A stretch of DNA of 64,000 nucleotides, taken from the sequence record NC_133255.1; one strand, 5' to 3'. The position numbers were made by a program, and so were the translations under genes. The notes beneath the pieces were generated by a model. The model saw only the letters and a list, made by a program, of their open reading frames with translations. It was not told the DNA's origin and did no database searches. Below are positions 1 to 64,000 of the stretch, piece by piece (the first letter of the stretch is position 1; every line of letters begins with the position of its first letter). The stretch is from Escherichia phage vB_EcoS-26175I.

Positions 1-292
1 AAGATAGGAAGATTGTGCAGTAAGCAGAAGCACTAGGACCGAGCAGGTGCCCAATAACCGTTCCACGACAGTTAGCTATTAGGTTAGATAGCTGTGCAGC
101 AGTATCAACGTAACCACCAGGCCCATTAATCATCAGATTAATTTCATCATCTTCACTAGCCTGCATCAGTATCATTGATAGATCACGATACTCATCCGGT
201 GAGCCTAACTCTTCGTCAAAGAAAAAGGTATACTCATTAGATTGGCGAACAGTGTGAAACAGGTTAGTCTTTTCTTCTTTCTTATTAGTCAT
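1..292 (-). CDS. ClpP-like serine peptidase (S14-like), 5' part only; gene runs past window start
   Basis: ATG at 292 on minus strand, open frame to position 1; translated motif INLMINGPGGYVDTAAQ...GPSAS resembles ClpP INSPGG / GQAAS. Confidence 0.4.
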   Translation of the reverse strand, partial: MTNKKEEKTNLFHTVRQSNEYTFFFDEELGSPDEYRDLSMILMQASEDDEINLMINGPGGYVDTAAQLSNLIANCRGTVIGHLLGPSASAYCTIFLS

Positions 293-304
293 AGTGATCC
301 TTAA

Positions 305-1057
305 TTATCCAACTAGTGGTTCTAGCTCTAAGTCACAGAAGTGGTACACATCGGTACGAAGTGCATCAAGTCCATTGAAGGTATTCTCAAATTTATGAGA
401 AATGTATTTTTCAGGAATACCGCTTTCAGACGGATGATCTGTCTCGATGCGATACTTATTAGTAATACCAGATTCAACCTTAATAAGTATGGAATCCATA
501 TCTAGAGTATTGGTTTCCATGATTAGCTCTCCCTCATTGGGAAAACGCACATCGGTAACGATTGCGACGTCTGGGTCGTCTTTATCGATGGATTGCTCCA
601 GAATTATGAGCCAAATGCGTTCATGCACCAGCTGCCTTCCTAACTCAGTACCTACAAGCTGTAGCATTTTTCTTGGGGAGATAAATACGCTATACAGCGC
701 ATCATCAGCTTGCCCAATTAACTGCTGAGGATCAAGGTATTTTCCTTCAAAAATCGGCCAAACGTACGAGAAGTCCTCAAACTTATCGATACCATACTTA
801 AACCATACGTCTCTAGCTCGCTCCAATTGAGATTGTGTGACCGTAAACCATTGGTCAATCTCTTTTCCCCTGCGCTCTCCCAGAAACTCTGGAGTTACCC
901 CGAGGATTACGGATGCAAGTTCGTAAACGGGTTTAGCAAAACTGTAACGACGAGATAAACACGTTGGGAACGTGTCATTACACCAATCAATCATTAATTC
1001 TGCAACGGTATCTTTTCCCGCACCAGCCTCACCATGTAAACCGACTAATACTGACAT
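305..1057 (-). CDS. deoxynucleoside monophosphate kinase-like P-loop kinase
   Basis: 250 aa ORF; N-terminal P-loop GLHGEAGAGKDT. Confidence 0.5.
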   Translation of the reverse strand: MSVLVGLHGEAGAGKDTVAELMIDWCNDTFPTCLSRRYSFAKPVYELASVILGVTPEFLGERRGKEIDQWFTVTQSQLERARDVWFKYGIDKFEDFSYVWPIFEGKYLDPQQLIGQADDALYSVFISPRKMLQLVGTELGRQLVHERIWLIILEQSIDKDDPDVAIVTDVRFPNEGELIMETNTLDMDSILIKVESGITNKYRIETDHPSESGIPEKYISHKFENTFNGLDALRTDVYHFCDLELEPLVG

Positions 1058-1410
1058 TAATCTTTCCTATTTGTAATGGGTGGATAATAAACTAAGCAAC
1101 GTTTTTCTTGTAAATCTTGACGATAGAAGCAAACCATACCGGTCAGTCGTGAAATGTAAGAGTAAACTGCTTCCTCGCATTTTGCTTTTGCATTCCAATC
1201 TTTGTAAGGTACAACAACTACTACGCCATCTTCACCATTTGTAGCTAATTTCTTTTCGAATTTGAAATCAAAGCTACACGGCTGAAGTCCTTTAGGCCAA
1301 TCTATATGAGCTTGCTTTAACTCATGGGATGGCTCCGGTTTTATTTCTTCTGCACAGCCTGTGATTGTGATTGCGGCTGCGAGCAGTACTCCAAGTTTCC
1401 AGTTAAACAC
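1057..1410 (-). CDS. lipoprotein (possible outer-membrane spanin component)
   Basis: signal peptide with lipobox ITGC; overlaps upstream membrane/coiled-coil ORF. Confidence 0.45.
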   Translation of the reverse strand: MFNWKLGVLLAAAITITGCAEEIKPEPSHELKQAHIDWPKGLQPCSFDFKFEKKLATNGEDGVVVVVPYKDWNAKAKCEEAVYSYISRLTGMVCFYRQDLQEKRCLVYYPPITNRKD

Positions 1411-1790
1411 GCTAATCTTTCCTCGAACTCTTTATTCTGCTTTTTAGCAATTAATGTTACCAATCCAGGCTTTGCAGCGATAACATCTTGACGACTAAGA
1501 GCTTTATCTAACTGCTTAATCTTTTTGTCTAGATCTGCTTGCGAAATATTATTCATTGTGAAATACTGGTTCATTCGAGTCTCACGAAGTTCACTCTCAG
1601 TTTTCACTTTATTAAGAGAAGTCTCTAGAGTGGAGATCTTTTTAGTCGCAACTGCAAGATCACCTGCTAGAGTCTCAACCTTATTAACTAAGTGATAAGC
1701 ACCGAACCCGATGCCTATCGCTAGACCTGCTCCCAGGATATACCACTTACCTTGCCATATTCCTGAAAGAAGTTTTTGTATCAAATCCAT
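1341..1790 (-). CDS. N-terminal TM plus coiled-coil protein (possible inner-membrane spanin)
   Basis: hydrophobic segment WYILGAGLAIGIGFGAY followed by heptad-like charged region; 3' end overlaps lipoprotein ORF. Confidence 0.4.
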   Translation of the reverse strand: MDLIQKLLSGIWQGKWYILGAGLAIGIGFGAYHLVNKVETLAGDLAVATKKISTLETSLNKVKTESELRETRMNQYFTMNNISQADLDKKIKQLDKALSRQDVIAAKPGLVTLIAKKQNKEFEERLACLTGNLEYCSQPQSQSQAVQKK

Positions 1791-2445
1791 GTGCTGCTAA
1801 CCTGTCTTTATCTGATACGGTAATCATATCAGGCTCACCAGTTCCTAGTACACCGAAGATATACTGTTCGAGAACTTGGTGTAAACGGTATAAGTTACTT
1901 TCAATTTCCTGCCACGGAATACCTGACTGGTGGAAACGAATGTTTGTCTGAATTACGAAGTTACGAACATCATCGTTATCGTTCTTCTTAATACCTTTCA
2001 CATATGCAATTGGTACGCGCAGTTCAGATAAGATACGTTCTGCTTTAGGTTTTGCTTCAACCAACATATCTCGCATGGTTTCACGAACATCACCACGATT
2101 CTTGTCTAGTAAGTAAGAACGGGCATGTAATCCCATTTCTTCCATTTTATCAAATACAGCATCGATGTTGAACGTTTTGAAACTGAATGCCGGATGCCAG
2201 CAGGACAGCTCATGTAACCAGTAAACTTCACCTGCAATAAACAGCGGATTTACTGAGTATTCGAAATCACCACGGAAGGATAAGGAACCTTCACGAAACA
2301 CCTGACGATTATGAACAATATTCTTTTCTACATCGTCGGTTACTTTTACTAGCAGCTCTTCAGTTTTACGCTCCCAGACACGATCTGGATCAAATAAACT
2401 ATTCTGCAAATCGTATACATCATTGAACTTTGAAATGATTCTCAT
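1747..2445 (-). CDS. hypothetical protein
   Basis: 232 aa ORF; SD AAGGA upstream; promoter at 2477-2505. Confidence 0.4.
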   Translation of the reverse strand: MRIISKFNDVYDLQNSLFDPDRVWERKTEELLVKVTDDVEKNIVHNRQVFREGSLSFRGDFEYSVNPLFIAGEVYWLHELSCWHPAFSFKTFNIDAVFDKMEEMGLHARSYLLDKNRGDVRETMRDMLVEAKPKAERILSELRVPIAYVKGIKKNDNDDVRNFVIQTNIRFHQSGIPWQEIESNLYRLHQVLEQYIFGVLGTGEPDMITVSDKDRLAAHGFDTKTSFRNMAR

Positions 2446-2476
2446 AAATTATCCTTTTGCCTCAATCTATAAACAT

Positions 2477-2505
2477 ATTATACAATACTTGTGGCATCTG
2501 AGCAA
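2477..2505 (-). promoter_or_regulatory. sigma70-type early promoter (TTGCTC-17-TATAAT)
   Basis: plus-strand attata 2477-2482 and gagcaa 2500-2505. Confidence 0.55.
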
Positions 2506-2526
2506 CTGAAATTTTATTACAAAAAT

Positions 2527-2556
2527 AGCCCAGTCGCAAAATTGCAGGCTGGGCTT
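2527..2556 (-). terminator. hairpin terminator
   Basis: inverted repeat agcccag...ctgggct with T-rich tract on minus strand. Confidence 0.45.
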
Positions 2557-2590
2557 TGTCATTATTATTCTTGCTAGGAGGTGATTATCA

Positions 2591-2980
2591 TCACTCTTGT
2601 TTACTTAATTCTCTAGCACGACGTAGCGATCCAGCGGTTCTCCATAGTTTAATGTCGTCAACAACTTCTTTGTAGGGAGCAATAGTAAGACCTAGCGGCC
2701 CCGCTACCAACAGTCCAAAGAAACCAATTACACGCATGTAAAGCAAGCATTCTTTGGGAGTCATTGACTGGACAGCCTGTCTTTCCTCAGCACTGTCGAA
2801 CTCGTGTTCTTGATCGTCTAAACGTAGGTACTTAATAAACCATTCAGCAGAATATTCATCCAGATGACGAATAACTGCAATAGCATAGCCTAAACCAATA
2901 ATAAACCATGCTGCTACAATGAATAAAATAAAGCTCATGATATCTCCAGTTAAAGTTGAGGTCAGCGACCAACTCACCAC
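2591..2980 (-). CDS. small membrane protein
   Basis: two predicted TM segments; hairpin terminator downstream at 2527-2556. Confidence 0.4.
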   Translation of the reverse strand: MVSWSLTSTLTGDIMSFILFIVAAWFIIGLGYAIAVIRHLDEYSAEWFIKYLRLDDQEHEFDSAEERQAVQSMTPKECLLYMRVIGFFGLLVAGPLGLTIAPYKEVVDDIKLWRTAGSLRRARELSKQE

Positions 2981-3054
2981 TTACCGCACTAAGGGGCACG
3001 ACTCCCTTATCCGTAACAGTTGCAGGTGACGCAACTCGGTCCTACGCGAGTTCT

Positions 3055-3339
3055 TTACTTGCTCTGCATTTCAGCACGGAACTTTTTCATCTTACGAGTT
3101 TTACGGAAGAAGAAATAAGTAGCTACTGGCCCGAACAAGGTGTCCATAATAAGCATACCTGACATAATGAATTTGAACATCTTTTCATCGTCAAATTCTG
3201 CTAATTCTGGCGGACGATATTTGTTTATAACATAAAGAATAACATCTTTATTTTTAGAGATATACAGATCATCAATCAGACTGTAAATCGCGACAACTGC
3301 ACCAATAACAAACCACAAAGCAAATGGAGAGATAATCAT
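3055..3339 (-). CDS. small membrane protein
   Basis: 94 aa ORF with hydrophobic segments. Confidence 0.35.
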   Translation of the reverse strand: MIISPFALWFVIGAVVAIYSLIDDLYISKNKDVILYVINKYRPPELAEFDDEKMFKFIMSGMLIMDTLFGPVATYFFFRKTRKMKKFRAEMQSK

Positions 3340-3629
3340 TTAAGATCCTTTTCGTCAATTAGAATAGTAACAAACAATGGTATACAACCTGGGCACAAAT
3401 ATTTACCAAACTTTTCCATCACATCCCAAAGTGGTAAAGTAATCAGACCATTCTTAACTCTAGGATCTGTATACTCAGCTATTCGTTTATTTGCAAAATC
3501 AGTAGCTAAATCTGAGTTATGCTCGTAGCTATAATCAGTCCAGAATTTAACATGATCCTTTCTAAGATATTCTAGTACAGCATCAGTTGCTGGAATCTGT
3601 ACTAGACTGTTGAGATTTAGCTCTTTCAC
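3336..3629 (-). CDS. hypothetical protein
   Basis: 97 aa ORF, start/stop overlap with neighbours. Confidence 0.35.
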   Translation of the reverse strand: MKELNLNSLVQIPATDAVLEYLRKDHVKFWTDYSYEHNSDLATDFANKRIAEYTDPRVKNGLITLPLWDVMEKFGKYLCPGCIPLFVTILIDEKDLK

Positions 3630-4080
3630 GTTCTTCTCTCCGACGTTTGCGTTCTTTCATCATGTAAGCTGCTACAACTTCATGGTAGTAGTCGTTAATG
3701 TTACCTTCAGGTAAGAAATGCTTAATCGTTTCTAGCTGGCAGACAACACGGTAAAGATGTTTATTTGGTAAACATAATTTCATGCCCATAACAAATCCAG
3801 AGAAGCCTGGAACACTGAACATGGGTTGGGCTTCTACGTTGCCCTCTGGGTTGATACTAAGTTCAATCGAGATGCCCATTTTCATGCTATAAAGCTGACA
3901 GCCTTCACCATTGCCAAATCTTGACCAAACAGTGAAGTCCTCATCTATCTGATCTTGGATTTCTTCGACTGCATGTTTAATTCTAGGGTCTAAATTACTC
4001 ATCTTCACCTTCAAAGCCGCAGTCATAACGGCAAGTAAAAGAATCAGAACTATTAGTACGTTGAGTAGTGATTTCACCAC
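3583..4080 (-). CDS. hypothetical protein
   Basis: 165 aa ORF. Confidence 0.35.
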   Translation of the reverse strand: MVKSLLNVLIVLILLLAVMTAALKVKMSNLDPRIKHAVEEIQDQIDEDFTVWSRFGNGEGCQLYSMKMGISIELSINPEGNVEAQPMFSVPGFSGFVMGMKLCLPNKHLYRVVCQLETIKHFLPEGNINDYYHEVVAAYMMKERKRRREERERAKSQQSSTDSSN

Positions 4081-4294
4081 GTTTACTAACAGTAATAGCC
4101 GGAGTAGAGAAGTTTTTATTAGTATAGATTTCTACTTTGCCATTACGTTCTTTAACATCACGTACTTTACCATATTCGGTGGTAATGCCGTTCTGCTGAA
4201 CTTTAACATTACCATTTTTCATAGAAACTTTGGTAGATGCCAGAGAACCGAAACTAACTGCTGAGATTACTAGAGCAATAATAAACTTATTCAT
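3995..4294 (-). CDS. secreted protein (signal peptide)
   Basis: internal Met start MNKFIIALVISAVSFGSLAS looks like a signal peptide; longer ORF extends to 4360. Confidence 0.35.
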   Translation of the reverse strand: MNKFIIALVISAVSFGSLASTKVSMKNGNVKVQQNGITTEYGKVRDVKERNGKVEIYTNKNFSTPAITVSKRGEITTQRTNSSDSFTCRYDCGFEGEDE

Positions 4295-4568
4295 CTTCAT
4301 CGTCCTCTTCACAGTCACGGCATACATCATAATCATTGAAAGAATGTTCGTGAGCTTCACACCACCAAGAACAAGAATCGCACAAGAAAATTTCTGTTTT
4401 CTCTATTGCCTGTCCAAGCAGTTCGTCTGCTTCATCTTCGGTGATTTTCAAACTACAAACATCAGCAACACGTTTAACAATCATTTTACCTGCTTCATGA
4501 TAAGACATACAAGTCCCAACAACATCATGCTCAAGTACGTGAACAGCACAGTCTAGGCGAGTTTTCAT
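4287..4568 (-). CDS. Cys-rich acidic small protein
   Basis: 93 aa; SD GAGAGG and early promoter at 4599-4627 immediately upstream. Confidence 0.4.
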   Translation of the reverse strand: MKTRLDCAVHVLEHDVVGTCMSYHEAGKMIVKRVADVCSLKITEDEADELLGQAIEKTEIFLCDSCSWWCEAHEHSFNDYDVCRDCEEDDEDE

Positions 4569-4598
4569 TTCAAAGCCCTCTCATCAATTTATATAAAT

Positions 4599-4627
4599 AT
4601 TATATCAAAAGGAGAGGGTTTTAGCAA
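4599..4627 (-). promoter_or_regulatory. sigma70-type early promoter (TTGCTA-17-TATAAT)
   Basis: plus attata 4599-4604, tagcaa 4622-4627; SD GAGAGG then ATG 4568. Confidence 0.6.
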
Positions 4628-4644
4628 ATGAATTATTTACGAAA

Positions 4645-5040
4645 TTAGTCGTAGCACCACCATAACCCACGCTTACGCAGATCATGATCGCGATTATAGT
4701 CGTAATTTTCTGGATCTTTCATCACACGATGAAGTTCGCGACGGTTTCCCTGACGAACCATTTTGTTAGAATGCCACTTAACATTCCTACTAACAGAATC
4801 CCACCAGTGCCCATCTTTCTTCTCGTTACGGATGATATTTTCCTGAATCTCCTTCTCAATTTCATCCCAAGTTTTAGCCCATGCTTCATTGGATCGAACT
4901 TGATAATACTTCCACTGCTTACCATCCCTATCCGTGTAGATATACGGAATACGGATATTAGTGCTATGAAAATTATAAGTAGAACGATGTGCATCACGCC
5001 AGTGACGATCACCAGATTGTTTACGATATGTACGGCTCAT
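4645..5040 (-). CDS. hypothetical basic protein
   Basis: 131 aa ORF. Confidence 0.35.
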   Translation of the reverse strand: MSRTYRKQSGDRHWRDAHRSTYNFHSTNIRIPYIYTDRDGKQWKYYQVRSNEAWAKTWDEIEKEIQENIIRNEKKDGHWWDSVSRNVKWHSNKMVRQGNRRELHRVMKDPENYDYNRDHDLRKRGLWWCYD

Positions 5041-5098
5041 ATTACCTCCATTAAGTCTTTTAAATTAACTTAATGTGGGCGAACTTCAAAATATAACA

Positions 5099-5284
5099 TC
5101 AGTAATCTCCGTTGTCGTTGTATACTACCCCACTGCTCGGGAGTTCTTCTACTGTCACATCCTCGAATTCTATAGAACTTCTATGGTTTCTAGCCAGTTC
5201 GATTGCTTCTTCTGCAGTTTCTGCAACGACAATAGCTGTACCACCTAACCACAGGCCGCTATAGTTCACTTTAAAAATTTTCAT
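5099..5284 (-). CDS. hypothetical small protein
   Basis: 61 aa ORF. Confidence 0.3.
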   Translation of the reverse strand: MKIFKVNYSGLWLGGTAIVVAETAEEAIELARNHRSSIEFEDVTVEELPSSGVVYNDNGDY

Positions 5285-5348
5285 TTCGAAAATCCTACAT
5301 ACAAGAAAACCCCAGACTACCTATTCAATAGCTGGGGTTTATTATTAA

Positions 5349-5648
5349 TTAGATAATTTCGACAATATCCTGAGTTACAAAACCGTCGAATTCATCAGAG
5401 ATACCACCTGTAAAGGTGATGCCCATAATCATTGCATCCATCTTTTTAATCTCCGAGATTTTCATACCTGCTTTACTATTCTTATAGTATTTGCGAGGAT
5501 TCCCACACATCCAACAAGAACAGATGCAAGGAGTGGTAGTGATAATGCCTAACCGCTTAGGACTTTCTTCATGTGGGAAGACTGTCCAATACTTTTTGCG
5601 ATTGTTTTTCACACGTTGCCGGTGATGGCGTCTTAATGCTCGATCCAC
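5349..5648 (-). CDS. hypothetical Cys-containing small protein
   Basis: 99 aa ORF with CICSCWMC. Confidence 0.3.
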   Translation of the reverse strand: MDRALRRHHRQRVKNNRKKYWTVFPHEESPKRLGIITTTPCICSCWMCGNPRKYYKNSKAGMKISEIKKMDAMIMGITFTGGISDEFDGFVTQDIVEII

Positions 5649-5729
5649 ACATTTCTCCTAAAACTTGGGAGATAAATGGAGTTTGCTCGACTACCTTGCG
5701 TAGCTGGGAGAAATCGTATCCAAATCCCA

Positions 5730-6098
5730 TTATATCGCCTGAGTAAATGTACGACTAATAACGTCGTTCTGTTGTTCACGCGTCAATGCGTTAAATCGAA
5801 CAGCATAGCCAGAGACACGGATGGTCAACTGAGGATATTTTTCAGGATGTTTCTGTGCATCCAAAAGCTGATCACGGCTTAACACATTGACATTTAGGTG
5901 CTGACCACCCTCGACTTGAGGAACCACTTCCACATCTACAATGCGAAAGGCCTCAGGGTCAAAGTGAGGTGTGATACCTTCTAGATCTTCGACTAGAACT
6001 TTCTGTTTAAGTTCACCATCTTTAGAATATAGTTGAATGATCTGATTGTTATGAACAATGTTAATTACGCCAGACTTAAGACTTTGATATGCTTTCAT
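5730..6098 (-). CDS. grcA: autonomous glycyl radical cofactor (GrcA/YfiD-like)
   Basis: C-terminus [12 protein letters not shown]...[27 protein letters not shown] carries the glycyl-radical RVSGY motif and closely matches enterobacterial GrcA. Confidence 0.85.
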
Positions 6099-6462
6099 TA
6101 GATCTCCCTGATGTTAGAATTTGGCTCAGCTTTTTGTTAACCCAGAAGCAAGATAAAAACTGGAAGGCAGGCTTGCTTATTAAGTGAATACCCGATAATC
6201 GCTCGTAGTCCGGCTTGTGGATTGATAGTCCCATTCAGTTTAATAAGCACAGGAGCTTTGATTTTAACGTTGCGATCTCCTGGTCTGTTGCAACTACGTG
6301 ATTGCTCACGCTAAGACAATGGCTATCTAAAGTCCTAGCTTCTACATTTATACTCCTGGATAGCATGGAGTTGCAGTCTACTTCCTGCTGTCACGCCCGG
6401 CCATTTATAGAATGTGGACTCTCTTCTCAGCAGGATCTGGTACAAAGACCTGATCCTCTGTT

Positions 6463-6538
6463 TGGTAGTTAGTAGTGGATTTGAACCACTGTAGTCGCCC
6501 CGTATGAAGGAGGTGCATAACCACTCTGCCAACTAACT
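6463..6538 (-). tRNA. tRNA-Met/Ile2 (anticodon CAT)
   Basis: minus-strand cloverleaf: T-arm agtgg-atttgaa-ccact, 7-bp acceptor, anticodon loop ttCATac; TGG (CCA rc) encoded. Confidence 0.55.
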
Positions 6539-6544
6539 ATAATT

Positions 6545-6620
6545 TGGTACTCCGAGTTGGAATCGAACCAACGTTTGACGATTATCGGTCGCCCGTTCTA
6601 ACCTATTGAACTATCAGAGC
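6545..6620 (-). tRNA. tRNA-Ile (anticodon GAT), loop ccGATaa with C33
   Basis: T-arm gttgg-aatcgaa-ccaac, acceptor pairs with GU, D-arm gttc/gaac; anticodon loop has C at position 33. Confidence 0.55.
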
Positions 6621-6621
6621 A

Positions 6622-6888
6622 TTAATACGGGTACTTGGCTCTTTTCACTGCTCTTTCAAATTCTCTAATATGTTCTCTAGAGAGTGCAGATAAATCAAAG
6701 GCACAAGATACTAAACGTTCTTTCTTGAAGAATCCTAAATAAAAGGAGGCTGTTATACATTGCGTAGGTCTAGCAAAGATCTTGTAAACTCCGGATTTAG
6801 GGATTCCCATACCCTTTTGATAATTACTGCCATTTGTAGGCCCAGCCATTAAGTTTTTGGGTACTAAGTCAAAACGTATTTTAATCAT
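6622..6888 (-). CDS. hypothetical protein
   Basis: 88 aa ORF. Confidence 0.3.
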   Translation of the reverse strand: MIKIRFDLVPKNLMAGPTNGSNYQKGMGIPKSGVYKIFARPTQCITASFYLGFFKKERLVSCAFDLSALSREHIREFERAVKRAKYPY

Positions 6889-7178
6889 CGCATAATATCC
6901 AAATAAGATTCATAACGATAGTCTGTTAGGCCTTCCTCCGTCACCGTAACCTTCACTGGAGGTACCCGACGAACTAAACCATGAATCATCTTGTACTGAA
7001 TAGACTTAGATGGTTCGTGATCTTTTGGAAATACTTGTTTAACCGTTACTACTTTGAAGCCTTCACGAGGTGTTAGCACAACAACTTGATCACCTTCTTT
7101 TATTTTCCAAGACTCAGGAAATTCGTAAGTATAGCGTTGACCACCAGTTTGGAACACGACAGAAAGATAACGTTTCAT
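6885..7178 (-). CDS. hypothetical protein
   Basis: 97 aa ORF; promoter 7208-7236 upstream. Confidence 0.35.
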   Translation of the reverse strand: MKRYLSVVFQTGGQRYTYEFPESWKIKEGDQVVVLTPREGFKVVTVKQVFPKDHEPSKSIQYKMIHGLVRRVPPVKVTVTEEGLTDYRYESYLDIMR

Positions 7179-7207
7179 TTGGTTTCCCTCTCATTAATTT
7201 ATATAAA

Positions 7208-7236
7208 TATTATAACAAGAAATAAGAGAGAAGGCA
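7208..7236 (-). promoter_or_regulatory. sigma70-type early promoter
   Basis: same conserved element (caatttatataaatattata...gcaa). Confidence 0.55.
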
Positions 7237-7255
7237 AATGAATTTTTTAAATTTG

Positions 7256-7327
7256 ATGCTCCCACCAGGAATCGAACCCAGTTCAGATGCTTACAAGGCA
7301 ACTGCATCGCCAGCAATGCTTTAGGAG
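7256..7327 (-). tRNA. tRNA-Thr (anticodon TGT)
   Basis: T-arm with aatcgaa loop, acceptor gctccca/taggagc, anticodon loop ctTGTaa; no encoded CCA. Confidence 0.55.
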
Positions 7328-7494
7328 CATTAACCCGTTATTTCAACGGGATTTCTTTTTCATATACAGGAGACTTATCAGACATTACTGTCCTAGCCAA
7401 CTGCTGTAGAAATTCGAAGGAGAGTTTTAAACGTTCTTCACCCAACTCAACCTCAACGCACTTCATTTGTTTATCAACCTTTAGCTTTAGATTA

Positions 7495-7716
7495 TCAGCC
7501 ATCTTCGGATTCTCTTTGCTCAGCTATTGCTAGCCAGTTTGGTAAAAGAAACTTCGTACGAAATTCTTCATATGTTTCTTCTGGATGAAAGCTATAACCT
7601 TGCTTTTCATCATTTAATAAAACCGAACCGTCTTCCTGTTCATAAGCTCGGTATGTTTCACCAATAATTAAAACTCGTCTATTAGGATTTTTATTACGAA
7701 ACTCAAAAACGTGCAT
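7495..7716 (-). CDS. hypothetical protein
   Basis: 73 aa ORF. Confidence 0.3.
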   Translation of the reverse strand: MHVFEFRNKNPNRRVLIIGETYRAYEQEDGSVLLNDEKQGYSFHPEETYEEFRTKFLLPNWLAIAEQRESEDG

Positions 7717-7741
7717 AACGTTTCCTTAAATTGGTGCGGGA

Positions 7742-7816
7742 TACGAGAGTCGAACTCGTGTCTACTGGTTGGAAGCCAGTTATTCTAGCCACTGAACTAA
7801 TCACGCATGAATTGGC
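7742..7816 (-). tRNA. tRNA-Gly (anticodon TCC)
   Basis: T-arm acgag-agtcgaa-ctcgt, anticodon stem actgg/ccagt, loop ctTCCaa. Confidence 0.7.
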
Positions 7817-7822
7817 TGGAGA

Positions 7823-7898
7823 AGGAGGAATCGAACCTACCATTAACGGAGTCAAAGGCCGTTGTGCTAACCGTTACACTACTCTCCAAGTATTTGGC
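7823..7898 (-). tRNA. tRNA-Gln (anticodon TTG)
   Basis: T-arm with aatcgaa loop; anticodon loop ctTTGac. Confidence 0.6.
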
Positions 7899-7904
7899 TG
7901 GGAT

Positions 7905-7980
7905 GCCACGGATCGAACGTGGAACCTTCGGAGTCAGAGGCCGACGATCTGCCAATTGATCTACATCCCAATAATTTTTT
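7905..7980 (-). tRNA. tRNA-Gln (anticodon CTG)
   Basis: T-arm ccacg-gatcgaa-cgtgg, perfect acceptor tgggatg/catccca, loop ctCTGac. Confidence 0.6.
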
Positions 7981-8179
7981 ATTCTACAGGAACCGTGGCG
8001 ATTGGATCAGGTTCTTCTAGACGTTTACCATTATGATCAACACGAATAATACCACAACCCTCACAGATTACAACAGCACCATAGCCTTCTTTAACTTCGG
8101 CTTCTGTAATCAGCCCAGAAAGATCACCAGTATCTTTTCCCCACATATCAATGGAACATTCTTTGCAGAAATCAGCCAT
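7979..8179 (-). CDS. Cys-rich small protein (zinc-ribbon-like)
   Basis: 66 aa with CxxC...CxxC. Confidence 0.3.
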   Translation of the reverse strand: MADFCKECSIDMWGKDTGDLSGLITEAEVKEGYGAVVICEGCGIIRVDHNGKRLEEPDPIATVPVE

Positions 8180-8203
8180 ATTTTATTTCCCGTTTAAGTT
8201 AGT

Positions 8204-8278
8204 TGGTGCATCCTCAGGGAATCGAACCCCGATCGTAAAGTTCGTAGCTTTACATTCTTTCCATTGAAATAAGGACGC
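8204..8278 (-). tRNA. tRNA-Arg (anticodon ACG)
   Basis: T-arm with aatcgaa loop; anticodon stem taaag/cttta, loop ctACGaa. Confidence 0.7.
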
Positions 8279-8284
8279 AATATT

Positions 8285-8361
8285 TGGGGTGACTAGTGGA
8301 ATTCGAATCCACATAGGCCTGATTCACAATCAGGATCATTAACCAATTATGATATAGCCAC
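8285..8361 (-). tRNA. tRNA-His (anticodon GTG)
   Basis: T-arm gtgga-attcgaa-tccac; anticodon stem cctga/tcagg, loop ttGTGaa; 74-nt body consistent with the extra 5' G-1 of tRNA-His. Confidence 0.75.
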
Positions 8362-8676
8362 AATTGAAATCTCTAGTTATCCCTTTCGTAGGGGCTAAAG
8401 GGCGATACCCATCCTAAAGACTTCAATTGTGGCGGCTCTCCGAAACTCATCACACTAACAACTAGTTGATTACTTCTGGATTCTCGCCCAGAAAATTCTC
8501 TAGAAAGGTGCACCGTTACTCTTTGAGCCATTGAATATCAAGAAGTAGAAGGACTCGAACCTTCACGAGATAGACCATTTATCTCAGCCTCGTTTTCGGG
8601 TATCTTATGAGGAGTGGATGTTCCCCTTACGCCCTTTAGGAAGCCCCGTCTACCGATTCCGGCATACTTCAAGATT

Positions 8677-8766
8677 TGGCAGAAGATAATGGAGTCGAAC
8701 CATCACCGTATCACTACAGCGGGCCGGTTTTCAAGACCGGTTACGTACCACTACGTCCTATCTTCT
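8677..8766 (-). tRNA. tRNA-Ser (anticodon TGA), long variable arm
   Basis: 87-nt body; acceptor agaagat/atcttct; anticodon stem ccggt/accgg, loop ctTGAaa. Confidence 0.7.
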
Positions 8767-9121
8767 ATTGTTCGTATATTACAAAGTTTACAGATTCAGA
8801 GTAATAACCATTACTAGAACCATGCCATTTAACGGTTACACAGCCTTTAGCTGTGGCAAACTTATACCATGTATGGGTTACTGAATCCCAATCTTCTGTA
8901 GCGTGTGTGATTACTTCCTCTGCTTCTATGATTGGATAACCTAAAAGGTCATGTAAATCACCAATAATATCATCTATATGAACATCTTCACAGCAGTCCT
9001 GCTCATGATAAAACTTATAGTTCTTACCATCAGTACAAATGAAGATAAGAGTATCTTGGTCTTGGCATACATTAGTAAAAATTTTGCCAAGCATTTCATT
9101 ATAGATTGTCACTTCTGACAT
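8765..9121 (-). CDS. hypothetical protein
   Basis: 118 aa ORF. Confidence 0.35.
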   Translation of the reverse strand: MSEVTIYNEMLGKIFTNVCQDQDTLIFICTDGKNYKFYHEQDCCEDVHIDDIIGDLHDLLGYPIIEAEEVITHATEDWDSVTHTWYKFATAKGCVTVKWHGSSNGYYSESVNFVIYEQ

Positions 9122-9143
9122 ATTAGTTTCCTAGTAAGTTGTT

Positions 9144-9233
9144 TGGCGGAAGAAGAGAGATTCGAACTCTCAAGCCGTTTTACCAGTCAGCCACTTTCCA
9201 AGCGGTTTTCGTCACCTATCGATTTGCTCTTCC
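9144..9233 (-). tRNA. tRNA-Ser (anticodon GGA), long variable arm
   Basis: 87-nt body, T-arm gagag-attcgaa-ctctc; anticodon loop ttGGAaa. Confidence 0.5.
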
Positions 9234-9407
9234 GTAGATCTCAGGATTAAATCATAAACTTCATTAGCGGATACTGGAAGTATGAGATTATACATCTTTT
9301 GGTCATACCTCTGACCATACTCTATAAACACATACTCTTTAGTTAATGTATTAACAGCTAACCAGATATCAGTTATAGGAGTTTTCATCATGAGTTAATC
9401 CAATGTT

Positions 9408-9488
9408 TGGTAGGGATGGAGGGACTCGAACCCACACCCGAAGACTAGAACCTAAATCTAGCGCGTCTGCCAATTTCGCCACATCCCC
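9408..9488 (-). tRNA. tRNA-Leu (anticodon TAG), short variable region
   Basis: 78-nt body; anticodon stem ctaga/tctag perfect, loop ttTAGgt. Confidence 0.5.
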
Positions 9489-9495
9489 ATTTTAT

Positions 9496-9714
9496 TTAGT
9501 TAGAAATAAATAATAATCCCGCAACAATAGAACCTACGCCACTGAATACCATTATCAGCATAGCTTCTAAGCTGATAAAGCGGACAGTATATGGAGCGCC
9601 CCAAGAATAATCAGTAAAGAAAGTTTTCTTTTCTTTAGCTAAATCTTTAATAGTTCTAAAATAGATAGCTAGTGCTAAAGCTGCAAGAACTACAGAGGCT
9701 GCTAAGAATACCAT
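9496..9714 (-). CDS. small membrane protein
   Basis: 72 aa, two hydrophobic segments. Confidence 0.3.
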   Translation of the reverse strand: MVFLAASVVLAALALAIYFRTIKDLAKEKKTFFTDYSWGAPYTVRFISLEAMLIMVFSGVGSIVAGLLFISN

Positions 9715-9733
9715 ATTATTTCCTTAATTTGTT

Positions 9734-9809
9734 TGGTGGAGTCACTCAGAATTGAACTGAGTTCCACTGCTTGCAAGGCAGTAAGTTTAACCAAATAACC
9801 TATGACCCC
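9734..9809 (-). tRNA. tRNA-Ala (anticodon TGC)
   Basis: T-arm ctcag-aattgaa-ctgag; anticodon stem actgc/gcagt, loop ctTGCaa. Confidence 0.7.
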
Positions 9810-9814
9810 GAATT

Positions 9815-9893
9815 TGGTGGAGAATAAGAGATTCGAACTCTTCTGATATCCTCGGTGCAAGCGAGGTGTCCACTCCAAGCAGACCCATTCCCC
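9815..9893 (-). tRNA. second tRNA with anticodon TGC (Ala-like), 7-nt variable loop
   Basis: T-arm aagag-attcgaa-ctctt; anticodon stem cctcg/cgagg perfect, loop ctTGCac; atypical positions 8-9. Confidence 0.45.
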
Positions 9894-9902
9894 AAAATTT
9901 AT

Positions 9903-10166
9903 TTATTCTCTATACATATCGAGAACAGTTGCTACAATCTGAGCTTCTAGCCTAGCAATATCTTTATTCACTATATCAGATTCTACTACTAAGTGATTAT
10001 ATATTGCTTCAGTTTTAGCAAGATCTATATCAGATAGTTTATTAAGACTATTATAATACTTAGCATTATTGCAACGTTTCTTCATATCGGAAACTCGTTT
10101 ATGGAGGGTTCTTTGTTGATAACGTTGCGACATTAGTTTCTTAGCCATATCTTTAAGATCAAACAT
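9903..10166 (-). CDS. hypothetical protein
   Basis: 87 aa ORF. Confidence 0.3.
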   Translation of the reverse strand: MFDLKDMAKKLMSQRYQQRTLHKRVSDMKKRCNNAKYYNSLNKLSDIDLAKTEAIYNHLVVESDIVNKDIARLEAQIVATVLDMYRE

Positions 10167-10431
10167 AGATATTCCTTCTAGTTTACTAAGGCTATTAGCT
10201 CGGTGTGCGTATTACCCTCAGACATTAGCCAGTAGAGGATAACCGCTCTTCACAAACCCGATACACTATTCAGTTGCCGCTGAATCTAGTGGACTAATCT
10301 AGAACTTATTGCAAAGTATCCCCTGCCATTAGGGGTCTAATTGCAATTGTGCTTTTTGGCAGCCAGTCCTAGGTCGAGCTAATACCTTAGTGAACTTTGA
10401 TGAGGATTTCTCCTCATCAATTTATATAAAT

Positions 10432-10460
10432 ATTATAACAAGAAATTAAGCATCAAGCAA
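10432..10460 (-). promoter_or_regulatory. sigma70-type early promoter (TTGCTT-17-TATAAT)
   Basis: conserved element; followed leftwards by ~260 nt without annotated ORF. Confidence 0.55.
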
Positions 10461-10812
10461 GTACATTTTTAGCGATTTCTTGTAGTTCCTTAACGTCGCT
10501 AACGAAAAGGTAATCAGAGCTTCCAGAGTGCATACTCTGCATAACCACACCATCCTCTGGTGCATCTTCCTTCAAAGTAAGTCCTAACCAGAACTTGGCA
10601 AAACCAGGTGTTACCTCACCTTGACTTGCCTTGAACACATCGCCTTCTGTGATCTCTTGACCAGTAGAGAGTCCCATGTATGGTACGTTCAGATCAATAT
10701 CTTTGTAGAACTCAGCTAGATCTTGCTCGAAATCCCAACCTTTAGAGATAGCGAACTCCATTGTTACATGACCGAAATAGCCTTGAACCTTGCTTGATAA
10801 TTGCATTTGCAA
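10453..10812 (-). CDS. hypothetical protein
   Basis: 119 aa ORF. Confidence 0.35.
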   Translation of the reverse strand: MQMQLSSKVQGYFGHVTMEFAISKGWDFEQDLAEFYKDIDLNVPYMGLSTGQEITEGDVFKASQGEVTPGFAKFWLGLTLKEDAPEDGVVMQSMHSGSSDYLFVSDVKELQEIAKNVLA

Positions 10813-10831
10813 TTCCTTATTTTGAGTTAAT

Positions 10832-10905
10832 TGGTACTCGGTGATAGAATCGAACTATCGCAACCGCCGTGTAAAGACGGGGTTCTCCCATTAAACTAAC
10901 CGAGT
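10832..10905 (-). tRNA. tRNA-Val (anticodon TAC)
   Basis: perfect acceptor actcggt/accgagt, T-arm gatag-aatcgaa-ctatc, loop ttTACac. Confidence 0.7.
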
Positions 10906-10909
10906 AATT

Positions 10910-10987
10910 TGGTGGATTGCCTGGGATTCGAACCCAGAACTGACGGATTAAAGGTCCGCTACTCTTATCCAGTTGAGCTAGCAATCC
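10910..10987 (-). tRNA. tRNA-Lys (anticodon TTT), loop ccTTTaa with C33
   Basis: perfect acceptor and T-arm (ctggg-attcgaa-cccag); anticodon loop has C at position 33. Confidence 0.55.
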
Positions 10988-11451
10988 AATTTTTCTACTA
11001 ATAATTTAAAAGCATCTAGTACAGGTACTTCAAACCATTCTCCAGATACTCTATAATCTTTAAGAAGATTATGTAATTCTTTCTCTGTACGTCTTTTATC
11101 AGACGAAAATCTGAAATGGTATAGCTTGTAGTCTCTATTAGGTGAATAAGTTTGATAACTTGCTAACCTCTCATTCACATCTATAGTCATACCTATTTTA
11201 TACATGCCTGGCCATGCTGGATTACCAATTACATATACAAAACCTTCCGTTATAGGTATTTTATGCTCCCTTTTATACTTTAAGAGATTTAAGGCTGCCA
11301 TTCGATAACAGAATCTAAACTCTGAAGTTTTTAACTTACCTTCTTTACCCGAAATTTCGTTATATTTGCTCATATAAGCTCTTATGAGCTTATCATCTAT
11401 AATGAAGTTATCAGGAAGGTTTAAGGCAGCTAAAACTTTATTAATTAGCAT
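10978..11451 (-). CDS. T5orf172-type (GIY-YIG-like) domain protein
   Basis: motif GFVYVIGNPAWPGMYKIGMT...R...Y typical of the T5orf172/MUG113 GIY-YIG-like fold. Confidence 0.5.
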   Translation of the reverse strand: MLINKVLAALNLPDNFIIDDKLIRAYMSKYNEISGKEGKLKTSEFRFCYRMAALNLLKYKREHKIPITEGFVYVIGNPAWPGMYKIGMTIDVNERLASYQTYSPNRDYKLYHFRFSSDKRRTEKELHNLLKDYRVSGEWFEVPVLDAFKLLVEKLDC

Positions 11452-11626
11452 AGACTTCCTTAATAGAATAAACTTTTAAGTAAGGGTGATTAATACCAAA
11501 TTCCGCCATCACTTCGTTTTCATCTTTACCGTAATGGGCTAGTGGATACTTCTTACGATCTTTGCTAGAACGTAGATCACTTACTTTTAAACGAAATAAT
11601 TTCATTTCGAAATCCTTCTATTAAAT

Positions 11627-11704
11627 TGGAAGCGGGTGCAGGAATCGAACCTACCTCTTTCTAGCTTATGAGACTAGCGATCTCTACCAGAGATCTAACC
11701 CGCA
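11627..11704 (-). tRNA. tRNA-Met (anticodon CAT)
   Basis: T-arm with aatcgaa loop; anticodon loop ctCATaa; 1-72 pair mismatched. Confidence 0.6.
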
Positions 11705-11710
11705 ATTGTT

Positions 11711-11788
11711 TGGTCTCCGTGGGAGGATTTGAACCCCCGACCCTACCGCCCCAAACGGAACGCTCTGGCCAAACTGAGCTACACGGAG
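11711..11788 (-). tRNA. tRNA-Pro (anticodon TGG)
   Basis: perfect acceptor ctccgtg/cacggag; loop ttTGGgg. Confidence 0.6.
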
Positions 11789-12100
11789 AATATTCTTTGT
11801 TAACTCACTTTATAAAATATATTATACAGATATTTAAGCATAATAGCAAATGAGTTTTTAATAAATTTACTTATTGCGTAGGCCACCTCACGCTTCAAAC
11901 GCTCTGCTGACAAAGAAGTTTGCGAGACTTCTCTTAAATGCCAGAATAGACCCGCCGATCTATCGGAACCTACTCAATAAGTAAACTTTCGTTTACCTAC
12001 ACCTACCTGGTCGGGAGGATTTTCAGCGACTAGAACCGGCCGGAAACTCATCGCCTTGTTTATCTAGGAGTCCGTTCTCTAGGAAGCAGAAACCTAAATT

Positions 12101-12174
12101 TGGTGCGGTCGGAGGGAATCGAACCCTCAACTTCTGGTTGGCAACCAAAAATTATACCTTTTAACTACGAACGC
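12101..12174 (-). tRNA. tRNA-Gly (anticodon GCC)
   Basis: T-arm gaggg-aatcgaa-ccctc; loop ttGCCaa. Confidence 0.6.
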
Positions 12175-12312
12175 ATAATAAGTCAATCTAGGCAGGACTT
12201 GAACCTGCTATCACTTGTGCGGATTTACGAGAACCATTCTTTCACTCGAATCGAACGAGCTTCTACCCTCGGCAAGCTGGTGTCCCCTCTCCACCACGCT
12301 AGAATGTTTAAT

Positions 12313-12390
12313 TGGTACACCTGCTGAGATTCAAACTCAGGATCTTCCGATTAAGAGTCGGTTGCTTTAAGTCAACTAAGCTACAGATGC
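12313..12390 (-). tRNA. tRNA-Lys (anticodon CTT)
   Basis: T-arm ctgag-attcaaa-ctcag; D-arm gctt/aagc; loop ctCTTaa. Confidence 0.55.
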
Positions 12391-12930
12391 ATTTATATCT
12401 TTATAGGACTTACCAGCCAGTCTTGTATAGCGTTTTCGCAAACCATTATCTGACATGCCCAATTCTCTAGAAGCTCTAGACCATGAGTAATTTTTAACCC
12501 AGTACTCTATTTGTTCTACAGTAATTTCTTGTGGATTTTGACAGTGCTGTTTGCAGTAACTAGCTCTTTTAGCTATTTCTTTGTTGCAAATAGGACAGAA
12601 ATTTTTATCTGAACTTAATCCACGTTCTTCTATAGTTTTGAGAATATGATCAGCTTTACTTCGTACAATCAGATTTTCAAGAGAGAAATTTAGTTTATTT
12701 GTATCATCATGATCTACTTCTAAGTCAGAACTCAAAGATGGTAGATCTTTGTATACTCTCGCTAATACTCTGTGTAATAGAAGATGTTTTGATTTTCCAT
12801 TATGTTGAACAGTAAAGAAAGGATACCCAGAAGTATTAATCTGTATTGAAAGTATACGATTAACTTTAGTACTAAATACTTCCCCAGTCTCACTTATTAA
12901 GTATTCTGGATATTCGGGTATTTCTTTCAT
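12376..12930 (-). CDS. free-standing HNH homing endonuclease
   Basis: 184 aa; HNH-type motif LLLHRVLA...EVDHDDTNKLNFSLENL; embedded in tRNA array. Confidence 0.6.
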   Translation of the reverse strand: MKEIPEYPEYLISETGEVFSTKVNRILSIQINTSGYPFFTVQHNGKSKHLLLHRVLARVYKDLPSLSSDLEVDHDDTNKLNFSLENLIVRSKADHILKTIEERGLSSDKNFCPICNKEIAKRASYCKQHCQNPQEITVEQIEYWVKNYSWSRASRELGMSDNGLRKRYTRLAGKSYKDINASVA

Positions 12931-12947
12931 TACTGTTCCTTATAATT

Positions 12948-13024
12948 TGGCGCGACCGATGGGATTCGAACCCACATTCTCTCCCGTGACAGGGGAGTAC
13001 CATTACCAAGCCAGCCCCGATCGC
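12948..13024 (-). tRNA. tRNA-Asp (anticodon GTC)
   Basis: T-arm atggg-attcgaa-cccac; anticodon stem ctccc/gggag perfect, loop ctGTCac. Confidence 0.8.
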
Positions 13025-13033
13025 ATAATTTGT

Positions 13034-13219
13034 TTACTCAGCTTTGAGTTTTTCGATAGCTTCCTCAACCTCTTTTAGAGCTTCACGACGCTCTACTTGA
13101 CCTTGAAGTTCTTCAAGAAGTTCAGCTTTCAGAGCCTTAATAATATTACCACGAACCTTAATATTATTAATCAGATTATCACGATCAGCTTCTAGTCGAG
13201 CAATTGCACGAGTTGTCAT
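13034..13219 (-). CDS. hypothetical coiled-coil small protein
   Basis: 61 aa ORF. Confidence 0.3.
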   Translation of the reverse strand: MTTRAIARLEADRDNLINNIKVRGNIIKALKAELLEELQGQVERREALKEVEEAIEKLKAE

Positions 13220-13246
13220 ATCTATTTCCTCAGTTGTTAGTGAAAT

Positions 13247-13332
13247 TGGCGGGCCGTGTAGGAGTTGAACCTACTTTATCCTTGCGGATACGGATTAACA
13301 GTCCGGCGCTTAAACCGTTCAGCCAACGGCCC
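13247..13332 (-). tRNA. tRNA-Asn (anticodon GTT) with unusually long variable arm
   Basis: 83-nt body, perfect acceptor gggccgt/acggccc, T-arm gtagg-agttgaa-cctac; loop ctGTTaa; variable hairpin atcc-ttgc-ggat. Confidence 0.5.
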
Positions 13333-13339
13333 TAAAATT

Positions 13340-13415
13340 TGGACGACCGCATGAGATTCGAACTCACATAAGGAGGTTTTGCAGGCCTCCGCCTAAGCCA
13401 TTCAGCCAACGGTCG
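13340..13415 (-). tRNA. tRNA-Cys (anticodon GCA)
   Basis: T-arm atgag-attcgaa-ctcac; anticodon stem ggagg/cctcc; loop ctGCAaa. Confidence 0.65.
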
Positions 13416-13593
13416 ATTTATCTTGTTTTTCGAGATTAGTAAATTCTAAGTCTTTGGAATGCCCTATAGATCTAGCATAATAACCATCTCCAGCATCGTA
13501 GCCTGATTTACCACACTCACACATCTTAAACTCCCGATAACGAGTGAATATATGCTCAGAACCACAACACTTAAATTTAACTAACATTTTCAT
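13402..13593 (-). CDS. hypothetical Cys-containing small protein
   Basis: 63 aa ORF. Confidence 0.3.
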   Translation of the reverse strand: MKMLVKFKCCGSEHIFTRYREFKMCECGKSGYDAGDGYYARSIGHSKDLEFTNLEKQDKSTVG

Positions 13594-13832
13594 GAAACAC
13601 GCTCCGGTAGATCTTCTAATTTATACTCAGTAGCTACATTAGTAGCGTCTAGTAATAAACCCATATGTTTAAGGATTTTAGTAATAGATTCGCCTTCAGC
13701 TTCTTCTACAAAAGTGCGTAGTTGAATGAAGTCAATACCACCATCCATACCAGAGAAAATGTTTAGTAAGCGAAGCATTACCAGCTTACGTTCTTTTAAT
13801 TCTTGTTCTGTCATGTTGCTTCTCCAGTTCAA
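13590..13832 (-). CDS. hypothetical protein
   Basis: 80 aa ORF; promoter 13844-13872 upstream. Confidence 0.3.
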   Translation of the reverse strand: MNWRSNMTEQELKERKLVMLRLLNIFSGMDGGIDFIQLRTFVEEAEGESITKILKHMGLLLDATNVATEYKLEDLPERVS

Positions 13833-13843
13833 TTTATGTAATA

Positions 13844-13872
13844 ATTATACAGAACTTTAAGGATTTAAGCAA
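13844..13872 (-). promoter_or_regulatory. sigma70-type early promoter
   Basis: attata 13844-13849, aagcaa 13867-13872. Confidence 0.5.
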
Positions 13873-14152
13873 CTACATTTTTCAGAAATTTGATGCCTTT
13901 CTTTTTCTTCTTATATTTCCACGTTAACGGGTTCTGTCGATTATGAACGCTTGAGATCTTTGTCTCGTCAAAGTTCTTCAATACCATGTAATCACATGCC
14001 AACTGCTCTAGTGGAATGGTTTCTCCATCAAAAGCATAAACATAAGGCTGTTGACTAGCACGATAATGATAGACTTTGTTAATTCTACATTTCAGCGACT
14101 TATCCGCGCAGTAAATAAAGAAGTTTTCAGGATGCATCAGCATCTCCTTCAA
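13865..14152 (-). CDS. hypothetical protein
   Basis: 95 aa ORF. Confidence 0.3.
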   Translation of the reverse strand: MKEMLMHPENFFIYCADKSLKCRINKVYHYRASQQPYVYAFDGETIPLEQLACDYMVLKNFDETKISSVHNRQNPLTWKYKKKKKGIKFLKNVVA

Positions 14153-14154
14153 AT

Positions 14155-14229
14155 TGGTGCACCCTGTTCGTATCGAACGAACCTCTCAAGCTCTTCAGGC
14201 AAGCGCTAATCCATCTCAGCTAAAGGTGC
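14155..14229 (-). tRNA. tRNA-Phe (anticodon GAA), weak anticodon stem
   Basis: T-arm gttcg-tatcgaa-cgaac; standard register gives loop ctGAAga; anticodon stem has two U-U mismatches. Confidence 0.5.
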
Positions 14230-14235
14230 AAATAT

Positions 14236-14312
14236 TGGCAAACCTACTAGGACTCGAACCTAGACCGTACGGTTTTGGAGACCGACATGCTGTCCAGTAA
14301 CACTCTAGGAAT
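14236..14312 (-). tRNA. tRNA-Trp (anticodon CCA)
   Basis: T-arm ctagg-actcgaa-cctag; loop ctCCAaa; acceptor has mismatches. Confidence 0.5.
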
Positions 14313-14320
14313 GCAGAAAT

Positions 14321-14397
14321 TGGCGTCCTGTGCGGGGATCGAACCCGCAAATCCTACCTTGAAAGGGTAGTGACTTTACCAGTTTGTCTAACAGGAC
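14321..14397 (-). tRNA. tRNA-Glu (anticodon TTC)
   Basis: perfect acceptor gtcctgt/acaggac, T-arm gcggg-gatcgaa-cccgc, anticodon stem ctacc/ggtag; loop ctTTCaa. Confidence 0.75.
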
Positions 14398-14404
14398 TTA
14401 AATT

Positions 14405-14486
14405 TGGTGGGGGATGGAGGACTCGAACCTCCGCGTGGTATACCCGGTCTACAGCCAGGCGCCGTCGCCACTGAGCCAATCCCCCC
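14405..14486 (-). tRNA. tRNA-Tyr (anticodon GTA)
   Basis: 79-nt body, perfect acceptor gggggat/atccccc, T-arm ggagg-actcgaa-cctcc; loop ctGTAga. Confidence 0.65.
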
Positions 14487-14676
14487 CTATTTGAATGAAA
14501 AGTAAGTCGGTTAAACTCAAGGTGGAATATTTCAGGATTTCCTGACTTTACCCCTAAAAGTCAACTCGCTTAATTACTTCTCATTCAGATATGTTTCCAA
14601 ATTAGATAACTATTATATCAAGTTTTATGGCACTGAGCAAGTCAAATTTTAAAGAACTTGCTCAGTGCTGTATTAG

Positions 14677-14952
14677 TTAGTCGAACTTAGGAGTGACAGT
14701 TAAGGAGAACGGAAGTTCAAAAACTTCTTCACCCTCATCACTAACAGTGATTACACGACCTTTAAGTTCAGACATTGAAATATCAATATCAGCTTTTGCA
14801 TCTGGAGCCATGCCAGCTTCAACACATTTAGCTTTAATTTCCGGCAGAAGTTCTACATCATAGAAATAAAGCCATTCAATCTCACCTTCCCAGCCTTCCC
14901 AGGATTTACAGATTGCACTTTCAATACCAGTTGTTATAACACGATTTTGCAT
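14677..14952 (-). CDS. hypothetical protein
   Basis: 91 aa ORF; promoter 14983-15012 upstream. Confidence 0.35.
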   Translation of the reverse strand: MQNRVITTGIESAICKSWEGWEGEIEWLYFYDVELLPEIKAKCVEAGMAPDAKADIDISMSELKGRVITVSDEGEEVFELPFSLTVTPKFD

Positions 14953-14982
14953 TCGTTAACTCCTTCATCAATTTATATAACT

Positions 14983-15012
14983 ATTATACCAGAAATTTAA
15001 AGCAAAAGGCAA
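14983..15012 (-). promoter_or_regulatory. sigma70-type early promoter
   Basis: conserved element upstream of 14677-14952. Confidence 0.5.
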
Positions 15013-15042
15013 GTACATTTTTAAAAATTCTGTTTGGAGGAG

Positions 15043-15249
15043 CTAAACTCCAGATTCTTCAGCCAGATCAAGCCCAACCAATGTGATTGCCATAATAGCC
15101 GCGCCATGTTCTTTCTCTCCTAGCTCTTTGGCTTGAGTGAGAATATTTAGGAACTGCTTGTGGAAATCTTCCACTTCTTCTGTCATGCCTGCTTCAGAAA
15201 TAATACCTTTCAGCATAAAGCGCTGTGCAGTAATTTCAGGATTAGCCAT
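15043..15249 (-). CDS. hypothetical protein
   Basis: 68 aa ORF. Confidence 0.3.
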   Translation of the reverse strand: MANPEITAQRFMLKGIISEAGMTEEVEDFHKQFLNILTQAKELGEKEHGAAIMAITLVGLDLAEESGV

Positions 15250-15400
15250 TTATTATCTCCAGTTATTTAGAATGTAAGCCAAACTTAGGATCATAGCGAT
15301 CATAAGTCGTACCATTAGTTGAAGTCTTGATGCTATGAAAACGACAGTACATAAATTTACGTAGTGCTTTCTTAATAGCTTTCATTTTATTTCCTTAATT

Positions 15401-15478
15401 TGGTAGGGGTGGTGGGATTCGAACCCACAAAACCTGAATTTTAAGTCCAGTACCTATGCCAATTCGATTACACCCCCA
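15401..15478 (-). tRNA. tRNA-Leu (anticodon TAA), short variable loop
   Basis: T-arm gtggg-attcgaa-cccac; loop ctTAAaa; type-I length is unusual for Leu. Confidence 0.5.
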
Positions 15479-15486
15479 TGTAATCT

Positions 15487-15834
15487 TTAGAGTTCGTAAC
15501 CCTGAATATATCGAGCAAAACCAGTAATCTCGAACTGAATTGCCCATGCTACTTCCATATGCTCAATCTTACTAAAATGAGCGTCAGACTGTTCTAGGAA
15601 ATAACGAGAGATTATAGGGAACTCAATGTCAAAATCTTCCTTATCCATACCATAGAAGAAGTTTCCAGAAATATTACGAACTTCACGAAAGAAATCCTCA
15701 ATCTGAAAATCCATCAGAGGATAAGTATATTCCTCTTTGCTATCATCCGTTTGGAAGAAGCGGAAATGCACAAGGCAAGAGCCAATCAGATTTACTGCTG
15801 GAGTAGTGTAAATATCCATGTTAACCTCGATCAA
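15487..15834 (-). CDS. hypothetical protein
   Basis: 115 aa ORF. Confidence 0.35.
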   Translation of the reverse strand: MIEVNMDIYTTPAVNLIGSCLVHFRFFQTDDSKEEYTYPLMDFQIEDFFREVRNISGNFFYGMDKEDFDIEFPIISRYFLEQSDAHFSKIEHMEVAWAIQFEITGFARYIQGYEL

Positions 15835-16006
15835 TATCTAGAGAAATTCCAAATTCTGGATTAATACCAGAACCATTACATGCTGCGCATTCCCACTCTT
15901 CAAAACGCATATCGCCAGGTTCAGCATCATTAATAGTACCTGTTCCATGGCAGTGAGTACACATGCACTCTTCTAGTTCTTGTTTAAGCTCTTGAAACTT
16001 AGACAT
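15821..16006 (-). CDS. small Cys-rich protein (two CxxC pairs)
   Basis: 61 aa; CTHCHGTG...CAACNGSG. Confidence 0.3.
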   Translation of the reverse strand: MSKFQELKQELEECMCTHCHGTGTINDAEPGDMRFEEWECAACNGSGINPEFGISLDIDRG

Positions 16007-16023
16007 ATAGTCTCCTAGTTAAT

Positions 16024-16102
16024 TGGTGGCTCCCGGAGGATTCGAACCTACCTACCTTTCGCTTATGAGGCGACGGCTCATACCAAATGAGCTTGAGAAC
16101 CA
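16024..16102 (-). tRNA. tRNA-Met (anticodon CAT)
   Basis: T-arm with attcgaa loop; D-arm gctc/gagc; loop ctCATaa. Confidence 0.55.
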
Positions 16103-16106
16103 AATT

Positions 16107-16196
16107 TGGAGGAAGAAGTGGGAATCGAACCCACAAGGCTATGTTTCAAACCGACAGATTAGCAATCTGCTGCAATACCGTTATGCTATTCTTCCT
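16107..16196 (-). tRNA. tRNA-Ser (anticodon GCT), long variable arm
   Basis: 87-nt body, perfect acceptor ggaagaa/ttcttcc, T-arm gtggg-aatcgaa-cccac; loop ttGCTaa. Confidence 0.7.
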
Positions 16197-16705
16197 TAAT
16201 TATTTCGGGCATATTCCCCATGAAGTTTCTCTCTCAGTTGAATTAGAGCTTCATTTGCTGCTTCAGGAGTACTGTGCAGCCCTGCGGAGTATGACTTACC
16301 TTTAAACATTATTCTATCCTGCCACTGACCAGATGCTTTGTGGTAGGATACTCCCTTAAATCCGCTAGTATTCCTAGAAGATTTACTAGCATTATGAGTA
16401 TTAGTGGTACTATCCGCTGCTCTTAAATTTAAAGGATGTATGTTTAACTTATTGCAGTCTTTATGATCAATCATTTCCGGCCTATACCCATAATATAGTA
16501 TAAATACTATGATATGAGCTAAGTAATCTTGGTGATCAACGTTAACTCTGATATACCCAGAGCTTTTGTGCAAAGATCCCGCAGGTTTATTGGCAAACTT
16601 AGTATTAAATATCTTCTCCTCTCTGGAGTTTCCGGAGAGCGGATTCCACACCAGTACACCATCTTCTAAACGGAATCTATAAAGTATAGACTCATAGTCT
16701 AGCAT
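16196..16705 (-). CDS. free-standing HNH homing endonuclease with AP2-like DNA-binding region
   Basis: 169 aa; IDHKDCNKLNIHPLNLRAA (HNH) followed by SGFKGVSYHKASGQWQ. Confidence 0.55.
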   Translation of the reverse strand: MLDYESILYRFRLEDGVLVWNPLSGNSREEKIFNTKFANKPAGSLHKSSGYIRVNVDHQDYLAHIIVFILYYGYRPEMIDHKDCNKLNIHPLNLRAADSTTNTHNASKSSRNTSGFKGVSYHKASGQWQDRIMFKGKSYSAGLHSTPEAANEALIQLREKLHGEYARNN

Positions 16706-16738
16706 AAATAGTTCCTAATCTTACAAATTTATGAATAT

Positions 16739-16767
16739 ATTATACAGAAAATTTCGGCATTAAGCAA
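16739..16767 (-). promoter_or_regulatory. sigma70-type early promoter
   Basis: attata 16739-16744, aagcaa 16762-16767. Confidence 0.55.
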
Positions 16768-16775
16768 GTGAAATT

Positions 16776-17072
16776 TTACTGAACATTGCACTGATATACC
16801 TGTTTGATACGTGTCACTGACTTCTTAGTTGGGTTGATAGAAGAACCCTGCCACCAACGTGATTCTGAGCTGAGAACAGCACCAGGAACAGCTTGTTCTT
16901 TTGGCAGAACAATATCAAAACACTGTTCACCCATATTATCTTTAATGTGCGACCAAATGTCTAGAGTAAATCGTTCTAGCTTATTACAAACTTGAACTTG
17001 ACAAAGTTCCTGTTGTGGAGCAGCAAATACAGAAGTAGATACTAGAGTCAATGCAAGTACAATGCGTTTCAT
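16776..17072 (-). CDS. secreted small protein (signal peptide)
   Basis: MKRIVLALTLVSTSVFAAPQ signal peptide; promoter 17103-17131. Confidence 0.35.
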   Translation of the reverse strand: MKRIVLALTLVSTSVFAAPQQELCQVQVCNKLERFTLDIWSHIKDNMGEQCFDIVLPKEQAVPGAVLSSESRWWQGSSINPTKKSVTRIKQVYQCNVQ

Positions 17073-17102
17073 ATTTGATTCCTCTCTCAAATTTATAAAT
17101 AT

Positions 17103-17131
17103 ATTATACAGAAATTTTCTATATTAAGCAA
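17103..17131 (-). promoter_or_regulatory. sigma70-type early promoter
   Basis: attata 17103-17108, aagcaa 17126-17131. Confidence 0.55.
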
Positions 17132-17139
17132 GTGAAAAT

Positions 17140-17170
17140 TTCTGTATAATAGCCCTCGCTTAGAGGGCTA
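17140..17170 (-). terminator. hairpin downstream of pnuC
   Basis: stem agccctc / gagggct, loop gctta. Confidence 0.4.
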
Positions 17171-17178
17171 TAGCTACT

Positions 17179-17871
17179 TTATTTGTTAACGCGTACAAAG
17201 TATCCTTTATAGGCTCCCATAATAGAGTTACCTAAGAATACTAGCCACATTGCTAGGATTGCATAAGATGCACCTGTAGATTGAGTAGTTACAAGCCAAA
17301 TGTACACAGTACCAATGTTAATAGCAATCCAGATCAGCCACTGCTCGGCATACTGCTTAACCATAAGCCACATAGCGATCACACTACCTACCGCAGTAAA
17401 TGCATCCAACATTGGGAATGGATCAGCCGTAGTAGCTAAGAAACTACCATACCCTAACGTGGCTACTGCTAGAATCCCTAGAGTCAGCAGAGCTTGGACT
17501 TTAGTCAGAATCTTAGTTGGAACATCTGGCAGATTACTTGGCTTATTTTTATGCCATAAGTACATTCCATAAAACTGCATAGGAACGTAGTATAGCAGGT
17601 TTAGTGCAGCGTTACCATAAAGATCTGCGTTTAAAGCTGTAATACCATAGGTAAGAACACCAACTAAGCCCCAAATATAGTTAGAAACACGTCCTTTAGC
17701 AACCAAAATAACACAAACTACGTTGGTTATCGCAGTAGCCCAATCTAGAGCTGTACCATTATAGTTTGCTAAACTAATAAAGGCGACTGCCATAAACAGC
17801 CACAGATATTCCAAAGGTTTCCAGTTTTTAAAGTCATTTACAAGATAGTTAGTCATATTAAAACTCTCCAA
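17179..17871 (-). CDS. pnuC: nicotinamide riboside transporter PnuC-like membrane protein
   Basis: 230 aa polytopic membrane protein, Trp-rich TM helices, immediately downstream of the NadR-like gene. Confidence 0.6.
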   Translation of the reverse strand: MESFNMTNYLVNDFKNWKPLEYLWLFMAVAFISLANYNGTALDWATAITNVVCVILVAKGRVSNYIWGLVGVLTYGITALNADLYGNAALNLLYYVPMQFYGMYLWHKNKPSNLPDVPTKILTKVQALLTLGILAVATLGYGSFLATTADPFPMLDAFTAVGSVIAMWLMVKQYAEQWLIWIAINIGTVYIWLVTTQSTGASYAILAMWLVFLGNSIMGAYKGYFVRVNK

Positions 17872-18913
17872 CGTTAAAGTGATGAATCAGCCAGTCTACT
17901 GCGTTTACTGCTTCGTCCATACGAACTTTGTAGTCCGGGGAGTCGATGTAAACAGTACGTCCTTCAGGGAACTGATTTGGAAATTCTTTCTTCATCTGCT
18001 CGAACAGTTCAGAAGTAATTGAACGATCGGAGTTAATACGTAAACCATCATCTACCCACTTGACAGTAGGCGCTAGAACAATTACTAAATCGTAATGTTC
18101 TTCTTTTGCAATTGCTGTAACCACAGGATTCTTACGATGTTCATAAAGTCTGTGGTAGAACTCAGTAATAAAAGCATTTGTATCCACAAACATGATCTTA
18201 TTTGCAGTACGTTCTGCTTCAAACTCTAGCTCTTTGTGTCTGAACGCAATTTTACTATAATCTTCGCTGGTAAGCAGATTTTCGTTACCAACTAGATCAA
18301 CTTCACAATACGTTCGACCATATTCTTCTACCCACGAAGTGTTGTATAGCTTCGCAAGGTATTTTGTTAAAGTAGTCTTTCCCGAGCTTTCAGTCCCAAT
18401 GAGTACAACCTTACGCACGTAATCTTTACGAACTACGCTAGGAAGAAACTCCCAATACTTCATAAGATCATTACGAATCATTGTAGCTGAGATTGGAACA
18501 CGAGTCCGATCAGAATCTACAATATAATGACCAAACTTCGGCAGATATTTCTTATATTCTGCATCATAGTCTAGTTCGCTAGAGAAAATGGTGATCTCAG
18601 GCAAATGTCCATAATTTTCATTAAGGATTCTAGCATATTCCGGCCAACCATTCGGATATTCAGGAATATCATCTTCAATAATGTACTCTACCGAAACGTG
18701 CTCAATATCCGCGTAAGTTTGTTCTAACCAACGAAGACGATTCTTTAACTGTAATACTTCCTGATCACGTGTGTTCTGCTTATCCAGCCAACGATTATCA
18801 TGACTAACTACAATAATAACTCGTTCACACATAGTTGCTGCTGTGTTTATTAGGTTAATATGACCACGCGTTAATGGTGCGAACTTACCAATTACTAGAC
18901 CAGTCTTAATCAT
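17858..18913 (-). CDS. nadR: NadR-like bifunctional NMN adenylyltransferase / ribosylnicotinamide kinase (no HTH domain)
   Basis: N-terminal nucleotidyltransferase motif GKFAPLTRGH; C-terminal Walker A GTESSGKTT; Met start at 18913 with SD and promoter 18944-18972. Confidence 0.75.
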   Translation of the reverse strand: MIKTGLVIGKFAPLTRGHINLINTAATMCERVIIVVSHDNRWLDKQNTRDQEVLQLKNRLRWLEQTYADIEHVSVEYIIEDDIPEYPNGWPEYARILNENYGHLPEITIFSSELDYDAEYKKYLPKFGHYIVDSDRTRVPISATMIRNDLMKYWEFLPSVVRKDYVRKVVLIGTESSGKTTLTKYLAKLYNTSWVEEYGRTYCEVDLVGNENLLTSEDYSKIAFRHKELEFEAERTANKIMFVDTNAFITEFYHRLYEHRKNPVVTAIAKEEHYDLVIVLAPTVKWVDDGLRINSDRSITSELFEQMKKEFPNQFPEGRTVYIDSPDYKVRMDEAVNAVDWLIHHFNVGEF

Positions 18914-18943
18914 GTTTGATTCCTCTCTCAAATTTATAAATAT

Positions 18944-18972
18944 ATTATACAGAGAATTTAGCATTCAAGCAA
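18944..18972 (-). promoter_or_regulatory. sigma70-type early promoter driving nadR-pnuC
   Basis: attata 18944-18949, aagcaa 18967-18972. Confidence 0.55.
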
Positions 18973-19110
18973 TCGAATTTTTAAACTTTTTAGTGGAAAA
19001 ATCTCAAGGCATTTAGTGGTAGCACGTTGTTGCTGCAATAATAGTATATGATTCTAAAGAATTAAATACTAAAGACCTTAGTTGAATAACTTATGGGATT
19101 TTCTTTTACC

Positions 19111-19152
19111 TTAAATACAGAAAAGCCCGCGCTCTCGGAGGAAACGCGGGCT
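19111..19152 (-). terminator. rho-independent terminator downstream of SPFH gene
   Basis: stem agcccgcg / cgcgggct followed on minus strand by tttctgtattt. Confidence 0.55.
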
Positions 19153-19176
19153 TGTTTCGAAGATTACGTGGAACTA

Positions 19177-20121
19177 TTACTTATTACGCATATCCATAAT
19201 CATTTGACCATCGTAGCCAGTACCGACAACAGTCTGCGGTACACCACCTTGGTATTTTTCAGCACGAAGCATTTCAACTTCCAGCTGCTTCCAACGAATC
19301 ATTTCAGGAGTAATGGTACGTTGCAGAGCGGCGTTAGCTTCAGCTTCTTTCTTAGCTGCGTACAGTTTAGCATCTGCGTCACGTTCGTTAGCTACTGCCA
19401 TGTTTTCACGAGCGGAACGATCTGCCTCAGCTTGCTTAACTTTCTGCTGTGCTTCTTGTTCAACACGAGCCAGTTCAGCTTTTGCAGCGTTAACTTGTTC
19501 TTCACGAACTTTAGTGTTCTGTACCTGTTCCATGATTACCGGTGGCAGAGTAATATCCTGAAGGAATACTTGCTTAACCGTGTAACCATAAGGACGCGCG
19601 TACTCTTCTACCTCTTGCTGAATAGCAGTTTGCAGTTGAGCCTGAATCTTAGCGTCGAACAGATCTTGTGCTTTTGGTACGGACTTACCAAACTCACGAA
19701 TCGTAGACAGCATCTTCTCTTCAACGTATTTGTTCAGAGCCTGATCCTGAGTACCTGCGTTAACACGGTTCATAGGAGCTTTAGCACCATCAAACTGCAA
19801 CATAACGGTAATGTCAACAGTAGACTTAAACTTATCCTGGCTAGGAACCTGAAGTTTATCCAGTTTCATGGAAATATCTTTCGTACTAAAAGTATCAAAA
19901 GAAGCAAATGGGTTAACAATATGGAAGCCTGGCAATACAGGATTAGGGCTAACTTTACCCAGGAAGGTTTGAGTCTTAACAGTACCATCCTGAACAACTG
20001 TATAGGAATTGAGAGCCAGAATAAGAGCACCAAGACCAACAGCAGCACCAACACCCCAACGTTTAATAGTACGAATTACTTTTTGCTCAGAAGTCAGTTC
20101 TTTAGTGTTTTTAGTAAACAT
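19177..20121 (-). CDS. SPFH/band-7 (prohibitin/HflC-like) membrane protein
   Basis: N-terminal TM, SPFH-like core, C-terminal Ala/Glu/Gln-rich coiled coil; terminator hairpin 19111-19152 downstream. Confidence 0.65.
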   Translation of the reverse strand: MFTKNTKELTSEQKVIRTIKRWGVGAAVGLGALILALNSYTVVQDGTVKTQTFLGKVSPNPVLPGFHIVNPFASFDTFSTKDISMKLDKLQVPSQDKFKSTVDITVMLQFDGAKAPMNRVNAGTQDQALNKYVEEKMLSTIREFGKSVPKAQDLFDAKIQAQLQTAIQQEVEEYARPYGYTVKQVFLQDITLPPVIMEQVQNTKVREEQVNAAKAELARVEQEAQQKVKQAEADRSARENMAVANERDADAKLYAAKKEAEANAALQRTITPEMIRWKQLEVEMLRAEKYQGGVPQTVVGTGYDGQMIMDMRNK

Positions 20122-20132
20122 ATATTTCCTTA

Positions 20133-20333
20133 TTATTTAGAAGAGTTATCTACTACAGTTACTTTAGTTGCAGAAATAAATAGGCTAGCATCCACAGCAA
20201 ATTCAGGAGCTTTGATATCTCCATTATGAAATATGACTATACCGGAGACTACTTCAAATGCTAGTGCTGTAACATCGGTGGTCTTTAGTTGTGAATGTTC
20301 ACCTACTACTTTTACTATATATCGTGTTTTCAC
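20133..20333 (-). CDS. hypothetical protein
   Basis: 66 aa ORF. Confidence 0.3.
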   Translation of the reverse strand: MKTRYIVKVVGEHSQLKTTDVTALAFEVVSGIVIFHNGDIKAPEFAVDASLFISATKVTVVDNSSK

Positions 20334-20359
20334 TTTATTTTCCTAGCAGTTAATAAAAT

Positions 20360-20434
20360 TGGCCGAGGTGACAGGATTCGAACCTGCATAAAGGAATTTA
20401 GAAGACTCCTGCCTATCCCTTAGACTACACCCCG
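20360..20434 (-). tRNA. tRNA-Arg (anticodon TCT)
   Basis: T-arm acagg-attcgaa-cctgc; anticodon stem ggaat/actcc (one GU); loop ctTCTaa. Confidence 0.65.
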
Positions 20435-20442
20435 AGAATAAA

Positions 20443-20952
20443 TTACTTAATGATTTCGTTCAGTTTGGTTTGGCTTTCTAGCGCTGCTTTAGCTGATTTC
20501 TCAGCATCCCTAGCAGCACGTCGTGCTTTAGAGTCAATCAATAGCTTGTCATACTTGATATTAACGAACTCTTTAATATCATGGTAGAAACGTTGATGTG
20601 CCATGTATTCTTGTGCATCTGCATCGTAACAGCGCATATAGAAGTAATCACTAGGCTCTCCACGAAGTGTACGCTCTAGAATCTGAGGTCGATAACGACG
20701 TAATGTATCTTTCGCCATTTTTATTTCATCAGTTTCTTCACCAAGCTGAACTAGGTGATAAAGACGAGTATTGTCGATGTAATCCAAAGCTACGCTAAAG
20801 TATTCACCTTCTCGAAGATTGTATCCTGTAATCTCACTCATTTTCTCACGAGCTTGATCAAGTGTCAGGCGTTCTGGAAAATGTGCTATATGCAGAATAC
20901 GAGGGCAACACATTTCTTGATGATCAAAGATACAAGTTGTTCCTAGATTCAT
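20443..20952 (-). CDS. hypothetical protein
   Basis: 169 aa ORF downstream of the 1-kb ORF-poor region. Confidence 0.4.
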   Translation of the reverse strand: MNLGTTCIFDHQEMCCPRILHIAHFPERLTLDQAREKMSEITGYNLREGEYFSVALDYIDNTRLYHLVQLGEETDEIKMAKDTLRRYRPQILERTLRGEPSDYFYMRCYDADAQEYMAHQRFYHDIKEFVNIKYDKLLIDSKARRAARDAEKSAKAALESQTKLNEIIK

Positions 20953-21921
20953 ATTGATTCCTTTTGTTAGGTATTTTTAAGAACTCTCGTAAAAGTCCTT
21001 AAAGATACCCGGCGGTAGGTAGGGTCAGCCCCCTCAGATTAAGCTCTGCAGCCCTTCCGTCAGACAATATCTTCCAGTTTAAGTCAGGGTGACTTTGTGG
21101 TTATTCAGCTAAGGCTGATCGGCAGCTCTTAGGTCATGACTCCTCGTCGCTCTTTACTCACCGGCTAGGAAGTTATCTCGAGTTCTTCCTAGCTCTTTAG
21201 TCGTGCCATTAAGGTGCCTTCTAAGAGACTTACCTTTTCCCACTTTCGATTTGGGCATGTATCAGGTAAGGGTAGCCAAATCAGCATCCTAGTCCTACGG
21301 GGTCTCATCAAATTACATACCACCGCTTTTCGATATGTAATGCCCATGTCTATACGGGAGAAGAAAATGGGCATCTTTCTCTTCGTCTGATAGCTTGAAA
21401 AACGACTCCTCATGGAGGAAAAACTTCACTATCTAGGCTAAAGCCTAAAGTTCTTCTTTAATCCGGCAAAGCAAAACCGTAGTATATACTTTTCAGGAAT
21501 GGTTGGTTAGTCTGGAACCAACTACCGCGTGGTTTTGGCAGTGCACAGCTGCCTGCGATTGCTTCGCCATTAGAAGCACCAGTTATCCAACTCTTTCCGA
21601 CCGTGGGACTCGAACCCACATCTTCAGGCGGTGAAGCCCTAATAATACCTATTATACTAGGACGGCAGTGTTGTTACATAAGTGGTTTCGGCACCCCACT
21701 AACATAAACTAGAGAAGAGTTTACGAGATTTCGGGACAGCTCCCGAGTTTTCCGCAGATTTTCAGTTCCCTATCAATAGCAATAAGCGTTAGCTCGTAGC
21801 CTCTCTCAGAGTACTTACTAGTCTCCAACTCACCGACTCTATTCAGTGGAATAGCTATCCTAGTAGGAGTCACTAAACTCACTCAGCGTAATCGGCTCGC
21901 TGTTCTCTAATTTATGAATCT

Positions 21922-21950
21922 ATTATACAGAATTTTGAAGCGTTTAGCAA
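21922..21950 (-). promoter_or_regulatory. sigma70-type early promoter reading into the 1-kb ORF-poor region
   Basis: attata 21922-21927, tagcaa 21945-21950. Confidence 0.5.
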
Positions 21951-21958
21951 ATCAATTT

Positions 21959-22393
21959 TTAATTAAATTCGCCAGCAACCTGAGCAGCAACTTTACCCTC
22001 GTAACGACCAGGAAACTCTTCCTTAATCGCTTTCATTAGCTGGCCTTTAGTGATTCCAGAATTTAATTTAACCAGTTCGGCAAAGTAATTACGAATCTGT
22101 ACTTCTGATAACTGCTCTAACGCGTATTCGTATTCTAGACCCGCTAACAGATCGAGATATTCAGCATCCGGAGTATATTCAATGTTTGCCTTTTCAGCAG
22201 CCGCCTGAGTATTTTCGATTGCTTTGAACTGCGATTTAATCCAGTTAGTAAATTCTAACTTAGTTACGCAGTCCTTATCAATACGCTGCAAGTCACCTAA
22301 AATCGTACTTAGGTGCTTAACCGACACAGTGTCACCACGTTTGCGAGCAGCTTCAATCAACTCTCGCAGTACACGAATCATATTCGTACCCAT
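21959..22393 (-). CDS. hypothetical protein
   Basis: 144 aa ORF. Confidence 0.4.
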   Translation of the reverse strand: MGTNMIRVLRELIEAARKRGDTVSVKHLSTILGDLQRIDKDCVTKLEFTNWIKSQFKAIENTQAAAEKANIEYTPDAEYLDLLAGLEYEYALEQLSEVQIRNYFAELVKLNSGITKGQLMKAIKEEFPGRYEGKVAAQVAGEFN

Positions 22394-22584
22394 TATTTTA
22401 TTCCTAATGCTTGGTTAAAAGATTGTTCTGTCATAACTGCTGAGACTTTGGCGAAATCAAACTTCTTAGGATTTGTAGTAATTTCAGCAACGTTAGTAGT
22501 TTTAACTGTTTTCGTAGTACGAATACCGTGAGTGTTAACACCAATAATTACAACTGATTTCATATTTCGCTTTCCTCTCATCAA
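22393..22584 (-). CDS. hypothetical protein
   Basis: 63 aa ORF; promoter 22596-22624. Confidence 0.3.
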   Translation of the reverse strand: MMRGKRNMKSVVIIGVNTHGIRTTKTVKTTNVAEITTNPKKFDFAKVSAVMTEQSFNQALGIK

Positions 22585-22595
22585 TTTATACAGTT

Positions 22596-22624
22596 ATTAT
22601 ACAGAAATTTAAGGCTTTAAGCAA
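22596..22624 (-). promoter_or_regulatory. sigma70-type early promoter
   Basis: attata 22596-22601, aagcaa 22619-22624. Confidence 0.5.
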
Positions 22625-22632
22625 TCGAATTT

Positions 22633-23100
22633 TTAAGTTTTCTTAACCACAGGCTTGTAGAACGTATGGCCTTGAATCTTCGTTGTTTTCTTAAACTTCT
22701 TTGTCCAGTACGGTTTATCTTTACCACTATGGAAGTATAACGCTCCATGTGTTGGATCTTGTGGTAAATCAACGTAGTATATCACTCTAGCTAAATTCTT
22801 AGCAACTTGCCAAGCCTCATCGGTTTTATCAACTTTTGGTCTCTTGGCCACCCAAGAGAACTGGTTAGACTGATATACTACTTTACAGTAAGAATCAGGA
22901 AAAGTACCAGAGTTAACACGGTTTTTAGTAACCTGTGCAACTGCGATCATTCCTTTAGTGCCCTCACCTCGTGCTTCGAAGTAGATATTTTTTGCAATGC
23001 AATCAATCTGCTTTGAGTCGTAGGTCGCATGACTATTGAAGCTATAGGTTAGGGCAGCTATTAAAAGCAAAGCTGCCTTCATTTTATTTACTCCGGCCAA
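22633..23100 (-). CDS. SleB-like cell wall hydrolase
   Basis: signal peptide; NIYFEARGEG...AVAQVTKNRV...QFSWV matches SleB/Hydrolase_2 signature. Confidence 0.7.
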   Translation of the reverse strand: MAGVNKMKAALLLIAALTYSFNSHATYDSKQIDCIAKNIYFEARGEGTKGMIAVAQVTKNRVNSGTFPDSYCKVVYQSNQFSWVAKRPKVDKTDEAWQVAKNLARVIYYVDLPQDPTHGALYFHSGKDKPYWTKKFKKTTKIQGHTFYKPVVKKT

Positions 23101-23405
23101 TCGTACTCAATACGATTAGGGCTTTCTTGATACCCTTCGTCAAGCAAATCATTGCGCATGTTCTGCTTAGCTACAGGGTTCGAGGTTACTAGTACCACTT
23201 TCTTGGGTCTCTGACCAAATTCTAGGAGTAAACGAAGAATTTGATAACCTTCCATACCATCTACAGCCAGATCGTTATCCATATAAACGAAATGACCCGT
23301 GGTATCGGTTGTATTCAGAAACTCAATAGCGGCTTCGGGGGTTCGAATGATAATGTCCATTCCATGGAGGTTACGCACATCATCAATCAGAATATGAAAA
23401 ATCAT
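23088..23405 (-). CDS. hypothetical protein
   Basis: 105 aa ORF; promoter 23435-23464. Confidence 0.35.
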   Translation of the reverse strand: MIFHILIDDVRNLHGMDIIIRTPEAAIEFLNTTDTTGHFVYMDNDLAVDGMEGYQILRLLLEFGQRPKKVVLVTSNPVAKQNMRNDLLDEGYQESPNRIEYDWPE

Positions 23406-23434
23406 AATAGCCTCGTCTCATCAATTTAAAAATA

Positions 23435-23464
23435 TATTATACAGATAATTAAACTGTTTTGCAA
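23435..23464 (-). promoter_or_regulatory. sigma70-type early promoter
   Basis: attata 23435-23440, ttgcaa 23459-23464. Confidence 0.5.
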
Positions 23465-23845
23465 ATACATTTTTAGATTGAGAGAACTAGTAAACCGATA
23501 AACAGCCTAGAGGCGCCACAGGCCATATCTTATGAGCCATGTACCTTTGATCTAGGGTTTGAATCATCAACGAATACTTTGCATCTTTTAGCTTTAGAAG
23601 GTTAGAAGTTTGAGTGCTTTTAACTTTTCAGCTTTCATACTTGAGCGTTGATCTTTGAAGTTGTGTTGGTACTACCAACGACCGTTTTTACAGTTCAGCT
23701 TAAGAGGCTGGTGTAATAAACATAATCTCCAATAGATTATACTTTATAGTATGGTCAGCGGTCTTATTTAACCTCGTATTTCAACCGCTGCTGCGAGGTA
23801 AGATGCTTGGGCTTTCGTCTACCGATTTACTAGTCTTTTAAATTA

Positions 23846-24484
23846 TTACTCTACTTCGATAAAAGTAGAGGCGTTGGACTCAGACAGAACAAAGTCAACG
23901 TTGGTTGCAAAGTCCTGGTATTCTTCGTCGTGTTGCTTGATCAGCTTTTCCAGCTCCAGTGGATCGATCAGGAACGGAGTGTTCTTGAGTTCCAGCAGGT
24001 TAAGCTGCATCTTAACTTCATCCTCGGAAGTCTTCTTGTCGCGGGTAGCCATGGTATCCTGCAAACGCTCATACTTAGCATCAAACTGAGCTTTCTGAGT
24101 GTTAAACTTAACAGTAGCAGCATGGAACTGCTTACGCATGTTAGCCAGCAACTGAGCTTTGAGTTCCATAGAACGCTTAGCTTCGATTGCTTCCGCAACA
24201 GTCATAGAGCGCGAACCGATCTCTACAACAGTTTCAGCATTGCTCTTGATCAGCGCAGCTTTCAGACGATCACGCTGGGACATCATATCCAGCAGAGACT
24301 GGAAATCAGTCTTAATACGGGTAGACAGAGCATCTACTTCGATTGCAGCGCCAACGACAACTTGGTTCTTGTCCTTACCTTCACCAACAGCGATCAAAAG
24401 CTGTTGTTCAGTAGCTTTACGGATTTTAGCTTCCAGAGACTTGATAGTTGCCAGAGCACGAGTTTTAGAGATACGAGTAGTCAT
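23846..24484 (-). CDS. hypothetical coiled-coil protein
   Basis: 212 aa ORF. Confidence 0.4.
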   Translation of the reverse strand: MTTRISKTRALATIKSLEAKIRKATEQQLLIAVGEGKDKNQVVVGAAIEVDALSTRIKTDFQSLLDMMSQRDRLKAALIKSNAETVVEIGSRSMTVAEAIEAKRSMELKAQLLANMRKQFHAATVKFNTQKAQFDAKYERLQDTMATRDKKTSEDEVKMQLNLLELKNTPFLIDPLELEKLIKQHDEEYQDFATNVDFVLSESNASTFIEVE

Positions 24485-24538
24485 TATTTGCTTCCTTATA
24501 TGAAGTTTGAGATTTGAATTTGTTTTAAAAACGGTCTA

Positions 24539-24721
24539 TTACAGACCGATTGCCAGCATAGTGCGCAGAACAGTATCAGAACTGTTATCAATATTCGGAT
24601 TGGCGCGATTCAGTACGTTAAAGATTTTCTGGATGCCGGACTGACGTTCAGCCATACGACGCAGACCCAGGTTACGTTTTGCTACTTTACCATTTTTACG
24701 GACGTTTTTAGATACTGGCAT
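24539..24721 (-). CDS. small basic protein
   Basis: 60 aa Lys/Arg-rich; promoter 24762-24790. Confidence 0.3.
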   Translation of the reverse strand: MPVSKNVRKNGKVAKRNLGLRRMAERQSGIQKIFNVLNRANPNIDNSSDTVLRTMLAIGL

Positions 24722-24761
24722 AATTATTTTCCTTTTGTTGTTCTCTCAAATTTATGAATAT

Positions 24762-24790
24762 ATTATACAGAATTTTGGAGCTGAAAGCAA
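24762..24790 (-). promoter_or_regulatory. sigma70-type early promoter
   Basis: attata 24762-24767, aagcaa 24785-24790. Confidence 0.5.
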
Positions 24791-24791
24791 A

Positions 24792-25493
24792 TCAAATTTT
24801 GATTTTTTCGATCATGACGGCTACACAATAACTTTCAACTAAAGCATCGAATGCTGGATCATGCTTCACAGGATAGATTCCATAACGAATGGTGTCCATC
24901 TTTTCCATTTTAGCTTTTGCCCAGCTAGCACCTTCGGCTTCTAGATCTTTATAGCTATAACCAGCTTGCATCCACTGATTACGGAAAGATCGAACGTTAC
25001 CTAAGTTCCAGAATTTCCACGGAACTATTTCTTCATGAGTTCCGGCATGGAACGTATTTGCAGAGTAGATTGTCATATCAAACTCTGGGCCATTGCCGTA
25101 ATACAGAGCATTATCTCCTAGAGACAATTCCATAATGTTCTGAGCCATAGAGAAGGCAGCATAATTAGAGCCTACGTCATTAGTGCAGTGATGCTTACCA
25201 TCACGGAAGGCAATCAGTTTAGGATTACGATCATTTAGAGCCTCCATAATATGGAGCGCAGATGGACTGTTTTTAGCTTGATCCATCCAGAATGCAATAG
25301 TAGAGGCAGTTACCTTAGCACCCGCATTAAGCTGATCTTGAACGTCTAGAGTAACGAATACCAGATCAGGATCTTTATCAATTCCGTGCATCGCTACAAA
25401 AGCGAAAGAAGGCATTGCAATATGAGTAGTACCGCAATTTCCTGGAGTACCTAGAGATTCAATGTCCAGCATACCAAAGGGCTTGAATTTCAT
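24792..25493 (-). CDS. DEDDh-type 3'-5' exonuclease (DexA-like)
   Basis: Exo I motif MLDIESLG and Exo III-like HDPAFDAL. Confidence 0.5.
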   Translation of the reverse strand: MKFKPFGMLDIESLGTPGNCGTTHIAMPSFAFVAMHGIDKDPDLVFVTLDVQDQLNAGAKVTASTIAFWMDQAKNSPSALHIMEALNDRNPKLIAFRDGKHHCTNDVGSNYAAFSMAQNIMELSLGDNALYYGNGPEFDMTIYSANTFHAGTHEEIVPWKFWNLGNVRSFRNQWMQAGYSYKDLEAEGASWAKAKMEKMDTIRYGIYPVKHDPAFDALVESYCVAVMIEKIKI

Positions 25494-25523
25494 AATTATG
25501 TCCTTTATTGTTGTAGAAAACTA

Positions 25524-25736
25524 TTAAAGAGCTGTCTCTTTAATAGACTCCCACTGTTTGGGGTCTTTCAGAGGAAGTTCCTCTTCTTCAAACAGGTCTA
25601 TTCCACTTTCGTTAACATCCCAATTTTCTTCCATGATCTCTTCTAGAAGCTCATGTTTAGAAAGACGAGTGTAGTCTCTAGCAGATTTATGAGTGCTAGC
25701 ACGGTTAAAATCATTCTTTGCAACGAAGTTACGCAT
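25524..25736 (-). CDS. hypothetical acidic small protein
   Basis: internal Met start avoids intergenic hairpin 25752-25767. Confidence 0.3.
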   Translation of the reverse strand: MRNFVAKNDFNRASTHKSARDYTRLSKHELLEEIMEENWDVNESGIDLFEEEELPLKDPKQWESIKETAL

Positions 25737-25774
25737 AGTTTCTCCAAATAAGAGGGGCTTTCGCCCCCTGCATA

Positions 25775-26092
25775 TCAAAGATAAGTTCTACAGTAGTGCT
25801 CTAAAGCACTCTGAGCTTCTCCAGGCGTAACGAAGTATCCCTCGCTAAACTGTTCACACTCATCAGAGTATTCATACCAAGTAAATGTTTGGTTGTACAA
25901 AGAATCTGGATCATCTGATATCCGAAACTCTAGTTTCCAGATATTTGGAAATTCAGTTTTGTACGCTTTTACTGCACCATCGTAGAACAGGCGTTGCAGC
26001 ATACCTGACATAATACGAGCGTTATTTTCTCTCATATTACTTGCCCAGCAGTTTAAGGATGTTTTCCTTAATAGTTTGAGCAGATTTTTCAC
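25775..26092 (-). CDS. hypothetical protein
   Basis: 105 aa ORF. Confidence 0.35.
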   Translation of the reverse strand: MKNLLKLLRKTSLNCWASNMRENNARIMSGMLQRLFYDGAVKAYKTEFPNIWKLEFRISDDPDSLYNQTFTWYEYSDECEQFSEGYFVTPGEAQSALEHYCRTYL

Positions 26093-26252
26093 TCTTATTG
26101 GTTTCAGCCAGTTTCAGAGCGAGTTCTTCCTGCTGTTTCTGAATATCAGCAGCAGTTTTCTGGTCCGCTTCAATACGAGCTTGAAGTTCATCAGTAATAA
26201 TGGTAAAGGAAGCAACGATTTCAGTAACGGAACGTGGTTTCTTAGAGAACAT
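26037..26252 (-). CDS. hypothetical protein
   Basis: 71 aa ORF. Confidence 0.3.
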   Translation of the reverse strand: MFSKKPRSVTEIVASFTIITDELQARIEADQKTAADIQKQQEELALKLAETNKSEKSAQTIKENILKLLGK

Positions 26253-26313
26253 AAAGATATCCTTAATTAGTCAGAGAAAGAGTTAGTATATGGGGCTTTC
26301 GCCCCATCAATCA

Positions 26314-26829
26314 TTACTTCGCTTTACGCTTACGAGTAGGTTTAGCGGATTTACGATCGGAAGCACCAGTAAACTTAATACCGATACCGTAGCACAGAGC
26401 GCGAACGTTGTCACGGCTATACTCTACACCGAAAATATTCGGTTTAACGGAGCCAAACTGTCCACGGGATTCACGCATTACGTCAGCCATTGGCTTACGC
26501 TTCTGATTGACTGCTTTTTCGTAGTCTTTCAGAGCCATACCGTTGCGGGCGAACATCTCAGCACCGCCGTTAAAGCTCAGAGTTACCGGTACAGACTTAT
26601 GACCTTCACCCTTGATGAACACAACCTGCTTAGCAGTTGCGCGAGTAGAGTTCTTGGCCTTCGGCTTCTGGCGAACCGGAGCCGGAGACTTCAGGGCAGT
26701 CTGAGCCTGAGCATCAGTAGGATGCTTACGCAGATGACGTTCCAGACGAGCCTTACGATTGGCTTCGGTCTGGGCGAAAGTTTTAACTGCCGGAGCTGCC
26801 TGAGTTTTTGCGTTTTTCTGCTTAGCCAT
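26314..26829 (-). CDS. basic protein (possible nucleic-acid binding)
   Basis: 171 aa, Lys/Arg/Ala-rich termini; promoter 26868-26896. Confidence 0.4.
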   Translation of the reverse strand: MAKQKNAKTQAAPAVKTFAQTEANRKARLERHLRKHPTDAQAQTALKSPAPVRQKPKAKNSTRATAKQVVFIKGEGHKSVPVTLSFNGGAEMFARNGMALKDYEKAVNQKRKPMADVMRESRGQFGSVKPNIFGVEYSRDNVRALCYGIGIKFTGASDRKSAKPTRKRKAK

Positions 26830-26867
26830 TATTTGTTTTCCTTTTTGTTGATCAATTTATGAGATAT

Positions 26868-26896
26868 ATTATACGAAATTTTGAAGCGTTTAGCAA
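26868..26896 (-). promoter_or_regulatory. sigma70-type early promoter
   Basis: attata 26868-26873, tagcaa 26891-26896. Confidence 0.5.
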
Positions 26897-26912
26897 ATGA
26901 ATTTTTTAAAAA

Positions 26913-27191
26913 TTATCTGCCGATCATCTTAGCTTGTTCCTCACTGGAAACGTACTGATAACCACCCTTGTTATATGCAGGAGCAGTACACAGTTTCTTG
27001 CGCTCAATTTCTTCTTGAGCTTTGCGTTCCCTTTCGGCTAATTCTTCATCTAGATAAACTAGACGCTGCTCCGGAGGTGGTGGAAGCCTAGTTTCTGGCT
27101 CACCAATATTTGCCTTTCTGATCTGACGCGGAGATTGTGCGCGTTTTCTCAACGGTTTAAATCCTAATGAATTTGAGTTGTAAATTCGCAT
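26913..27191 (-). CDS. hypothetical protein
   Basis: 92 aa; promoter 27219-27247. Confidence 0.3.
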   Translation of the reverse strand: MRIYNSNSLGFKPLRKRAQSPRQIRKANIGEPETRLPPPPEQRLVYLDEELAERERKAQEEIERKKLCTAPAYNKGGYQYVSSEEQAKMIGR

Positions 27192-27218
27192 AAAGCCCTC
27201 CTCACTTTCAATACGAAT

Positions 27219-27247
27219 ATTATACTAAATTCTAGGGCTTTAAGCAA
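27219..27247 (-). promoter_or_regulatory. sigma70-type early promoter
   Basis: attata 27219-27224, aagcaa 27242-27247. Confidence 0.5.
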
Positions 27248-27267
27248 GTGAATTTTTAAATTATTTA

Positions 27268-27744
27268 TTACATCTCAGCAAGTTCTTGCTCAGTAATTAC
27301 AGTATTGCATAGAGCATCAACTTCTTCATTACCACGAATACCTGAGTGACCTTTAACCTTAACAAAGGTTGGATTGGTATCATGGAAGTTAATATACTGT
27401 TGAGTTAGTTTAAATGCTTCTTGCCAGAGTTCTAGATTGAGAGGAGTTTCACCATCTCCCTTCTTCCAGCCTTTCTTCTGCCAAGACCACATCCAGCTTT
27501 CCATACCATTTTTACAGTAAGCAGAATCAGTGTAGATAATTACTGGACGATTATCTTTCTTAGTAGACCAACGAAGAACTTCAACAATTGCAGTAAGTTC
27601 CATTTCGTTATTAGTAGTTTTAGGGCTGAAGCCAGATTTAGAGCCAATACGATCATCATTATCATTATAGACAACGAATCCCCACGCACCTAAACCAGGA
27701 TTGCCTTTACATGCACCATCTGTATATATGTGGAAAACCGACAT
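27268..27744 (-). CDS. rnhA: ribonuclease H
   Basis: IYTDGACKGNPG...IYTDSAYCKNG...HSGIRGNEEVDAL carries the RNase HI catalytic signature. Confidence 0.8.
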   Translation of the reverse strand: MSVFHIYTDGACKGNPGLGAWGFVVYNDNDDRIGSKSGFSPKTTNNEMELTAIVEVLRWSTKKDNRPVIIYTDSAYCKNGMESWMWSWQKKGWKKGDGETPLNLELWQEAFKLTQQYINFHDTNPTFVKVKGHSGIRGNEEVDALCNTVITEQELAEM

Positions 27745-28013
27745 TATTTGCTCCAATCAATTTCAAGCCAAAAACCTTCACGCTGTTCATACTTAGCTTC
27801 TACAACATAACCTAGTTTGCTAAGTTTTTGCATGACGCTATTTCTAGCGTTTTCTGAGTATTCAGTTAATCCCTGGATGTGACAGTTAAATTCTTTATCT
27901 TTAATAGCTTTGTCAATCTCTACGGCAATAAGTGATTCTAGGTCAATTACTTCCTTTTTAATGCTAGCAATAGTATTTTGTTTTGCTTCTAAAGCAGATA
28001 AAAGAATAGACAT
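27744..28013 (-). CDS. hypothetical protein
   Basis: 89 aa ORF. Confidence 0.3.
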   Translation of the reverse strand: MSILLSALEAKQNTIASIKKEVIDLESLIAVEIDKAIKDKEFNCHIQGLTEYSENARNSVMQKLSKLGYVVEAKYEQREGFWLEIDWSK

Positions 28014-28015
28014 AT

Positions 28016-28594
28016 TTATTCTCCAATTACTAAAACATCATGTTGAGAAGATACACCACACATATAATCTGCACAATGCGTAAAAGCCAGATCAATGATT
28101 TCAAATATATCATCTACATCTAAATCTGTGGCTCGACAATCCGCAATAGCTAAACCTGTACGAATACTGGAAAGTACATCTTCTCCTCCACAGCCTACAC
28201 CGGCATATTCAACTTCTAGAATAGAAGCATTAGATTGGAAAATAAAGATTCTTCCTTTGTAGAGCATAATAAATTGTCCCAGATTAGGTTCAGCATATTT
28301 TTCATTTTTCTTTTCGCCAAAATCTTTCTGGTTAAACATATCACGTAATTTAGGTACTATTTCCGTATATAAATATTTATCATCGGAAATATCCGCTAAA
28401 CGTGGTGGTACAGTAAAGCTATGCTCTAGTAATTGTCCCATGTAGAAGGAACTAGTGTATCCGAAGTACAAATCATCAGAGATTTTGAATACTTTCGGAT
28501 TTTTAACCAGCAGTTTCGTATAGCCATTAGAACCCATACGATCACCAGCTAAGTATACTTTATCTTTATATTTAAATGCTACTATGGCTGTCAT
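28016..28594 (-). CDS. Ntn-hydrolase (HslV/proteasome-like) peptidase candidate
   Basis: MTAIVAFKYKDKVYLAGDRMGS: Thr at position 2 and HslV-like N-terminal pattern; promoter 28625-28653. Confidence 0.4.
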   Translation of the reverse strand: MTAIVAFKYKDKVYLAGDRMGSNGYTKLLVKNPKVFKISDDLYFGYTSSFYMGQLLEHSFTVPPRLADISDDKYLYTEIVPKLRDMFNQKDFGEKKNEKYAEPNLGQFIMLYKGRIFIFQSNASILEVEYAGVGCGGEDVLSSIRTGLAIADCRATDLDVDDIFEIIDLAFTHCADYMCGVSSQHDVLVIGE

Positions 28595-28624
28595 TATTAA
28601 ATCCTTCTGTCAAATTAGAAGTAT

Positions 28625-28653
28625 ATTATATTTGAATTTCACTCAGTAAGCAA
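28625..28653 (-). promoter_or_regulatory. sigma70-type early promoter
   Basis: attata 28625-28630, aagcaa 28648-28653. Confidence 0.5.
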
Positions 28654-28659
28654 ATGAAA

Positions 28660-28687
28660 TTTAAGTATAATAGCCCCGAAGGGCTAT
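28660..28687 (-). terminator. hairpin downstream of membrane-protein gene
   Basis: stem agccc-cgaa-gggct; element shares gtataatagccc with 17142-17160. Confidence 0.4.
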
Positions 28688-28692
28688 TTGAA

Positions 28693-29046
28693 TTAGATTA
28701 TAATCAAGATTATTAGGGCGTATGTCAGATAATGCAGTAACTGATCAAATCCTAAAGCTATCCAAAACTTAGCGTCGCTTATAGCGTATTTACAGCGTTG
28801 TGCTTTCCAATAATCTATAATAAAGTGTAGAATTAATTCCATAATAGCTAAAGCTATAGACATTCCTAGTGATGTGAATAGGATTAGAATTGCAAATGTT
28901 AATCCAGCATGTACTAGCGAATGGGTTAATAATGGAAGTTTCCACCCTATTTTATGCGTCTTTCTTAGCATATATGGTGTTTGGAGGGGATAATCGGCCA
29001 TAAAATGTTTTAGAAAGAATATGACAAATAATAGTATAATTAACAT
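28693..29046 (-). CDS. membrane protein
   Basis: 117 aa, multiple hydrophobic helices. Confidence 0.35.
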   Translation of the reverse strand: MLIILLFVIFFLKHFMADYPLQTPYMLRKTHKIGWKLPLLTHSLVHAGLTFAILILFTSLGMSIALAIMELILHFIIDYWKAQRCKYAISDAKFWIALGFDQLLHYLTYALIILIII

Positions 29047-29049
29047 ATG

Positions 29050-29904
29050 TTACACCGTAAATGGATATGCAATAGCAGGATGGTGTTCATAGCCACGAAC
29101 AGTAAAATCATCCTTACTTACCCACGTTAATACATCATCCAAAGTTCTAATATTTGGATTGATTTCTAAAGTAGGGGGTGCAAAAGGTTCACGATCGAAT
29201 TGCTTGTGCTCCATCAGAACATTATACTGATCTTCATAGATATGAAGATTAATAATCTTTTGACGAGCAATACCTGGCTTAAGACCTGTAATCTGTGCCA
29301 TAATAGCTAGAAGTGCATAGCATTGCACCATATTAAATACTTGGCCCAGCAAGAAATCATTAGACCTCTGGAAAGAGTTTAGGTATAGTGTATCACCTAA
29401 AATAGAGAATTGATGGGTATGCATACACGGACGTAGGCATCCTTTACGAAATTCCCCAGGGTTCCAAAAAGTTAAAATTTCTCCACGATCGTCAATCCCT
29501 CTTTTCAAATTATGATAGACTTTGGCTAACTGATCAAATACCATACCATCAGAATTAGTCCAATGACGTCCTTGAACACCATAGACTCGTCCCATATCAT
29601 CCTCGCCTTTACGGAATGGATTACCTAGCCAGGCAATATTTTCATTTGCATTAGCATTCCATGTATTAACACCAATAGCGCGGAATTGTGCTGCTGAGTC
29701 GTACCCACGGAGATATCCGATCATTTCCATTATTGCTTGTTTAGCAAATGCTTTACGAGTAGTTACTAGCGGCAGTTCTCCTGCTCCTACGTTAAAGGTA
29801 AAGTCTGCATCAATAATAGTTAGGCAACGAATCCCTGTTCTAGGATTCGTTACCCATACACCCTCTTCAAGAATACGTTTTCCAGTTTCAATATATTGGC
29901 GCAT
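29050..29904 (-). CDS. thyA: thymidylate synthase
   Basis: [21 protein letters not shown] matches the ThyA WNP...PPCH active-site region; adjacent to DHFR. Confidence 0.8.
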
Positions 29905-30431
29905 TAATAAGTCACCAGTTCTTGTACAAAAGATAAACTTTTGTCTGCATTATGCCCTACTGCATAGTCCATCCTAGTTGCTGTTGAATTAGTCATAGTA
30001 ATATGATGGTGAAGATGTACATCAGCAGATAATGGTGTGGCTGAATTAATAGTAGATACATACGCCATATCTAGATGATTATTGACGTACATTTCAAGAA
30101 GCAGAGTTGCTCCTCCTAATACTACAGTTACTTCTTCCTTGAGGAAATCAGGCAGACTGTATCCAATATTACTTATGCGTGTGGCTGATCCTACAGAGTT
30201 AGGTAGTGGTCTATTTGCATAAATAAATAGGTCAGAATCTCCTAGTATTCTTTTTTGCAGAGTCTCAGGGAAGGCTAACCAAGTCCCTGCTCCTACAATA
30301 ATATTATCAGGTGCTAGAGAATCCAAAGTAGCGTAGAAGATATCTAGTTCTTCTTTGAAAGAACCCCAAGGGAGTTTACCGTTGAGGCCGAACTCCCCAT
30401 TCGGCCCAGTTGCATAGATTGCTGCTATCAT
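29904..30431 (-). CDS. dihydrofolate reductase
   Basis: [23 protein letters not shown]-terminus typical of DHFR; 175 aa. Confidence 0.75.
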
Positions 30432-31576
30432 TAGAACATACCCTCAAATTCGTTGCCAAGATCTTTCAGAGTATCAGCAGAGGTTTCTGTGACTTGACCT
30501 ACGCGGTAGGCTGCACCAATCTGAATCTCTTGCGGAGCAGGTTGTAGAGAAGTAGTATCCAACCAGTTCATGATCCACGGAATCGGATTCTTAGTAATTA
30601 CAGGTAAGTGGCTTGGCCATTCTACACCAATGTGCATAAATGCGTTACGTCCTACAAAGTAAAGGTATTCTTCAAGCAGTTCTGCGTTCAAACCAATCAG
30701 ACTACGGCCTTTAAAGATAAAGTGACCCCATTCAATCTCAGTTTTCAGAGTTTTTAGGAGTTGTGCTGGTGCTTTAGCTAATGCTTCATCTACCAGATCT
30801 TTATCAAACTGCTGGAACATAATCTGGATGATAGCTTTAGACATTTGAGTATGTAGAGCTTCATCTTTAGCGATTAATTGCAGGTTCTTAGCAATACCTT
30901 GCAGAATATCGTTCTCTGCTAGAGCAAAGGTACATGCAAAGGATGCGTAGAACTGCATTGCTTCCAGACCGTAGATTGCAAAGTAAGCATCTAACAGCTT
31001 AGCCTGAGTTTCACGTTTAACTTCAGGGAACTCAGTTTCTGGATAAGTATTATCACCACGATGATCACGTACTGCAAGGAAATACTGACCTAACAGATAC
31101 AATTCATCAAACAGTTCAACAGAATCTGCGATACGTGCAAATGCTTCTTGGTTTTTAGTTACAGAATCAATAAATTCTGCTGGATCAGTCAGAACGTTAC
31201 GAATAATGTTACTATATGCACGGCTATGCAGATCTTCGAAGTAGCTCCACTGCTTGAGCATACCCTCCAATTCAGGACGGCTTACAAGCGGCATAATAGC
31301 TGCTTCAGGAGCACGGCTAATGAAAGAATCTGTTTGAGTCTGCCATGCTAAGTTCAGGAGAGTAATTTCCTGAATATCACGCGGGAGGTTTGGCCATTGT
31401 TTCTTATCGGCTTCCAGACTGATTTCAGTTTCAGTCCAGAATTGAGAGCGAGCTAATAACGCCAGCCTTTCTAGCTCTGGATGAGCTACTCGTACATAAT
31501 CTGCAATACCAAGAGAATCACCGAGAAATAGATCTTTATTGGTATGATCCCAGTTTAAGTTAAGTAAAGTTGTCAT
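30431..31576 (-). CDS. nrdB: ribonucleotide reductase class Ia beta subunit
   Basis: 381 aa; size and helical di-iron R2 pattern; adjacent to nrdA. Confidence 0.85.
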   Translation of the reverse strand: MTTLLNLNWDHTNKDLFLGDSLGIADYVRVAHPELERLALLARSQFWTETEISLEADKKQWPNLPRDIQEITLLNLAWQTQTDSFISRAPEAAIMPLVSRPELEGMLKQWSYFEDLHSRAYSNIIRNVLTDPAEFIDSVTKNQEAFARIADSVELFDELYLLGQYFLAVRDHRGDNTYPETEFPEVKRETQAKLLDAYFAIYGLEAMQFYASFACTFALAENDILQGIAKNLQLIAKDEALHTQMSKAIIQIMFQQFDKDLVDEALAKAPAQLLKTLKTEIEWGHFIFKGRSLIGLNAELLEEYLYFVGRNAFMHIGVEWPSHLPVITKNPIPWIMNWLDTTSLQPAPQEIQIGAAYRVGQVTETSADTLKDLGNEFEGMF

Positions 31577-31584
31577 TAGTTCTC

Positions 31585-32100
31585 CTATTTATCTGTGTTT
31601 CTAAGTAGTGTTGGGTCTTTGGTTATAGAGAGGATTAAAGAATCTCGATACTCTATCGCCTCTTCGAGAGTTGGAAGAGTTTTCACGTATTCTTTTCCGT
31701 TAATGGATTTTCTAACTTGAAATCCAGACCCTTTCTTCCGAATATTCTTAGTACCCAATATATTATTTTTACTGGTTTTTCTGTTTTGACTATTTAACTG
31801 CCAGTCTGCTTCTCTTAGATTAGTCCACTTATAGTTTAGTGAATCTCCATCTATATGATCAACCATAACTTTAGGTAAGTTTCCTGTCATGTACAGGAAA
31901 GCAATATTTTGTGCAGGATATTTCTTACCATTGATTTGTATTACTAAGTCTTTTCGGTTAGGATCTACTGAGTGGGGTTTTAAACAACCAGCAGGTAGTC
32001 CTCTTACTTTATTGTGTACTTCTTGGTTATTTAACCAAGTAAATGTTCCTTCATCTGGATTATACTCCAGAATCCTTTTTAATTCATCTTGTGTTATCAA
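31585..32100 (-). CDS. free-standing HNH homing endonuclease (between nrdA and nrdB)
   Basis: 171 aa; VDHIDGDSLNYKWTNLREA HNH motif plus AP2-like GFQVRKSINGKEY. Confidence 0.55.
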   Translation of the reverse strand: MITQDELKRILEYNPDEGTFTWLNNQEVHNKVRGLPAGCLKPHSVDPNRKDLVIQINGKKYPAQNIAFLYMTGNLPKVMVDHIDGDSLNYKWTNLREADWQLNSQNRKTSKNNILGTKNIRKKGSGFQVRKSINGKEYVKTLPTLEEAIEYRDSLILSITKDPTLLRNTDK

Positions 32101-32201
32101 AACTAATCTCCTTAACTAATGGAGATATTATAGCAAATCTGGTAGCAATTAGCAAGTAAAATTTCAAAGAAAAAGGAGACCCGAAGATCTCCTTGTTTTT
32201 A

Positions 32202-34592
32202 TTACAGGTTACAACCGCCTGATGCACAACCTGCTGCTTCTTCACCAGCTCCACCACCATTTTCAGTGTTGAAGTTAGCGTAGTACCAAGTTTTCCAACC
32301 GTACTTAACAGCAGTCATAAAGTCACGAACTACTACTGGGCCAGGAATTACCTCATTCTCAAACTTAGTATAGTCATAGTACATATTCGTACTGATAGAC
32401 TGGCTAAAGAATTTCTGCATAGTTGCTACCCATTTGATCCACTCGATACGATCTACATCATAAGCCAGTTTATAGCTCATTAATGTATCCCAATCGGTTG
32501 CACCTGGAGCAATTGCAATTACTTTATTCACTGCACTACCCTTGATAGATACAATCTTACGAGGTGGTTCAATAGAGTTAGTAACACCTAGCAGTACAGA
32601 GGAACTTTCACCCGGCATCTGAGCAGTCAGAACAGAGTTGCGCATACCATATTTCAGAATATCTGCACGCAGAGATTCCCAATCCATTTCTAGACCTACA
32701 GTTACCAGTTCATCAACAGTTTTCTTGTACGTGTCGATTACCAGAGTTCCTTGCGAAGGCTTAGTACGATTAAACCAGTCACATGCACCTTGTTCTTTAG
32801 CCAGACGTACAGAGGCTTTATGCAGGAAGTAGGACAGCTTTTCAGCTTCACGGTGAATCCAGTTACGAGCTTCAACACCTTCGTAAGCCAAACCTTCTGC
32901 TGCCATTGCGCCTGCTGCGTTCATCAGACCAATACCAACGTTACGACGTTTCTTAGCCGTGTACTCCATAGTTGGGAATGGGTAATCCTGAATCTCGATG
33001 ATTGTATCAACGAATTTCAGAAGAATGTAGCAAGTTTTCTCCCATTCAGCCAGAGATTCCATGCGACCTAGCACAACACCACCTAAGTTACACAGAGATA
33101 CTTCACCAATATCTTCTGGACGCATATCATCTAACTGATCTTGGGTCTTATACAGTTCCGTAATATGGTGGAATGGGCGAGTTGGCTGAGTAATTTCAAC
33201 ACAAAGGTTGGTCATACGAATCGGGTCAAGGAAGTTACCATGACGGTTAGATTCACCAATGTGATGAGCATACATACGCCCTGTTTCCATACGGATACGT
33301 AACCAAGTATCTAGGATTTCTTTTGCAGAGATTCTAGGAGCTGCTGGAATTGTTTTTCCTTCATGGTCGATCTTTGTAAGAGATGCCACACGTTTCTCCG
33401 CTGCCACGTAGATTTCTTCAAACTTAGCCTCATCTTCGCCATAAAACGCTTCATGAACTTCTGGTGCGTAGAAGTAGGACATTAGCGTAATATCTTCGTT
33501 TTTCAGGTAACGTTTTAACAGAAGGTTGTTAAAGCTCAGAGAGTAATCCATCTTATCGATTTTATTCTCGTCTGTAGCACGTTGTTGTTTAACCTGCATC
33601 AACTGAATGATTTCAGGATCGAAGTATGGATAAGACACAGTAGCAGAACCGCCACGGGTTTGCTGAGTGTTAGCTTTTACTGATCGGTCAATGTGTCGAT
33701 AATATGGCAGTTTTCCGGAATGCGGGAATGCCCCATTTCGCACCGGATCAGCAATTGATCGGCTTTCAAGATGATACCCGATTCCCGCTCTGGCTGCGAC
33801 CATTTTGAAGACGATGTGCTCGGCTGTGTCGATTGAATCGAGCGTGTCAGTGGAATCCACGAGGCAGCAACTAGCAAATCCACGGTCACTAGAGCGCAGG
33901 CCAACCAGTGGCGGCGTAGGAACGTTGATTTTGTGGAGTGACATTGCATTGTAGAGGTCGATTGCATCTAGAATTGTCCAGTTAGGTTGAGATAACATCG
34001 CCATTGCCATACCCATGTAGGCAAACTGCGGGGTTTCATAAATTTCACCAGTTGCAATATTACGACGAGAATACTTGTCGAAGAACTGTTTCAGTCCACC
34101 ACTAGTGAATAAACGATCGCGATCATGATCAATAACTTGGTTCAGAGCGTCAAACTGATCATCGCTAATCCATGCACTCATATTTTCCCAAGCGCCAACA
34201 CGAACCATATGATCGTGGAAGAAACGCAGAGAAGGTGGTTCGAAGGAATCATATAGGCGTTTACGCATCTGCGCAAGACGTAATTCCTTCGCTACAGTAT
34301 CATATGCTGGATTGTCTTTGATAAGACCTTCAGCAGCTTTAATTAACACATCTTGGAGTGTATCGGAGTCTACAACACCTTTGGGTAGATTTTTCAGGGC
34401 AGCCATAACTACGGCAGACCAACTTACGTCAGTATCTTTACATGCCCATGCAGCCCAATCATTGAGTTTTTCAGGAGCAAAGTCCTGAACAGTACCGTCA
34501 CGTTTAATTACTTTTTCTATGCGATGGCTCATTTGGCTTTCCTTTTTGTAGTTATCAGGATTTAAATAGTATTCTACTTTATTCTCAGTCAT
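32202..34592 (-). CDS. nrdA: ribonucleotide reductase class Ia alpha subunit
   Basis: 796 aa; ATP-cone N-terminus, C-terminal Cys pair ...GCASGGCNL. Confidence 0.9.
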   Translation of the reverse strand: MTENKVEYYLNPDNYKKESQMSHRIEKVIKRDGTVQDFAPEKLNDWAAWACKDTDVSWSAVVMAALKNLPKGVVDSDTLQDVLIKAAEGLIKDNPAYDTVAKELRLAQMRKRLYDSFEPPSLRFFHDHMVRVGAWENMSAWISDDQFDALNQVIDHDRDRLFTSGGLKQFFDKYSRRNIATGEIYETPQFAYMGMAMAMLSQPNWTILDAIDLYNAMSLHKINVPTPPLVGLRSSDRGFASCCLVDSTDTLDSIDTAEHIVFKMVAARAGIGYHLESRSIADPVRNGAFPHSGKLPYYRHIDRSVKANTQQTRGGSATVSYPYFDPEIIQLMQVKQQRATDENKIDKMDYSLSFNNLLLKRYLKNEDITLMSYFYAPEVHEAFYGEDEAKFEEIYVAAEKRVASLTKIDHEGKTIPAAPRISAKEILDTWLRIRMETGRMYAHHIGESNRHGNFLDPIRMTNLCVEITQPTRPFHHITELYKTQDQLDDMRPEDIGEVSLCNLGGVVLGRMESLAEWEKTCYILLKFVDTIIEIQDYPFPTMEYTAKKRRNVGIGLMNAAGAMAAEGLAYEGVEARNWIHREAEKLSYFLHKASVRLAKEQGACDWFNRTKPSQGTLVIDTYKKTVDELVTVGLEMDWESLRADILKYGMRNSVLTAQMPGESSSVLLGVTNSIEPPRKIVSIKGSAVNKVIAIAPGATDWDTLMSYKLAYDVDRIEWIKWVATMQKFFSQSISTNMYYDYTKFENEVIPGPVVVRDFMTAVKYGWKTWYYANFNTENGGGAGEEAAGCASGGCNL

Positions 34593-34654
34593 TTAGCAAG
34601 TACAATTTTTCTGATAGAAAAGGCCCGAGTATTTTCATACCCAGGCCTTCTATA

Positions 34655-34897
34655 TTACCAGTCTAGTTTTTCGGCTTGATTAATTACTTTTGCTTTCGCA
34701 TTCGCCCTCAGAAGAATATCTACTGATGTTGAAAGTTCATTATAATTAAAAGGCCGATTTGGATTAGAGGCTACAATTTTCCATGCTAGGGTAGTCTTAG
34801 GACTTTCTTCCCCTTCCTTACGTGTAATCATATTAGCAGCACTCAATGAAGTACGGTGGATCTTAGTTTTGCGGTGCAGATGTACGACGTTTCCCAT
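34655..34897 (-). CDS. hypothetical protein
   Basis: 80 aa ORF. Confidence 0.3.
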   Translation of the reverse strand: MGNVVHLHRKTKIHRTSLSAANMITRKEGEESPKTTLAWKIVASNPNRPFNYNELSTSVDILLRANAKAKVINQAEKLDW

Positions 34898-34898
34898 A

Positions 34899-35660
34899 CT
34901 ACACCTTCCCCATATCCTTAAAGATATCGTAGAATGCTTTAGACTCTGGTGAGCGAACGTTGTCGATCAGTTCGATCATAGAGAAAGGAGAGTTTTCGTA
35001 CTTCTCATAGACTTCCATAAGAAGTGCTAGACCTGAATCACCCTTGATGTCTTTCTGAGCTATATCCCCACAGATAATTAAACGACAATCTTGTCCTACA
35101 CGAGTCAGGAGACAGATCATTGCTTCAACGGAGATATTCTGAGCTTCATCGACAATTACATAGGAGTTGTTGAAAGTTCGGCCACGGGCATGTTCGATAG
35201 CCAGGAATTTGATTTTCTGACGTTCGACATATCCTTTGTAGGCGTGATCACCGATTGCCCATTTCATGCCATCGGCTATTGGTTCCAACCAAGGTTCTAG
35301 CTTTTCTGCTAGATCACCTGGGAGCATACCAAGAGATTTACCTAGAGGTTCGTTCGGACGCACGAGGATCACTTGCTCAATATCTGAGTGAATGTCTACG
35401 AGTTCCTGAGCTGCAAGAACGGACGGAATAAAGGTTTTACCAGTACCTGGTTCACCGATACCCACAGTCACTGTGTTGTTCTTGATCATATTGATATATG
35501 ATTTTTGCTCACGGTTTTTACCAACTAGGGATTTAGCAACTGGATTGGCGTAATCACCAGAGAAATCTGCTTGAATTACGTTACTCTCGTACTTGTTGCC
35601 ACGCTTTCTTGAACCATTGCGGTTCTCTCTTTTTTGACGTGCTTTTCCCATAAATAACAC
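34899..35660 (-). CDS. phoH: PhoH-like ATPase
   Basis: Walker A GIGEPGTGKTF and Walker B VIVDEAQN. Confidence 0.7.
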   Translation of the reverse strand: MLFMGKARQKRENRNGSRKRGNKYESNVIQADFSGDYANPVAKSLVGKNREQKSYINMIKNNTVTVGIGEPGTGKTFIPSVLAAQELVDIHSDIEQVILVRPNEPLGKSLGMLPGDLAEKLEPWLEPIADGMKWAIGDHAYKGYVERQKIKFLAIEHARGRTFNNSYVIVDEAQNISVEAMICLLTRVGQDCRLIICGDIAQKDIKGDSGLALLMEVYEKYENSPFSMIELIDNVRSPESKAFYDIFKDMGKV

Positions 35661-35724
35661 TCCTATAGTGTACTTCGCTAACAGAGGATCAACAAAAAGA
35701 TCTTGTTTATCAACTTACAAATAT

Positions 35725-35753
35725 ATTATACCAATATATACGGGAGAAAGCAA
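35725..35753 (-). promoter_or_regulatory. sigma70-type promoter for the phoH-nrdA-nrdB leftward unit
   Basis: attata 35725-35730, aagcaa 35748-35753. Confidence 0.5.
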
Positions 35754-35945
35754 CTACAATTTTAAATAAGCCTATGATATTGCATTTAAATAAAAAATTT
35801 GCTTGCTTTTATTGGGAAATGTATGGTACTAGATAATCATTTTATATCGCGTACACGGGTGCGTGATTATACTATTTTTAGTAGAGGTTGGCAAATAAAA
35901 TTTTTTGACTCAGATCAATTTACAGAATGTTATAGTAAAATATTG

Positions 35946-35974
35946 TTGACATCCGCCTTCGAATGAGTTATAAT
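35946..35974 (+). promoter_or_regulatory. consensus sigma70 promoter (TTGACA-17-TATAAT) for nrdD
   Basis: ttgaca 35946-35951, tataat 35969-35974, RBS gaaggagag, ATG 36004. Confidence 0.7.
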
Positions 35975-36003
35975 AGTAGTCTTAGTTAGAGAAGGAGAGT
36001 ATA

Positions 36004-37878
36004 ATGAATCGCAATGAAGAACTAAAGTATAAAGGAATGCAGTCCTTGATTCGAAACTGCAAAGAAATTATCGAAGGTTCAGCAGATGAAGAGCTGCTGT
36101 TTAATAATGCCAATAAGCCCTCAGAACGTTTCCCTACACAAAGGGATATGCTTGCAGGGGAATTGAGTAAATATCTGATTCTGGAAGAAATGCCAATCCA
36201 GATTCGAAATGCTCACATGATTGGTGATATTCACTTCCATGATGCTGATTACGCTGCGTTAGGTATGACTAACTGTTGCCTGGTTGCTTTGGAAGATATG
36301 TTGAAGAATGGTATGAAGGTTGGTAATGCTGAAATCAGTACACCAAACTCTATTACTACTGCGGCTGCTATCACAGCTCAGATTATCACTCAGGTTAGTT
36401 CACATCAATATGGTGGTACTTCTGTAGACCGATTAGATGAAGTACTGGCTCCTTATGTTCGTAAGTCTTATGATAAGAATCATGCGTTTGCAAAACGTTG
36501 GACTAAGGATGAAGCCAAAGCATCTGTAATGGCTACGGAAATGACTGAGAAAGAAGTTTACGATGCCTGTCAGGGCCTGGAGTATGAAATCAATACGATG
36601 TTCAACTCTAATGGTCAGAGTCCATTTATTACCTTTGGTTTTGGTCTAGGAACTTCCTGGGAAGCACGTCTTGTACAGAAAGCAATCTTAGAAGTGCGTA
36701 TGGATGGTTTGGGTATCAATAAACGTACAGCTATCTTCCCTAAACTGGTATTTGTTTTGCGTGATGGCGTAAACATGAAACCTGGTGATGTTAACTATGA
36801 TATCAAGAAGTTAGCTATGAAATGTACTGCCGAACGTATGTACCCCGACTATATCAGTTATGATAAGGTTGTAGAAGTTACTGGTGACTATAAAGTCTCT
36901 ATGGGTTGTCGTTCATTCCTGGCTGCTGCGGAAGATGGTGAAACTTCTGGTCGTAACAACTTAGGCGTTGTTTCCGTAAACCTTCCTCGAATCGCTATCG
37001 AAGCAGAAGGAAATATTGATCTATTCTTCGATCTGCTTGAGCTGCGTGTGGATACCGCGTTAAAAGCATTGGAGTGGAGGGTTGATCGCTTAAAATACAT
37101 TCAAGCTAAAGCTGCGCCCATCCTCTATATGTCAGGAGCCTTTGGATTACGTCTGGGACCCGATGAATATGTATTTGATCATTTCTACAAGCGTGCTTCT
37201 GTATCTCTAGGATATATTGGTTGCCACGAAATGTTGCAGCTCATGTTTGGTAAAGATGTAGATACAATGTCTGAGTCTTGTATCAAGTTCGTTCAACGTG
37301 TGCTACAATATATGCGTGATCGTGCTGATCAGAAGAAGGAAGAGACTCAGTTAGGTTATAGTCTGTATGCTACACCATCTGAATCTCTGTGTGATCGCTT
37401 CTGTCGTCTAGACCGTGAGTACTTCCCAGAGCATGAGGATATTCTGGCTAAAGGATACTACACTAACTCCCATCACCTTGATGTAGAACGTAAGGTTGCT
37501 CCAAATGTGAAATTTGATTATGAGTCTAACTTTACTCCTATTGCTTCTGGTGGGTGCATTTCCTACGTGGAATTACCTGACATGAAGAAATTCCCAGATG
37601 CCCTAGAATGGGTAATTAACTATGCTGCAAGTAAAGTTCACTACTTTGGTATTAATACTCCAGTTGATTCTTGTGGTGAGTGTGGATTCTTAGGCGAAAC
37701 AATTGCTTCTGAAGATGGATTTAAATGCCCAATTTGTGGCAACCATGATCCTGAGACTCTTGAGGTAACACGTCGTGTTTGTGGGTACCTTGGTAATCCA
37801 GGTGCACGCCCATTTAACCCAGGTAAACAGCATGAGGTTATGGGACGAATCAAGCATGCAGATGTAAGAGCTAAATAA
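36004..37878 (+). CDS. nrdD: anaerobic ribonucleoside-triphosphate reductase (class III)
   Basis: 624 aa; C-terminal Zn ribbon CGECG...CPICG and glycyl radical motif RRVCGYLG; consensus promoter and RBS upstream. Confidence 0.9.
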   Translation: MNRNEELKYKGMQSLIRNCKEIIEGSADEELLFNNANKPSERFPTQRDMLAGELSKYLILEEMPIQIRNAHMIGDIHFHDADYAALGMTNCCLVALEDMLKNGMKVGNAEISTPNSITTAAAITAQIITQVSSHQYGGTSVDRLDEVLAPYVRKSYDKNHAFAKRWTKDEAKASVMATEMTEKEVYDACQGLEYEINTMFNSNGQSPFITFGFGLGTSWEARLVQKAILEVRMDGLGINKRTAIFPKLVFVLRDGVNMKPGDVNYDIKKLAMKCTAERMYPDYISYDKVVEVTGDYKVSMGCRSFLAAAEDGETSGRNNLGVVSVNLPRIAIEAEGNIDLFFDLLELRVDTALKALEWRVDRLKYIQAKAAPILYMSGAFGLRLGPDEYVFDHFYKRASVSLGYIGCHEMLQLMFGKDVDTMSESCIKFVQRVLQYMRDRADQKKEETQLGYSLYATPSESLCDRFCRLDREYFPEHEDILAKGYYTNSHHLDVERKVAPNVKFDYESNFTPIASGGCISYVELPDMKKFPDALEWVINYAASKVHYFGINTPVDSCGECGFLGETIASEDGFKCPICGNHDPETLEVTRRVCGYLGNPGARPFNPGKQHEVMGRIKHADVRAK

Positions 37879-37910
37879 TGAATCAGCCAGGTCGCTAGTC
37901 GATCTGGCTT
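37874..37910 (+). terminator. rho-independent terminator after nrdD
   Basis: inverted repeat gccag...ctggc followed by ttttatttt. Confidence 0.5.
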
Positions 37911-37919
37911 TTATTTTAC

Positions 37920-37948
37920 TTGCTTTCTAGCTAAAACTTATGTATAAT
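37920..37948 (+). promoter_or_regulatory. sigma70 promoter with extended -10 (TGTATAAT)
   Basis: ttgctt 37920-37925, tataat 37943-37948. Confidence 0.55.
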
Positions 37949-37977
37949 TGATTTATAAATTTGAGAGGAGAAAACGA

Positions 37978-38196
37978 ATGGCAAAAGTACCACAAGAATT
38001 TACGGATGGAATTAAGGCAGATCTAGATGTAATGCTAATGGCCCAATGGGAGTCTGGCTTCCGAGATGGAATTGATTGTTGTGTGGCCGTGCTCGATACT
38101 ATTAGTTGGCAGCTTATTCAATCTGGAAATGATGCAGAAGGCAACCTTCTAGCTAACCTTTCTAAACAAATTAGGGAAATGAAATGCGCAGATTAA
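37978..38196 (+). CDS. hypothetical small protein
   Basis: SD GAGAGGAG before ATG 37978; promoter 37920-37948. Confidence 0.3.
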   Translation: MAKVPQEFTDGIKADLDVMLMAQWESGFRDGIDCCVAVLDTISWQLIQSGNDAEGNLLANLSKQIREMKCAD

Positions 38197-39035
38197 TTAT
38201 TGTTAGTGGTGCAGGTTTGAGTGTAGACAGTGGTGTTCGTGCTTTCCGTACTGATACTTCTAGTGGAAAATCTTTGTGGGATGAGTACGATCTAGAGGAA
38301 GTATGTAGCTTGCCTAACTTTGAAGCTGGCTTCCGTCGCTTCTGTGGTGAAGATGATCCTAACTACTTCAGTGCTCGTTTCCCTGGCATTGATGAAGATG
38401 GTAACGATCTGTATCTCAAGACTCATGAGTTCTACAACATGCGTCGTCAGGAATTACAGACTGTTGAGCCTAACATTGCCCATCTGCGAATTGCAGAATG
38501 GTTCCAGCGTTATGGTGCGGATAGCGTGAAGAACTTCACTACTAACGTTGATGACCTTCTGGAACGTGCTGGTATCCCTCGTGATGAAATCATCCATGCT
38601 CACGGATACTTGAAAGAGGTGATCTATCGTCGGGGTCGCAATCAAATCATCGAAGATGTTGGATACACTGCAATTGTTCCTGAAGATTACGAATGGGTAA
38701 AACCAAACGTGGTGTTCTTTGGTGAGACAGCTCCGTGGTACATGGGTCAAATCAACCTGTTTGATACTCTTACTAGCAATGACATGGTTATTGTGGTGGG
38801 TTGTAGTAACCAAGTTATCAACTTCAACTGGGAATTATTTCCTGCTGTATGTCGTGGAACTAAGATGATGGTTGTTAACCCACAAGTTCGTTATGACGAG
38901 CAGCTTGAGTATGAGAAACGTGGTGTTACTGTATGGCGTGCTGGAGCTGCCGAAGTTTTTGGTAACAAGCATTTCATTGATCAAGTTGAAGCCTTTATGG
39001 AAGGAACTATTTATGCACCAGAAAAACATAGGTGA
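38184..39035 (+). CDS. Sir2-family (sirtuin-like) NAD-dependent protein, no zinc-ribbon module
   Basis: GAGLSVDSGVRAFR (cf. GAGISxxSGIPxFR), TTNVDDL, HAHG, KPNVVFFGE, VIVVGCS; the four Zn-binding Cys are absent. Confidence 0.6.
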   Translation: MRRLIIVSGAGLSVDSGVRAFRTDTSSGKSLWDEYDLEEVCSLPNFEAGFRRFCGEDDPNYFSARFPGIDEDGNDLYLKTHEFYNMRRQELQTVEPNIAHLRIAEWFQRYGADSVKNFTTNVDDLLERAGIPRDEIIHAHGYLKEVIYRRGRNQIIEDVGYTAIVPEDYEWVKPNVVFFGETAPWYMGQINLFDTLTSNDMVIVVGCSNQVINFNWELFPAVCRGTKMMVVNPQVRYDEQLEYEKRGVTVWRAGAAEVFGNKHFIDQVEAFMEGTIYAPEKHR

Positions 39036-39175
39036 TCTTTTAGTATGGCCGGATGGTAGTTGGTGCTACCGTTTCGAATTTGCTACCGATGACTTCTCAT
39101 GGAAGAGTGATGATTTCTGCGTTATCTACGAAGATACAGCGGAATGGAAAGAATTCCTGATTAAGGAGGGAGAAT

Positions 39176-39361
39176 ATGGTGAAGAAGATTTTTAAGGGTA
39201 TCTGGAAAGGTCTAGTATGGTTTGTCAACCTAATTGGTATGATTACCATTTATTCTCTGTTCCTATCTGTTATGTGGGGTAAAGGTGAACTGAAGGTTCC
39301 GGTTCCTTTTACTAATGAAGTTAAAGTCTGGACGTGGGATGCTACTGGTGGAAATAAGTAA
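39176..39361 (+). CDS. small membrane protein
   Basis: 61 aa with one TM helix. Confidence 0.3.
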   Translation: MVKKIFKGIWKGLVWFVNLIGMITIYSLFLSVMWGKGELKVPVPFTNEVKVWTWDATGGNK

Positions 39362-39854
39362 TACTCCTGTGATTTTCCTGGATATTGATGGGGTGCTCAA
39401 TTCGAGCATCTCTCACCATCATGCTCCAGATAATGAAAAGCTGTTCTTTGGCAGTGATTGGGTTTATAAACCGTTACTCCAGGCTTTTCAGAACTTCCTT
39501 AAACCTTCTCCAATAATGATTGTTGGGGTATCTTCATGGTTTTCTGTACGAAACGAGATGGAGAACGTTCAGATTATGACCGGGCTCGGTTTGATCGATC
39601 GTTTTCTTGGTACAACAGATTTTACTGGTGGCGGTTTATCTCGTGGTAATTCTGTCTTACGTTTCGTAGAAAAACATAAGCTCAAGCATTGGTGCGTCCT
39701 AGATGATGCTGGTGCTATGATGTATCAATTTCCTACTGTTATTGTAAATGGCAGGACTGGAATAAACTTTCAAGATTTAAATGCTATCAGCTATACGCTG
39801 GAATTTAGTCCAGATCTTGAAATGTGTAAGGCTCTTCAGAAACTCAAGGTGTAG
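39339..39854 (+). CDS. HAD-superfamily phosphatase (possible nucleotidase)
   Basis: HAD motif I FLDIDGVLN near N-terminus. Confidence 0.5.
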   Translation: MLLVEISNTPVIFLDIDGVLNSSISHHHAPDNEKLFFGSDWVYKPLLQAFQNFLKPSPIMIVGVSSWFSVRNEMENVQIMTGLGLIDRFLGTTDFTGGGLSRGNSVLRFVEKHKLKHWCVLDDAGAMMYQFPTVIVNGRTGINFQDLNAISYTLEFSPDLEMCKALQKLKV

Positions 39855-39856
39855 AT

Positions 39857-40285
39857 ATGTTCGATAATCTTTTCATGAAAGAGGTAAACCCTATGCTTCT
39901 CAACTTCTGGCGTTCTCTCCCTAATGGTATGTACAATGAAACCATCAATCTGCTTAAGATTTGGTGTGAGAATAACGATATCTTCTTATCCTTTAAAGGC
40001 CCACTAGAGGAAGCTCCGTGTATTGGAGTTAGTGTGGATTTAGGGGAGGGAGTAGAAGAAATTGTGGACTGGAAAGAACTCGATGAAATGGGTCTGGTTT
40101 TTGCCTTGAACCATAAGCTGTTTATGCCTGCAAATCACCGTCTTATTGTAAATTATCGCACTGGTGAAGCTCCTGCTTTCCAGGTAAATGAACGTGAGGG
40201 CTGGTCATATTCGCCCGAGGAAGTAAATGAGGGGATTCAGAAACTTCGTCGTTTCGGGTATATGATCCCAGGTTTAACTGCTTAA
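39857..40285 (+). CDS. acidic protein, tandem paralog A
   Basis: shares W-EL--MGL--ALN...TGE-P...PGL pattern with next ORF. Confidence 0.4.
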   Translation: MFDNLFMKEVNPMLLNFWRSLPNGMYNETINLLKIWCENNDIFLSFKGPLEEAPCIGVSVDLGEGVEEIVDWKELDEMGLVFALNHKLFMPANHRLIVNYRTGEAPAFQVNEREGWSYSPEEVNEGIQKLRRFGYMIPGLTA

Positions 40286-40294
40286 GGAGGCAGA

Positions 40295-40690
40295 ATGGAA
40301 CAAGTATTTTGGCGTCAGATAGATCCTAGTTTGGTAGAGCGTGCTGAAGGGCTCCTTGCACGTTGGTTGGGGGTTGACAAGGTTAGTGTAACATTTCCGT
40401 TTACTTCTGTAACAGACCCTAGTGTAGGTGTCTTTGTGGACGAAGATGAAGATGATGGTTGGGAAGCTGACTGGAATGAATTGTCCAGCATGGGCTTGAT
40501 TGTTGCCCTCAACTTCTCTATATTCCATCCACGTGGCTTAGCCATTACACGTGACCCCGAGACTGGTGAATCCCCTTATCTTTTGCAAGTAGAAGATGAT
40601 ATTTGGGAGTACACCGAAGATATTCTCGAAGAAGCTAAAGGTCAATTAAATCTCATTGGAATCTATGTCCCAGGCCTAAATGTTGATTGA
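40295..40690 (+). CDS. acidic protein, tandem paralog B
   Basis: paralogous to 39857-40285; terminator-like hairpin downstream. Confidence 0.4.
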   Translation: MEQVFWRQIDPSLVERAEGLLARWLGVDKVSVTFPFTSVTDPSVGVFVDEDEDDGWEADWNELSSMGLIVALNFSIFHPRGLAITRDPETGESPYLLQVEDDIWEYTEDILEEAKGQLNLIGIYVPGLNVD

Positions 40691-40781
40691 TTTTCATTAG
40701 TTCAATCCTGATTACCGAGTCATTTTGGCTCGGTTTTCTCCGTGCTCAAAGACACTGATAGCACCTTCGGAAAAATTTTAC

Positions 40782-40810
40782 TTGCAGGATGCTCAAAATC
40801 TTGGTATAAT
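40782..40810 (+). promoter_or_regulatory. sigma70 promoter with extended -10 (TGgTATAAT)
   Basis: ttgcag 40782-40787, tataat 40805-40810; followed by ~590-nt leader. Confidence 0.55.
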
Positions 40811-41402
40811 ATTTATATTGAATTGAGAGACATTAGTAAAAATTGATTTTGCTAATTTTTCTTAATGAAGCTGACAATGGATTTACGGCGAGAGCGATCG
40901 ATGACCCGTAAATAGCTGCATAAGGTACGTTGCTAGAGCTTTATGAAAAAGTTTTTCTTGTTTACAATCCGCAATACGGAACAGTTAGGCTGCCCCATTA
41001 AAGGTTGTTTTAACTATTACTAGTGTTTATACTGCATTAGTTAATTATCAATTAAGTGATCTGCGTACCCTGAATTCGGAAAGGTAAATCCAAACCGTGC
41101 ATATTTAGCTCGTTATATAGGCAGAGCTTTATATGGGGGTGCGAACGAAAAGAGCAGCGAATGGTGACACGTCCAGTAGCCACCTACCAATAGGATAGTG
41201 AGGGCAATCAGAATCGGCTTAGCGGCCAATGACCTAGGTTCTGATCTGGATAAGAGTTAAGAGAGCGCAGCACTGAGGTATGATAACTTATTCATACTGC
41301 TTGATGATGATTAATGTTTGTGTAAATGGTAGTAATAGTTGTTCTATTCTTTTGAATAGTCCTAAAGAAAGATATCCGAATAACCAACATAGGAGTATTG
41401 TT

Positions 41403-44192
41403 GTGTTCTCAATCCTACAAGGTCACGCAGGATTTTCCAGAGATAAAGCCACTGGCATCTGGAAAGAGATCAAAGTGGAAGATTACACCTTTGCAAAGCG
41501 ATTCTCTAAAGAGCATCCAGAAGGTAAACCAGCTTCCATGCCCTTCAAATTTGACGTACTTGAAGAACTTGACCCGCAAAACCTTGCTGAAATGTTACCT
41601 ATCATGCGTCGTCTTACCAAAGATCCGCATATTGTAGCTATTCGTGGTAAATGTCTAGCTCCAAAAGATAATGTGCGTCGTACCAGAGGAAACTTTAACG
41701 TATCCAATCCTAGTCATATTATTGCTATGGACGTGGATGGTATTGTAGATACTGGTGGCTATGACAAGTTTAATCTTGTTGGCATGGCACGTCATATTAT
41801 TAAGATGTTGAATAGTATTAGTGAGGATATGTTTCCTCTTGATGCAGGGTTTATTGCCCATGCATCGTCTTCGGCTGGATTAAAACCAGGTATCCGAATG
41901 CACTTAATGCTAGAATCTAATGTCAAGGTAACGCAGGGACAGTTAAAGTTCTTATTTACATCTATCAATGATAGTAGTAAGCAAAAGTACGGCTTTGATA
42001 TTGCTGACTTAGCTTATTATTCTTCTGTTCAGCTTCACTATTTCGCAGATCCCTTATTTGATGATGGTATAGTCGATCCGTTTAAAGCGGAGAATAAACC
42101 ACGTCTTGTGTATGTTAAGGGTTCGAAGGTGAATCTACCTAATAACCTAGTTGACTTTGAGACAACTAGAGGTGAGTTTAAAGAAGAATTCTATTCCTTA
42201 CTTGACCAAATTAAAGGCAAGAAGGCTGCATCTGATAAAGTGGAAGAAACCATCAGCGAACTAGAAGAAGCTGAGGATGGAGTGTACCTGCGTATTATCC
42301 CAAAGCTGTATCACAGAGCATTGGAAGATGGTGTGGACTTCGCATGGTTAGAAAAGGAGATTAAACCAGCCTTATCTGAGTATATTGCAACTAAGGATAA
42401 TAGTCGTAACATTCAAGATTACTTTAATAACGGTCGTAAGCAGGCTCTCAAAGCCTTTGTAAATAACTCCAAACGTGAGATTCCACCAAACTTAAAAGGT
42501 GTACCATTAAAACGTCTAGATACAGATTCACCACCAGAAGTTCCATACCTGAAAATTAACATTGTACCACCAAAAGGACATTTAACATTTGTTAAGGCAA
42601 GTCTTGGTACGGGTAAAACTACAGCAGTAACTAAGTGGCTAGATGCAGGTGTTCTTCCAGGAAACTTTATTGCAATCACGAATACTAGGGCACTTGTATC
42701 TTCAAACGCGAAGAAATTCAGTGCTGGCCAGTATGATAAGTCAGTTGATATGCTAAACTTCAAACGTGGTGCTATTGATCGTATGTCTTCAACTATTCAC
42801 TCTATCCATAAGTTCAAGAGCTTTGTGGGTCAGATTGATACGATCTTTATTGATGAATGTGATGCAGTAATGAATGATCTGTTATTCGCTCCGGTTGTTA
42901 AAAACCGTCGTGAATGTATTCAGGTTCTTCGTGATATCCTTATTACTGCTAAAACTGTTATCTTATCTGATGGTGATATCAGTGCAGAAACGATTGAAGC
43001 CTATGGTTCTTTGATTGATTTTGATAAACCAGTTGCATTCTATAATCATCACCGTAAAATGCTGGCGAAAGCTCACGCTTATGAATTCCCTGACGAATCC
43101 AGTATTTGGGTTGCACTTCAAACATCTCTAGAGATGGGGGAGAAGTCAATCCTAGTATCTGACTGTGGACCGGATGAACTGAATGAAAAGGGAATGGCGT
43201 TACGTCGTAATACTGGTGCGTTAGTTAAAGAAATTCACTCAAACTCTACATCTGATGTAGATATCCGACGTATTCTGGATTATACAACTAATGAGCTAAT
43301 TGATCAACAGATTGATTGTTTGTTATGTAGTCCATCTGTAACGAGTGGTGTTGACTTTAACTATTTTGATAACGTATTCGTAATCACTAGAACCTCAAAC
43401 CAAGCGCCAAACATGCGTTTCCAAGCAATCAGGCGCGACCGTGGTGCTCAGAATATCTATTACTTCATTGATAAGTCTACAAGTGGATTTTCTGCGGGTT
43501 CCGAGCAGTATAATATTGATGAAGGTTGGATTGAGTTAGCCCAACAACTGTACGCACGTCGTCGTGAGCTGGAATCTAAAAACTATACTAGTACTTTGCG
43601 TTATTATCTACTTGATCAGGGTGCAACTATTGATATTTTCAGTGAAAGCTGGGGAACTATCGAAGGTGCAGGCAAAGAGTATACAGAAGAGCGAATCAAA
43701 GCTATTTTGTACTCAACTCCTGAATATTGCGCACCACGTCATGCAGATGCCTATGAAGCCAAGATACTTCTGGTTCGCTATTATCATCTGGATTCTATTA
43801 AAGATGTAACAGTGGAACACGTTGAACAGTATATCAAGGATAAACCGAATGATCGAGCTGCATTTTTCCATAAGATGCACGAGATGTTCTGGGAAGATAT
43901 TAAAAAGTGTTCAAACGTAACAATCAAACCGTTTATCGAAGCTCTTAAGAATAAGAAGAAGGATTTCTTCCTTAAGACAGGTCAGAGCGCTAACCCAAAA
44001 TATGCTCGTATGTATCTTGGCATGATGGGTATCGGTAAAGATCTGGATACGGAAAAGATTGTGGACTGGTACAGAACTTACTGTAAGATCGAATGTATGC
44101 CGATTCCAGTTAAGTTTATGACAGATGAAGAACGTCAGATGCATGAGGAAGCTCTTGCTGAATTGGGAGCTAGAAATGACAGTGAAGAATAA
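41403..44192 (+). CDS. large P-loop NTPase/helicase-like replication protein
   Basis: Walker A ASLGTGKTTAV and Walker B IFIDECD; probable GTG start at 41403 after SD AGGAG (longest ORF begins 41280). Confidence 0.55.
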   Translation: MFSILQGHAGFSRDKATGIWKEIKVEDYTFAKRFSKEHPEGKPASMPFKFDVLEELDPQNLAEMLPIMRRLTKDPHIVAIRGKCLAPKDNVRRTRGNFNVSNPSHIIAMDVDGIVDTGGYDKFNLVGMARHIIKMLNSISEDMFPLDAGFIAHASSSAGLKPGIRMHLMLESNVKVTQGQLKFLFTSINDSSKQKYGFDIADLAYYSSVQLHYFADPLFDDGIVDPFKAENKPRLVYVKGSKVNLPNNLVDFETTRGEFKEEFYSLLDQIKGKKAASDKVEETISELEEAEDGVYLRIIPKLYHRALEDGVDFAWLEKEIKPALSEYIATKDNSRNIQDYFNNGRKQALKAFVNNSKREIPPNLKGVPLKRLDTDSPPEVPYLKINIVPPKGHLTFVKASLGTGKTTAVTKWLDAGVLPGNFIAITNTRALVSSNAKKFSAGQYDKSVDMLNFKRGAIDRMSSTIHSIHKFKSFVGQIDTIFIDECDAVMNDLLFAPVVKNRRECIQVLRDILITAKTVILSDGDISAETIEAYGSLIDFDKPVAFYNHHRKMLAKAHAYEFPDESSIWVALQTSLEMGEKSILVSDCGPDELNEKGMALRRNTGALVKEIHSNSTSDVDIRRILDYTTNELIDQQIDCLLCSPSVTSGVDFNYFDNVFVITRTSNQAPNMRFQAIRRDRGAQNIYYFIDKSTSGFSAGSEQYNIDEGWIELAQQLYARRRELESKNYTSTLRYYLLDQGATIDIFSESWGTIEGAGKEYTEERIKAILYSTPEYCAPRHADAYEAKILLVRYYHLDSIKDVTVEHVEQYIKDKPNDRAAFFHKMHEMFWEDIKKCSNVTIKPFIEALKNKKKDFFLKTGQSANPKYARMYLGMMGIGKDLDTEKIVDWYRTYCKIECMPIPVKFMTDEERQMHEEALAELGARNDSEE

Positions 44193-44409
44193 AAAGTGGG
44201 AAACAAGGAAGTTTCCAGTAAAAGAACGTAAAACTTCTGTTTACGATACCGCGGAGAAACTATGTAGGGTTGTACCACCTCGTCTCGCTGGCATCCCTAA
44301 CGTCTCCATATGGTTACTTAAACAACGGAAGACTCGTGTGTCTCTTCGCATTGGCTTTGAGTTAGATAAAGTCTATGCTGAACTTGCTTCTTTGCTCAAA
44401 GAATCATAA
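44176..44409 (+). CDS. hypothetical small protein
   Basis: overlaps stop of upstream gene. Confidence 0.3.
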   Translation: MTVKNKKWETRKFPVKERKTSVYDTAEKLCRVVPPRLAGIPNVSIWLLKQRKTRVSLRIGFELDKVYAELASLLKES

Positions 44410-44416
44410 AAATTTA

Positions 44417-44445
44417 TTTGCTTTCAGGAAAAATTTTCTGTATAA
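44417..44445 (+). promoter_or_regulatory. sigma70 promoter
   Basis: ttgctt about 44418-44423, tgtataat ending 44445; SD GAGAGAGGAG. Confidence 0.5.
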
Positions 44446-44477
44446 TAGATTCATAAATTTGAGAGAGGAGTTTAAAT

Positions 44478-45182
44478 ATGGCTGGTTCTCGTAGAAAGAA
44501 ACTTATCCATGAAATCCCTGATGAAACCTTTAAAAAGGTTATTGAACATCTGGAGAATGGTGGTACTAAGAAAGCAGCATGTGAAATGCTCGGTGTTTCT
44601 TCTAACCCAACTATGGAACGAATGATCGAAGAATGGAGAGATCGTCAGGTTCAGGTTGCGGAAATGAAAAAGAAGAAGCGCGGAACACTGATTGAAGGTG
44701 TTGAGCTTGCAAACGTAATTGAACAGTATCTTTCTGGTGATTCTTTTGAAGAAATTGCTGATCGTAACTATCGTTCTGTAGCGATGATTAAATCTGTTCT
44801 GGAACGTTATGGTGCTCTGCTTCGTTTAAACGATATTGTTGATCCATTGAATCCTCCATTGATTCCTGATGATGCGATGGCAGAAGAATTTGAAGTTGGT
44901 GAACTTGTTTGGGTTCCTGGATATCAGTGTATTGGTGAAATCAAGAAAGCAATGACTAATCCAGTTGGTTGCTATCGTGTTTGGTTGTTATCAGAAGGTA
45001 AACAACAGAACGTTCACTATATGCACTACGAATTAGCTTCTGTTAAACATCTGGAAAAGCTGGGTGTTGATGTTAAGGCTCTGGGCTTTAAGTGGAGTCG
45101 TGAAGAAGTTATCACGTTGGTTAATGAAGCTGTTAAAGCTGCCTTGAAACTCGATAAAGAGAAAGGAAAACGCCGTGAGTAA
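44478..45182 (+). CDS. HTH-domain DNA-binding protein
   Basis: N-terminal HTH-like TKKAACEMLGVS; promoter 44417-44445. Confidence 0.4.
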   Translation: MAGSRRKKLIHEIPDETFKKVIEHLENGGTKKAACEMLGVSSNPTMERMIEEWRDRQVQVAEMKKKKRGTLIEGVELANVIEQYLSGDSFEEIADRNYRSVAMIKSVLERYGALLRLNDIVDPLNPPLIPDDAMAEEFEVGELVWVPGYQCIGEIKKAMTNPVGCYRVWLLSEGKQQNVHYMHYELASVKHLEKLGVDVKALGFKWSREEVITLVNEAVKAALKLDKEKGKRRE

Positions 45183-45438
45183 ACTAACTGATCTGTTAAA
45201 AGCTGGAGACGTAAAATATCTCCAGCGAGATAGTTGGGTTAACTGGGATGTTCGTAGCTGCTACTCTACCATTATAAAGGTAGATGTTGATAATAATGAT
45301 ATTATCGAATTTACTTGGTGGCCTGATGTAGATGGATATACTAATCTCTCTTTTGAGAAAGCATCGTGGAAAACCACTGAGCTGACTCTAGACGAAGCTC
45401 TGGCCGACGATTGGGAGATCATTGAACTAGATGTGTAG
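45175..45438 (+). CDS. hypothetical protein
   Basis: 87 aa ORF, translationally coupled. Confidence 0.3.
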   Translation: MSKLTDLLKAGDVKYLQRDSWVNWDVRSCYSTIIKVDVDNNDIIEFTWWPDVDGYTNLSFEKASWKTTELTLDEALADDWEIIELDV

Positions 45439-45458
45439 CAGTTACTGAAAAATTTCAG

Positions 45459-45487
45459 TTGCTTAATCCTGTAATTCTTGATATAAT
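45459..45487 (+). promoter_or_regulatory. sigma70 promoter
   Basis: ttgctt 45459-45464, tataat 45482-45487. Confidence 0.55.
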
Positions 45488-45545
45488 ATTCTCATAGTTT
45501 GAAAGAACTATTCTGTTTAATTCTTAATTAAGGAAATCGAAAAAT

Positions 45546-45956
45546 ATGACTACTCCAACTCAGTGGACTGATGAACTGTTCGAAAAAATGTCTTCCGACT
45601 ACGTTGCTCGTATGGAGCAATTCCCAGAAGATGAGCGTCCGGGCGTTAGCATGGAAATTGTTAGCGAAATTGCTCAGGAAAATGGTGTAACTCCGAATGG
45701 TTTCCGTATGAAGCTGACCAAAGCAGGTCTGTATATCAAGAAAGCTGCTGGCTCTACTTCTAAATCAAGCGCATCTACTGGAGAAAAAGCTTCTGGGGGT
45801 TCTCGTACTTCCAAAGCTCAGGCTCACTCCGATCTACGCTCTGCATTCTCTGATGCTGGCTTAGCACCGGACTTCCTGGACGACGCAATCATCGACAAGC
45901 TGACCGGTAAAGCAGCTGCTCATCTGGCAGAAGCTATCCGAGCTATCACTAAGTAA
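45546..45956 (+). CDS. hypothetical protein
   Basis: 136 aa; promoter 45459-45487. Confidence 0.35.
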   Translation: MTTPTQWTDELFEKMSSDYVARMEQFPEDERPGVSMEIVSEIAQENGVTPNGFRMKLTKAGLYIKKAAGSTSKSSASTGEKASGGSRTSKAQAHSDLRSAFSDAGLAPDFLDDAIIDKLTGKAAAHLAEAIRAITK

Positions 45957-45992
45957 TTCTTAGATAAATCCACCAATACAAGGAATACAGTT

Positions 45993-46289
45993 ATGAATAA
46001 AGCTGAAATTATTGCTCAATGCGAAAAATTTGGTGAGTTTTATCTTCATTACGAAAAACTTCGTCAGAAAGGAACCACGTACCTTCAGGGTACGATGGAA
46101 TTTGATCCAGCTCAGGATAAATACCTGGCTGAGCGTATTAAACGTGAGCGCATCCGTAAGCCGAAAGAAGATGAAATCCTCGTTTTCTCTCGTACTAACG
46201 ATAGCTTCCGTTTCATTCCTGTTGCGAAAGTTCGCCGTGTGACGAGCCTCCAGTCAGAGTTAGATCGTGCTTCTCCAGTAGGCCGATAA
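45993..46289 (+). CDS. hypothetical protein
   Basis: 98 aa; terminator 46300-46322. Confidence 0.35.
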   Translation: MNKAEIIAQCEKFGEFYLHYEKLRQKGTTYLQGTMEFDPAQDKYLAERIKRERIRKPKEDEILVFSRTNDSFRFIPVAKVRRVTSLQSELDRASPVGR

Positions 46290-46299
46290 GAAACCAATT

Positions 46300-46322
46300 A
46301 GCCCCTATATGGGGCTTTTTGT
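46300..46322 (+). terminator. rho-independent terminator
   Basis: gcccc-tatat-ggggc followed by ttttt. Confidence 0.65.
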
Positions 46323-46339
46323 GTATTTGGGATATGTAA

Positions 46340-46648
46340 ATGAGCGATCAAGTAAATCAAAACTATGAAGGACACGTTGACGACCAGTCCATCATGCTTT
46401 GGGAGAAGGAGGGGGAACAAGTAAGATTAACCGTATCTGAATTTCGTGGGAATCTATACATGGGAATTCGTTACTGGCTCCAAGATATTACTGGAGAGTG
46501 GTTTCCAACGAAATCCGGCTTCTCTTTTCCTTATACCCTAGAAACTACATCACAGCTATTCTACGCTTTTACGCAAATCCTCAGTGAATCAGAGGTCTTG
46601 CATGAAGTACAGAAACGAGCTGAAGAACTCAAAGCCAAGAATGCCTAG
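46340..46648 (+). CDS. hypothetical protein
   Basis: 102 aa; hairpin plus T-run 46633-46665. Confidence 0.35.
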   Translation: MSDQVNQNYEGHVDDQSIMLWEKEGEQVRLTVSEFRGNLYMGIRYWLQDITGEWFPTKSGFSFPYTLETTSQLFYAFTQILSESEVLHEVQKRAEELKAKNA

Positions 46649-46675
46649 TTCTTGGCTTTTTCTTTATAAATGTAC

Positions 46676-46704
46676 TTGCTTTCTTCCCTATTTTCTTATA
46701 TAAT
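46676..46704 (+). promoter_or_regulatory. sigma70 promoter
   Basis: ttgctt 46676-46681, tataat 46699-46704. Confidence 0.55.
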
Positions 46705-46726
46705 AGTTATATAAATTAATGAGAGG

Positions 46727-47005
46727 GTGAATATGAAAAAGATAAAAATAAGTCCACTCAAACCTTTACCGTACATAGGACAGTCTTTAGTTCTTTCCTG
46801 GGAAGAAAAGCTCAATGGAGAGAAGGTACGTATGGTTCGACAGGGATATAAACTTATATCTCTCGCTTACGAAGCAAACACATTAGTTGCTGATATTTAC
46901 TCTCCAATAACTCAAAGAGTGGGAAGGACTACCTATCTTTGCTTATGTAAGAACTTTACATGGCAGGGAGATACTATTCATCCTAAAGCATATGAGGTAC
47001 AGTAA
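46727..47005 (+). CDS. hypothetical protein
   Basis: 92 aa; promoter 46676-46704, SD GAGAGGG. Confidence 0.3.
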   Translation: MNMKKIKISPLKPLPYIGQSLVLSWEEKLNGEKVRMVRQGYKLISLAYEANTLVADIYSPITQRVGRTTYLCLCKNFTWQGDTIHPKAYEVQ

Positions 47006-47200
47006 ATGACAATAACACTTCCAAAGATTCAAGCAAAACTTAATTTGCTCTCCATGGCAAGAAGCAACTATCAGGATAGTATCGGCACCCCAAACCAGAA
47101 AGCATACAAAGATGCATGGTTGAAAGAAGCTGCTGATTTAGCTGGTATGGCTGCTCAGTATAATAAAGAACTCAAAATGGAAATCGCAGACGATGAATAA
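47006..47200 (+). CDS. hypothetical protein
   Basis: 64 aa ORF. Confidence 0.3.
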   Translation: MTITLPKIQAKLNLLSMARSNYQDSIGTPNQKAYKDAWLKEAADLAGMAAQYNKELKMEIADDE

Positions 47201-48164
47201 TGTAAAAGACTTTATCAAACGTTGTCAAGAAGCGTACTACCAGGGAATGAGTCTTATTTCCGATGAAGAATATGATCGTCTAATTAAAAGATTCCCTCTA
47301 GAGGAAGAAATCGGACCGAAAGGTGATATCCCTCATTTGTATCGTATGTATTCTTTGCAGAAAGTCTATTATGGTCGTGGTGATAAATCTCCGTTCAATC
47401 CATTAGGTCAGGTTGAAACTGATAAGTTAGATGGTTGTGCGATTTCCCTATTATATATTAATGGTGAGTTTGTTCAAGCGTTAACTCGTGGTAACGGTAT
47501 TCTAGGGAATGATGTAACGCATAATGTTAAAATGCTGAACATCCCCAAAACTATTTCCCAAAAAGTACCAACTCAAATCACTGGTGAAGTTCTCATTACT
47601 AAAGAAGTAGAGAACAAACGTAACTATGCTTCTGGTGCTATTAACCTGAAAGATAGTGATGATTTCATGCAACGTATTGGTGAAGGTGGTTTAATCTTCG
47701 TTGCATATGGTATCCAGTGTTCAGCGGAAACAGTCGGTATTACAGAAGCCTATTTAAAAGATATGCTTTGGCTAGAGAATGAGAACTTCTTGACAGTTGT
47801 TAATGTTCGTTCCTTCTTTAAATGGATTCCGACAGATGGTAAAGTTGTTCGCATTAACGACAATAATAAATTCTTCCGTGAAGGTTGGACTAATAAATTT
47901 CCTCGTGGTGCATTTGCTATTAAAGAGGATGAAGAAGGCGAAATTACCACACTTGTTAAAGTTGAATGGCAAGTAGGGGCTTCTGGTAAGGTAACTCCAG
48001 TTGGTTATTTCGAACCGGTGATTATTGATGATGCCACAATCGTTAAAGCAACTCTTAATAACGTTGATTATATTAACGCTCTCGATTTAGAGATCGGTTG
48101 CCAGATTCGAGTGATTCGTGCTGGTGGTGTAATCCCTTGTATAGTAGAGCGAGTATACGACTAA
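47193..48164 (+). CDS. NAD-dependent DNA ligase, N-terminal (adenylation/OB) part
   Basis: N-terminus EEYDRLIKRF like LigA Ia domain; adenylation lysine motif KLDG. Confidence 0.75.
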   Translation: MNNVKDFIKRCQEAYYQGMSLISDEEYDRLIKRFPLEEEIGPKGDIPHLYRMYSLQKVYYGRGDKSPFNPLGQVETDKLDGCAISLLYINGEFVQALTRGNGILGNDVTHNVKMLNIPKTISQKVPTQITGEVLITKEVENKRNYASGAINLKDSDDFMQRIGEGGLIFVAYGIQCSAETVGITEAYLKDMLWLENENFLTVVNVRSFFKWIPTDGKVVRINDNNKFFREGWTNKFPRGAFAIKEDEEGEITTLVKVEWQVGASGKVTPVGYFEPVIIDDATIVKATLNNVDYINALDLEIGCQIRVIRAGGVIPCIVERVYD

Positions 48165-48307
48165 TTCGTAACCCTTTGCTACCCGTTTACCATGTCGGAA
48201 TTATAAAGTGGTTATTGACATTTTCGCCGCTTAGGTATATACTATTATCATTCAGTTGAGGGATAGAAAGTTATGGCGAGGGTAAGCAAAGTTAGTTAAA
48301 ATTGTAG

Positions 48308-48336
48308 TTGCTAAATGCTTAAATACTTGCTATAAT
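48308..48336 (+). promoter_or_regulatory. sigma70 promoter between the two ligase ORFs
   Basis: ttgcta 48308-48313, tataat 48331-48336. Confidence 0.55.
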
Positions 48337-48363
48337 ATTTATATAAATTGATAAGGAAGAAAT

Positions 48364-49146
48364 TTGATGAAAATCGAAATTCCAACACAATGTCCCTCTT
48401 GTGGTTCTAAGCTAGATCTTGTCAACGGGCAATTATTCTGTAGGAATAAGTCCAACTGTCCAGCGCAATCAAGTAAGTTAATCGAGAACTTCTGCACAAA
48501 AATGAAGTTAAAGGGCTTTGGCCCGAAAACTATTGAGAAGCTGGAGCTGACTAAGATCTCAGAACTGTTTTACCTGACCGAAGAAGATTTGGTCGGAGCT
48601 GTGGGTAGCAAGGTTGCCACTAAGTTGATTAGCGAGTTAAATACTAAGGTTCGCGGAGACATTGACTTTGGTTCAGTTCTCGGTTCTTTAGGAATTCCTC
48701 TTATTGGAGAGGTTGCAGCAAAGAAACTGTCCCAAAATTGCACTAGCTTCCACGATGTGAAGGCTGACGGCAAGGCTGGAGAAAATTACAAAACCTGGCT
48801 AAATTCCCCACAAGGCAAGGATGTTATTGAATTACCGTGGAAATTCTCAACTGGTATTCGAGGCATTAAAGCTGATATCATCATTACGGATGATTTAGTT
48901 GCCCAACCAAATGGAATCACGGTCTGTATTACCGGATCTTTGCAAGATTTTGCAAATCGAACGGATGCAACAAACTATTTAGAAAGTCTAGGATATACGG
49001 TTAAGAAGTCCGTTACCAAAGATGTCAAATACCTAATCTGTGAGGATGAATCAAAACGTTCTTCCTCATCTTATAAGAAAGCCGAAACGAATGGGATAGA
49101 AATCCTGTCGATTAAAGAACTATTGGAGAAAAATAATAATGTCTAA
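48364..49146 (+). CDS. NAD-dependent DNA ligase, C-terminal (Zn-finger/HhH/BRCT) part
   Basis: CPSCGSKL...CRNKSNCPAQ zinc finger then HhH-like and BRCT-like regions; own promoter 48308-48336. Confidence 0.75.
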   Translation: MMKIEIPTQCPSCGSKLDLVNGQLFCRNKSNCPAQSSKLIENFCTKMKLKGFGPKTIEKLELTKISELFYLTEEDLVGAVGSKVATKLISELNTKVRGDIDFGSVLGSLGIPLIGEVAAKKLSQNCTSFHDVKADGKAGENYKTWLNSPQGKDVIELPWKFSTGIRGIKADIIITDDLVAQPNGITVCITGSLQDFANRTDATNYLESLGYTVKKSVTKDVKYLICEDESKRSSSSYKKAETNGIEILSIKELLEKNNNV

Positions 49147-49906
49147 ACTGAACTGGAACGTAGAAGGTGTAACCGAGTCTCTGAAAGCAAAAGCCACTGC
49201 TCTGGGTGTTGCTGTAATCTCTCAAGAACAAGTAGCTGCTATCGCTGCTGAACTGGCTACCGAGACTGGTAAAGACGTTACCGCCCGCTCTGTTGGCTCT
49301 AAGCTGCGTAAAGAAGGTTTTGAAGTACAGAAAGCTAACGAAGTACAGAAATCCCCGTGGACTCCTGAGCAGGAAGCTGAACTGGTTGATTTCCTGAACG
49401 CTCATGCTGGTCAGTATACTTACGCTGAAATCGCTGCTGCTGTAGCTGGTGGTCAGTTTGGTGCTAAGCAGGTACAGGGAAAGATCCTGAGTCTGGAAAT
49501 GACCGCTTCTGTTAAGCCAACTGAAAAAGCTGCTGCTGTTCGTTCCTTCACTCCGGACGAAGAAACTGATTTCGTTAATCAGGTTGTTGCTGGTGCTACT
49601 ATTGAAGCTATCGCTGCTCACTTCGGTCGCAATATTAAGCAGATCCGTGGTAAAGCTCTGAGCCTGCTTCGTGAAGGTCGTATCGCTGCTATGCCGGTAC
49701 AGGAAACTTCAAGTGCTAAAACTCGTGAAGATCTGTTAGAAGGTCTGGATCTGGCTAACATGACTGTTGCTGAGATCGCTGAAAAAACTGGTAAGTCTGA
49801 GCGCGGTGTTAAATCTATGCTGTCTCGTCGTGGTCTGGTTGCTAAGGACTATGATGGTGCCGCTAAGCGTGCTAAACTGGATGCAAAAGCTGCGGCTGCT
49901 GAATAA
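49139..49906 (+). CDS. Ala-rich protein with three HTH-like repeats
   Basis: repeats TYAEIAAAVAG / TIEAIAAHFGRNIKQIRGKALSL / TVAEIAEKTGKSERGVKSMLSRRGL; GCT/CTG-rich codon usage unlike neighbours. Confidence 0.45.
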   Translation: MSKLNWNVEGVTESLKAKATALGVAVISQEQVAAIAAELATETGKDVTARSVGSKLRKEGFEVQKANEVQKSPWTPEQEAELVDFLNAHAGQYTYAEIAAAVAGGQFGAKQVQGKILSLEMTASVKPTEKAAAVRSFTPDEETDFVNQVVAGATIEAIAAHFGRNIKQIRGKALSLLREGRIAAMPVQETSSAKTREDLLEGLDLANMTVAEIAEKTGKSERGVKSMLSRRGLVAKDYDGAAKRAKLDAKAAAAE

Positions 49907-49915
49907 TCTGGTAAA

Positions 49916-49948
49916 TTAAACCTAAGGGGAGGGGGCTATGCTCCTTCC
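49916..49948 (+). terminator. rho-independent terminator
   Basis: aaggggagg...ccttcccct followed by ttttt. Confidence 0.6.
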
Positions 49949-49988
49949 CCTTTTTGCATTTAGAAGGCACGAAAGCGTGCAAAGGAGA

Positions 49989-51461
49989 ATGACCTTGTTT
50001 AACGTGCAAGCTGTAGTGTTGAAGATGCTTCTCGCTTCTGAACAGAAGCAAATAGCATTGGAAACATTCTCAAAACTGCATAAAGATCATTTTAATGACG
50101 CTTTCTCCTCAATTTACCAAGCCGTCCAGAATTATTATAAGAAATATAACGCAATGCCGTCCATTGACGCACTGATGCTTGAGGCCAATAGGAACGCCCG
50201 CCTTTCTCAAGCTCTTGTCGTCTTAGCTAACACTCAAATTCCAGAAGTGAGCATGGAACAGGCACTTGAAGTCCTAGAAGCCGAATATACACAGGATCTA
50301 TTCCTGAAACTTCTAGAAACAGACGTGCTTCAAGATTTAACAATGCTGGATCAGGGAGAAATTCTCAACCGAGTTGCCTCCCTTCACTTAAAATTAGAAG
50401 AGAAAGTAACGAATACTGGAAAGGTATTCAACGCAGACACAATGCGTATTTTCCAGAGAGAAGAAGATACCAAACTGAACTTGATCGCTCTTGGTATTTG
50501 TAATGAGTTCGACGCTCAAATTGGTTTAGCTCGCACAGAAACGTTACTGCTTGGTGGTTGGCGTGGTACTGGTAAATCCATTATCTGTTCAAACATACAG
50601 GTTCAGCAATATTTGAATGGAGACATTGCTCCATATTTCTCAATTGAGATGAAAGAGCACGAAGTGTTTAGACGTAATCTGGCTATGTTAGCTGGAGTAT
50701 CTGCATTAGCAATGCGTAATAACACTCTTGAAGGTGCTGCTCTGTTGAGATTAGCCAGAACTAGGGCTAGAATGTTTAATGGTGGTGAAGAGCTTTTCGA
50801 TAACTTCGTTAAGCAGTACACTATGGCTAAAATGAGTGACTTCTATGATATGGAAAGTAAACTCATTGAAGGCTATGAGCTTCACACTCCTATGATCATC
50901 GTTTACGACCCTGAACTGTCTATTACGACGGTTGACGTAGAATTAAATAAACTAGTTGCTAAGTATGGTGATAAGGTTACTGTAGCTCTTCTAGACTACA
51001 TTAACCAAACAAGACTTCCAGATTCAAAGACCATTGACATGTATGACTGGAAAGAACAGATGGTTGTTAGTTCATCTTTCAAATCTATCTGCCAGAAACA
51101 TAACGTGGCTGGTGTTGCCCCTTACCAGATTGACCAAGATGGTAGAACGCGTATGTCTAAAGGGATTCTTGATTCCGCAGATATGGCTGCTAATCTTAAT
51201 GCTGCAAAAGCTGATAACGGTCAAGGTGCTATTATGTTTGACTTCGTTAAGACTCGTTCCTCTGATAGTGTGAAGTTTATGCCTAAGATGAACTGGGAAA
51301 CTCTGCGAATGGATAATACTACCAACCTAGCAATGGAAGATATTGCGCAAATGGAAGCTGAGTTCGTTATTCCTATTGAAAAGGATAAACCAGCTCAACC
51401 TAAACGTGCTAAGAAAGACAAAGCTGAAAATTCAACAGGTGAACAGGCCAGCGATATATGA
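49989..51461 (+). CDS. DnaB-like replicative helicase
   Basis: Walker A GGWRGTGKS; start at ATG 49989 after SD AAAGGAGA. Confidence 0.6.
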   Translation: MTLFNVQAVVLKMLLASEQKQIALETFSKLHKDHFNDAFSSIYQAVQNYYKKYNAMPSIDALMLEANRNARLSQALVVLANTQIPEVSMEQALEVLEAEYTQDLFLKLLETDVLQDLTMLDQGEILNRVASLHLKLEEKVTNTGKVFNADTMRIFQREEDTKLNLIALGICNEFDAQIGLARTETLLLGGWRGTGKSIICSNIQVQQYLNGDIAPYFSIEMKEHEVFRRNLAMLAGVSALAMRNNTLEGAALLRLARTRARMFNGGEELFDNFVKQYTMAKMSDFYDMESKLIEGYELHTPMIIVYDPELSITTVDVELNKLVAKYGDKVTVALLDYINQTRLPDSKTIDMYDWKEQMVVSSSFKSICQKHNVAGVAPYQIDQDGRTRMSKGILDSADMAANLNAAKADNGQGAIMFDFVKTRSSDSVKFMPKMNWETLRMDNTTNLAMEDIAQMEAEFVIPIEKDKPAQPKRAKKDKAENSTGEQASDI

Positions 51462-52348
51462 GTAGAATAACAGAACTACTTGATCTGAAAGGCATTGAAT
51501 ACAAAGACACAGGTGGGGACATCCTCATCTGTTGTCTCAATCCAGATCATGATGATAGACACCCAAGCTTGCGTATTGATCCTGCATCAGGTATTATGCA
51601 TTGCTTGAGCTGTGGCTTCGGTAGAGGAATACCGAGCATTTACCATTATTTTAATGAGACTCAGTACAGACAGTCCCCAAGATTGTCACAAGTACGTAAA
51701 AAGATTTCAGAGATTAGGAATGGATCTACGAATCTTGCAATTCCTGAATCTGCTTACCTTTTCGAAGGTGATTTCCGAGGTATCAGTTCTAAGACCTTGA
51801 AGAAATATTTTGCTTTCCAACATCAAGCAGACTGGGAAGGCAGAATTGTATTCCCAATAACAGATGCTGTTGGACGCAATATCCTATTCCTGGGACGTTC
51901 TATAAACAGTTCTGCCCCTCCTAAATACTTAGTAAAACCAAAACAAGTTTCACCACCGATTTTCCCTGTACGATATAATACACCAGTTCTTGTTCTAGTT
52001 GAAGGTATCTTTGATATGTTAAATCTAGAAGATAACGGTGTGGATTATGCTTCTTGCTGCTTTGGTACACATCAGTTTACATCTGATAACATTGCTGATA
52101 AGTTCAGTTCTTACATTATTGCTGGAGTAAGAGTAGTTGTTATCTTGCTAGATAACGATGCCTCTGGTAATAAAGCTGCCCAAGCACTAGCGAAGCTAAT
52201 TCGTACAAAAACACGTTTAACACCTGTAGTTGGTAACTTCCTTCTTCCAGAAGGCAAAGACCCAGGTGATTTAAATAAAGAAGAGATCGATATGTTGGCT
52301 CAACGTATTGAAATTTTAGTTGCCGAATCGCTCAAAGATTTGGTATAA
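51458..52348 (+). CDS. DnaG-like DNA primase
   Basis: N-terminal zinc-binding CCLNPDHDDRHPS...HCLSCG, TOPRIM-like VLVEGIFDMLNL. Confidence 0.65.
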   Translation: MSRITELLDLKGIEYKDTGGDILICCLNPDHDDRHPSLRIDPASGIMHCLSCGFGRGIPSIYHYFNETQYRQSPRLSQVRKKISEIRNGSTNLAIPESAYLFEGDFRGISSKTLKKYFAFQHQADWEGRIVFPITDAVGRNILFLGRSINSSAPPKYLVKPKQVSPPIFPVRYNTPVLVLVEGIFDMLNLEDNGVDYASCCFGTHQFTSDNIADKFSSYIIAGVRVVVILLDNDASGNKAAQALAKLIRTKTRLTPVVGNFLLPEGKDPGDLNKEEIDMLAQRIEILVAESLKDLV

Positions 52349-52349
52349 T
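52321..52349 (+). promoter_or_regulatory. putative promoter with extended -10 upstream of DNA polymerase
   Basis: tggtataat 52341-52349; weak -35. Confidence 0.35.
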
Positions 52350-52410
52350 ATATTGGTAAGTTAGAGAAGAAACACTGAAGTTATACTTACTTACCAAAAG
52401 GAGACTAAAT

Positions 52411-54978
52411 TTGAAAATTGCAGTAGTTGATAAAGCTCTAAATAACACTCGTTATGATAAACACTTCCAGCTTTATGGTGAGGAAGTTGATGTATTCCAT
52501 ATGTGTAACGAGAAGTTATCTGGCCGTTTGCTGAAAAAACATATTACAATCGGAACTCCAGATAACCCGTTCGATCCGAACGATTACGATTTTGTTGTAC
52601 TAGTTGGTGCTGAACCTTTCCTGTATTTCGCAGGTAAGAAAGGTATCGGTGATTATACTGGTAAACGTGTAGAGCATGGCGGCTATGCCAATTGGATTGC
52701 AAGCATTAGTCCAGCTCAGTTACACTTTAAACCTGAAATGAAACCAGTTTTCGATGCAACTGTAGAAAGTATTCACGATATTATTAATGGTCGTGAGAAG
52801 ATTGCAAAAGCTGGTGATTATCGTCCTATTACTGATCCAGATGAAGCTGAAGAATATATCAAGATGGTGTATAACATGGTTATCGGACCTATCGCATTCG
52901 ACTCCGAAACCTCAGCTTTGTACGCTCGTGATGGTTATCTGCTTGGTGTTTCTATGTCTCACCAAGAGTATCAGGGTGTTTATATTGACTCTGATAGCAT
53001 CACCGAAGTAGCTGTACATTATCTCCAGAAAATTCTGGATAGCAAGAATCATCAGATCGTTTTTCATAACTTGAAGTTCGATATGCACTTTTATTCCTAT
53101 CATCTAGGACTTTCCTTCGAGAAAGCACATAAAGAGCGTAGACTTCATGATACCATGTTGCAACACTATGTTCTCGATGAACGTCGTGGTACTCACGGCT
53201 TGAAATCTCTGGCTATGAAGTATACGGACATGGGCGATTATGACTTTGAACTGGATAAGTTCAAGGATGATTATTGCAAGGCACATAAGATCAAAAAAGA
53301 GGATTTCAGCTATGATCTGATTCCTTTTGATATTATGTGGCCATATGCTGCAAAAGATACCGATGCTACTCTGCGTCTGCATAACTTCTTCTTACCAAAA
53401 ATTGAGAAGAACGAAAAGCTTTGCAGTCTATACTACGAAGTTCTGATGCCTGGTTGTGTATTCCTGCAACGTGTTGAAGATCGTGGTGTACCAATTTCTG
53501 TTGATCGCTTAAAAGAAGCTCAGTATCAATTAACTCACAATCTGAATAAGGCTCGTGAGAAGCTGTATACTTATCCAGAAGTCGTTCAGCTAGAGAAAGA
53601 TCAGAACGAAGCGTTTAATCCGAACTCTGTTAAGCAACTCCGTGTTCTTCTGTTTGATTATGTTGGTTTAACTCCAACTGGTAAATTGACGGATACAGGT
53701 GCAGATTCTACAAACGCAGAAGCTCTGAACGAACTGGCTACTCAGCACCCGATTGCTAAAACTCTGCTAGAGATTCGTAAGCTGACTAAGCTGATCTCTA
53801 CTTATGTTGAAAAGATTCTTCTGAGCATCGATGCAGATGGTTGTATTCGTACCGGTTTCCACGAACATATGACTACTTCTGGTCGTCTGAGTTCTTCTGG
53901 TAAGCTGAACCTACAACAGTTACCACGTGATGAATCTATTATCAAGGGTTGTGTAGTAGCTCCTCCTGGATATCGTGTAATTGCATGGGACTTAACAACT
54001 GCGGAAGTTTACTATGCTGCTGTTCTGTCTGGTGACAGAAATATGCAACAAGTATTTATCAACATGAAGAATGAGCCTGATAAATACCCTGACTTCCACT
54101 CAAACATCGCCCACATGGTATTTAAACTGACTTGTGAACCACGTGATGTTAAGAAGCTGTTCCCAGCTCTGCGTCAGGCTGCTAAGGCAATTACCTTCGG
54201 TATTCTGTATGGTTCTGGCCCAGCGAAAGTAGCTCATTCTGTTAACGAAGCTCTTCTGGAACAGGCTGCTAAGACAGGCGAACCGTTTGTTGAATGTACC
54301 GTTGCAGATGCGAAGGACTATATCGAAACTTACTTCGGTCAGTTCCCTCAGCTTAAGCGTTGGATTGATAAGTGCCACGATCAGATCAAGAACTTTGGGT
54401 TCATCTATAGTCACTTTGGTCGTAAGCGTCGTCTGCACAACATCCATTCCGAAGATCGTGGTGTTCAGGGTGAAGAAATCCGTTCTGGATTTAACGCAAT
54501 CATTCAGTCTGCATCTTCTGATAGCCTGTTGTTAGGTGCTATTGATGCTGATGAAGAAATCCTGTCCCTGGGTCTAGGAAAAGAGATGAAGATCGTCATG
54601 TTGGTTCACGACTCCGTGGTTGCTATTGTACGTGAAGATCTGATTGATCAGTATAACGAGATTCTGATTCGTAACATCCAGAAGGATCGTGGTATTAGTA
54701 TCCCTGGCTGCCCAATCGGTATTGATTCTGATTCTGAGAAAGGTGGTTCTCGTGACTACTCTTGTGGTAAGATGAAGAAACAGCACCCATCAATCGCTTG
54801 TATTGATGATGATGAATATACTCGTTATGTTAAGGGTGTATTACTCGATGCAGATTTCGAGTATAAGAAGTTAGCTGCAATGGATAAAGAGCATCCAGAC
54901 CACAGCAAGTACAAGGATGATAAGTTTATTGCTGTATGTAAAGATCTGGATAATGTGAAAAGGATTTTAGGTGCTTGA
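52411..54978 (+). CDS. DNA polymerase, family A, with 3'-5' exonuclease domain
   Basis: 855 aa; exo motif FDSETSALY; Pol I-type palm motifs; apparent TTG start at 52411 after SD AAGGAGA. Confidence 0.9.
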   Translation: MKIAVVDKALNNTRYDKHFQLYGEEVDVFHMCNEKLSGRLLKKHITIGTPDNPFDPNDYDFVVLVGAEPFLYFAGKKGIGDYTGKRVEHGGYANWIASISPAQLHFKPEMKPVFDATVESIHDIINGREKIAKAGDYRPITDPDEAEEYIKMVYNMVIGPIAFDSETSALYARDGYLLGVSMSHQEYQGVYIDSDSITEVAVHYLQKILDSKNHQIVFHNLKFDMHFYSYHLGLSFEKAHKERRLHDTMLQHYVLDERRGTHGLKSLAMKYTDMGDYDFELDKFKDDYCKAHKIKKEDFSYDLIPFDIMWPYAAKDTDATLRLHNFFLPKIEKNEKLCSLYYEVLMPGCVFLQRVEDRGVPISVDRLKEAQYQLTHNLNKAREKLYTYPEVVQLEKDQNEAFNPNSVKQLRVLLFDYVGLTPTGKLTDTGADSTNAEALNELATQHPIAKTLLEIRKLTKLISTYVEKILLSIDADGCIRTGFHEHMTTSGRLSSSGKLNLQQLPRDESIIKGCVVAPPGYRVIAWDLTTAEVYYAAVLSGDRNMQQVFINMKNEPDKYPDFHSNIAHMVFKLTCEPRDVKKLFPALRQAAKAITFGILYGSGPAKVAHSVNEALLEQAAKTGEPFVECTVADAKDYIETYFGQFPQLKRWIDKCHDQIKNFGFIYSHFGRKRRLHNIHSEDRGVQGEEIRSGFNAIIQSASSDSLLLGAIDADEEILSLGLGKEMKIVMLVHDSVVAIVREDLIDQYNEILIRNIQKDRGISIPGCPIGIDSDSEKGGSRDYSCGKMKKQHPSIACIDDDEYTRYVKGVLLDADFEYKKLAAMDKEHPDHSKYKDDKFIAVCKDLDNVKRILGA

Positions 54979-55468
54979 TTTCAAATTGCCCGTATATGCT
55001 TTACGGGCATTTGTATCAATTGAGCAGGAAGGTGATTATTCCGTAATTACAACAAGATATAATAAATATGTGCTAGATAACAGGGAGTTGCCTGGCACAT
55101 TCTCTCAACGTAGGTTAGCCTTATTTGAGAAGCGGAAAGAATTACCTTATAAGCTCTACCCTATTCGTGGTAGAATATCAATGTTGTCCCAATTAGTTGG
55201 GTCAAAGCGTAGCCAGTTCATAGATTCTGATGGAAATCTAATTAACTGGAAGAAAACTACGTTCTATGATGTTATCACGTCTAAAGTTCTGCATTCTGCA
55301 AGAATTTATAATGGAAAGTATCAATGCTATGTGGCTAAAGTCCCGTATCCATTCGTGCTATCCTATGTTCCAGCTTATATAAGCTATATTCTGGTAAATA
55401 ATAGCCCTGTTATTTATCAAGTCCATCAAGAGGAGCCTGAAATTCCTAGACTTAGAATAAAATTATGA
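54971..55468 (+). CDS. hypothetical protein
   Basis: 165 aa ORF. Confidence 0.35.
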   Translation: MLDFKLPVYALRAFVSIEQEGDYSVITTRYNKYVLDNRELPGTFSQRRLALFEKRKELPYKLYPIRGRISMLSQLVGSKRSQFIDSDGNLINWKKTTFYDVITSKVLHSARIYNGKYQCYVAKVPYPFVLSYVPAYISYILVNNSPVIYQVHQEEPEIPRLRIKL

Positions 55469-56817
55469 AGGTTGTTATATCTAATAAAGCCTATTTCAAG
55501 CCCGATGATGAACTCTGGGATTACTGTAGTAAGCAAACCACTTATCACATCGAGACAATGACTAGTAAATACCCTATTATGTATAAGAATAGTGGTGTTG
55601 TTGCTAAAGAGATTAAGTGGATTCCCATTACGCGTCTGGATTTGCTAGATGCTAAGGGAGTAAAATACGAATTAGTTGATAAACGCACGTTAGCTCCGGT
55701 AAAAATACCAGAACCTCAGTTCAAGCTGCGTGAAGAAGATCAACTCCCTATATATGAAGAGTGTGATGATACTTGTATTATCAATGGTAAGCCCGGATTT
55801 GGTAAAACTATCCTAGCTTTAGCTCTTGCATATAAGTTTGGCCAGAAAACTCTGGTAATCTGCACCAACACATCCATACGGGAAATGTGGGCTGCAGAAG
55901 TTCGTAAATGGTTTGGATTCGAGCCTGGTATTATAGGTTCTGGAAAGTATAATATTGATCCACCAATCGTGGTCAGTAATATACAAACAGTGAACAAACA
56001 TGCGAATAATCTTTCTAAGGTGTTCGGTACTGTTATAGTTGATGAAGTTCACCACTGTGTGGCTACAACTTTCACTAATTTCTTAGAGATCTCGTGTGCT
56101 CGCTACAAGATTGGTTTATCGGGTACGTTAAAACGTAAAGATGGCCTACAAGTTATGTTCAAAGATTTCTTTGGATATAAGATCTTTAGTCCGCCTGTCA
56201 ATAACACTGTTCCACCCACAATCCATAGGTACTCCGTACCTGTCGAGTTATCAGGAAACCAGAACGTACCGTGGGCACTACGTGCTAATGATGTATATAA
56301 TCATCCTGAATATCGGGAAACTATTATAAACCTAGCACATTTATATGTGTCTATGGGGCATAAGGTTCTCTTTGTAAGTGATAGGACGGAACTAATCCAA
56401 ACAATATTAGAAGCTCTCGCACAACGTGGTGTTACAACCTATGAGATTATAGGTGCAACTCCTTTGGATGATCGATTGAGAATCCAGAAAGATGTAGCAG
56501 AGGGCGGTCCATGTGTACTTGCAGCAGCTCAGAGTATCTTCTCAGAAGGTATTTCTCTTAACGAGCTGTCTTGTTTAATAATGGGAAGTCTCATTAATAA
56601 TGAATCTCTCATAGAACAGCTAGCAGGTCGCGTTCAACGTATTGTTGACGGAAAACTAGATCCGATTGTTGTAGATTTAATTATGAAAGGAGGTACTGGT
56701 TTAAGACAGGCTTCTGGACGTATGGCTGTATATCGCAATAATGCATGGAAAACTATTACTATGACTCCGGAGAAAGCAGTACAATTAGCTAAAATTGCAT
56801 TTGGCAACTGCTCATAA
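55465..56817 (+). CDS. SF2 DNA helicase
   Basis: Walker A GKPGFGKT, Walker B/DEAH-like VDEVHH. Confidence 0.7.
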   Translation: MKVVISNKAYFKPDDELWDYCSKQTTYHIETMTSKYPIMYKNSGVVAKEIKWIPITRLDLLDAKGVKYELVDKRTLAPVKIPEPQFKLREEDQLPIYEECDDTCIINGKPGFGKTILALALAYKFGQKTLVICTNTSIREMWAAEVRKWFGFEPGIIGSGKYNIDPPIVVSNIQTVNKHANNLSKVFGTVIVDEVHHCVATTFTNFLEISCARYKIGLSGTLKRKDGLQVMFKDFFGYKIFSPPVNNTVPPTIHRYSVPVELSGNQNVPWALRANDVYNHPEYRETIINLAHLYVSMGHKVLFVSDRTELIQTILEALAQRGVTTYEIIGATPLDDRLRIQKDVAEGGPCVLAAAQSIFSEGISLNELSCLIMGSLINNESLIEQLAGRVQRIVDGKLDPIVVDLIMKGGTGLRQASGRMAVYRNNAWKTITMTPEKAVQLAKIAFGNCS

Positions 56818-56829
56818 TTATTGTATAAT
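56801..56829 (+). promoter_or_regulatory. sigma70 promoter (first of a tandem pair)
   Basis: ttggca 56801-56806, tgtataat ending 56829. Confidence 0.5.
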
Positions 56830-56900
56830 ATACACATAAATTTGAGAGAGAAAGTTTCGGATTGATAAGAAAGTCCGAAGCAGAAAAATAAAAATTGTAC

Positions 56901-56930
56901 TTGTCAAATCCTCCCGATTTAATGTATAAT
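56901..56930 (+). promoter_or_regulatory. sigma70 promoter (second of a tandem pair)
   Basis: ttgtca 56901-56906, tataat 56925-56930. Confidence 0.5.
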
Positions 56931-56957
56931 ATATACATAAATTGATGAGAGACAAAA

Positions 56958-57320
56958 ATGAAATTCTTTGATTACGAGAGAATTTACCTCTTAGCTAGAG
57001 GAAACTCCGACCTGATTGTCAAGCTATTTAATAGAATGCTTGCAGAGCCTGATGCTCACCAACTACTGGTCGGTTCTTCATTCATCTTGAATGAATCAAC
57101 TATTGTTGATAACCCTTACAAATTGTCTAATAGACAACTGGCAGAATATCTAGGAATTCTAAGTCTACGAAATTATGCCGAATATAAGTTTACAAACGAT
57201 CCGAGTTTGGACATGCAATATGTTCCCGTATGGATACCACGTTCTGTAATCGACACTAACCCACTAATTGCAATCAATAAATCGAAGATAATCTTTAAAG
57301 AGGAAATAAAATATGTCTAA
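56958..57320 (+). CDS. hypothetical protein
   Basis: 120 aa; tandem promoters 56801-56829 and 56901-56930 upstream. Confidence 0.35.
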   Translation: MKFFDYERIYLLARGNSDLIVKLFNRMLAEPDAHQLLVGSSFILNESTIVDNPYKLSNRQLAEYLGILSLRNYAEYKFTNDPSLDMQYVPVWIPRSVIDTNPLIAINKSKIIFKEEIKYV

Positions 57321-58086
57321 GTCTTGGGGCGAAACTACTGGCGGTTCTAACGATAAAATCGACTTCCTGAAATTCAACAACGGTGTAACTCGTGTTCGTA
57401 TCGTTTCTGGTGTTCTTCCACGTTATGTATACTGGCTGACTAACAAAGATGGTAATGCAGCTCCGTTTGAGTGCCTGCGTTTCAACCGTACTAAAGAGAG
57501 CTTCGTTCGCGGTAAAGCTGACCCGATTCACGAAATGGGCTTCTTTGAAAAAGAGCTGGATAAAGATGGTAATCGTGTTCCGCTGAAACCGAAGAAAAAT
57601 TACATAGCTTTCGTTATCGACCGTTCCGATAACAAACTGAAAGTTATGGAAGTTAAAGCTACTATCCTGAAAGGCATCCAGTCTATCATGAAGCAGCTTG
57701 AACTGGCAGATCCATTCGATATCGATATTTCTATCGAGAAGAAAGGTAAAGGCTTCGATACTGAGTACGATGTACAGCAGATCGCAGCAATGCAGTTCCA
57801 GATGAAACTGAAAGATCCTACCAGTGCTGAGTCTAAACTGCACGCCGCAGATGCCGATATTCTCGGTGAAGCTATGTGTGATGATACTGGTGAGTTCATC
57901 AAGTTTGAAAAAGTTCCTTCTCTGGAAGAAACCTACCCGGTTCCGTCCTACGAAGAGCAGAAAGAAGCTATTCTCGCCTTCATGGAAGGTCGTGAGAAGC
58001 AAGACGGCGGTGATGCTAAGTCTGGTGGAGATGCTGGTTCTCAGAAAGGCATCGACGCTGAAGCTGCTAGCGATCTGGACGACTAA
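57313..58086 (+). CDS. single-stranded DNA-binding protein-like (acidic C-terminal tail)
   Basis: 257 aa, acidic tail ...DAEAASDLDD; terminator 58094-58120. Confidence 0.45.
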   Translation: MSKSWGETTGGSNDKIDFLKFNNGVTRVRIVSGVLPRYVYWLTNKDGNAAPFECLRFNRTKESFVRGKADPIHEMGFFEKELDKDGNRVPLKPKKNYIAFVIDRSDNKLKVMEVKATILKGIQSIMKQLELADPFDIDISIEKKGKGFDTEYDVQQIAAMQFQMKLKDPTSAESKLHAADADILGEAMCDDTGEFIKFEKVPSLEETYPVPSYEEQKEAILAFMEGREKQDGGDAKSGGDAGSQKGIDAEAASDLDD

Positions 58087-58093
58087 TAAACCA

Positions 58094-58120
58094 AGGGGAG
58101 CTACGGCTCCCTTTCTTTTT
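58094..58120 (+). terminator. rho-independent terminator
   Basis: gggagc-tacg-gctccc followed by tttcttttt. Confidence 0.6.
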
Positions 58121-58125
58121 AACTT

Positions 58126-59103
58126 ATGAGAATACTATTTAGTGCTGATCATCATATCAAATTAGGACAAGATAAAGTTCCAAAGGAATGGCAAAAGCGT
58201 CGCTTCCTGATGCTAGGAGAACGGTTAAATGACATATTCCATAATCATAACTGTGATCTGCATATTGCTGGTGGTGATATTCTTGATGTTGCCGACCCAT
58301 CGTCGGAAGAAATAGAACTTCTTGAACAGTTCATGTCAAGACTTGACCATCCAGGCAAGATCTTCACTGGTAACCATGAAATGTTAACTAAAACTATTTC
58401 ATGTCTATATCATTATGCAGGAGTTATTAATAAAGTAACAAACGGAAATTGGGAAGTCATTACTAAACCATATCGTTCTCCTGAATTTGATATTATCCCT
58501 TATGATGAAATCCACAAACCAAAGTGGAAACCATCTGAATCAAAATTATGTTTCACGCATGTTCGTGGTGAAATCCCCCCACATGTAAAACCAGAGATTG
58601 ATCTAACTAGGTATAACTGTTATGACACTGTAGTTGCTGGCGATTTACATTCTTATACTAATAGTCAAACTGTTGGTTCTACTAGACTTCTTTATCCAGG
58701 ATCTCCATTAACTACATCGTTCCACAGAGAACGCACAAAAGGTACAAATGGTTGTTTTATCATTGATACCGACACATTAAAAGTAGAGTGGATTGAACTT
58801 GGTGACTTACCACAACTGATTCGTAAAACAATCGGAGTTGGTGAGGAAATGGAGCCTAGTGACTATGACCGTGTAATTTATGAAGTCACTGGTGACGTCG
58901 TTCAGTTAAAGTCTATTAAAGATTCCGATCTCTTAGATAAAAAGATTAACCATCGAGTTACTAAAGATGCTAAGCTAAATCTTGTTGATCTTGATATGTT
59001 AGGCGAGCTTGAGCTTTACTTCCGTGAAGTTGAAAAGCTGTCTCAAGGCGACATTGATAGAATCTTGGCTAGAGCTGCTAAATATGTCAAAGATTATAAT
59101 TAA
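58126..59103 (+). CDS. sbcD: SbcD/Mre11-like nuclease
   Basis: phosphoesterase motif MRILFSADHH...GGDILD...GNHE. Confidence 0.75.
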   Translation: MRILFSADHHIKLGQDKVPKEWQKRRFLMLGERLNDIFHNHNCDLHIAGGDILDVADPSSEEIELLEQFMSRLDHPGKIFTGNHEMLTKTISCLYHYAGVINKVTNGNWEVITKPYRSPEFDIIPYDEIHKPKWKPSESKLCFTHVRGEIPPHVKPEIDLTRYNCYDTVVAGDLHSYTNSQTVGSTRLLYPGSPLTTSFHRERTKGTNGCFIIDTDTLKVEWIELGDLPQLIRKTIGVGEEMEPSDYDRVIYEVTGDVVQLKSIKDSDLLDKKINHRVTKDAKLNLVDLDMLGELELYFREVEKLSQGDIDRILARAAKYVKDYN

Positions 59104-60922
59104 GACACTAAAATTCAGCAACGTTATGTCTTACGGTAAGGATATCGTAATTCATTTCGATAAGAATCCAGTTACTCAGTTAATCGGAGGAAACGGTCTA
59201 GGGAAGTCCACTATTGCTACTGTTATTGAGGAATTGTTTTATAACAAGAACTCACGTGGTATCAAGAAAGACGCCTTATTCTCTTGGGGTTCTCCGAAGA
59301 AAGAGTACGATATGCACGCTTACTTCTCGAAAGATGAAGATGAGTATGAGTTGCATAAAGTAGTTAAATCAACTGCTAAGGTTACACTGATTAAGAATGG
59401 AGAAGATATCAGTGGACACACAGCAACCCAAACATATAAGATGATTGAAGAGATTATGGGTGGTGACTTCCAAACATTCACTAAACTGATCTATCAATCT
59501 GTAGGTTCCAATCTAGACTTCCTCAAAGCAACTGATGCGACACGTAAAGCTTTTCTTGTTAATCTGTTTAATCAGGAACAGTATAAAGAGATGTCAGAAA
59601 CTATTAAGGCCGATCGTAAAGAAGTGGCAAGTACATTAAGTAACTTGCAAGGCCAGATGGCCGTAATTACGAAAATTCTTAATGGAAAGAATAACTTGGG
59701 AACCTTACAAGAACCAGTCGAAGTTCCAGAGTTTAATGAAGAACCGTTATCACAAGAACTTACTGAATCGAAAATTAAGGCGGCATTAGCCAAGTCACAA
59801 GAGGCTAATATTACTAAACTCCGTAATTTGGACAAAGCTGTACAAGTTGCCGAACAATCTTTCGAGCCTTTCAAAAATTTCCCTGCGCCCACTGACCAAT
59901 CTGAAGAGATCTCAAGTGTTACGCGTGACCTAACGATTGTTACCTCACGTGCGGGAGAAGTCAAGAAACGTTATCAGAAGTTCAAGCAAGAGGCTTCAAA
60001 TACTGAATGTCCTACTTGTGGTACTCACCTTGATACAACTGCTGCTCAAAAAGCAATGGATATGGCTAGAACAGAGTATGATCCTCTGTTTAAAGAGAAA
60101 CAATCTCTTGAAGATACACTAGAGCAGTTGAAGAAAGAACAAGTCGAGTACACTGCGTATACTAGAGCTAAAGATGCTTTAGATAAGGCAGTAGCAGCTA
60201 GAGACGAGTTCAAAAATTCAATGAGTGATGCTTCTTTCGAAGAACTCAATGTGCAAATCCTACAGGTGCAAATCCGACAATTAGAACAGGAAATCGCTGA
60301 TGGACGTTCTAAAGTTGCAATTGCCAAAGAGCATAATGCAAATGTCGAGTTAGCCAATGCAAAATATAAAGCGAAACTAGAACAGATTGAGAAAGCTGAG
60401 GCAGAAATGTCTGAGATAACATCCAAACTGGATGGAGTATCAGAAGCTGTTGCTGATCTTGATATTCTGATCGCTGCATTGAAAAATCTGGTAGGATATA
60501 AACTAGAGCATAGTGTGAAAGTATTTGAGGAATTGATTAATAAATATCTTTCTATTATGACTGGTGGTAAGTTCGCACTTGGATTTGAGCTTGATGAAAC
60601 TAAATTACAAGTAGTAATCTTCAATGATGGAAACCGTACCAGTATGGAGAACTGCTCTACTGGTCAGCAAAGTAGAATTAACCTAGCAACTCTGTTAGCA
60701 ATTCGAATGCTGTTAACATCTATTAGTAAAGTTAATATTAATCTTCTGTTCCTTGACGAAGTTATTAGCTTTATTGATACGAAAGGACTTGATACTCTCG
60801 TTGAATTATTAAATGAAGAGGATAGTCTGAATTCTATCATTGTTTCTCATGGGCACTCTCACCCGCTGGCCCATAAGATTACAGTTAAAAAAGATGCAGA
60901 AGGATTCTCTTATTTAGAATGA
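59084..60922 (+). CDS. sbcC: SbcC/Rad50-like ATPase
   Basis: Walker A GGNGLGKST, long coiled-coil middle, C-terminal signature/Walker B LLFLDEVISFID. Confidence 0.75.
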   Translation: MSKIIIKTLKFSNVMSYGKDIVIHFDKNPVTQLIGGNGLGKSTIATVIEELFYNKNSRGIKKDALFSWGSPKKEYDMHAYFSKDEDEYELHKVVKSTAKVTLIKNGEDISGHTATQTYKMIEEIMGGDFQTFTKLIYQSVGSNLDFLKATDATRKAFLVNLFNQEQYKEMSETIKADRKEVASTLSNLQGQMAVITKILNGKNNLGTLQEPVEVPEFNEEPLSQELTESKIKAALAKSQEANITKLRNLDKAVQVAEQSFEPFKNFPAPTDQSEEISSVTRDLTIVTSRAGEVKKRYQKFKQEASNTECPTCGTHLDTTAAQKAMDMARTEYDPLFKEKQSLEDTLEQLKKEQVEYTAYTRAKDALDKAVAARDEFKNSMSDASFEELNVQILQVQIRQLEQEIADGRSKVAIAKEHNANVELANAKYKAKLEQIEKAEAEMSEITSKLDGVSEAVADLDILIAALKNLVGYKLEHSVKVFEELINKYLSIMTGGKFALGFELDETKLQVVIFNDGNRTSMENCSTGQQSRINLATLLAIRMLLTSISKVNINLLFLDEVISFIDTKGLDTLVELLNEEDSLNSIIVSHGHSHPLAHKITVKKDAEGFSYLE

Positions 60923-61428
60923 AAAAGCAAGATATAACTGTAGAGTTCCTACAGGATAGGTATGAAATTAGAGACGGTACTCTATTTCATAGAAAATCAG
61001 TAGGATCAGCTAAGAAAGGATCTAGAGTCGGATCCCTGTCTAAAGATGGGTATTATAGAACAAGTATTAAAGGGACAGAATACAGAGTATACGATTTAAT
61101 TTACTTTATGGCCAACGGTACCTGGGCAGACTCAGTGGATCATAAAGATAGAAATAGGCAAAATGATATTCCAGATAACTTACGTAATGCTTCTAAGTCT
61201 CAGCAAGCTCAAAATAGATCTTCTAGGTCTAAGGCTACTAAGTATAAAGGTTTAGATTTCCCTAACGGTAGAGATGGTAAACCCAGGGCTAGAATTAAGA
61301 ACCCTAATACTGGTATTAGAGAAAACTTAGGATCTTTTAATACTCTAGAGGAGGCTGCCAAAGCATATGATATTAAAGCAAAAGAATACTTCGGAGATTT
61401 CGCAGTATTAAATTTCCCAGAGGAATAA
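60919..61428 (+). CDS. free-standing HNH homing endonuclease
   Basis: VDHKDRNRQNDIPDNLR HNH motif plus AP2-like GLDFPNGRDGKPRARI. Confidence 0.55.
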   Translation: MKKQDITVEFLQDRYEIRDGTLFHRKSVGSAKKGSRVGSLSKDGYYRTSIKGTEYRVYDLIYFMANGTWADSVDHKDRNRQNDIPDNLRNASKSQQAQNRSSRSKATKYKGLDFPNGRDGKPRARIKNPNTGIRENLGSFNTLEEAAKAYDIKAKEYFGDFAVLNFPEE

Positions 61429-61910
61429 TGGCCGTAGATAGTAGAGAGAAAGGTAAACGTGGTGAATATCAGGTAAGAGATATACTGCGTGAACGTACAG
61501 GTCTTGAGTGGGAACGTGTTCCAGGCTCTGGTGCTTTTGGCCAGAGCCATGGACTGAAGGGCGACATCTACCTTCCACCACAAAGCGGACGCATTAGTAA
61601 ATACTGCTTCGAAGTTAAGTGGTATAAAGATGATAATATATCAAGTAATTTATTTAACGTTGGTGAATCCACTCTAGAGAAGTGGTGGCAGCAGTGTTCC
61701 CGTGAAGGTGAACAGATGAACTCCAAACCAGCCTTAATATTCAAGAAAGACAGAGGACAGTGGTTAATTGCTTTGGATAGCTCAGACCCGATGGTTGACA
61801 ACTTAATGAGTCGTACCCATATGGTATTAAATAAGAAAGACATAGAAATCGTAATCGGGTTATTCGAACCGTGGTTACATCACGCATCTGTTGAGGACTT
61901 AATTAAATAA
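61428..61910 (+). CDS. PD-(D/E)xK nuclease, Hjc-like Holliday junction resolvase candidate
   Basis: GKRGEYQVRDIL...GSGAFG...GDIY...FEVKW pattern. Confidence 0.45.
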   Translation: MAVDSREKGKRGEYQVRDILRERTGLEWERVPGSGAFGQSHGLKGDIYLPPQSGRISKYCFEVKWYKDDNISSNLFNVGESTLEKWWQQCSREGEQMNSKPALIFKKDRGQWLIALDSSDPMVDNLMSRTHMVLNKKDIEIVIGLFEPWLHHASVEDLIK

Positions 61911-62785
61911 TGAGTAAATCCTGGGGAAAATTTATTGAAGAGGAAGAAGCTGAGCTGGCTTCTCGTCGCAACCTAATGATTGTTGATGGAACTAACTTGG
62001 GCTTCCGCTTCAAACATAATAATAGTAAGAAACCATTCGCTTCAAGTTATGTTTCCACTATTCAGTCTCTAGCAAAATCTTATTCTGCTAGAACTACAAT
62101 AGTTTTAGGAGATAAAGGGAAGTCTGCATTCCGTTTGGAGCATCTTCCTGACTATAAGGGCAACCGTGACGAAAAATATGCTCAACGCACAGAAGAAGAG
62201 AAAGCACTAGACGAACAGTTCTTTGAGTATCTTCGTGATGCTTTCGAGTTGTGTGAAACCACATTCCCAACCTTCACTATTCGTGGTGTAGAAGCAGATG
62301 ATATGGCAGCTTATATTGTTAAGCTCATTGGTCACTTATATGATCACGTTTGGCTAATCTCTACTGATGGTGACTGGGATACTCTATTAACTGATCGAGT
62401 TTCTCGGTTCTCCTTTACCACACGTCGTGAATATCACCTCCGTGATATGTATGAGCATCACAACGTTGATGATGTGGACCAGTTTATCTCTCTGAAAGCA
62501 ATTATGGGAGATCTAGGCGATAACATCCGTGGTGTTGAAGGAATTGGTGCGAAACGTGGTTATAATATTATCCGTGAATTTGGTAATGTTCTGGATATTA
62601 TTGATCAACTCCCTCTGCCTGGGAAACAGAAATATATACAGAATCTGAACGCATCGGAGGAGTTGCTTTTTCGAAATCTGATTCTGGTTGATTTACCGAC
62701 CTATTGTATAGATGCTATTGCTGCTGTGGGTCAAGACGTACTAGATAAGTTTACGAAAGATATTTTGGAGATCGCAGGACAATGA
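61910..62785 (+). CDS. flap endonuclease / 5'-3' exonuclease
   Basis: 291 aa; N-terminal MIVDGTNLGFRF and acidic metal-binding clusters of the FEN/5' nuclease family. Confidence 0.85.
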   Translation: MSKSWGKFIEEEEAELASRRNLMIVDGTNLGFRFKHNNSKKPFASSYVSTIQSLAKSYSARTTIVLGDKGKSAFRLEHLPDYKGNRDEKYAQRTEEEKALDEQFFEYLRDAFELCETTFPTFTIRGVEADDMAAYIVKLIGHLYDHVWLISTDGDWDTLLTDRVSRFSFTTRREYHLRDMYEHHNVDDVDQFISLKAIMGDLGDNIRGVEGIGAKRGYNIIREFGNVLDIIDQLPLPGKQKYIQNLNASEELLFRNLILVDLPTYCIDAIAAVGQDVLDKFTKDILEIAGQ

Positions 62786-63228
62786 TTAAAATTAAACTAA
62801 CTCATCCAGATTGCATGCCAAAGATTGGTTCTAATGATGCCGCAGGTATGGATCTGCGTGCATTCTTTGGTACTAACCTTGCAGCAGATTTACGTGCTAT
62901 TGCACCAGGCAAATCCCTTATGATTGACACCGGTGTCGCGGTGGAAATTCCGCGAGGTTGGTTTGGTTTGGTAGTTCCTCGCAGCTCTTTAGGTAAGCGT
63001 AAACTGATGATCGCAAATACCGTAGGAGTGATCGACTCAGACTACCGTGGTACTATTAAGATGAACCTGTTTAACTACGGTTCTGAGATGCAAACTCTGG
63101 AGAATTTCGAGAGACTTTGTCAGCTAGTGGTACTACCACACTACTCAACCCATCATTTTGAAATCGTTGACGAACTAGAGGAGACTGATCGTGGAGAAGG
63201 CGGCTTTGGAAGCTCAGGAAGTAAGTAA
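62782..63228 (+). CDS. dut: dUTP pyrophosphatase
   Basis: 148 aa; dUTPase motifs AAGMDLRA, GLVVPRSSLG, GVIDSDYRG. Confidence 0.85.
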   Translation: MIKIKLTHPDCMPKIGSNDAAGMDLRAFFGTNLAADLRAIAPGKSLMIDTGVAVEIPRGWFGLVVPRSSLGKRKLMIANTVGVIDSDYRGTIKMNLFNYGSEMQTLENFERLCQLVVLPHYSTHHFEIVDELEETDRGEGGFGSSGSK

Positions 63229-63457
63229 TTTTGCTGACCCTAATATGGTAGGAGTAGACGTAGATCAATCTAACTTTTACAAGATTGATGTTAAATACGT
63301 AGAACCTGAGAAAATAGTACTGAGAGTTGATGTATCTGGTGTAGTAGAACAGTGGGATGAGGAAGGATTTATAGCACTTTGTAGTGAATCCCAAGATCCC
63401 ATGCTTAAAGCTATGTTAGCAGTATATAACTTAGGTATTATTGCAGGTAGTAGATAA
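63191..63457 (+). CDS. hypothetical protein
   Basis: 88 aa ORF overlapping dut end. Confidence 0.3.
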   Translation: MEKAALEAQEVSNFADPNMVGVDVDQSNFYKIDVKYVEPEKIVLRVDVSGVVEQWDEEGFIALCSESQDPMLKAMLAVYNLGIIAGSR

Positions 63458-63461
63458 TAAT

Positions 63462-63496
63462 AAACCCCAGTGGATTATCCACTGGGGTTTTCTTTT
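63462..63496. terminator. bidirectional terminator between converging plus-strand early and minus-strand tail-fibre transcripts
   Basis: ccccagtgg-attat-ccactgggg flanked by A-run upstream and ttttctttt downstream. Confidence 0.6.
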
Positions 63497-64000
63497 ACTT
63501 AGAACTTCTTAGTGCATTAAGTTCTCTCTGCATATATTCTAACTGTTCCTTATAGTCCACTATTTGTTTTTGTAGTTCCTGTACAACTGTGATAATATCA
63601 GCCATAACAGCCTTATCATTTACGTTTAGAATCTCAAATTCTTTTCCATTATCATCTACAGACTGACCTCCACTAAAAACATAAATAGGGTCAATAGCTT
63701 CCATCTGCTGTGCTAAATACCCACGCTGGGGAACTACATTTCCTTTATATGTGAATTCTACGATCCCTATTTGTTCAATTCGTTCCCACGCACCCGATTT
63801 CGGCAATTTAAAATTGTCTTTGATACGAACATCAGAACCTTGAATAGCAACTTGCCCTAAAGGAGTATGCATTGTGCTGTCCGCTCGCATAGAATACCAG
63901 AGATTTATATTATCAGATCTTGTTAATTGCCATGTATATTGTGCAACTCCATCTACGGTATAAATGTAGTTGGCTACCGTACAGTCAGAGTTTTCAAGAT
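63495..64000 (-). CDS. tail fibre protein, C-terminal intramolecular chaperone-like domain; gene continues past window end
   Basis: minus-strand frame open to window end; C-terminus has coiled-coil tail (QELQKQIVDYKEQLEYMQRELNAL) typical of self-cleaving fibre chaperone domains. Confidence 0.45.
   Translation of the reverse strand, partial: LENSDCTVANYIYTVDGVAQYTWQLTRSDNINLWYSMRADSTMHTPLGQVAIQGSDVRIKDNFKLPKSGAWERIEQIGIVEFTYKGNVVPQRGYLAQQMEAIDPIYVFSGGQSVDDNGKEFEILNVNDKAVMADIITVVQELQKQIVDYKEQLEYMQRELNALRSSK

Follow-up and report, generated by a model that had tools for sequence, protein, structure and literature searches.

The SPFH proteins are universal membrane organisers, and the architecture of the cages that they form has been solved only recently. 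As the structures summarised in PMC13086221 indicate, SPFH proteins build membrane cages, and the HflK/C cage encloses FtsH on the periplasmic side. A second bacterial system is the one that Burroughs and Aravind described in 2016, in which, as quoted in bioRxiv 10.1101/312249, RtcB is encoded beside a Band-7 protein and a tRNA-like RNA, the "b7a-tRNA". PaFlo8, for its part, sits in the rtc locus of P. aeruginosa. Phages also carry such genes: SPFH proteins of T4-like phages have been named 44RR ORF098c, Aeh1 ORF064c, and RB43 ORF139c, genome work on T5 and the T4-like phages noted the gene about twenty years ago, and an SPFH label is present in many records, so that the gene is not new as a sequence finding. 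We found no functional study of any phage SPFH protein in the literature. Here, we describe the copy carried by a T5-like coliphage. Our reading, to which we give a probability of roughly 0.6, is that it encodes an SPFH scaffold of a phage lineage; this figure covers identity, architecture, topology, scaffold role, and accessory status jointly, and assigns the protein no specific target.

The gene lies on the minus strand at 19177..20121 of the window, by which we mean the whole stretch of 64,000 nucleotides of Escherichia phage vB_EcoS-26175I (NC_133255.1) that was analysed. It is an open reading frame of 314 amino acids with an ATG start and is the ortholog of T5.080, with 85% nucleotide and 92% amino-acid identity. 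A sequence-only reading of this DNA had proposed an SPFH/band-7 membrane protein encoded by a phage, and the sequence profile, the predicted fold, and the N-terminal anchor all uphold that proposal. In the Pfam profile search, Band_7 (PF01145) matches residues 50-224 with 70.2 bits (E=2.9e-19), against a gathering cutoff of 23.6 bits, and PHROG_200 matches the protein from end to end (E=4e-85). No named NCBIfam family matches the protein at E<=0.01, and the PADLOC defence-system models give no match for the SPFH protein or for the products of the neighbouring orf66 and ORF169. Measured against T5-type orthologs, the dN/dS of the gene is 0.056-0.073 at a dS of 0.75-0.9 (0.04-0.05 within the SPFH domain); the coding frame 19177..20121 is therefore real, and strong purifying selection acts on it. 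A longer open reading frame runs antisense to it (19093..20229, plus strand, 378 amino acids), which we rejected as an artefact of low complexity, rich in L, S, F, T, and N. The phage origin is equally clear: the region matches Escherichia phage vB_EcoS-26175 II-V with 100% identity, and the 31 tRNA genes of the window are arranged in T5-like synteny; by its sequence, the window belongs to a T5-like coliphage.

The orthologs bear diverse labels in GenBank, namely "SPFH/band 7", "PHB domain", "protease regulator HflK", and "lipoprotein". The last of these stands in the annotation of T5.080 itself (NC_005859, 39791-40738), in PHROG_200, and in many RefSeq records, and a minority of distant relatives do possess a lipobox, such as LLGSC in Aeromonas prophages. 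Acylation requires a cysteine, however, and the window protein has no cysteine at all, with a lipobox in 0 of 120 close homologs. The propagated label is therefore wrong for the window protein, and we regard the chance that this protein is a lipoprotein as practically nil.

The layout predicted for the protein is that of a full SPFH protomer: a basic N-terminal tail, an anchor, the SPFH domain, a 76-residue helix, a second helix, and a constrained tail, all of them encoded on the minus strand. The basic tail (codons 1-21; 20059..20121) contains six K/R, has a net charge of +4, and is predicted to be cytoplasmic. It is followed by the sole hydrophobic segment (codons 22-42; 19996..20058), a signal-anchor or transmembrane helix according to AF2 and to the Kyte-Doolittle profile, which peaks at residues 24-42 and contains no second hydrophobic segment. 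The alpha/beta SPFH domain (codons 43-193; 19543..19995) is supported by Pfam, AF2, Foldseek, and dN/dS. AF2 then predicts one continuous helix of 76 residues, rich in A, E, K, and Q (codons 194-269; 19315..19542), and the second helix and conserved C-terminal tail (codons 270-314; 19180..19314) are marked by near-invariant columns and by dN/dS. The AF2 model (pLDDT 74; pTM 0.42 as a monomer; C-terminus disordered) places helices at 11-38, 194-269 (pLDDT 76-89), and 272-289, and the strands and helices of the SPFH domain at 40-191.

Two of these parts bear on assembly. The helix at 194-269 is the counterpart of the coiled-coil helix that forms the wall of SPFH cages, and it aligns with the coiled coils of QmcA and prohibitin. 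The C-terminal part carries the motif GGVPQTVVG..Y.G..IMD.R.K, which is near-invariant among homologs; with a dN/dS of 0.017-0.037, codons 270-314 are the most constrained stretch of the gene, and their pLDDT in the monomer is low. This part is a candidate cap or oligomerisation element, and its constraint is compatible with, although short of proof of, a protein that assembles as a high-order ring or cage. Foldseek aligns 260-305 columns of the model with known SPFH structures, at E-values of 1e-14 for erlin1/2, 4e-13 for prohibitin, and 1.6e-11 for HflK/C, and it also matches stomatin and QmcA, the SPFH matches ranging from 1e-14 to 1e-9. In other words, the predicted fold resembles full-length protomers of the cage-forming SPFH proteins erlin, prohibitin, HflK/C, stomatin, and QmcA.

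The orientation of the protein in the membrane can be predicted from the charges around its anchor, with six K/R in the N-terminal tail versus one after the segment. The same excess on the N-terminal side is seen in 109 of 118 close homologs, and a hydrophobic N-terminal segment is predicted in all 118 of these and in 111 of 113 distant ones. In about 10 of the 113 distant clade members, the anchor is exchanged for a lipobox, so those members must be exported. Because of the N-in charge bias and the single N-terminal anchor, the SPFH domain is expected on the periplasmic side, as in HflK/C, although a signal peptide that is cleaved off is a conceivable alternative reading of the N-terminal segment.

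This topology invites comparison with HflK/C in function as well: the phage protein might bind host FtsH from the periplasmic side and alter how membrane or regulatory substrates are degraded, which would benefit the phage. Besides the predicted N-in, periplasmic arrangement, the Foldseek matches to chains of the HflK/C-FtsH complex (1.6e-11 to 6e-10 over about 290 columns) favour this idea, and GenBank and JGI records name some homologs "protease regulator HflK/HflC". These names are annotation transfer, however; no HflK or HflC family of NCBIfam matches, and a profile of the SPFH family detects none of the HflK/HflC chains in the PDB at E<=0.01. Because that profile misses HflK/HflC and weakly detects QmcA and prohibitin-2, nothing ties the protein specifically to FtsH. 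In addition, erlin and prohibitin fit the model better than HflK/C does, and the phage has a single gene instead of a K/C pair, with no FtsH-related gene nearby. We therefore consider mimicry of HflK/C unlikely.

The flanks of the gene show how it is probably expressed. A ribosome-binding site, AAGGA, read from the sequence at 20127..20131 (minus strand), lies 5 nt before the ATG. A terminator scan found an intrinsic terminator at 19123..19153 (minus strand), a 12-bp stem with seven G-C pairs followed by a T-run, which begins 24 nt past the SPFH stop and folds with -22.5 kcal/mol (z=-3.3); at the matching position, the T5 annotation lists an "efficient bidirectional rho-independent terminator". 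Upstream, at 21904..21961 (minus strand), lies a homolog of the early T5 promoter P16-17 (TTGCTA-17-TATAAT), with 91% identity over 58 nt and 10 of 12 matches in a promoter scan, and this promoter likely starts the unit that ends with SPFH. The order within the unit is the P16-17 promoter, an RNAX-like RNA, tRNA-Arg, orf66, SPFH, and the terminator. Judged from these signals, from the conserved P16-17 promoter to the strong terminator, the SPFH gene closes a transcription unit of the early type.

These boundaries bear on the neighbours downstream. The sequence-only reading had placed the gene next to pnuC-nadR, and it does adjoin them in the window (nadR, 17858-18913; pnuC, 17179-17871), with about 260 nt between the SPFH stop and nadR. 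PnuC is an inner-membrane protein, and one could imagine SPFH as a dedicated partner of this module, for example as a scaffold of the PnuC transporter. Within this phage family the link is weak, however, because the terminator and a separate promoter lie in between: nadR-pnuC has a T5-type early promoter of its own (TTGCTT-17-TATAAT; 18925..18983, minus strand), recognised from the sequence and its similarity to T5, which sits outside the SPFH unit. NadR is also missing from about half of the T5-like phages that bear SPFH (about 203 records, versus about 424 with SPFH), which led us to reject it as an obligate partner. In one case (L006), a 2.4 kb insertion separates the two, in another (L007), nadR-pnuC is wholly absent, and many Gram-positive phages have NadR without SPFH. 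This distribution largely refutes a dedicated NadR-PnuC partnership, which we rate as very improbable. NAD-salvage genes of other kinds occur near SPFH in other lineages, so a looser association is possible.

On the other side of the gene, orf66 (phrog_11609; 20133..20333, minus strand; identified as an open reading frame and by PHROG) ends 11 nt before the SPFH start and is probably co-transcribed with it. It occurs in 193 phage records, every one of them T5-like, is missing from T5 and most Tequintavirus loci, and was rejected as an obligate partner on the same count of about 424 records with SPFH. Next comes tRNA-Arg(UCU) at 20360..20434 (minus strand; ARAGORN; 49.3 bits with the Rfam tRNA model), which is 98.7% identical to the T5 tRNA-Arg and lies immediately 5' of SPFH in all the T5-like phages examined. 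Farther upstream, 21388..21721 (minus strand) resembles the 5' half of RNAX, a stable RNA of T5 (blastn, 80% over 339 nt). Inside this region is a tRNA-like element (21594-21667; ARAGORN; 33 bits with the Rfam tRNA model), which shows a compensatory change in the T-stem relative to T5.

A Band-7 gene that shares its unit with both a tRNA-Arg(UCU) and a tRNA-like element, at the border of a cluster of 31 tRNAs, recalls the bacterial association of RtcB, Band-7, and b7a-tRNA (as quoted in bioRxiv 10.1101/312249) and the place of PaFlo8 in the rtc locus. SPFH might accordingly act with the tRNA-Arg, the RNAX element, or both in responses to RNA damage, and the Grimontviridae, which place tRNAs, Rnl1, and RtcB close to SPFH, lend this some support. 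Several observations speak against it. The whole 64-kb window lacks an RtcB homolog, and among the relatives RtcB occurs only in Grimontviridae (L003, L031, and L034), being absent from all six cellular or metagenomic SPFH contexts sampled. With ARAGORN and Rfam, no tRNA or tRNA-like RNA was found within 5 kb of SPFH in 11 of 13 phage lineages, and in the T5-like phages the gene simply lies at the border of the large tRNA cluster. A predicted periplasm-facing domain also sits badly with RNA repair in the cytoplasm. A counterpart of the bacterial system is thus a long shot, more doubtful than mimicry of HflK/C.

At 90% identity or more, SPFH is found in about 424 T5-like records and DNA polymerase in about 442, so that about 96% of close relatives keep SPFH. 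The clade as a whole comprises 722 phage records, in Demerecviridae, Straboviridae, Grimontviridae, and Schitoviridae. The copies of T4-like phages, Grimontviridae, Schitoviridae, and T7-like prophages belong to the same clade as the window protein (30-83% identity), and the T5-like and Klebsiella T4-like copies share about 81% of their amino acids. The T7-like prophages carry their homolog between the DNA polymerase and exonuclease genes, a position in keeping with early expression, and the "chromosomal" copies in Aeromonas and Bacterioplanoides, which we had considered as cellular genes, both sit in such prophages. Apparently native standalone copies were seen in one Vibrio and on one chromosome of 5.6 Mb. 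Giant viruses, as well as Rhizobium and Streptomyces phages, also encode proteins with the same fold. These sequence comparisons show horizontal spread among unrelated virulent phages and a clade that is largely phage-borne; it abounds in large virulent phages that infect Gammaproteobacteria and belong to several families, and it also occurs in T7-like prophages.

Deletion of the gene, which the sequence-only reading had proposed as a check, has already occurred in nature. SPFH is deleted in T5 st0 and internally deleted in phage NG_S8, and both phages are viable; the gene is thus not required under laboratory conditions and is dispensable for laboratory growth. The mix of purifying selection, horizontal spread, and laboratory dispensability is typical of genes in host-phage conflict, and T5 st0, compared with wild-type T5, and NG_S8 provide ready natural deletion strains for phenotype work, although the st0 deletion spans 8.5 kb and so confounds the comparison with wild-type T5.

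One such conflict is competition between phages. An anchored, periplasm-facing protein made early could stop the DNA entry of later phages, or shield the envelope against damage and colicin-type toxins. SPFH does belong to an early transcription unit, and it has an N-terminal anchor (a true lipoprotein signal in some relatives) of the sort that is typical of the exclusion proteins Imm, Sp, Llp, Cor, and Ltp. A secreted SleB-like hydrolase is encoded nearby in three lineages, and a gene dispensable in the laboratory culture of a single phage, yet kept by nearly all close relatives, would suit such a role. We know of no exclusion protein with an SPFH fold, however; PADLOC gave no match, and T5 already has the receptor-blocking Llp. 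Exclusion or envelope shielding is possible in our view, with the odds well against it.

The gene neighbourhoods of the SPFH lineages were also compared. All-against-all clustering of the open reading frames at 58 loci from 13 SPFH lineages yielded no gene family that accompanies SPFH everywhere, and no second SPFH paralog lies in the flanks of these loci. NfeD (PF01957) has no Pfam match in orf66, ORF169, NadR, or the immediate neighbours from eight other lineages. What does recur is a functional class: NAD-salvage genes of three non-homologous types lie within 5 kb of SPFH in four independent contexts, namely NadR-PnuC in the window, NatV in the T4-like phages (directly downstream of SPFH), NatV with NadV (L068), and NadV (L046). 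Genes for cREC, Macro, RtcB, Rnl1, or Pnkp lie near SPFH in five to six contexts, and in the Grimontviridae the order is tRNAs, Rnl1, RtcB, AAA+ ATPase, SPFH, and cREC. This recurrent nearness to NAD-salvage and RNA-repair genes is suggestive only, and it supplies concrete conditions in which to examine the role of SPFH.

Such neighbours could mean that SPFH is an accessory anti-defence gene, which guards the inner membrane against depolarising or perforating effectors of abortive infection. Both classes of neighbour genes have been discussed as conflict systems (PMC7824862), and a gene that is dispensable in the laboratory, yet strongly constrained by purifying selection, is in keeping with a benefit that is conditional. 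However, early accessory genes of large virulent phages tend to cluster anyway, and the T7-like prophages and six other lineages have no such neighbours, so that a membrane guard of this kind is a tentative idea with a low probability. No more probable is the broader proposal that the phage SPFH clade as a whole is a conditionally useful counter-defence or conflict cage that faces the periplasm, that it accompanies genes of NAD salvage and of RNA repair (RtcB, Rnl1, Pnkp, cREC, tRNAs, and tRNA-like RNAs) in the accessory early regions of unrelated virulent phages, and that it protects the inner membrane, or gates FtsH-dependent import or turnover, against host abortive-infection effectors or nuclease toxins. 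If true, this cage would be the viral counterpart of the unexplained bacterial association of Band-7, RtcB, and tRNA-like RNA.

We prefer the plain reading of an SPFH scaffold of a phage lineage, for which the following course of events can be proposed. The protein would insert with its N-terminus in and its C-terminus out, its bulk lying on the periplasmic face of the inner membrane, in the manner of HflK/C, prohibitins, and erlins. Through the long helix and the C-terminal tail, copies of the protein would then self-assemble as a ring or cage and enclose a patch of membrane. The benefit would be conditional, and we infer that it most likely concerns takeover or protection of the host at the level of the envelope early in infection. 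The cage may, for example, control which substrates a membrane protease such as FtsH can reach, or help the inner membrane to withstand insults encountered in nature.

Among the described relatives, the T5.080 locus is the closest. In both T5 and the window, the gene follows tRNA-Arg, precedes a strong terminator, and has the P16-17 promoter upstream, and orthologs of T5.080 recur in the Markadamsvirinae. The window differs by the addition of orf66 between tRNA-Arg and SPFH, by ORF169, which replaces the 3' half of RNAX found in T5, and by nadR-pnuC downstream, where T5 has the unrelated, opposite-strand genes T5.077-079. Among the SPFH copies of T4-like, N4-like, Vi01-like, and RaK2-like phages, the neighbour genes vary by lineage, and some of these relatives are true lipoproteins.

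The cellular systems are more distant. E. coli HflK/HflC share with the phage protein the SPFH fold, the long coiled-coil helix, the single-pass N-terminal anchor, and the predicted periplasmic bulk. They form a heteromeric gene pair, however, whereas the phage has a single gene, and structural alignments give 17-18% identity for a phage protein that has no membership of their sequence family. The best structural matches, from 1e-14 to 4e-13, are prohibitin 1/2 and erlin 1/2, eukaryotic cages of the exoplasmic face that likewise combine an N-terminal anchor with a domain on the non-cytosolic side. The prohibitins also show weak but significant sequence similarity to the phage protein (8e-5 to 9e-4, with prohibitin-2 at 8e-5). 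Prohibitins and erlins differ in being eukaryotic, organellar hetero-oligomers with 15-20% identity, and their AAA protease and ERAD partners are absent around the phage gene.

Of the sequences in the PDB, that of E. coli QmcA (YbbK) matches best, with 5e-7 for the family profile, and the match lies mostly in SPFH2 and the coiled coil. QmcA-YbbJ and other SPFH-NfeD operons, such as PH1511-PH1510, have an NfeD neighbour, whereas the phage lineages tested have none, and the QmcA cage faces the cytoplasm (PMC13086221), whereas the phage protein is predicted to face the periplasm. As in the bacterial Band-7/RtcB/b7a-tRNA system, finally, the Band-7 genes of the window and T5 have a tRNA or tRNA-like gene next to them, and Grimontviridae relatives share the pairing of Band-7 with RtcB. 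The window has no RtcB, and the tRNA in question is an ordinary tRNA-Arg, located at the margin of a cluster of 31 tRNAs.

The SPFH/band-7 gene that the sequence-only reading had placed at 19177-20121 is borne out. An ORF of 314 aa occupies exactly 19177..20121 on the minus strand, with an ATG start and the ribosome-binding site AAGGA 5 nt upstream of it, and a profile search recovers the Band_7 domain: PF01145 (Pfam Band_7/SPFH) matches residues 50-224 with a score of 70.2 bits (E=2.9e-19), the curated cutoff being 23.6 bits. PHROG_200 aligns with the protein from end to end (4e-85), and NCBIfam and PADLOC gave no match. Because dN/dS against the T5-type orthologs is 0.056-0.073 at a dS of 0.75-0.9, the substitution pattern supports the minus-strand frame. 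A longer antisense ORF of 378 aa at 19093..20229 (+), with an L/S/F/T/N-rich composition, is an unsupported artefact. It should be mentioned that automatic gene callers could choose this ORF instead.

The identification is correct and already known. Over positions 17000-21000 the window matches Escherichia phage vB_EcoS-26175 II-V at 100% identity and many T5-like phages of Salmonella and Escherichia at 95-97%, it holds 31 tRNA genes and the T5 DNA polymerase, and the gene is traceable to its phage T5 ortholog T5.080 (NC_005859 39791-40738; 92% amino-acid identity). Of the deposited sequences, which include identical copies of the gene, many carry an SPFH annotation; homologs are also named “band 7 domain-containing protein”, “PHB domain-containing protein”, “protease regulator HflK”, “membrane protein”, or “lipoprotein”. 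The SPFH ORFs of T4-like phages were tabulated in 2006 (PMC1524935), and later papers on RaK2-like and N4-like phages explicitly call the role of phage SPFH proteins unknown (PMC7760394, PMC13239085). What is added here is a corrected lipoprotein label, a predicted topology, a defined transcription unit, a mostly phage-borne clade without NfeD, natural deletion strains, and a neighbourhood pattern.

By tblastn, the protein was found in 722 phage records, including the T5-likes (Demerecviridae), the T4-likes of Klebsiella, Enterobacter, and Cronobacter (~81% identity from residue 38 on), the Grimontviridae (79%), the Aeromonas T4-likes (61-65%), and the Vibrio N4-likes (about 33%). Among 1.84 billion cluster representatives, a profile search gave only 1921 matches with E<=1e-3, and 86 with E<=1e-30; it is therefore a restricted clade of the SPFH superfamily. 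Other phages and giant viruses frequently have SPFH folds as well. Two “chromosomal” copies, in Aeromonas caviae and Bacterioplanoides, lie inside integrated T7-like prophages, between the DNA polymerase and the 5'-3' exonuclease, together with T7-type SSB, primase-helicase, DNA pol A, exonuclease, and head-tail connector genes. One Vibrio copy and one copy on a 5.6-Mb chromosome look standalone and native.

T5.080, PHROG_200, and RefSeq entries are labelled “lipoprotein”, which is wrong for this protein: it contains no cysteine, and a lipobox is absent from all 120 close homologs. There is a single hydrophobic segment, at about residues 22-42, with no second one. The 21-residue N-tail contains six K/R (net +4), whereas the stretch after the segment contains one, and this N-side excess recurs in 109 of 118 close homologs; among 111 distant relatives, 69 have the same bias and 25 the opposite. 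About 10 of 113 distant relatives carry a genuine lipobox in place of the anchor (for example, LLGSC in the Aeromonas prophages) and must therefore be exported. From the charge bias and these relatives, we infer that the protein inserts N-in/C-out, in which case the SPFH domain would lie outside the cytoplasm, at the periplasmic side of the inner membrane.

The AlphaFold2 model, computed from 48 homologs (pLDDT 74), consists of a helix (residues 11-38), the alpha/beta SPFH domain (40-191), an uninterrupted helix (194-269), a second helix (272-289), and a low-confidence C-terminal tail. In Foldseek searches of the PDB, this model aligns over 260-305 columns with full-length cage protomers, namely erlin1/2 (1e-14), prohibitin (4e-13), HflK/C (1.6e-11), stomatin, QmcA (1.6e-9), flotillin, and the major vault protein. 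Among the solved structures, the family profile reaches QmcA (5e-7), prohibitin-2 (8e-5), and prohibitin-1 (7e-4) and detects neither HflK nor HflC; judged by sequence, the phage family is near no solved subfamily. Modulation of FtsH in the HflK/C manner, which the structural match with HflK/C would favour, is in our estimate rather unlikely. The most constrained part of the protein is its C-terminal 45 residues (dN/dS 0.017-0.037), with the motif GGVPQTVVG..Y.G..IMD.R.K, and this tail is disordered in the monomer model, as would be expected if the tail took up its fold only on oligomerisation or on binding a partner.

The gene belongs to a minus-strand unit that opens with a homolog of T5 promoter P16-17, kept at 21961-21904 (91% over 58 nt; TTGCTA-17-TATAAT), and continues through an RNAX-like RNA (21721-21388), ORF169 (20952-20443), tRNA-Arg(UCU) (20434-20360), and orf66 (20333-20133), which directly precedes SPFH. 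It ends at 19153-19123 (-), 24 nt past the SPFH stop, in a hairpin with a G+C-rich 12-bp stem followed by a T-run (-22.5 kcal/mol; none of the shuffles folds equally well); in T5 the matching position bears the annotation “efficient bidirectional rho-independent terminator”. The downstream pair nadR-pnuC has its own T5-type early promoter at 18983-18925 (-; TTGCTT-17-TATAAT), and SPFH and nadR-pnuC are therefore neighbours in separate transcription units. The mechanical nadR call, 17858-18964 (-), is 17 codons too long at its 5' end: the true start is probably Met18 at 18913, where the PHROG alignment begins, and the early promoter overlaps the codons upstream.

The adjacency to pnuC-nadR noted from the sequence is real, but a specific linkage within the T5-likes is not supported. 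At >=90% identity, NadR occurs in about 203 records and SPFH in about 424; among the loci compared, L006 has an insertion that sets SPFH and NadR 2.4 kb apart, L007 has no NadR at all, and in T5 the nadR position is taken by unrelated genes. A dedicated partnership with PnuC/NadR, for which the adjacency speaks, is accordingly very improbable, given this mismatch and the separate units.

Several features of the region deserve a separate description. Within the RNAX-homologous 21388-21721, ARAGORN calls a tRNA-SeC(TCA) at 21594-21667 (-; Rfam tRNA, 33 bits), whose T5 counterpart is called tRNA-Ser(ACT); RNAX is a stable RNA of T5. The T-stem has changed in a compensatory way (GTGGG/CCCAC versus GTAGG/CCTAC), while the anticodon arm has diverged. 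The element looks like a structured tRNA-like module in SPFH's unit rather than a decoding tRNA. ORF169, without a match in Pfam, PHROG, or PADLOC, takes the place of the RNAX 3' half found in T5 and is also present in L006 and L007; it may be a gene or part of a non-coding RNA. In the locus of a close relative (L050; SPFH 99% identical), the ~1 kb from P16-17 to tRNA-Arg (~3700-4650) is unrelated and G+C-richer, aligns with neither the window nor RNAX of T5, and could represent another structured RNA. An ORF with HNH endonuclease and AP2 DNA-binding domains at 16196-16705 (-), among the tRNA genes, is a homing-endonuclease insertion typical of the T5 tRNA region.

When ORFs from 58 loci of 13 SPFH lineages were clustered, no family accompanied SPFH everywhere; orf66 is confined to the T5-likes (193 records), and no NfeD gene adjoins SPFH among the neighbours examined (orf66, ORF169, and those in other lineages). 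The cREC_REC (“cyclic-phosphate processing receiver”) gene at 23088-23405 (-) and the SleB-like hydrolase gene (Hydrolase_2, a cell-wall hydrolase with a signal peptide) at 22633-23100 (-) are adjacent in all T5-like loci and recur just downstream of SPFH in three Grimontviridae (L003, L031, L034); in L030 and L032 the hydrolase alone lies downstream. Directly downstream of SPFH in L032 (5931-6281) is a 116-aa G-D-V-repeat protein (phrog_3163, unknown function) that looks beta-helical and bactofilin-like. An AAA+ ATPase gene (PF00004) lies directly upstream of SPFH in L003 (1611-2855), L031 (3687-4934), and the unrelated contig L046 (3746-4843), whose copy is a 28%-identical homolog of the Grimontviridae ones; Pfam finds no protease or TM domain in them. 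This position is intriguing because AAA+ proteases are the partners of the solved SPFH cages.

In T4-likes the conserved order is Macro ... tk - rI - DUF5856 - SPFH - NatV, where NatV is an NMNAT+Nudix enzyme whose homology to NadR is limited to the nucleotidyltransferase motif. In Grimontviridae it is tRNA-Arg/Met/Arg - Rnl1 - RtcB - AAA+ ATPase - SPFH - 71 aa - cREC - SleB-like hydrolase; L046 has NadV at 2.8 kb, the set in L068, a divergent phage contig, is Macro, Rnl1, Pnkp, SPFH, Thy1, NatV, and NadV, and in T5-likes cREC, the hydrolase, YqeY, and tRNA-Arg lie upstream. Altogether, NAD-salvage genes of three non-homologous kinds lie <=5 kb from SPFH in four independent contexts, and RNA-repair/ADP-ribose-processing genes do so in five to six of ~17; neither was found in six other phage lineages, the T7-like prophages, or the sampled cellular and unassigned contigs. 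This echoes bacteria, for which a putative association linking RtcB to a Band-7 protein and to the tRNA-like “b7a-tRNA” has been published (Burroughs & Aravind 2016, cited after bioRxiv 10.1101/312249) and where PaFlo8 is an SPFH gene in the P. aeruginosa rtc locus (PMC13086221). The recurrence in unrelated phages is suggestive only, because early accessory genes of large virulent phages tend to cluster, RtcB is absent from the window, no tRNA lies within 5 kb of SPFH in 11 of the 13 lineages, and a periplasm-facing domain is hard to tie to cytoplasmic RNA repair. An RtcB/tRNA-type association of the phage protein is quite improbable.

The gene is dispensable in culture. The laboratory strain T5 st0 (AY692264) lacks wild-type ~33.4-41.9 kb; as its record resumes at wild-type 41879, T5.080 is deleted, and tblastn finds no SPFH at the locus. 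The junction (33674-33683 of that record) marks the removal of ~8.5 kb, with loss of T5.080, tRNA-Arg, RNAX, part of the YqeY-like gene, T5.077-079, hegA, and several tRNAs. T5 st0 is the standard structural-biology strain, which is therefore a natural SPFH knockout. In the complete Epseptimavirus isolate NG_S8, codons 18-276 are deleted in frame between two ATTCGT repeats, leaving 55 codons (3962-4129 of L064, its SPFH locus), and nadR-pnuC is absent too. BFVD also holds truncated copies, such as a 128-aa fragment in phage bastian. On the other side, about 424 records have SPFH at >=90% identity and about 442 the DNA polymerase at that same level, and SPFH evolves under strong constraint. A gene that laboratory growth does not require, that natural phages keep, and that moves horizontally has the profile of a conditionally useful accessory gene. 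The roles in membrane proteolysis and superinfection exclusion first proposed for it would be reasonable candidates; envelope shielding or superinfection exclusion has a low probability in our view, and membrane protection within an anti-defence repertoire is as doubtful, both about level with the FtsH reading. The interest of the protein would rise if a conflict-related reading were true.

This is a real SPFH gene with full protomer architecture and an N-terminal anchor, in an early-type unit without NfeD, and its product is not a lipoprotein. Through its long helix and constrained C-terminus, the protein, predicted to face the periplasm, may self-assemble into a ring or cage delimiting a patch of membrane. 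The model for such an assembly would be the structures solved for HflK/C, prohibitin, erlin, stomatin, flotillin, and QmcA (PMC13086221).

What the first reader, a model, noticed from the sequence alone, without database searches (positions are those of the whole stretch)
20953..21958. About 1 kb ORF-poor, GC-elevated region transcribed from an early promoter, with an embedded tRNA-like T-arm: candidate large structured RNA
Between the ORF starting at 20952 and the promoter at 21922-21950 there is ~1 kb with only one doubtful 74-aa ORF (21189-21413), in a genome otherwise packed with genes. It looks more GC-rich than its surroundings, contains many short inverted repeats, and carries a perfect tRNA T-arm on the minus strand (21604-21620, gtggg-actcgaa-cccac) without a full cloverleaf. 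It would be transcribed leftward as a long leader or stand-alone RNA.
Basis: seen in the sequence. Interest (0 to 1): 0.75.

Follow-up and report, generated by a model that had tools for sequence, protein, structure and literature searches.

The report
Large structured RNA of T5-like phages
The 1-kb gene-free stretch encodes a roughly 950-base, non-coding, elaborately folded RNA with a built-in tRNA-shaped piece; it is conserved across T5-like phages, labelled only "RNAX" in one T5 database record, absent from RNA family libraries, and resembles the large "ornate" phage RNAs whose function is still unknown.

Summary
Window 20953-21958 is the largest stretch without an ORF of 80 aa or more in the 64 kb. 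Its GC is 0.443 against 0.399. It lies behind a strong T5 early-type promoter (TTGCTA-17-TATAAT, 21950-21922, minus strand).

The window is Escherichia phage vB_EcoS-26175 (Epseptimavirus). The interval is orthologous to a 719-nt misc_RNA called "RNAX" in T5 record AY734508, which lies inside the st0 deletion.

I collected 57 distinct versions (642-1325 nt) from Epseptima-, Tequinta-, Sugarland-, Hongcheon- and Novosibvirus phages and Pantoea phage AAS21. They show no conserved ORF, no codon periodicity and indels that are not multiples of three. Base-pair covariation is strong: in the core block, 92.6% of cells pair and 25 of 40 pairs show compensatory changes, against 2-9 in slid controls.

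- The 5' end is locked in a helix and the 3' end in a 17-18-bp hairpin.
- A 12-bp helix clamps the flanks of a tRNA-like module. The "tRNA-Sec" annotation is an artefact: orthologues get different anticodons or none, and three lineages carry a plain hairpin instead.
- One hairpin loop holds an invariant 8-nt palindrome, GUCAUGAC.
- Rfam has no match other than tRNA.

The closest analogues are GOLLD and ROOL. Function is not established. My best guess is a stable trans-acting scaffold RNA with an accessory role.

The parts
21922..21950 (-). Sigma-70 early-type promoter: -35 TTGCTA, 17-nt spacer, -10 TATAAT. Predicted start is the A at 21915 (AUAAAUUAGAG...).
   Evidence: 10 of 12 matches. The same promoter block is conserved in all relatives. 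T5 record AY734508 annotates 'promoter P16-17' at the orthologous place.
20967..21915 (-). The whole RNAX-family non-coding RNA, 949 nt. RNA position p corresponds to window position 21916 - p.
   Evidence: Orthologous to T5 misc_RNA 'RNAX'. 57 distinct homologues. No coding signal. z = -2.9.
21704..21915 (-). 5' domain (RNA 1-212), closed by helix P1. P1 pairs RNA 1-13 (AUAAAUUAGAGAA, 21915-21903) with RNA 200-212 (UUCUCUAGUUUAU, 21716-21704). Inside are the CAGCG/CGCUG hairpin, the CACUGA/UCGGUG hairpin, the UCGGGA/UCCCGA hairpin and the motif UCGUAAACUCUUCUCU.
   Evidence: P1 forms in every variant, including variants with matching indels on both strands. In T5 the domain is reduced to the bare P1 hairpin. 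In S113, SE7 and Tennessee it is replaced by a homing-endonuclease ORF.
21529..21699 (-). Core domain closed by helix P3: GUGG (21699-21696) pairs with CCAC (21532-21529).
   Evidence: P3 covaries and is never broken: AUGG/CCAU in bobsandoy and KKP_3711, ACGG/CCGU in DU_PP_V, AUGGG/CCCAU in PM135.
21578..21686 (-). Clamp helix of 12 bp: ACCACUUAUGUAAC (21686-21673) pairs with GUUGGAUAACUGGU (21591-21578), with two conserved 1x1 mismatches. It encloses the tRNA-like module.
   Evidence: 100% of cells paired and 6 of 12 pairs compensatory in A1. 99.8% paired and 7 of 12 compensatory in 34 distinct sequences. Kept in DU_PP_V, AAS21 and PM135.
21596..21666 (-). tRNA-like module. The acceptor-like stem GCCGUCC/GGUCGGA carries G1.A72 and U5.U68 mismatches. 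It has a D-arm and the T-arm GUGGG-UUCGAGU-CCCAC (21619-21603). The 'anticodon' arm is non-canonical. GenBank annotates it as tRNA-Sec.
   Evidence: Orthologues score 26.6-38.3 bits against 49-73 for genuine tRNAs at those loci. ARAGORN assigns a different anticodon in each lineage, or none. Replaced by a plain hairpin in SH9, STG2 and PM135.
21561..21577 (-). Hairpin GCUUC-UAAUGGC-GAAGC (RNA 339-355).
   Evidence: Compensatory pair types at several positions (GCUUU/AAAGC, GCUUA/UAAGC, GGUUC/GAACC, GCGUA/UACGC).
21502..21553 (-). Two further hairpins: GGCAGC/ACUGCC (RNA 363-379) and GUUGGUU-CCAGACU-AACCAAC (RNA 394-414).
   Evidence: RNAalifold run on the window and its three closest full-length relatives, with compensatory changes (GACAG/CUGUC; GUUGAUU/AAUCAAC).
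21388..21461 (-). Conserved block AAAGAAGAACUUUAG...CUAGAUAGUGAAGUUUUUCCUCC-AUGA-GGAGUCGUUUUUCAAGCUAUCA. It holds the covarying hairpin UAGGC/GCCUA and a weak terminator-like hairpin with a U-run (21420-21406).
   Evidence: The hairpin has the forms UAGUC/GACUA and UAGAA/UUCUA in relatives.
21248..21387 (-). Lineage-specific module (RNA 529-668), shared only with SB13, bobsandoy and KKP_3711 and partly with Klebsiella phages. It holds most of the doubtful 74-aa ORF.
   Evidence: Block map. The ORF's start codon lies in a hairpin loop and is ACG in SB13. The longest sense ORF falls to 44-50 aa in relatives.
21131..21144 (-). Hairpin AGG-AGUCAUGA-CCU. Its loop carries the invariant 8-nt palindrome GUCAUGAC (21133-21140).
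   Evidence: The palindrome occurs once in the 64-kb window and in all 57 family members. The flanking stems covary (GGG/CCC, GGGG/CCCU, AGG/CCU, UGG/CCG).
21082..21118 (-). Hairpin UCAGC/GCUGA, motif AUAACCAC, and hairpin AGUCA-CCC-UGACU.
   Evidence: The first hairpin is replaced by unrelated complementary stems in other lineages (GUCCU/AGGAC, GUUCU/AGAAC, GC-GAAA-GC).
21012..21061 (-). Three-way junction. The outer helix CGGAAGG/CCUACCG has a conserved internal mismatch. Inside are two hairpins and the joining motif CUUAAU.
   Evidence: Six unrelated sequence versions, plus DU_PP_V and AAS21, all keep an outer helix at this position and at least the distal inner hairpin (the proximal one is missing in KKP_3711). 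This helix assignment is my own reading of the sequences; only 5 of 8 single-sequence folds recover it unaided.
20969..21010 (-). Terminal hairpin of 17-18 bp: GGGUAUCUUUAAGGACUUU-UACG-AGAGUUCUUAAAAAUACCU.
   Evidence: Almost identical in sequence as far as DU_PP_V. AAS21 has a remodelled version with complementary changes. In T5 it abuts tRNA-Arg.
20360..20952 (-). Co-transcribed downstream genes: a 169-aa ORF of unknown family (20443-20952) and tRNA-Arg(UCU) (20360-20434).
   Evidence: The ORF is absent in T5, SB13 and cott162, where tRNA-Arg follows the RNA directly.
19123..19153 (-). First strong intrinsic terminator downstream of the promoter (12-bp stem, 7 G-C pairs, U-run). It ends the operon.
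   Evidence: Orthologous to 'bidirectional terminator ter1' in the T5 record.
21959..22393 (-). Upstream neighbour: a 144-aa protein of the GatB/YqeY family. It is a candidate partner, not a demonstrated one.
   Evidence: PHROG 1460. Pfam YqeY full length at E 0.026, below threshold. Homologues at E 1e-35 to 1e-38 carry PF09424. Syntenic in DU_PP_V, AAS21 and PM135 but absent from Sugarlandvirus loci.

Best explanation
The interval is the gene for a roughly 950-nt non-coding, multi-domain structured RNA. It is the Epseptimavirus orthologue of the RNA annotated 'RNAX' in phage T5 and a member of a family confined to T5-like phages (Demerecviridae).

Shown here:
- It is preceded by a strong sigma-70-type promoter of the T5 early kind, so early transcription by host RNA polymerase is predicted.
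- It has no conserved reading frame.
- It folds into a string of helices kept by compensatory mutation: P1 locks the 5' end, P3 closes a core domain, and a 12-bp clamp carries a tRNA-shaped module.
- Further 3' come a hairpin presenting an invariant palindromic loop, a three-way junction and a long terminal hairpin.
- It is the first element of an operon: RNA, then orf169, tRNA-Arg(UCU), orf66 and an SPFH protein gene, ending at a terminator.
- Peripheral modules are swapped, deleted or replaced between phages around a constant core.

Inferred:
- The RNA is cut out of the primary transcript. In T5-type genomes RNase P would do this at the tRNA-Arg 5' end, a few bases after the terminal hairpin. 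In this phage a cut after the hairpin would be needed.
- It accumulates because both ends are base-paired.
- It acts in trans as a scaffold during early infection, in the manner of GOLLD and ROOL RNAs. It would present its conserved loops and the tRNA elbow to partners. Candidates are the neighbouring YqeY-family protein and host tRNA-handling or tRNA-targeting factors.
- It possibly pairs with a second copy of itself through the GUCAUGAC loop.

The function is accessory, because the orthologue lies in a viable T5 deletion.
For: - Orthology and annotation: BLAST blocks to T5 AY734508, where the interval between promoter P16-17 and tRNA-Arg is misc_RNA RNAX inside the st0 deletion.
- Non-coding:
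  - Substitutions are spread evenly over the three codon phases (47/42/45, 36/37/36, 59/69/64).
  - Indels have lengths 1, 2, 4, 5 and so on.
  - The longest sense ORF is not conserved.
- Structure, core block:
  - Alignment A1 (MAFFT): 91.6% of cells paired against 30-44% in slid controls. 17 of 40 pairs are compensatory against 1-3, and 0 of 500 shuffles reach this.
  - Alignment A3 (34 distinct sequences, four lineages, fitted to the model): 92.6% paired and 25 of 40 compensatory against 2-9.
- P1 forms in all variants.
- P3 covaries and is never broken.
- The 3' junction keeps its outer helix and distal hairpin in eight unrelated sequence versions.
- Distant orthologues found by the covariance model at syntenic positions:
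  - DU_PP_V, 91.4 bits.
  - AAS21, 142 bits.
  - PM135, 60.5 bits.
- Promoter and terminator layout.
- Invariant, unique palindrome in a covarying hairpin.
- GOLLD, ROOL and OLE oligomerise through symmetric palindromic kissing loops. GOLLD has a variable 5' region, a conserved 3' region, sometimes a tRNA in the linker, and sits near tRNA islands.
- Phage-only distribution:
  - No hits in E. coli genomes, plasmids or 100,044 species-representative genomes.
  - 32 IMG/VR contigs match; 31 are 104-123 kb and one is a 14.5-kb fragment.
Against: - There is no expression, end-mapping or stability data, so a discrete RNA is not shown.
- In this phage there is no terminator after the RNA and an ORF follows at once, so it may remain a 5' UTR.
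- No long-range helix linking the domains is supported. The candidates failed when modules were exchanged between lineages. It could therefore be a chain of independent modules rather than one compact fold.
- The palindromic loop never varies, so pairing between copies cannot be tested by covariation. It could instead be a DNA-level or protein-binding site.
- The YqeY gene is missing beside the RNA in Sugarlandvirus.
- The tRNA-like module is dispensable in three lineages.
- The sequences are phylogenetically clustered and alignment A3 was fitted to the model, which inflates the counts somewhat.
Confidence: 0.72

Rival explanations
1. The interval is mainly a long processed 5' leader. Its job is cis-acting control or correct processing of the downstream orf169, tRNA-Arg(UCU) and SPFH operon, with no trans function.
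For: - No terminator lies between the RNA and 19153-19123, and there is no other strong promoter for the downstream genes.
- tRNA-Arg(UCU) follows the RNA, directly or after small inserted ORFs, in every lineage examined.
- The terminal hairpin next to the tRNA is the most sequence-conserved part.
Against: - 650-1300 nt of covarying multi-domain structure is far more than known leaders need.
- The gene that follows differs between phages: tRNA-Arg directly, orf169, or other small ORFs.
- In PM135 the 3' domain and terminal hairpin are missing, yet the core is kept.
- No Rfam cis-regulatory family matches.
Confidence: 0.12
2. It is a genuine tRNA gene, either tRNA-Sec or a UGA suppressor as annotated in GenBank, lying in non-functional spacer DNA.
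For: ARAGORN calls tRNA-SeC(tca). The Rfam tRNA model gives 33 bits against a gathering score of 29. Four GenBank records annotate tRNA-Sec.
Against: - Orthologues are called Ser(act), Leu(tag), Ser(aga) or nothing.
- The 'anticodon' loop is a 6-nt GUAACU, a GAGA tetraloop or a 3-5-nt loop in relatives.
- Positions 1:72 and 5:68 are mismatched in most members.
- Both flanks are paired in a covarying 12-bp clamp.
- There is no long variable arm.
- The module is replaced by a plain hairpin in SH9, STG2 and PM135.
- The flanking 'spacer' is itself conserved and covaries.
Confidence: 0.03
3. It is a decayed protein-coding gene or a set of unannotated small ORFs.
For: A 74-aa ORF exists. PHANOTATE-type pipelines annotate 3-6 tiny 'hypothetical proteins' here in SB13, Torridgeon and Roth49.
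Against: - There is no codon periodicity, indels shift the frame, and ORF lengths and positions are not conserved.
- The 74-aa ORF starts in a hairpin loop and loses its ATG in SB13.
- Conservation follows base pairing, not reading frames.
Confidence: 0.02
4. It is a patchwork of independent small structured RNAs, tRNA relics and recombination scars. These would have been left by homing-endonuclease traffic in the tRNA island, with no collective function.
For: - The organisation is extremely mosaic.
- Homing-endonuclease ORFs sit inside or beside it.
- tRNA-derived pieces occur at different positions.
- No inter-domain helices are supported.
- It is dispensable in T5 st0.
Against: - The same ordered set of motifs and helices, and a dedicated strong promoter, persist across subfamilies whose neighbouring YqeY-family proteins are only 30-49% identical.
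- Invariant single-stranded motifs and a unique invariant palindrome imply purifying selection.
- Relics would not keep compensatory pairs.
Confidence: 0.07
5. The conserved features act at the DNA level, for example as a protein-binding palindrome, a replication or recombination site, or a nick site, rather than in RNA.
For: GTCATGAC and the terminal inverted repeat are palindromes in DNA as well. T5 DNA carries site-specific nicks, and the region is a recombination hotspot.
Against: - G-U wobble pairs are used on the transcribed strand only, for example UG at 21 of 34 sequences in one clamp pair. These would be A-C mismatches on the other strand.
- A strong promoter is placed exactly at the 5' end of helix P1.
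- The annotated T5 major nick lies elsewhere.
Confidence: 0.04

Closest known systems
'RNAX' misc_RNA of bacteriophage T5 (GenBank AY734508, tRNA-gene region; annotation only)
   Same: - Orthologous locus with the same order: YqeY-family gene, promoter, RNA, tRNA-Arg(UCU), SPFH gene, terminator.
- About 80% identity over the core block, plus the shared 3' blocks.
- The same P1, P3, clamp, tRNA-like module, palindromic loop and terminal hairpin.
   Different: - T5 RNAX is shorter: 719 nt as annotated, 725 nt from the promoter. Its 5' domain is reduced to the P1 hairpin, and it lacks RNA 529-668 of the window.
- It has a duplicated AGUCACC...AACUGGAA module and a perfectly paired acceptor-like stem.
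- The record gives no structure or function. I found no paper on it in the searchable library.
GOLLD RNA (Rfam RF01998)
   Same: - A large RNA (over 800 nt), phage or prophage encoded, often near tRNA islands.
- A variable 5' region and a conserved 3' region, with tRNAs sometimes embedded in the linker.
- Ornate, covariation-supported structure, conserved palindromic hairpin loops used for self-association, and unknown function.
   Different: - No match to the GOLLD covariance model at E up to 10 in the window or up to 5 in eight relatives.
- The hosts are Enterobacterales phages.
- Oligomerisation is not shown.
- The embedded element is a non-decoding tRNA mimic clamped in a helix.
ROOL RNA (Rfam RF03087)
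   Same: A large phage-associated structured RNA near tRNA genes, abundant, with no known protein partner, that self-assembles through kissing loops.
   Different: No covariance-model match. ROOL is about 580 nt and rich in pseudoknots. No pseudoknots were established here.
tRNA and tRNA-Sec (Rfam RF00005; GenBank annotation of this locus)
   Same: Acceptor-like, D- and T-arms with a conserved GG / UUCGA elbow. It scores just above the Rfam threshold.
   Different: There is no consistent anticodon or 7-nt loop, the flanks are base-paired, the 1:72 and 5:68 mismatches are conserved, and the module is replaceable by a hairpin.
tmRNA and bacterial Y RNA (YrlA), non-coding RNAs with a tRNA-like domain
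   Same: A tRNA-shaped module (acceptor-like stem, T-arm, D-loop) joined to a larger RNA through an extended helix. This comparison is from general knowledge.
   Different: ARAGORN finds no tmRNA and Rfam no tmRNA or Y RNA. There is no tag reading frame. The tRNA-like part is internal and contiguous, not formed by the RNA termini. The RNA is about five to eight times larger than YrlA.

Membership tests
T5 RNAX family (orthologues of the AY734508 misc_RNA) | Sequence homology to T5 RNAX | tested here: met
   79.6% identity over 339 nt, plus the promoter, 3' blocks and terminal hairpin. The covariance model built on the core scores T5 at 178.9 bits and the window at 166.7 bits; both were training sequences, so they match by construction.
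T5 RNAX family (orthologues of the AY734508 misc_RNA) | Synteny: downstream of the YqeY-family gene and its own early promoter, upstream of tRNA-Arg(UCU) | tested here: met
   The same order holds in AAS21, DU_PP_V and PM135.
Structured non-coding RNA (generic) | Compensatory base-pair changes well above controls | tested here: met
   (17 of 40 pairs against 1-3 in slid controls; 0 of 500 shuffles). (25 of 40 against 2-9). Also.
Structured non-coding RNA (generic) | Absence of protein-coding signal | tested here: met
   Even substitution phases, frame-breaking indels and non-conserved ORFs.
Structured non-coding RNA (generic) | Discrete, stable transcript in infected cells | not testable with these tools
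   No RNA-seq or Northern data available. Only the promoter and terminator layout is known.
tRNA (RF00005) | Score at or above the Rfam gathering threshold with a full cloverleaf | tested here: met
   33 bits against 29. This is among the lowest of the window's tRNA hits.
tRNA (RF00005) | Canonical 7-nt anticodon loop and an anticodon conserved among orthologues | tested here: not met
   Loops are GUAACU (6 nt), GAGA or 3-5 nt. ARAGORN gives tca, act, tag, aga or no call.
tRNA (RF00005) | Single-stranded 5' leader and 3' trailer, so that a free acceptor end can be made | tested here: not met
   The flanks form a covarying 2-bp plus 12-bp extension of the acceptor-like stem. Whether RNase P still cuts was not tested.
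tRNA-Sec | Extended acceptor/T-stem geometry (8+5 or 9+4 bp), long variable arm, 6-bp D-stem | tested here: not met
   The variable region is about 5 nt and the D-stem 3-4 bp. ARAGORN's 8-bp acceptor needs two mismatches. The definition of tRNA-Sec is from general knowledge.
GOLLD (RF01998) | Match to the family covariance model | tested here: not met
   No hit at E up to 10 (window 19000-24000) or E up to 5 (eight relatives).
GOLLD (RF01998) | Homo-oligomeric nanocage assembly | not testable with these tools
   Only an invariant palindromic loop is seen. This needs native gels or cryo-EM.
ROOL (RF03087), OLE, raiA and other large Rfam RNAs | Match to the family covariance model | tested here: not met
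   tRNA is the only family to reach its gathering score. All other matches were far below their thresholds and, where shown, had E-values of 0.35 or worse.
tmRNA | tRNA-like domain formed by the termini plus a tag-peptide reading frame | tested here: not met
   ARAGORN, whose search covers tmRNA genes, and Rfam find none.
Group I/II introns, RNase P RNA, riboswitches and leaders | Match to the family covariance model | tested here: not met

The most novel reading that the evidence does not exclude
RNAX is a previously undescribed class of large 'ornate' phage RNA. It would self-associate through the invariant GUCAUGAC kissing loop and display a tRNA-shaped elbow, making it a functional counterpart of GOLLD and ROOL. 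It would sit in the genetically tractable T5 / E. coli system and be used early in infection to capture tRNA-handling or tRNA-targeting host factors, for counter-defence or translation takeover.
Probability: 0.22. Interest if true: 0.88.

Novelty: new variant of a known kind. Interest (0 to 1): 0.74.

Why it matters
Large ornate phage RNAs such as GOLLD and ROOL are now known to form RNA-only assemblies, but their function is unknown. From memory, their best-studied examples come from organisms and metagenomes far less tractable than E. coli.

This RNA has the same general character. It is 0.65-1.3 kb, built from modules that covary, placed next to a tRNA island, and carries an embedded tRNA-like piece and a palindromic loop. 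It sits in T5-like phages of E. coli and Salmonella.

Precise deletions, defence-system libraries and biochemistry are routine in that system. A natural deletion (T5 st0) already shows the RNA is dispensable in the laboratory. That makes the question of what such RNAs do directly testable.

There is also an annotation consequence. Some phage records label its internal module tRNA-Sec or tRNA-OTHER, and others fill the interval with tiny hypothetical ORFs. Both are mis-annotations.

Tried and rejected
- Rfam scans: permissive scans of the window region and of eight relatives, and a gathering-threshold scan of the whole window. Only tRNA reached its threshold.
- Literature: searches for RNAX, T5 non-coding RNA and T5 transcriptomes found nothing on this RNA. 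Two searches failed because a term was too short.
- Cell-wall hydrolase as an anchor for distant T5-like phages: the family is too widespread to help.
- Candidate long-range helices were rejected because they are not kept when modules are exchanged between lineages, or because their registers differ:
  - GUGG with the AUAACCAC motif.
  - GCGGU 388-392 with ACCGC 900-904.
  - GGAUUA 452-457 with UAACC 813-817.
  - UGCCGA 223-228 with UCGCA 358-362.
- The local hairpin AGAU/GUCU with CUG/CGG, predicted by free energy in some 3' modules, is not conserved.
- RNAalifold on the raw MAFFT alignment of the 3' block missed the variable hairpins because they are out of register. I compared the sequence types by hand and by single-sequence folds instead.
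- GGA-motif enrichment (a CsrA-sponge idea), counted by eye: no excess.
- Origin outside phages: searches of E. coli genomes, plasmids and species-representative bacterial genomes found nothing.
- I did not run a structure prediction of the YqeY-like protein. Homologues carrying the Pfam domain made it unnecessary.
Full report
**1. Observation**

The window is 100% identical over the interval to Escherichia phage vB_EcoS-26175II-V, an Epseptimavirus of the Demerecviridae.

- The interval 20953-21958 is the longest stretch in the 64 kb without an ORF of 80 aa or more on either strand. The next gaps are tRNA clusters.
- GC is 0.443 against a window mean of 0.399, in the top 3.7% of 1-kb windows.
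- The promoter is real as a consensus match: TTGCTA-17-TATAAT at 21950-21922 on the minus strand. It is followed by the conserved AGATTCATAAATT block. I recall that block from T5 early promoters but did not verify this.
It belongs to a full but imperfect cloverleaf found by ARAGORN (tRNA-SeC tca, 21594-21667) and by Rfam's tRNA model (33 bits against a threshold of 29).
- The 949-nt transcript folds better than shuffles, z = -2.9.

**2. What the locus is**

BLAST finds partial matches in 535 phage records, all in a mosaic pattern. One is T5 record AY734508. There the interval between 'promoter P16-17' and tRNA-Arg is annotated as a 719-nt misc_RNA, 'RNAX'. It lies within the region removed in the viable st0 deletion mutant.

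I found no paper on this RNA in the searchable library.

I assembled 53 distinct full-length versions from GenBank phages, IMG/VR and metagenomes. I then added Pectobacterium phage DU_PP_V (Mccorquodalevirinae), Pantoea phage AAS21 and Proteus phage PM135 (Novosibvirus).

Lengths from the predicted start to the terminal hairpin run from 642 to 1325 nt.

The family appears confined to T5-like phages:
- A core pattern hits 32 IMG/VR contigs. 31 are 104-123 kb and one is a 14.5-kb fragment.
- It hits nothing in 100,044 species-representative bacterial genomes.
- BLAST finds nothing in E. coli genomes or plasmids.

**3. It does not code for protein**

- Between the window and its three closest full-length relatives, substitutions fall evenly on the three codon phases: 47/42/45, 36/37/36 and 59/69/64.
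- Indels have lengths 1, 2, 4, 5 and so on.
- The longest sense ORF changes from 74 aa to 44-50 aa.
- The 74-aa ORF starts in the loop of a conserved hairpin (CCUCC-AUGA-GGAG), and its ATG is ACG in SB13.
- The larger ORFs seen in a few relatives are of three kinds:
  - an HNH/AP2-type homing endonuclease that replaces the 5' domain (S113, SE7, Tennessee);
  - the upstream gene, picked up by my extraction;
  - chance read-through.

**4. It is structured**

RNA position p corresponds to window position 21916 - p.

- **P1** pairs the very 5' end (1-13) with 200-212. It forms in every variant, including those with matching insertions on both strands. In T5 the whole 5' domain is reduced to this hairpin.
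- **P3** (GUGG 217-220 with CCAC 384-387) becomes AUGG/CCAU, ACGG/CCGU and AUGGG/CCCAU in other lineages and is never broken.
- **The clamp** (230-243 with 325-338) is a 12-bp helix that joins the two flanks of the tRNA-like module.

Counts for the core block:

| Alignment | Sequences | Cells paired | Slid controls | Compensatory pairs | Slid controls | Shuffles reaching it | Clamp |
|---|---|---|---|---|---|---|---|
| A1, MAFFT | 20 | 91.6% | 30-44% | 17 of 40 | 1-3 | 0 of 500 | 100% paired, 6 of 12 compensatory |
| A3, fitted to model R1 | 34 distinct, four lineages | 92.6% | 30-42% | 25 of 40 | 2-9 | 0 of 500 | 99.8% paired, 7 of 12 compensatory |

A3 was fitted to the model, which favours the structure.

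Further 3' there are covarying hairpins at 339-355, 363-379, 394-414 and 469-482. After them come:
- a hairpin at 772-785 with covarying stems;
- a variable hairpin at 798-811;
- the AGUCA-CCY-UGACU hairpin;
- a three-way junction whose outer helix and distal inner hairpin are kept in eight unrelated sequence versions, with a mismatch always at the same place in the outer helix;
- a 17-18-bp terminal hairpin.

Between the helices lie near-invariant single-stranded motifs: UCGUAAACUCUUCUCU, GGUGYSGAA, AACACU, AAACCAC, AAGUGGGAAA, AUAACCAC, AACUGGAAGAUA and CUUAAU.

I found no supported helix linking one domain to another. Several candidates failed because lineages that have exchanged modules would break them.

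**5. The tRNA-like module**

Its T-stem, D-stem and acceptor-like stem covary, and the GG / UUCGA elbow nucleotides are conserved. It is nevertheless not a decoding tRNA.

- ARAGORN calls the orthologues SeC(tca), Ser(act), Leu(tag), Ser(aga) or nothing.
- The 'anticodon' arm ends in a 6-nt GUAACU loop, a GAGA tetraloop, a 3-5-nt loop or a long extra hairpin.
- 15 of the 34 distinct sequences have a non-standard pair at position 1:72 (G.A in the window), and the other 19 have G.U. 24 of 34 have a non-standard pair at 5:68 (U.U in the window). Both mismatches are kept even in DU_PP_V, while neighbouring pairs changed compensatorily.
- Its ends are buried in the clamp.
- In SH9, STG2 and PM135 a plain hairpin takes its place.
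- PM135 carries a different mini tRNA-like piece in its 5' domain.

The module is therefore a peripheral, replaceable, tRNA-derived element. The GenBank labels 'tRNA-Sec', 'tRNA-OTHER' and 'tRNA-Pro' are artefacts.

**6. Transcription unit**

The only strong promoter is at the RNA's 5' end.

The first strong terminator on that strand is at 19153-19123, after the SPFH gene. It is orthologous to T5 'ter1'.

The RNA is thus the first part of a 2.8-kb operon: RNA, orf169, tRNA-Arg(UCU), orf66, SPFH gene.

In T5, SB13, cott162 and DU_PP_V the terminal hairpin is followed within a few bases by tRNA-Arg. RNase P cleavage would then leave a hairpin-protected 3' end. That step is inferred.

In the window a 169-aa ORF of no known family is inserted there, with its ribosome-binding site straight after the hairpin.

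A weak terminator-like hairpin with a U-run lies inside a conserved block (21420-21406).

**7. Comparison with known RNAs**

No Rfam 15 family other than tRNA matches the window or eight relatives, even at permissive E-values. The RNA is therefore not a recognisable member of GOLLD, ROOL, OLE, tmRNA, RNase P, intron or riboswitch families.

In character it is closest to GOLLD and ROOL. Those are large phage RNAs often near tRNA islands. GOLLD has a variable 5' region, a conserved 3' region and sometimes tRNAs in the linker. OLE, GOLLD and ROOL all self-assemble, partly through symmetric kissing loops with palindromic sequences.

RNAX has an invariant 8-nt palindrome, GUCAUGAC, in the loop of a covarying hairpin. 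It occurs once in the 64-kb window and in all 57 members, including PM135, where the module sits in a different place. Because it never varies, pairing between copies cannot be tested by covariation.

**8. Possible partner**

The gene just upstream encodes a 144-aa protein.

- It matches PHROG 1460, 'tRNA amidotransferase'.
- It matches Pfam YqeY over its full length, but below threshold at E 0.026.
- Homologues at E 1e-35 to 1e-38 carry PF09424.

From general knowledge, the YqeY-type tail domain of GatB contacts the tRNA D-loop or elbow region.

The gene is syntenic with the RNA in Markadamsvirinae, DU_PP_V (49% identity), AAS21 and PM135. It is missing beside the RNA in Sugarlandvirus and is rare in Klebsiella phages. 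It is therefore at most an optional partner.

**9. Most likely mechanism**

| Claim | My estimate |
|---|---|
| Conserved structured non-coding RNA that works as RNA | about 0.9 |
| Excised and accumulates as a stable species | about 0.6 |
| Acts as a trans-acting scaffold in the GOLLD/ROOL manner, presenting the tRNA elbow and conserved loops to tRNA-handling or tRNA-targeting factors | about 0.3 |
| Self-associates through the palindromic loop | about 0.25 |

Excision would be helped by its paired ends and by RNase P cleavage at the adjacent tRNA. The function is accessory, since the T5 orthologue lies in a viable deletion.

The main rival is a purely cis-acting leader for the downstream operon. 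The real-tRNA, decayed-gene, junk-mosaic and DNA-level readings are poorly supported.

**10. Limits**

- There are no expression data.
- The sequences are phylogenetically clustered.
- The 3' junction rests on my reading of the sequence types plus single-sequence folds.
- No tertiary or inter-domain contacts are established.
- Function is inferred by analogy with RNAs whose own function is unknown.

Noticed in passing
L026 (Salmonella phage S113), sense coordinates 829-1326; the same in L027 (SE7), L018 and L032 (Tennessee): A 160-165-aa ORF begins right at the RNAX promoter and replaces the whole 5' domain of the RNA. Its sequence contains an HNH-like motif and a pattern I read by eye as AP2-like, and the Tennessee record annotates the orthologue as a homing endonuclease. 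The core and 3' domains are left intact.
   Followed up: partly
window 20443-20952 (-): A 169-aa ORF with no Pfam, PHROG or NCBIfam match lies between the RNA and tRNA-Arg. It is present in some relatives (bobsandoy, KKP_3711, S132, STG2, oselot; a probable counterpart with a similar N-terminus in AAS21) and absent in T5, SB13, cott162 and SH9. Its N-terminus contains a CC motif (MNLGTTCIFDHQEMCCP).
   Followed up: partly
window 23091-23405 (-): A 105-aa protein matches Pfam cREC_REC, the 'cyclic-phosphate processing receiver domain' (E 1.3e-15). From memory, this domain has been linked to RNA-end repair contexts. It lies about 1.1 kb upstream of the RNAX promoter in the same early gene block.
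   Followed up: no
window 22393-22584 (-): A 63-aa protein matches DUF7616 (E 7e-34). Its gene overlaps the start of the YqeY-family gene by one base.
   Followed up: no
window 19123-19153 (-); weak Thr_leader/Leu_leader Rfam hits at 19054-19160: A strong G+C-rich hairpin with U-runs lies between convergent genes, orthologous to the 'bidirectional terminator ter1' next to the major DNA nick in the T5 record. The Rfam 'leader' hits there are just this terminator.
   Followed up: partly
L073 (Proteus phage PM135) 5211-5545 (+): After tRNA-Arg there is a second T5-type promoter (TTGCTA...TATAAT), followed by about 300 nt without an annotated gene before tRNA-Tyr. This may be another non-coding RNA. 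The PM135 record also leaves tRNAs in this 2.1-kb gap unannotated.
   Followed up: no
L004 (T5 AY734508) about 2700-2870 (-): T5 RNAX contains a tandem duplication of the AGUCACCUUGAC-UAAACUGGAA module, separated by an insert of about 85 nt that itself looks like a long hairpin. Metagenome contig L034 has the same.
   Followed up: no
L002 (SB13), L008/L009 (Klebsiella phages), L025, L029: A conserved extra module of about 250 nt is inserted in the 5' domain just after the 3' strand of helix P1. It is shared between Salmonella and Klebsiella phages at moderate identity, and no Rfam family matches it.
   Followed up: partly
window 40691-41279 and 23406-23845: Two further stretches (589 and 440 nt) have no ORF of 80 aa or more and no tRNA. 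They were not examined.
   Followed up: no
L038 and L028 (Tequintavirus-type contigs): Individual members carry damage in the tRNA-like module: a D-arm deletion in L038 and a T-loop/T-stem substitution in L028. The clamp and core stay intact, consistent with relaxed constraint on that module.
   Followed up: partly
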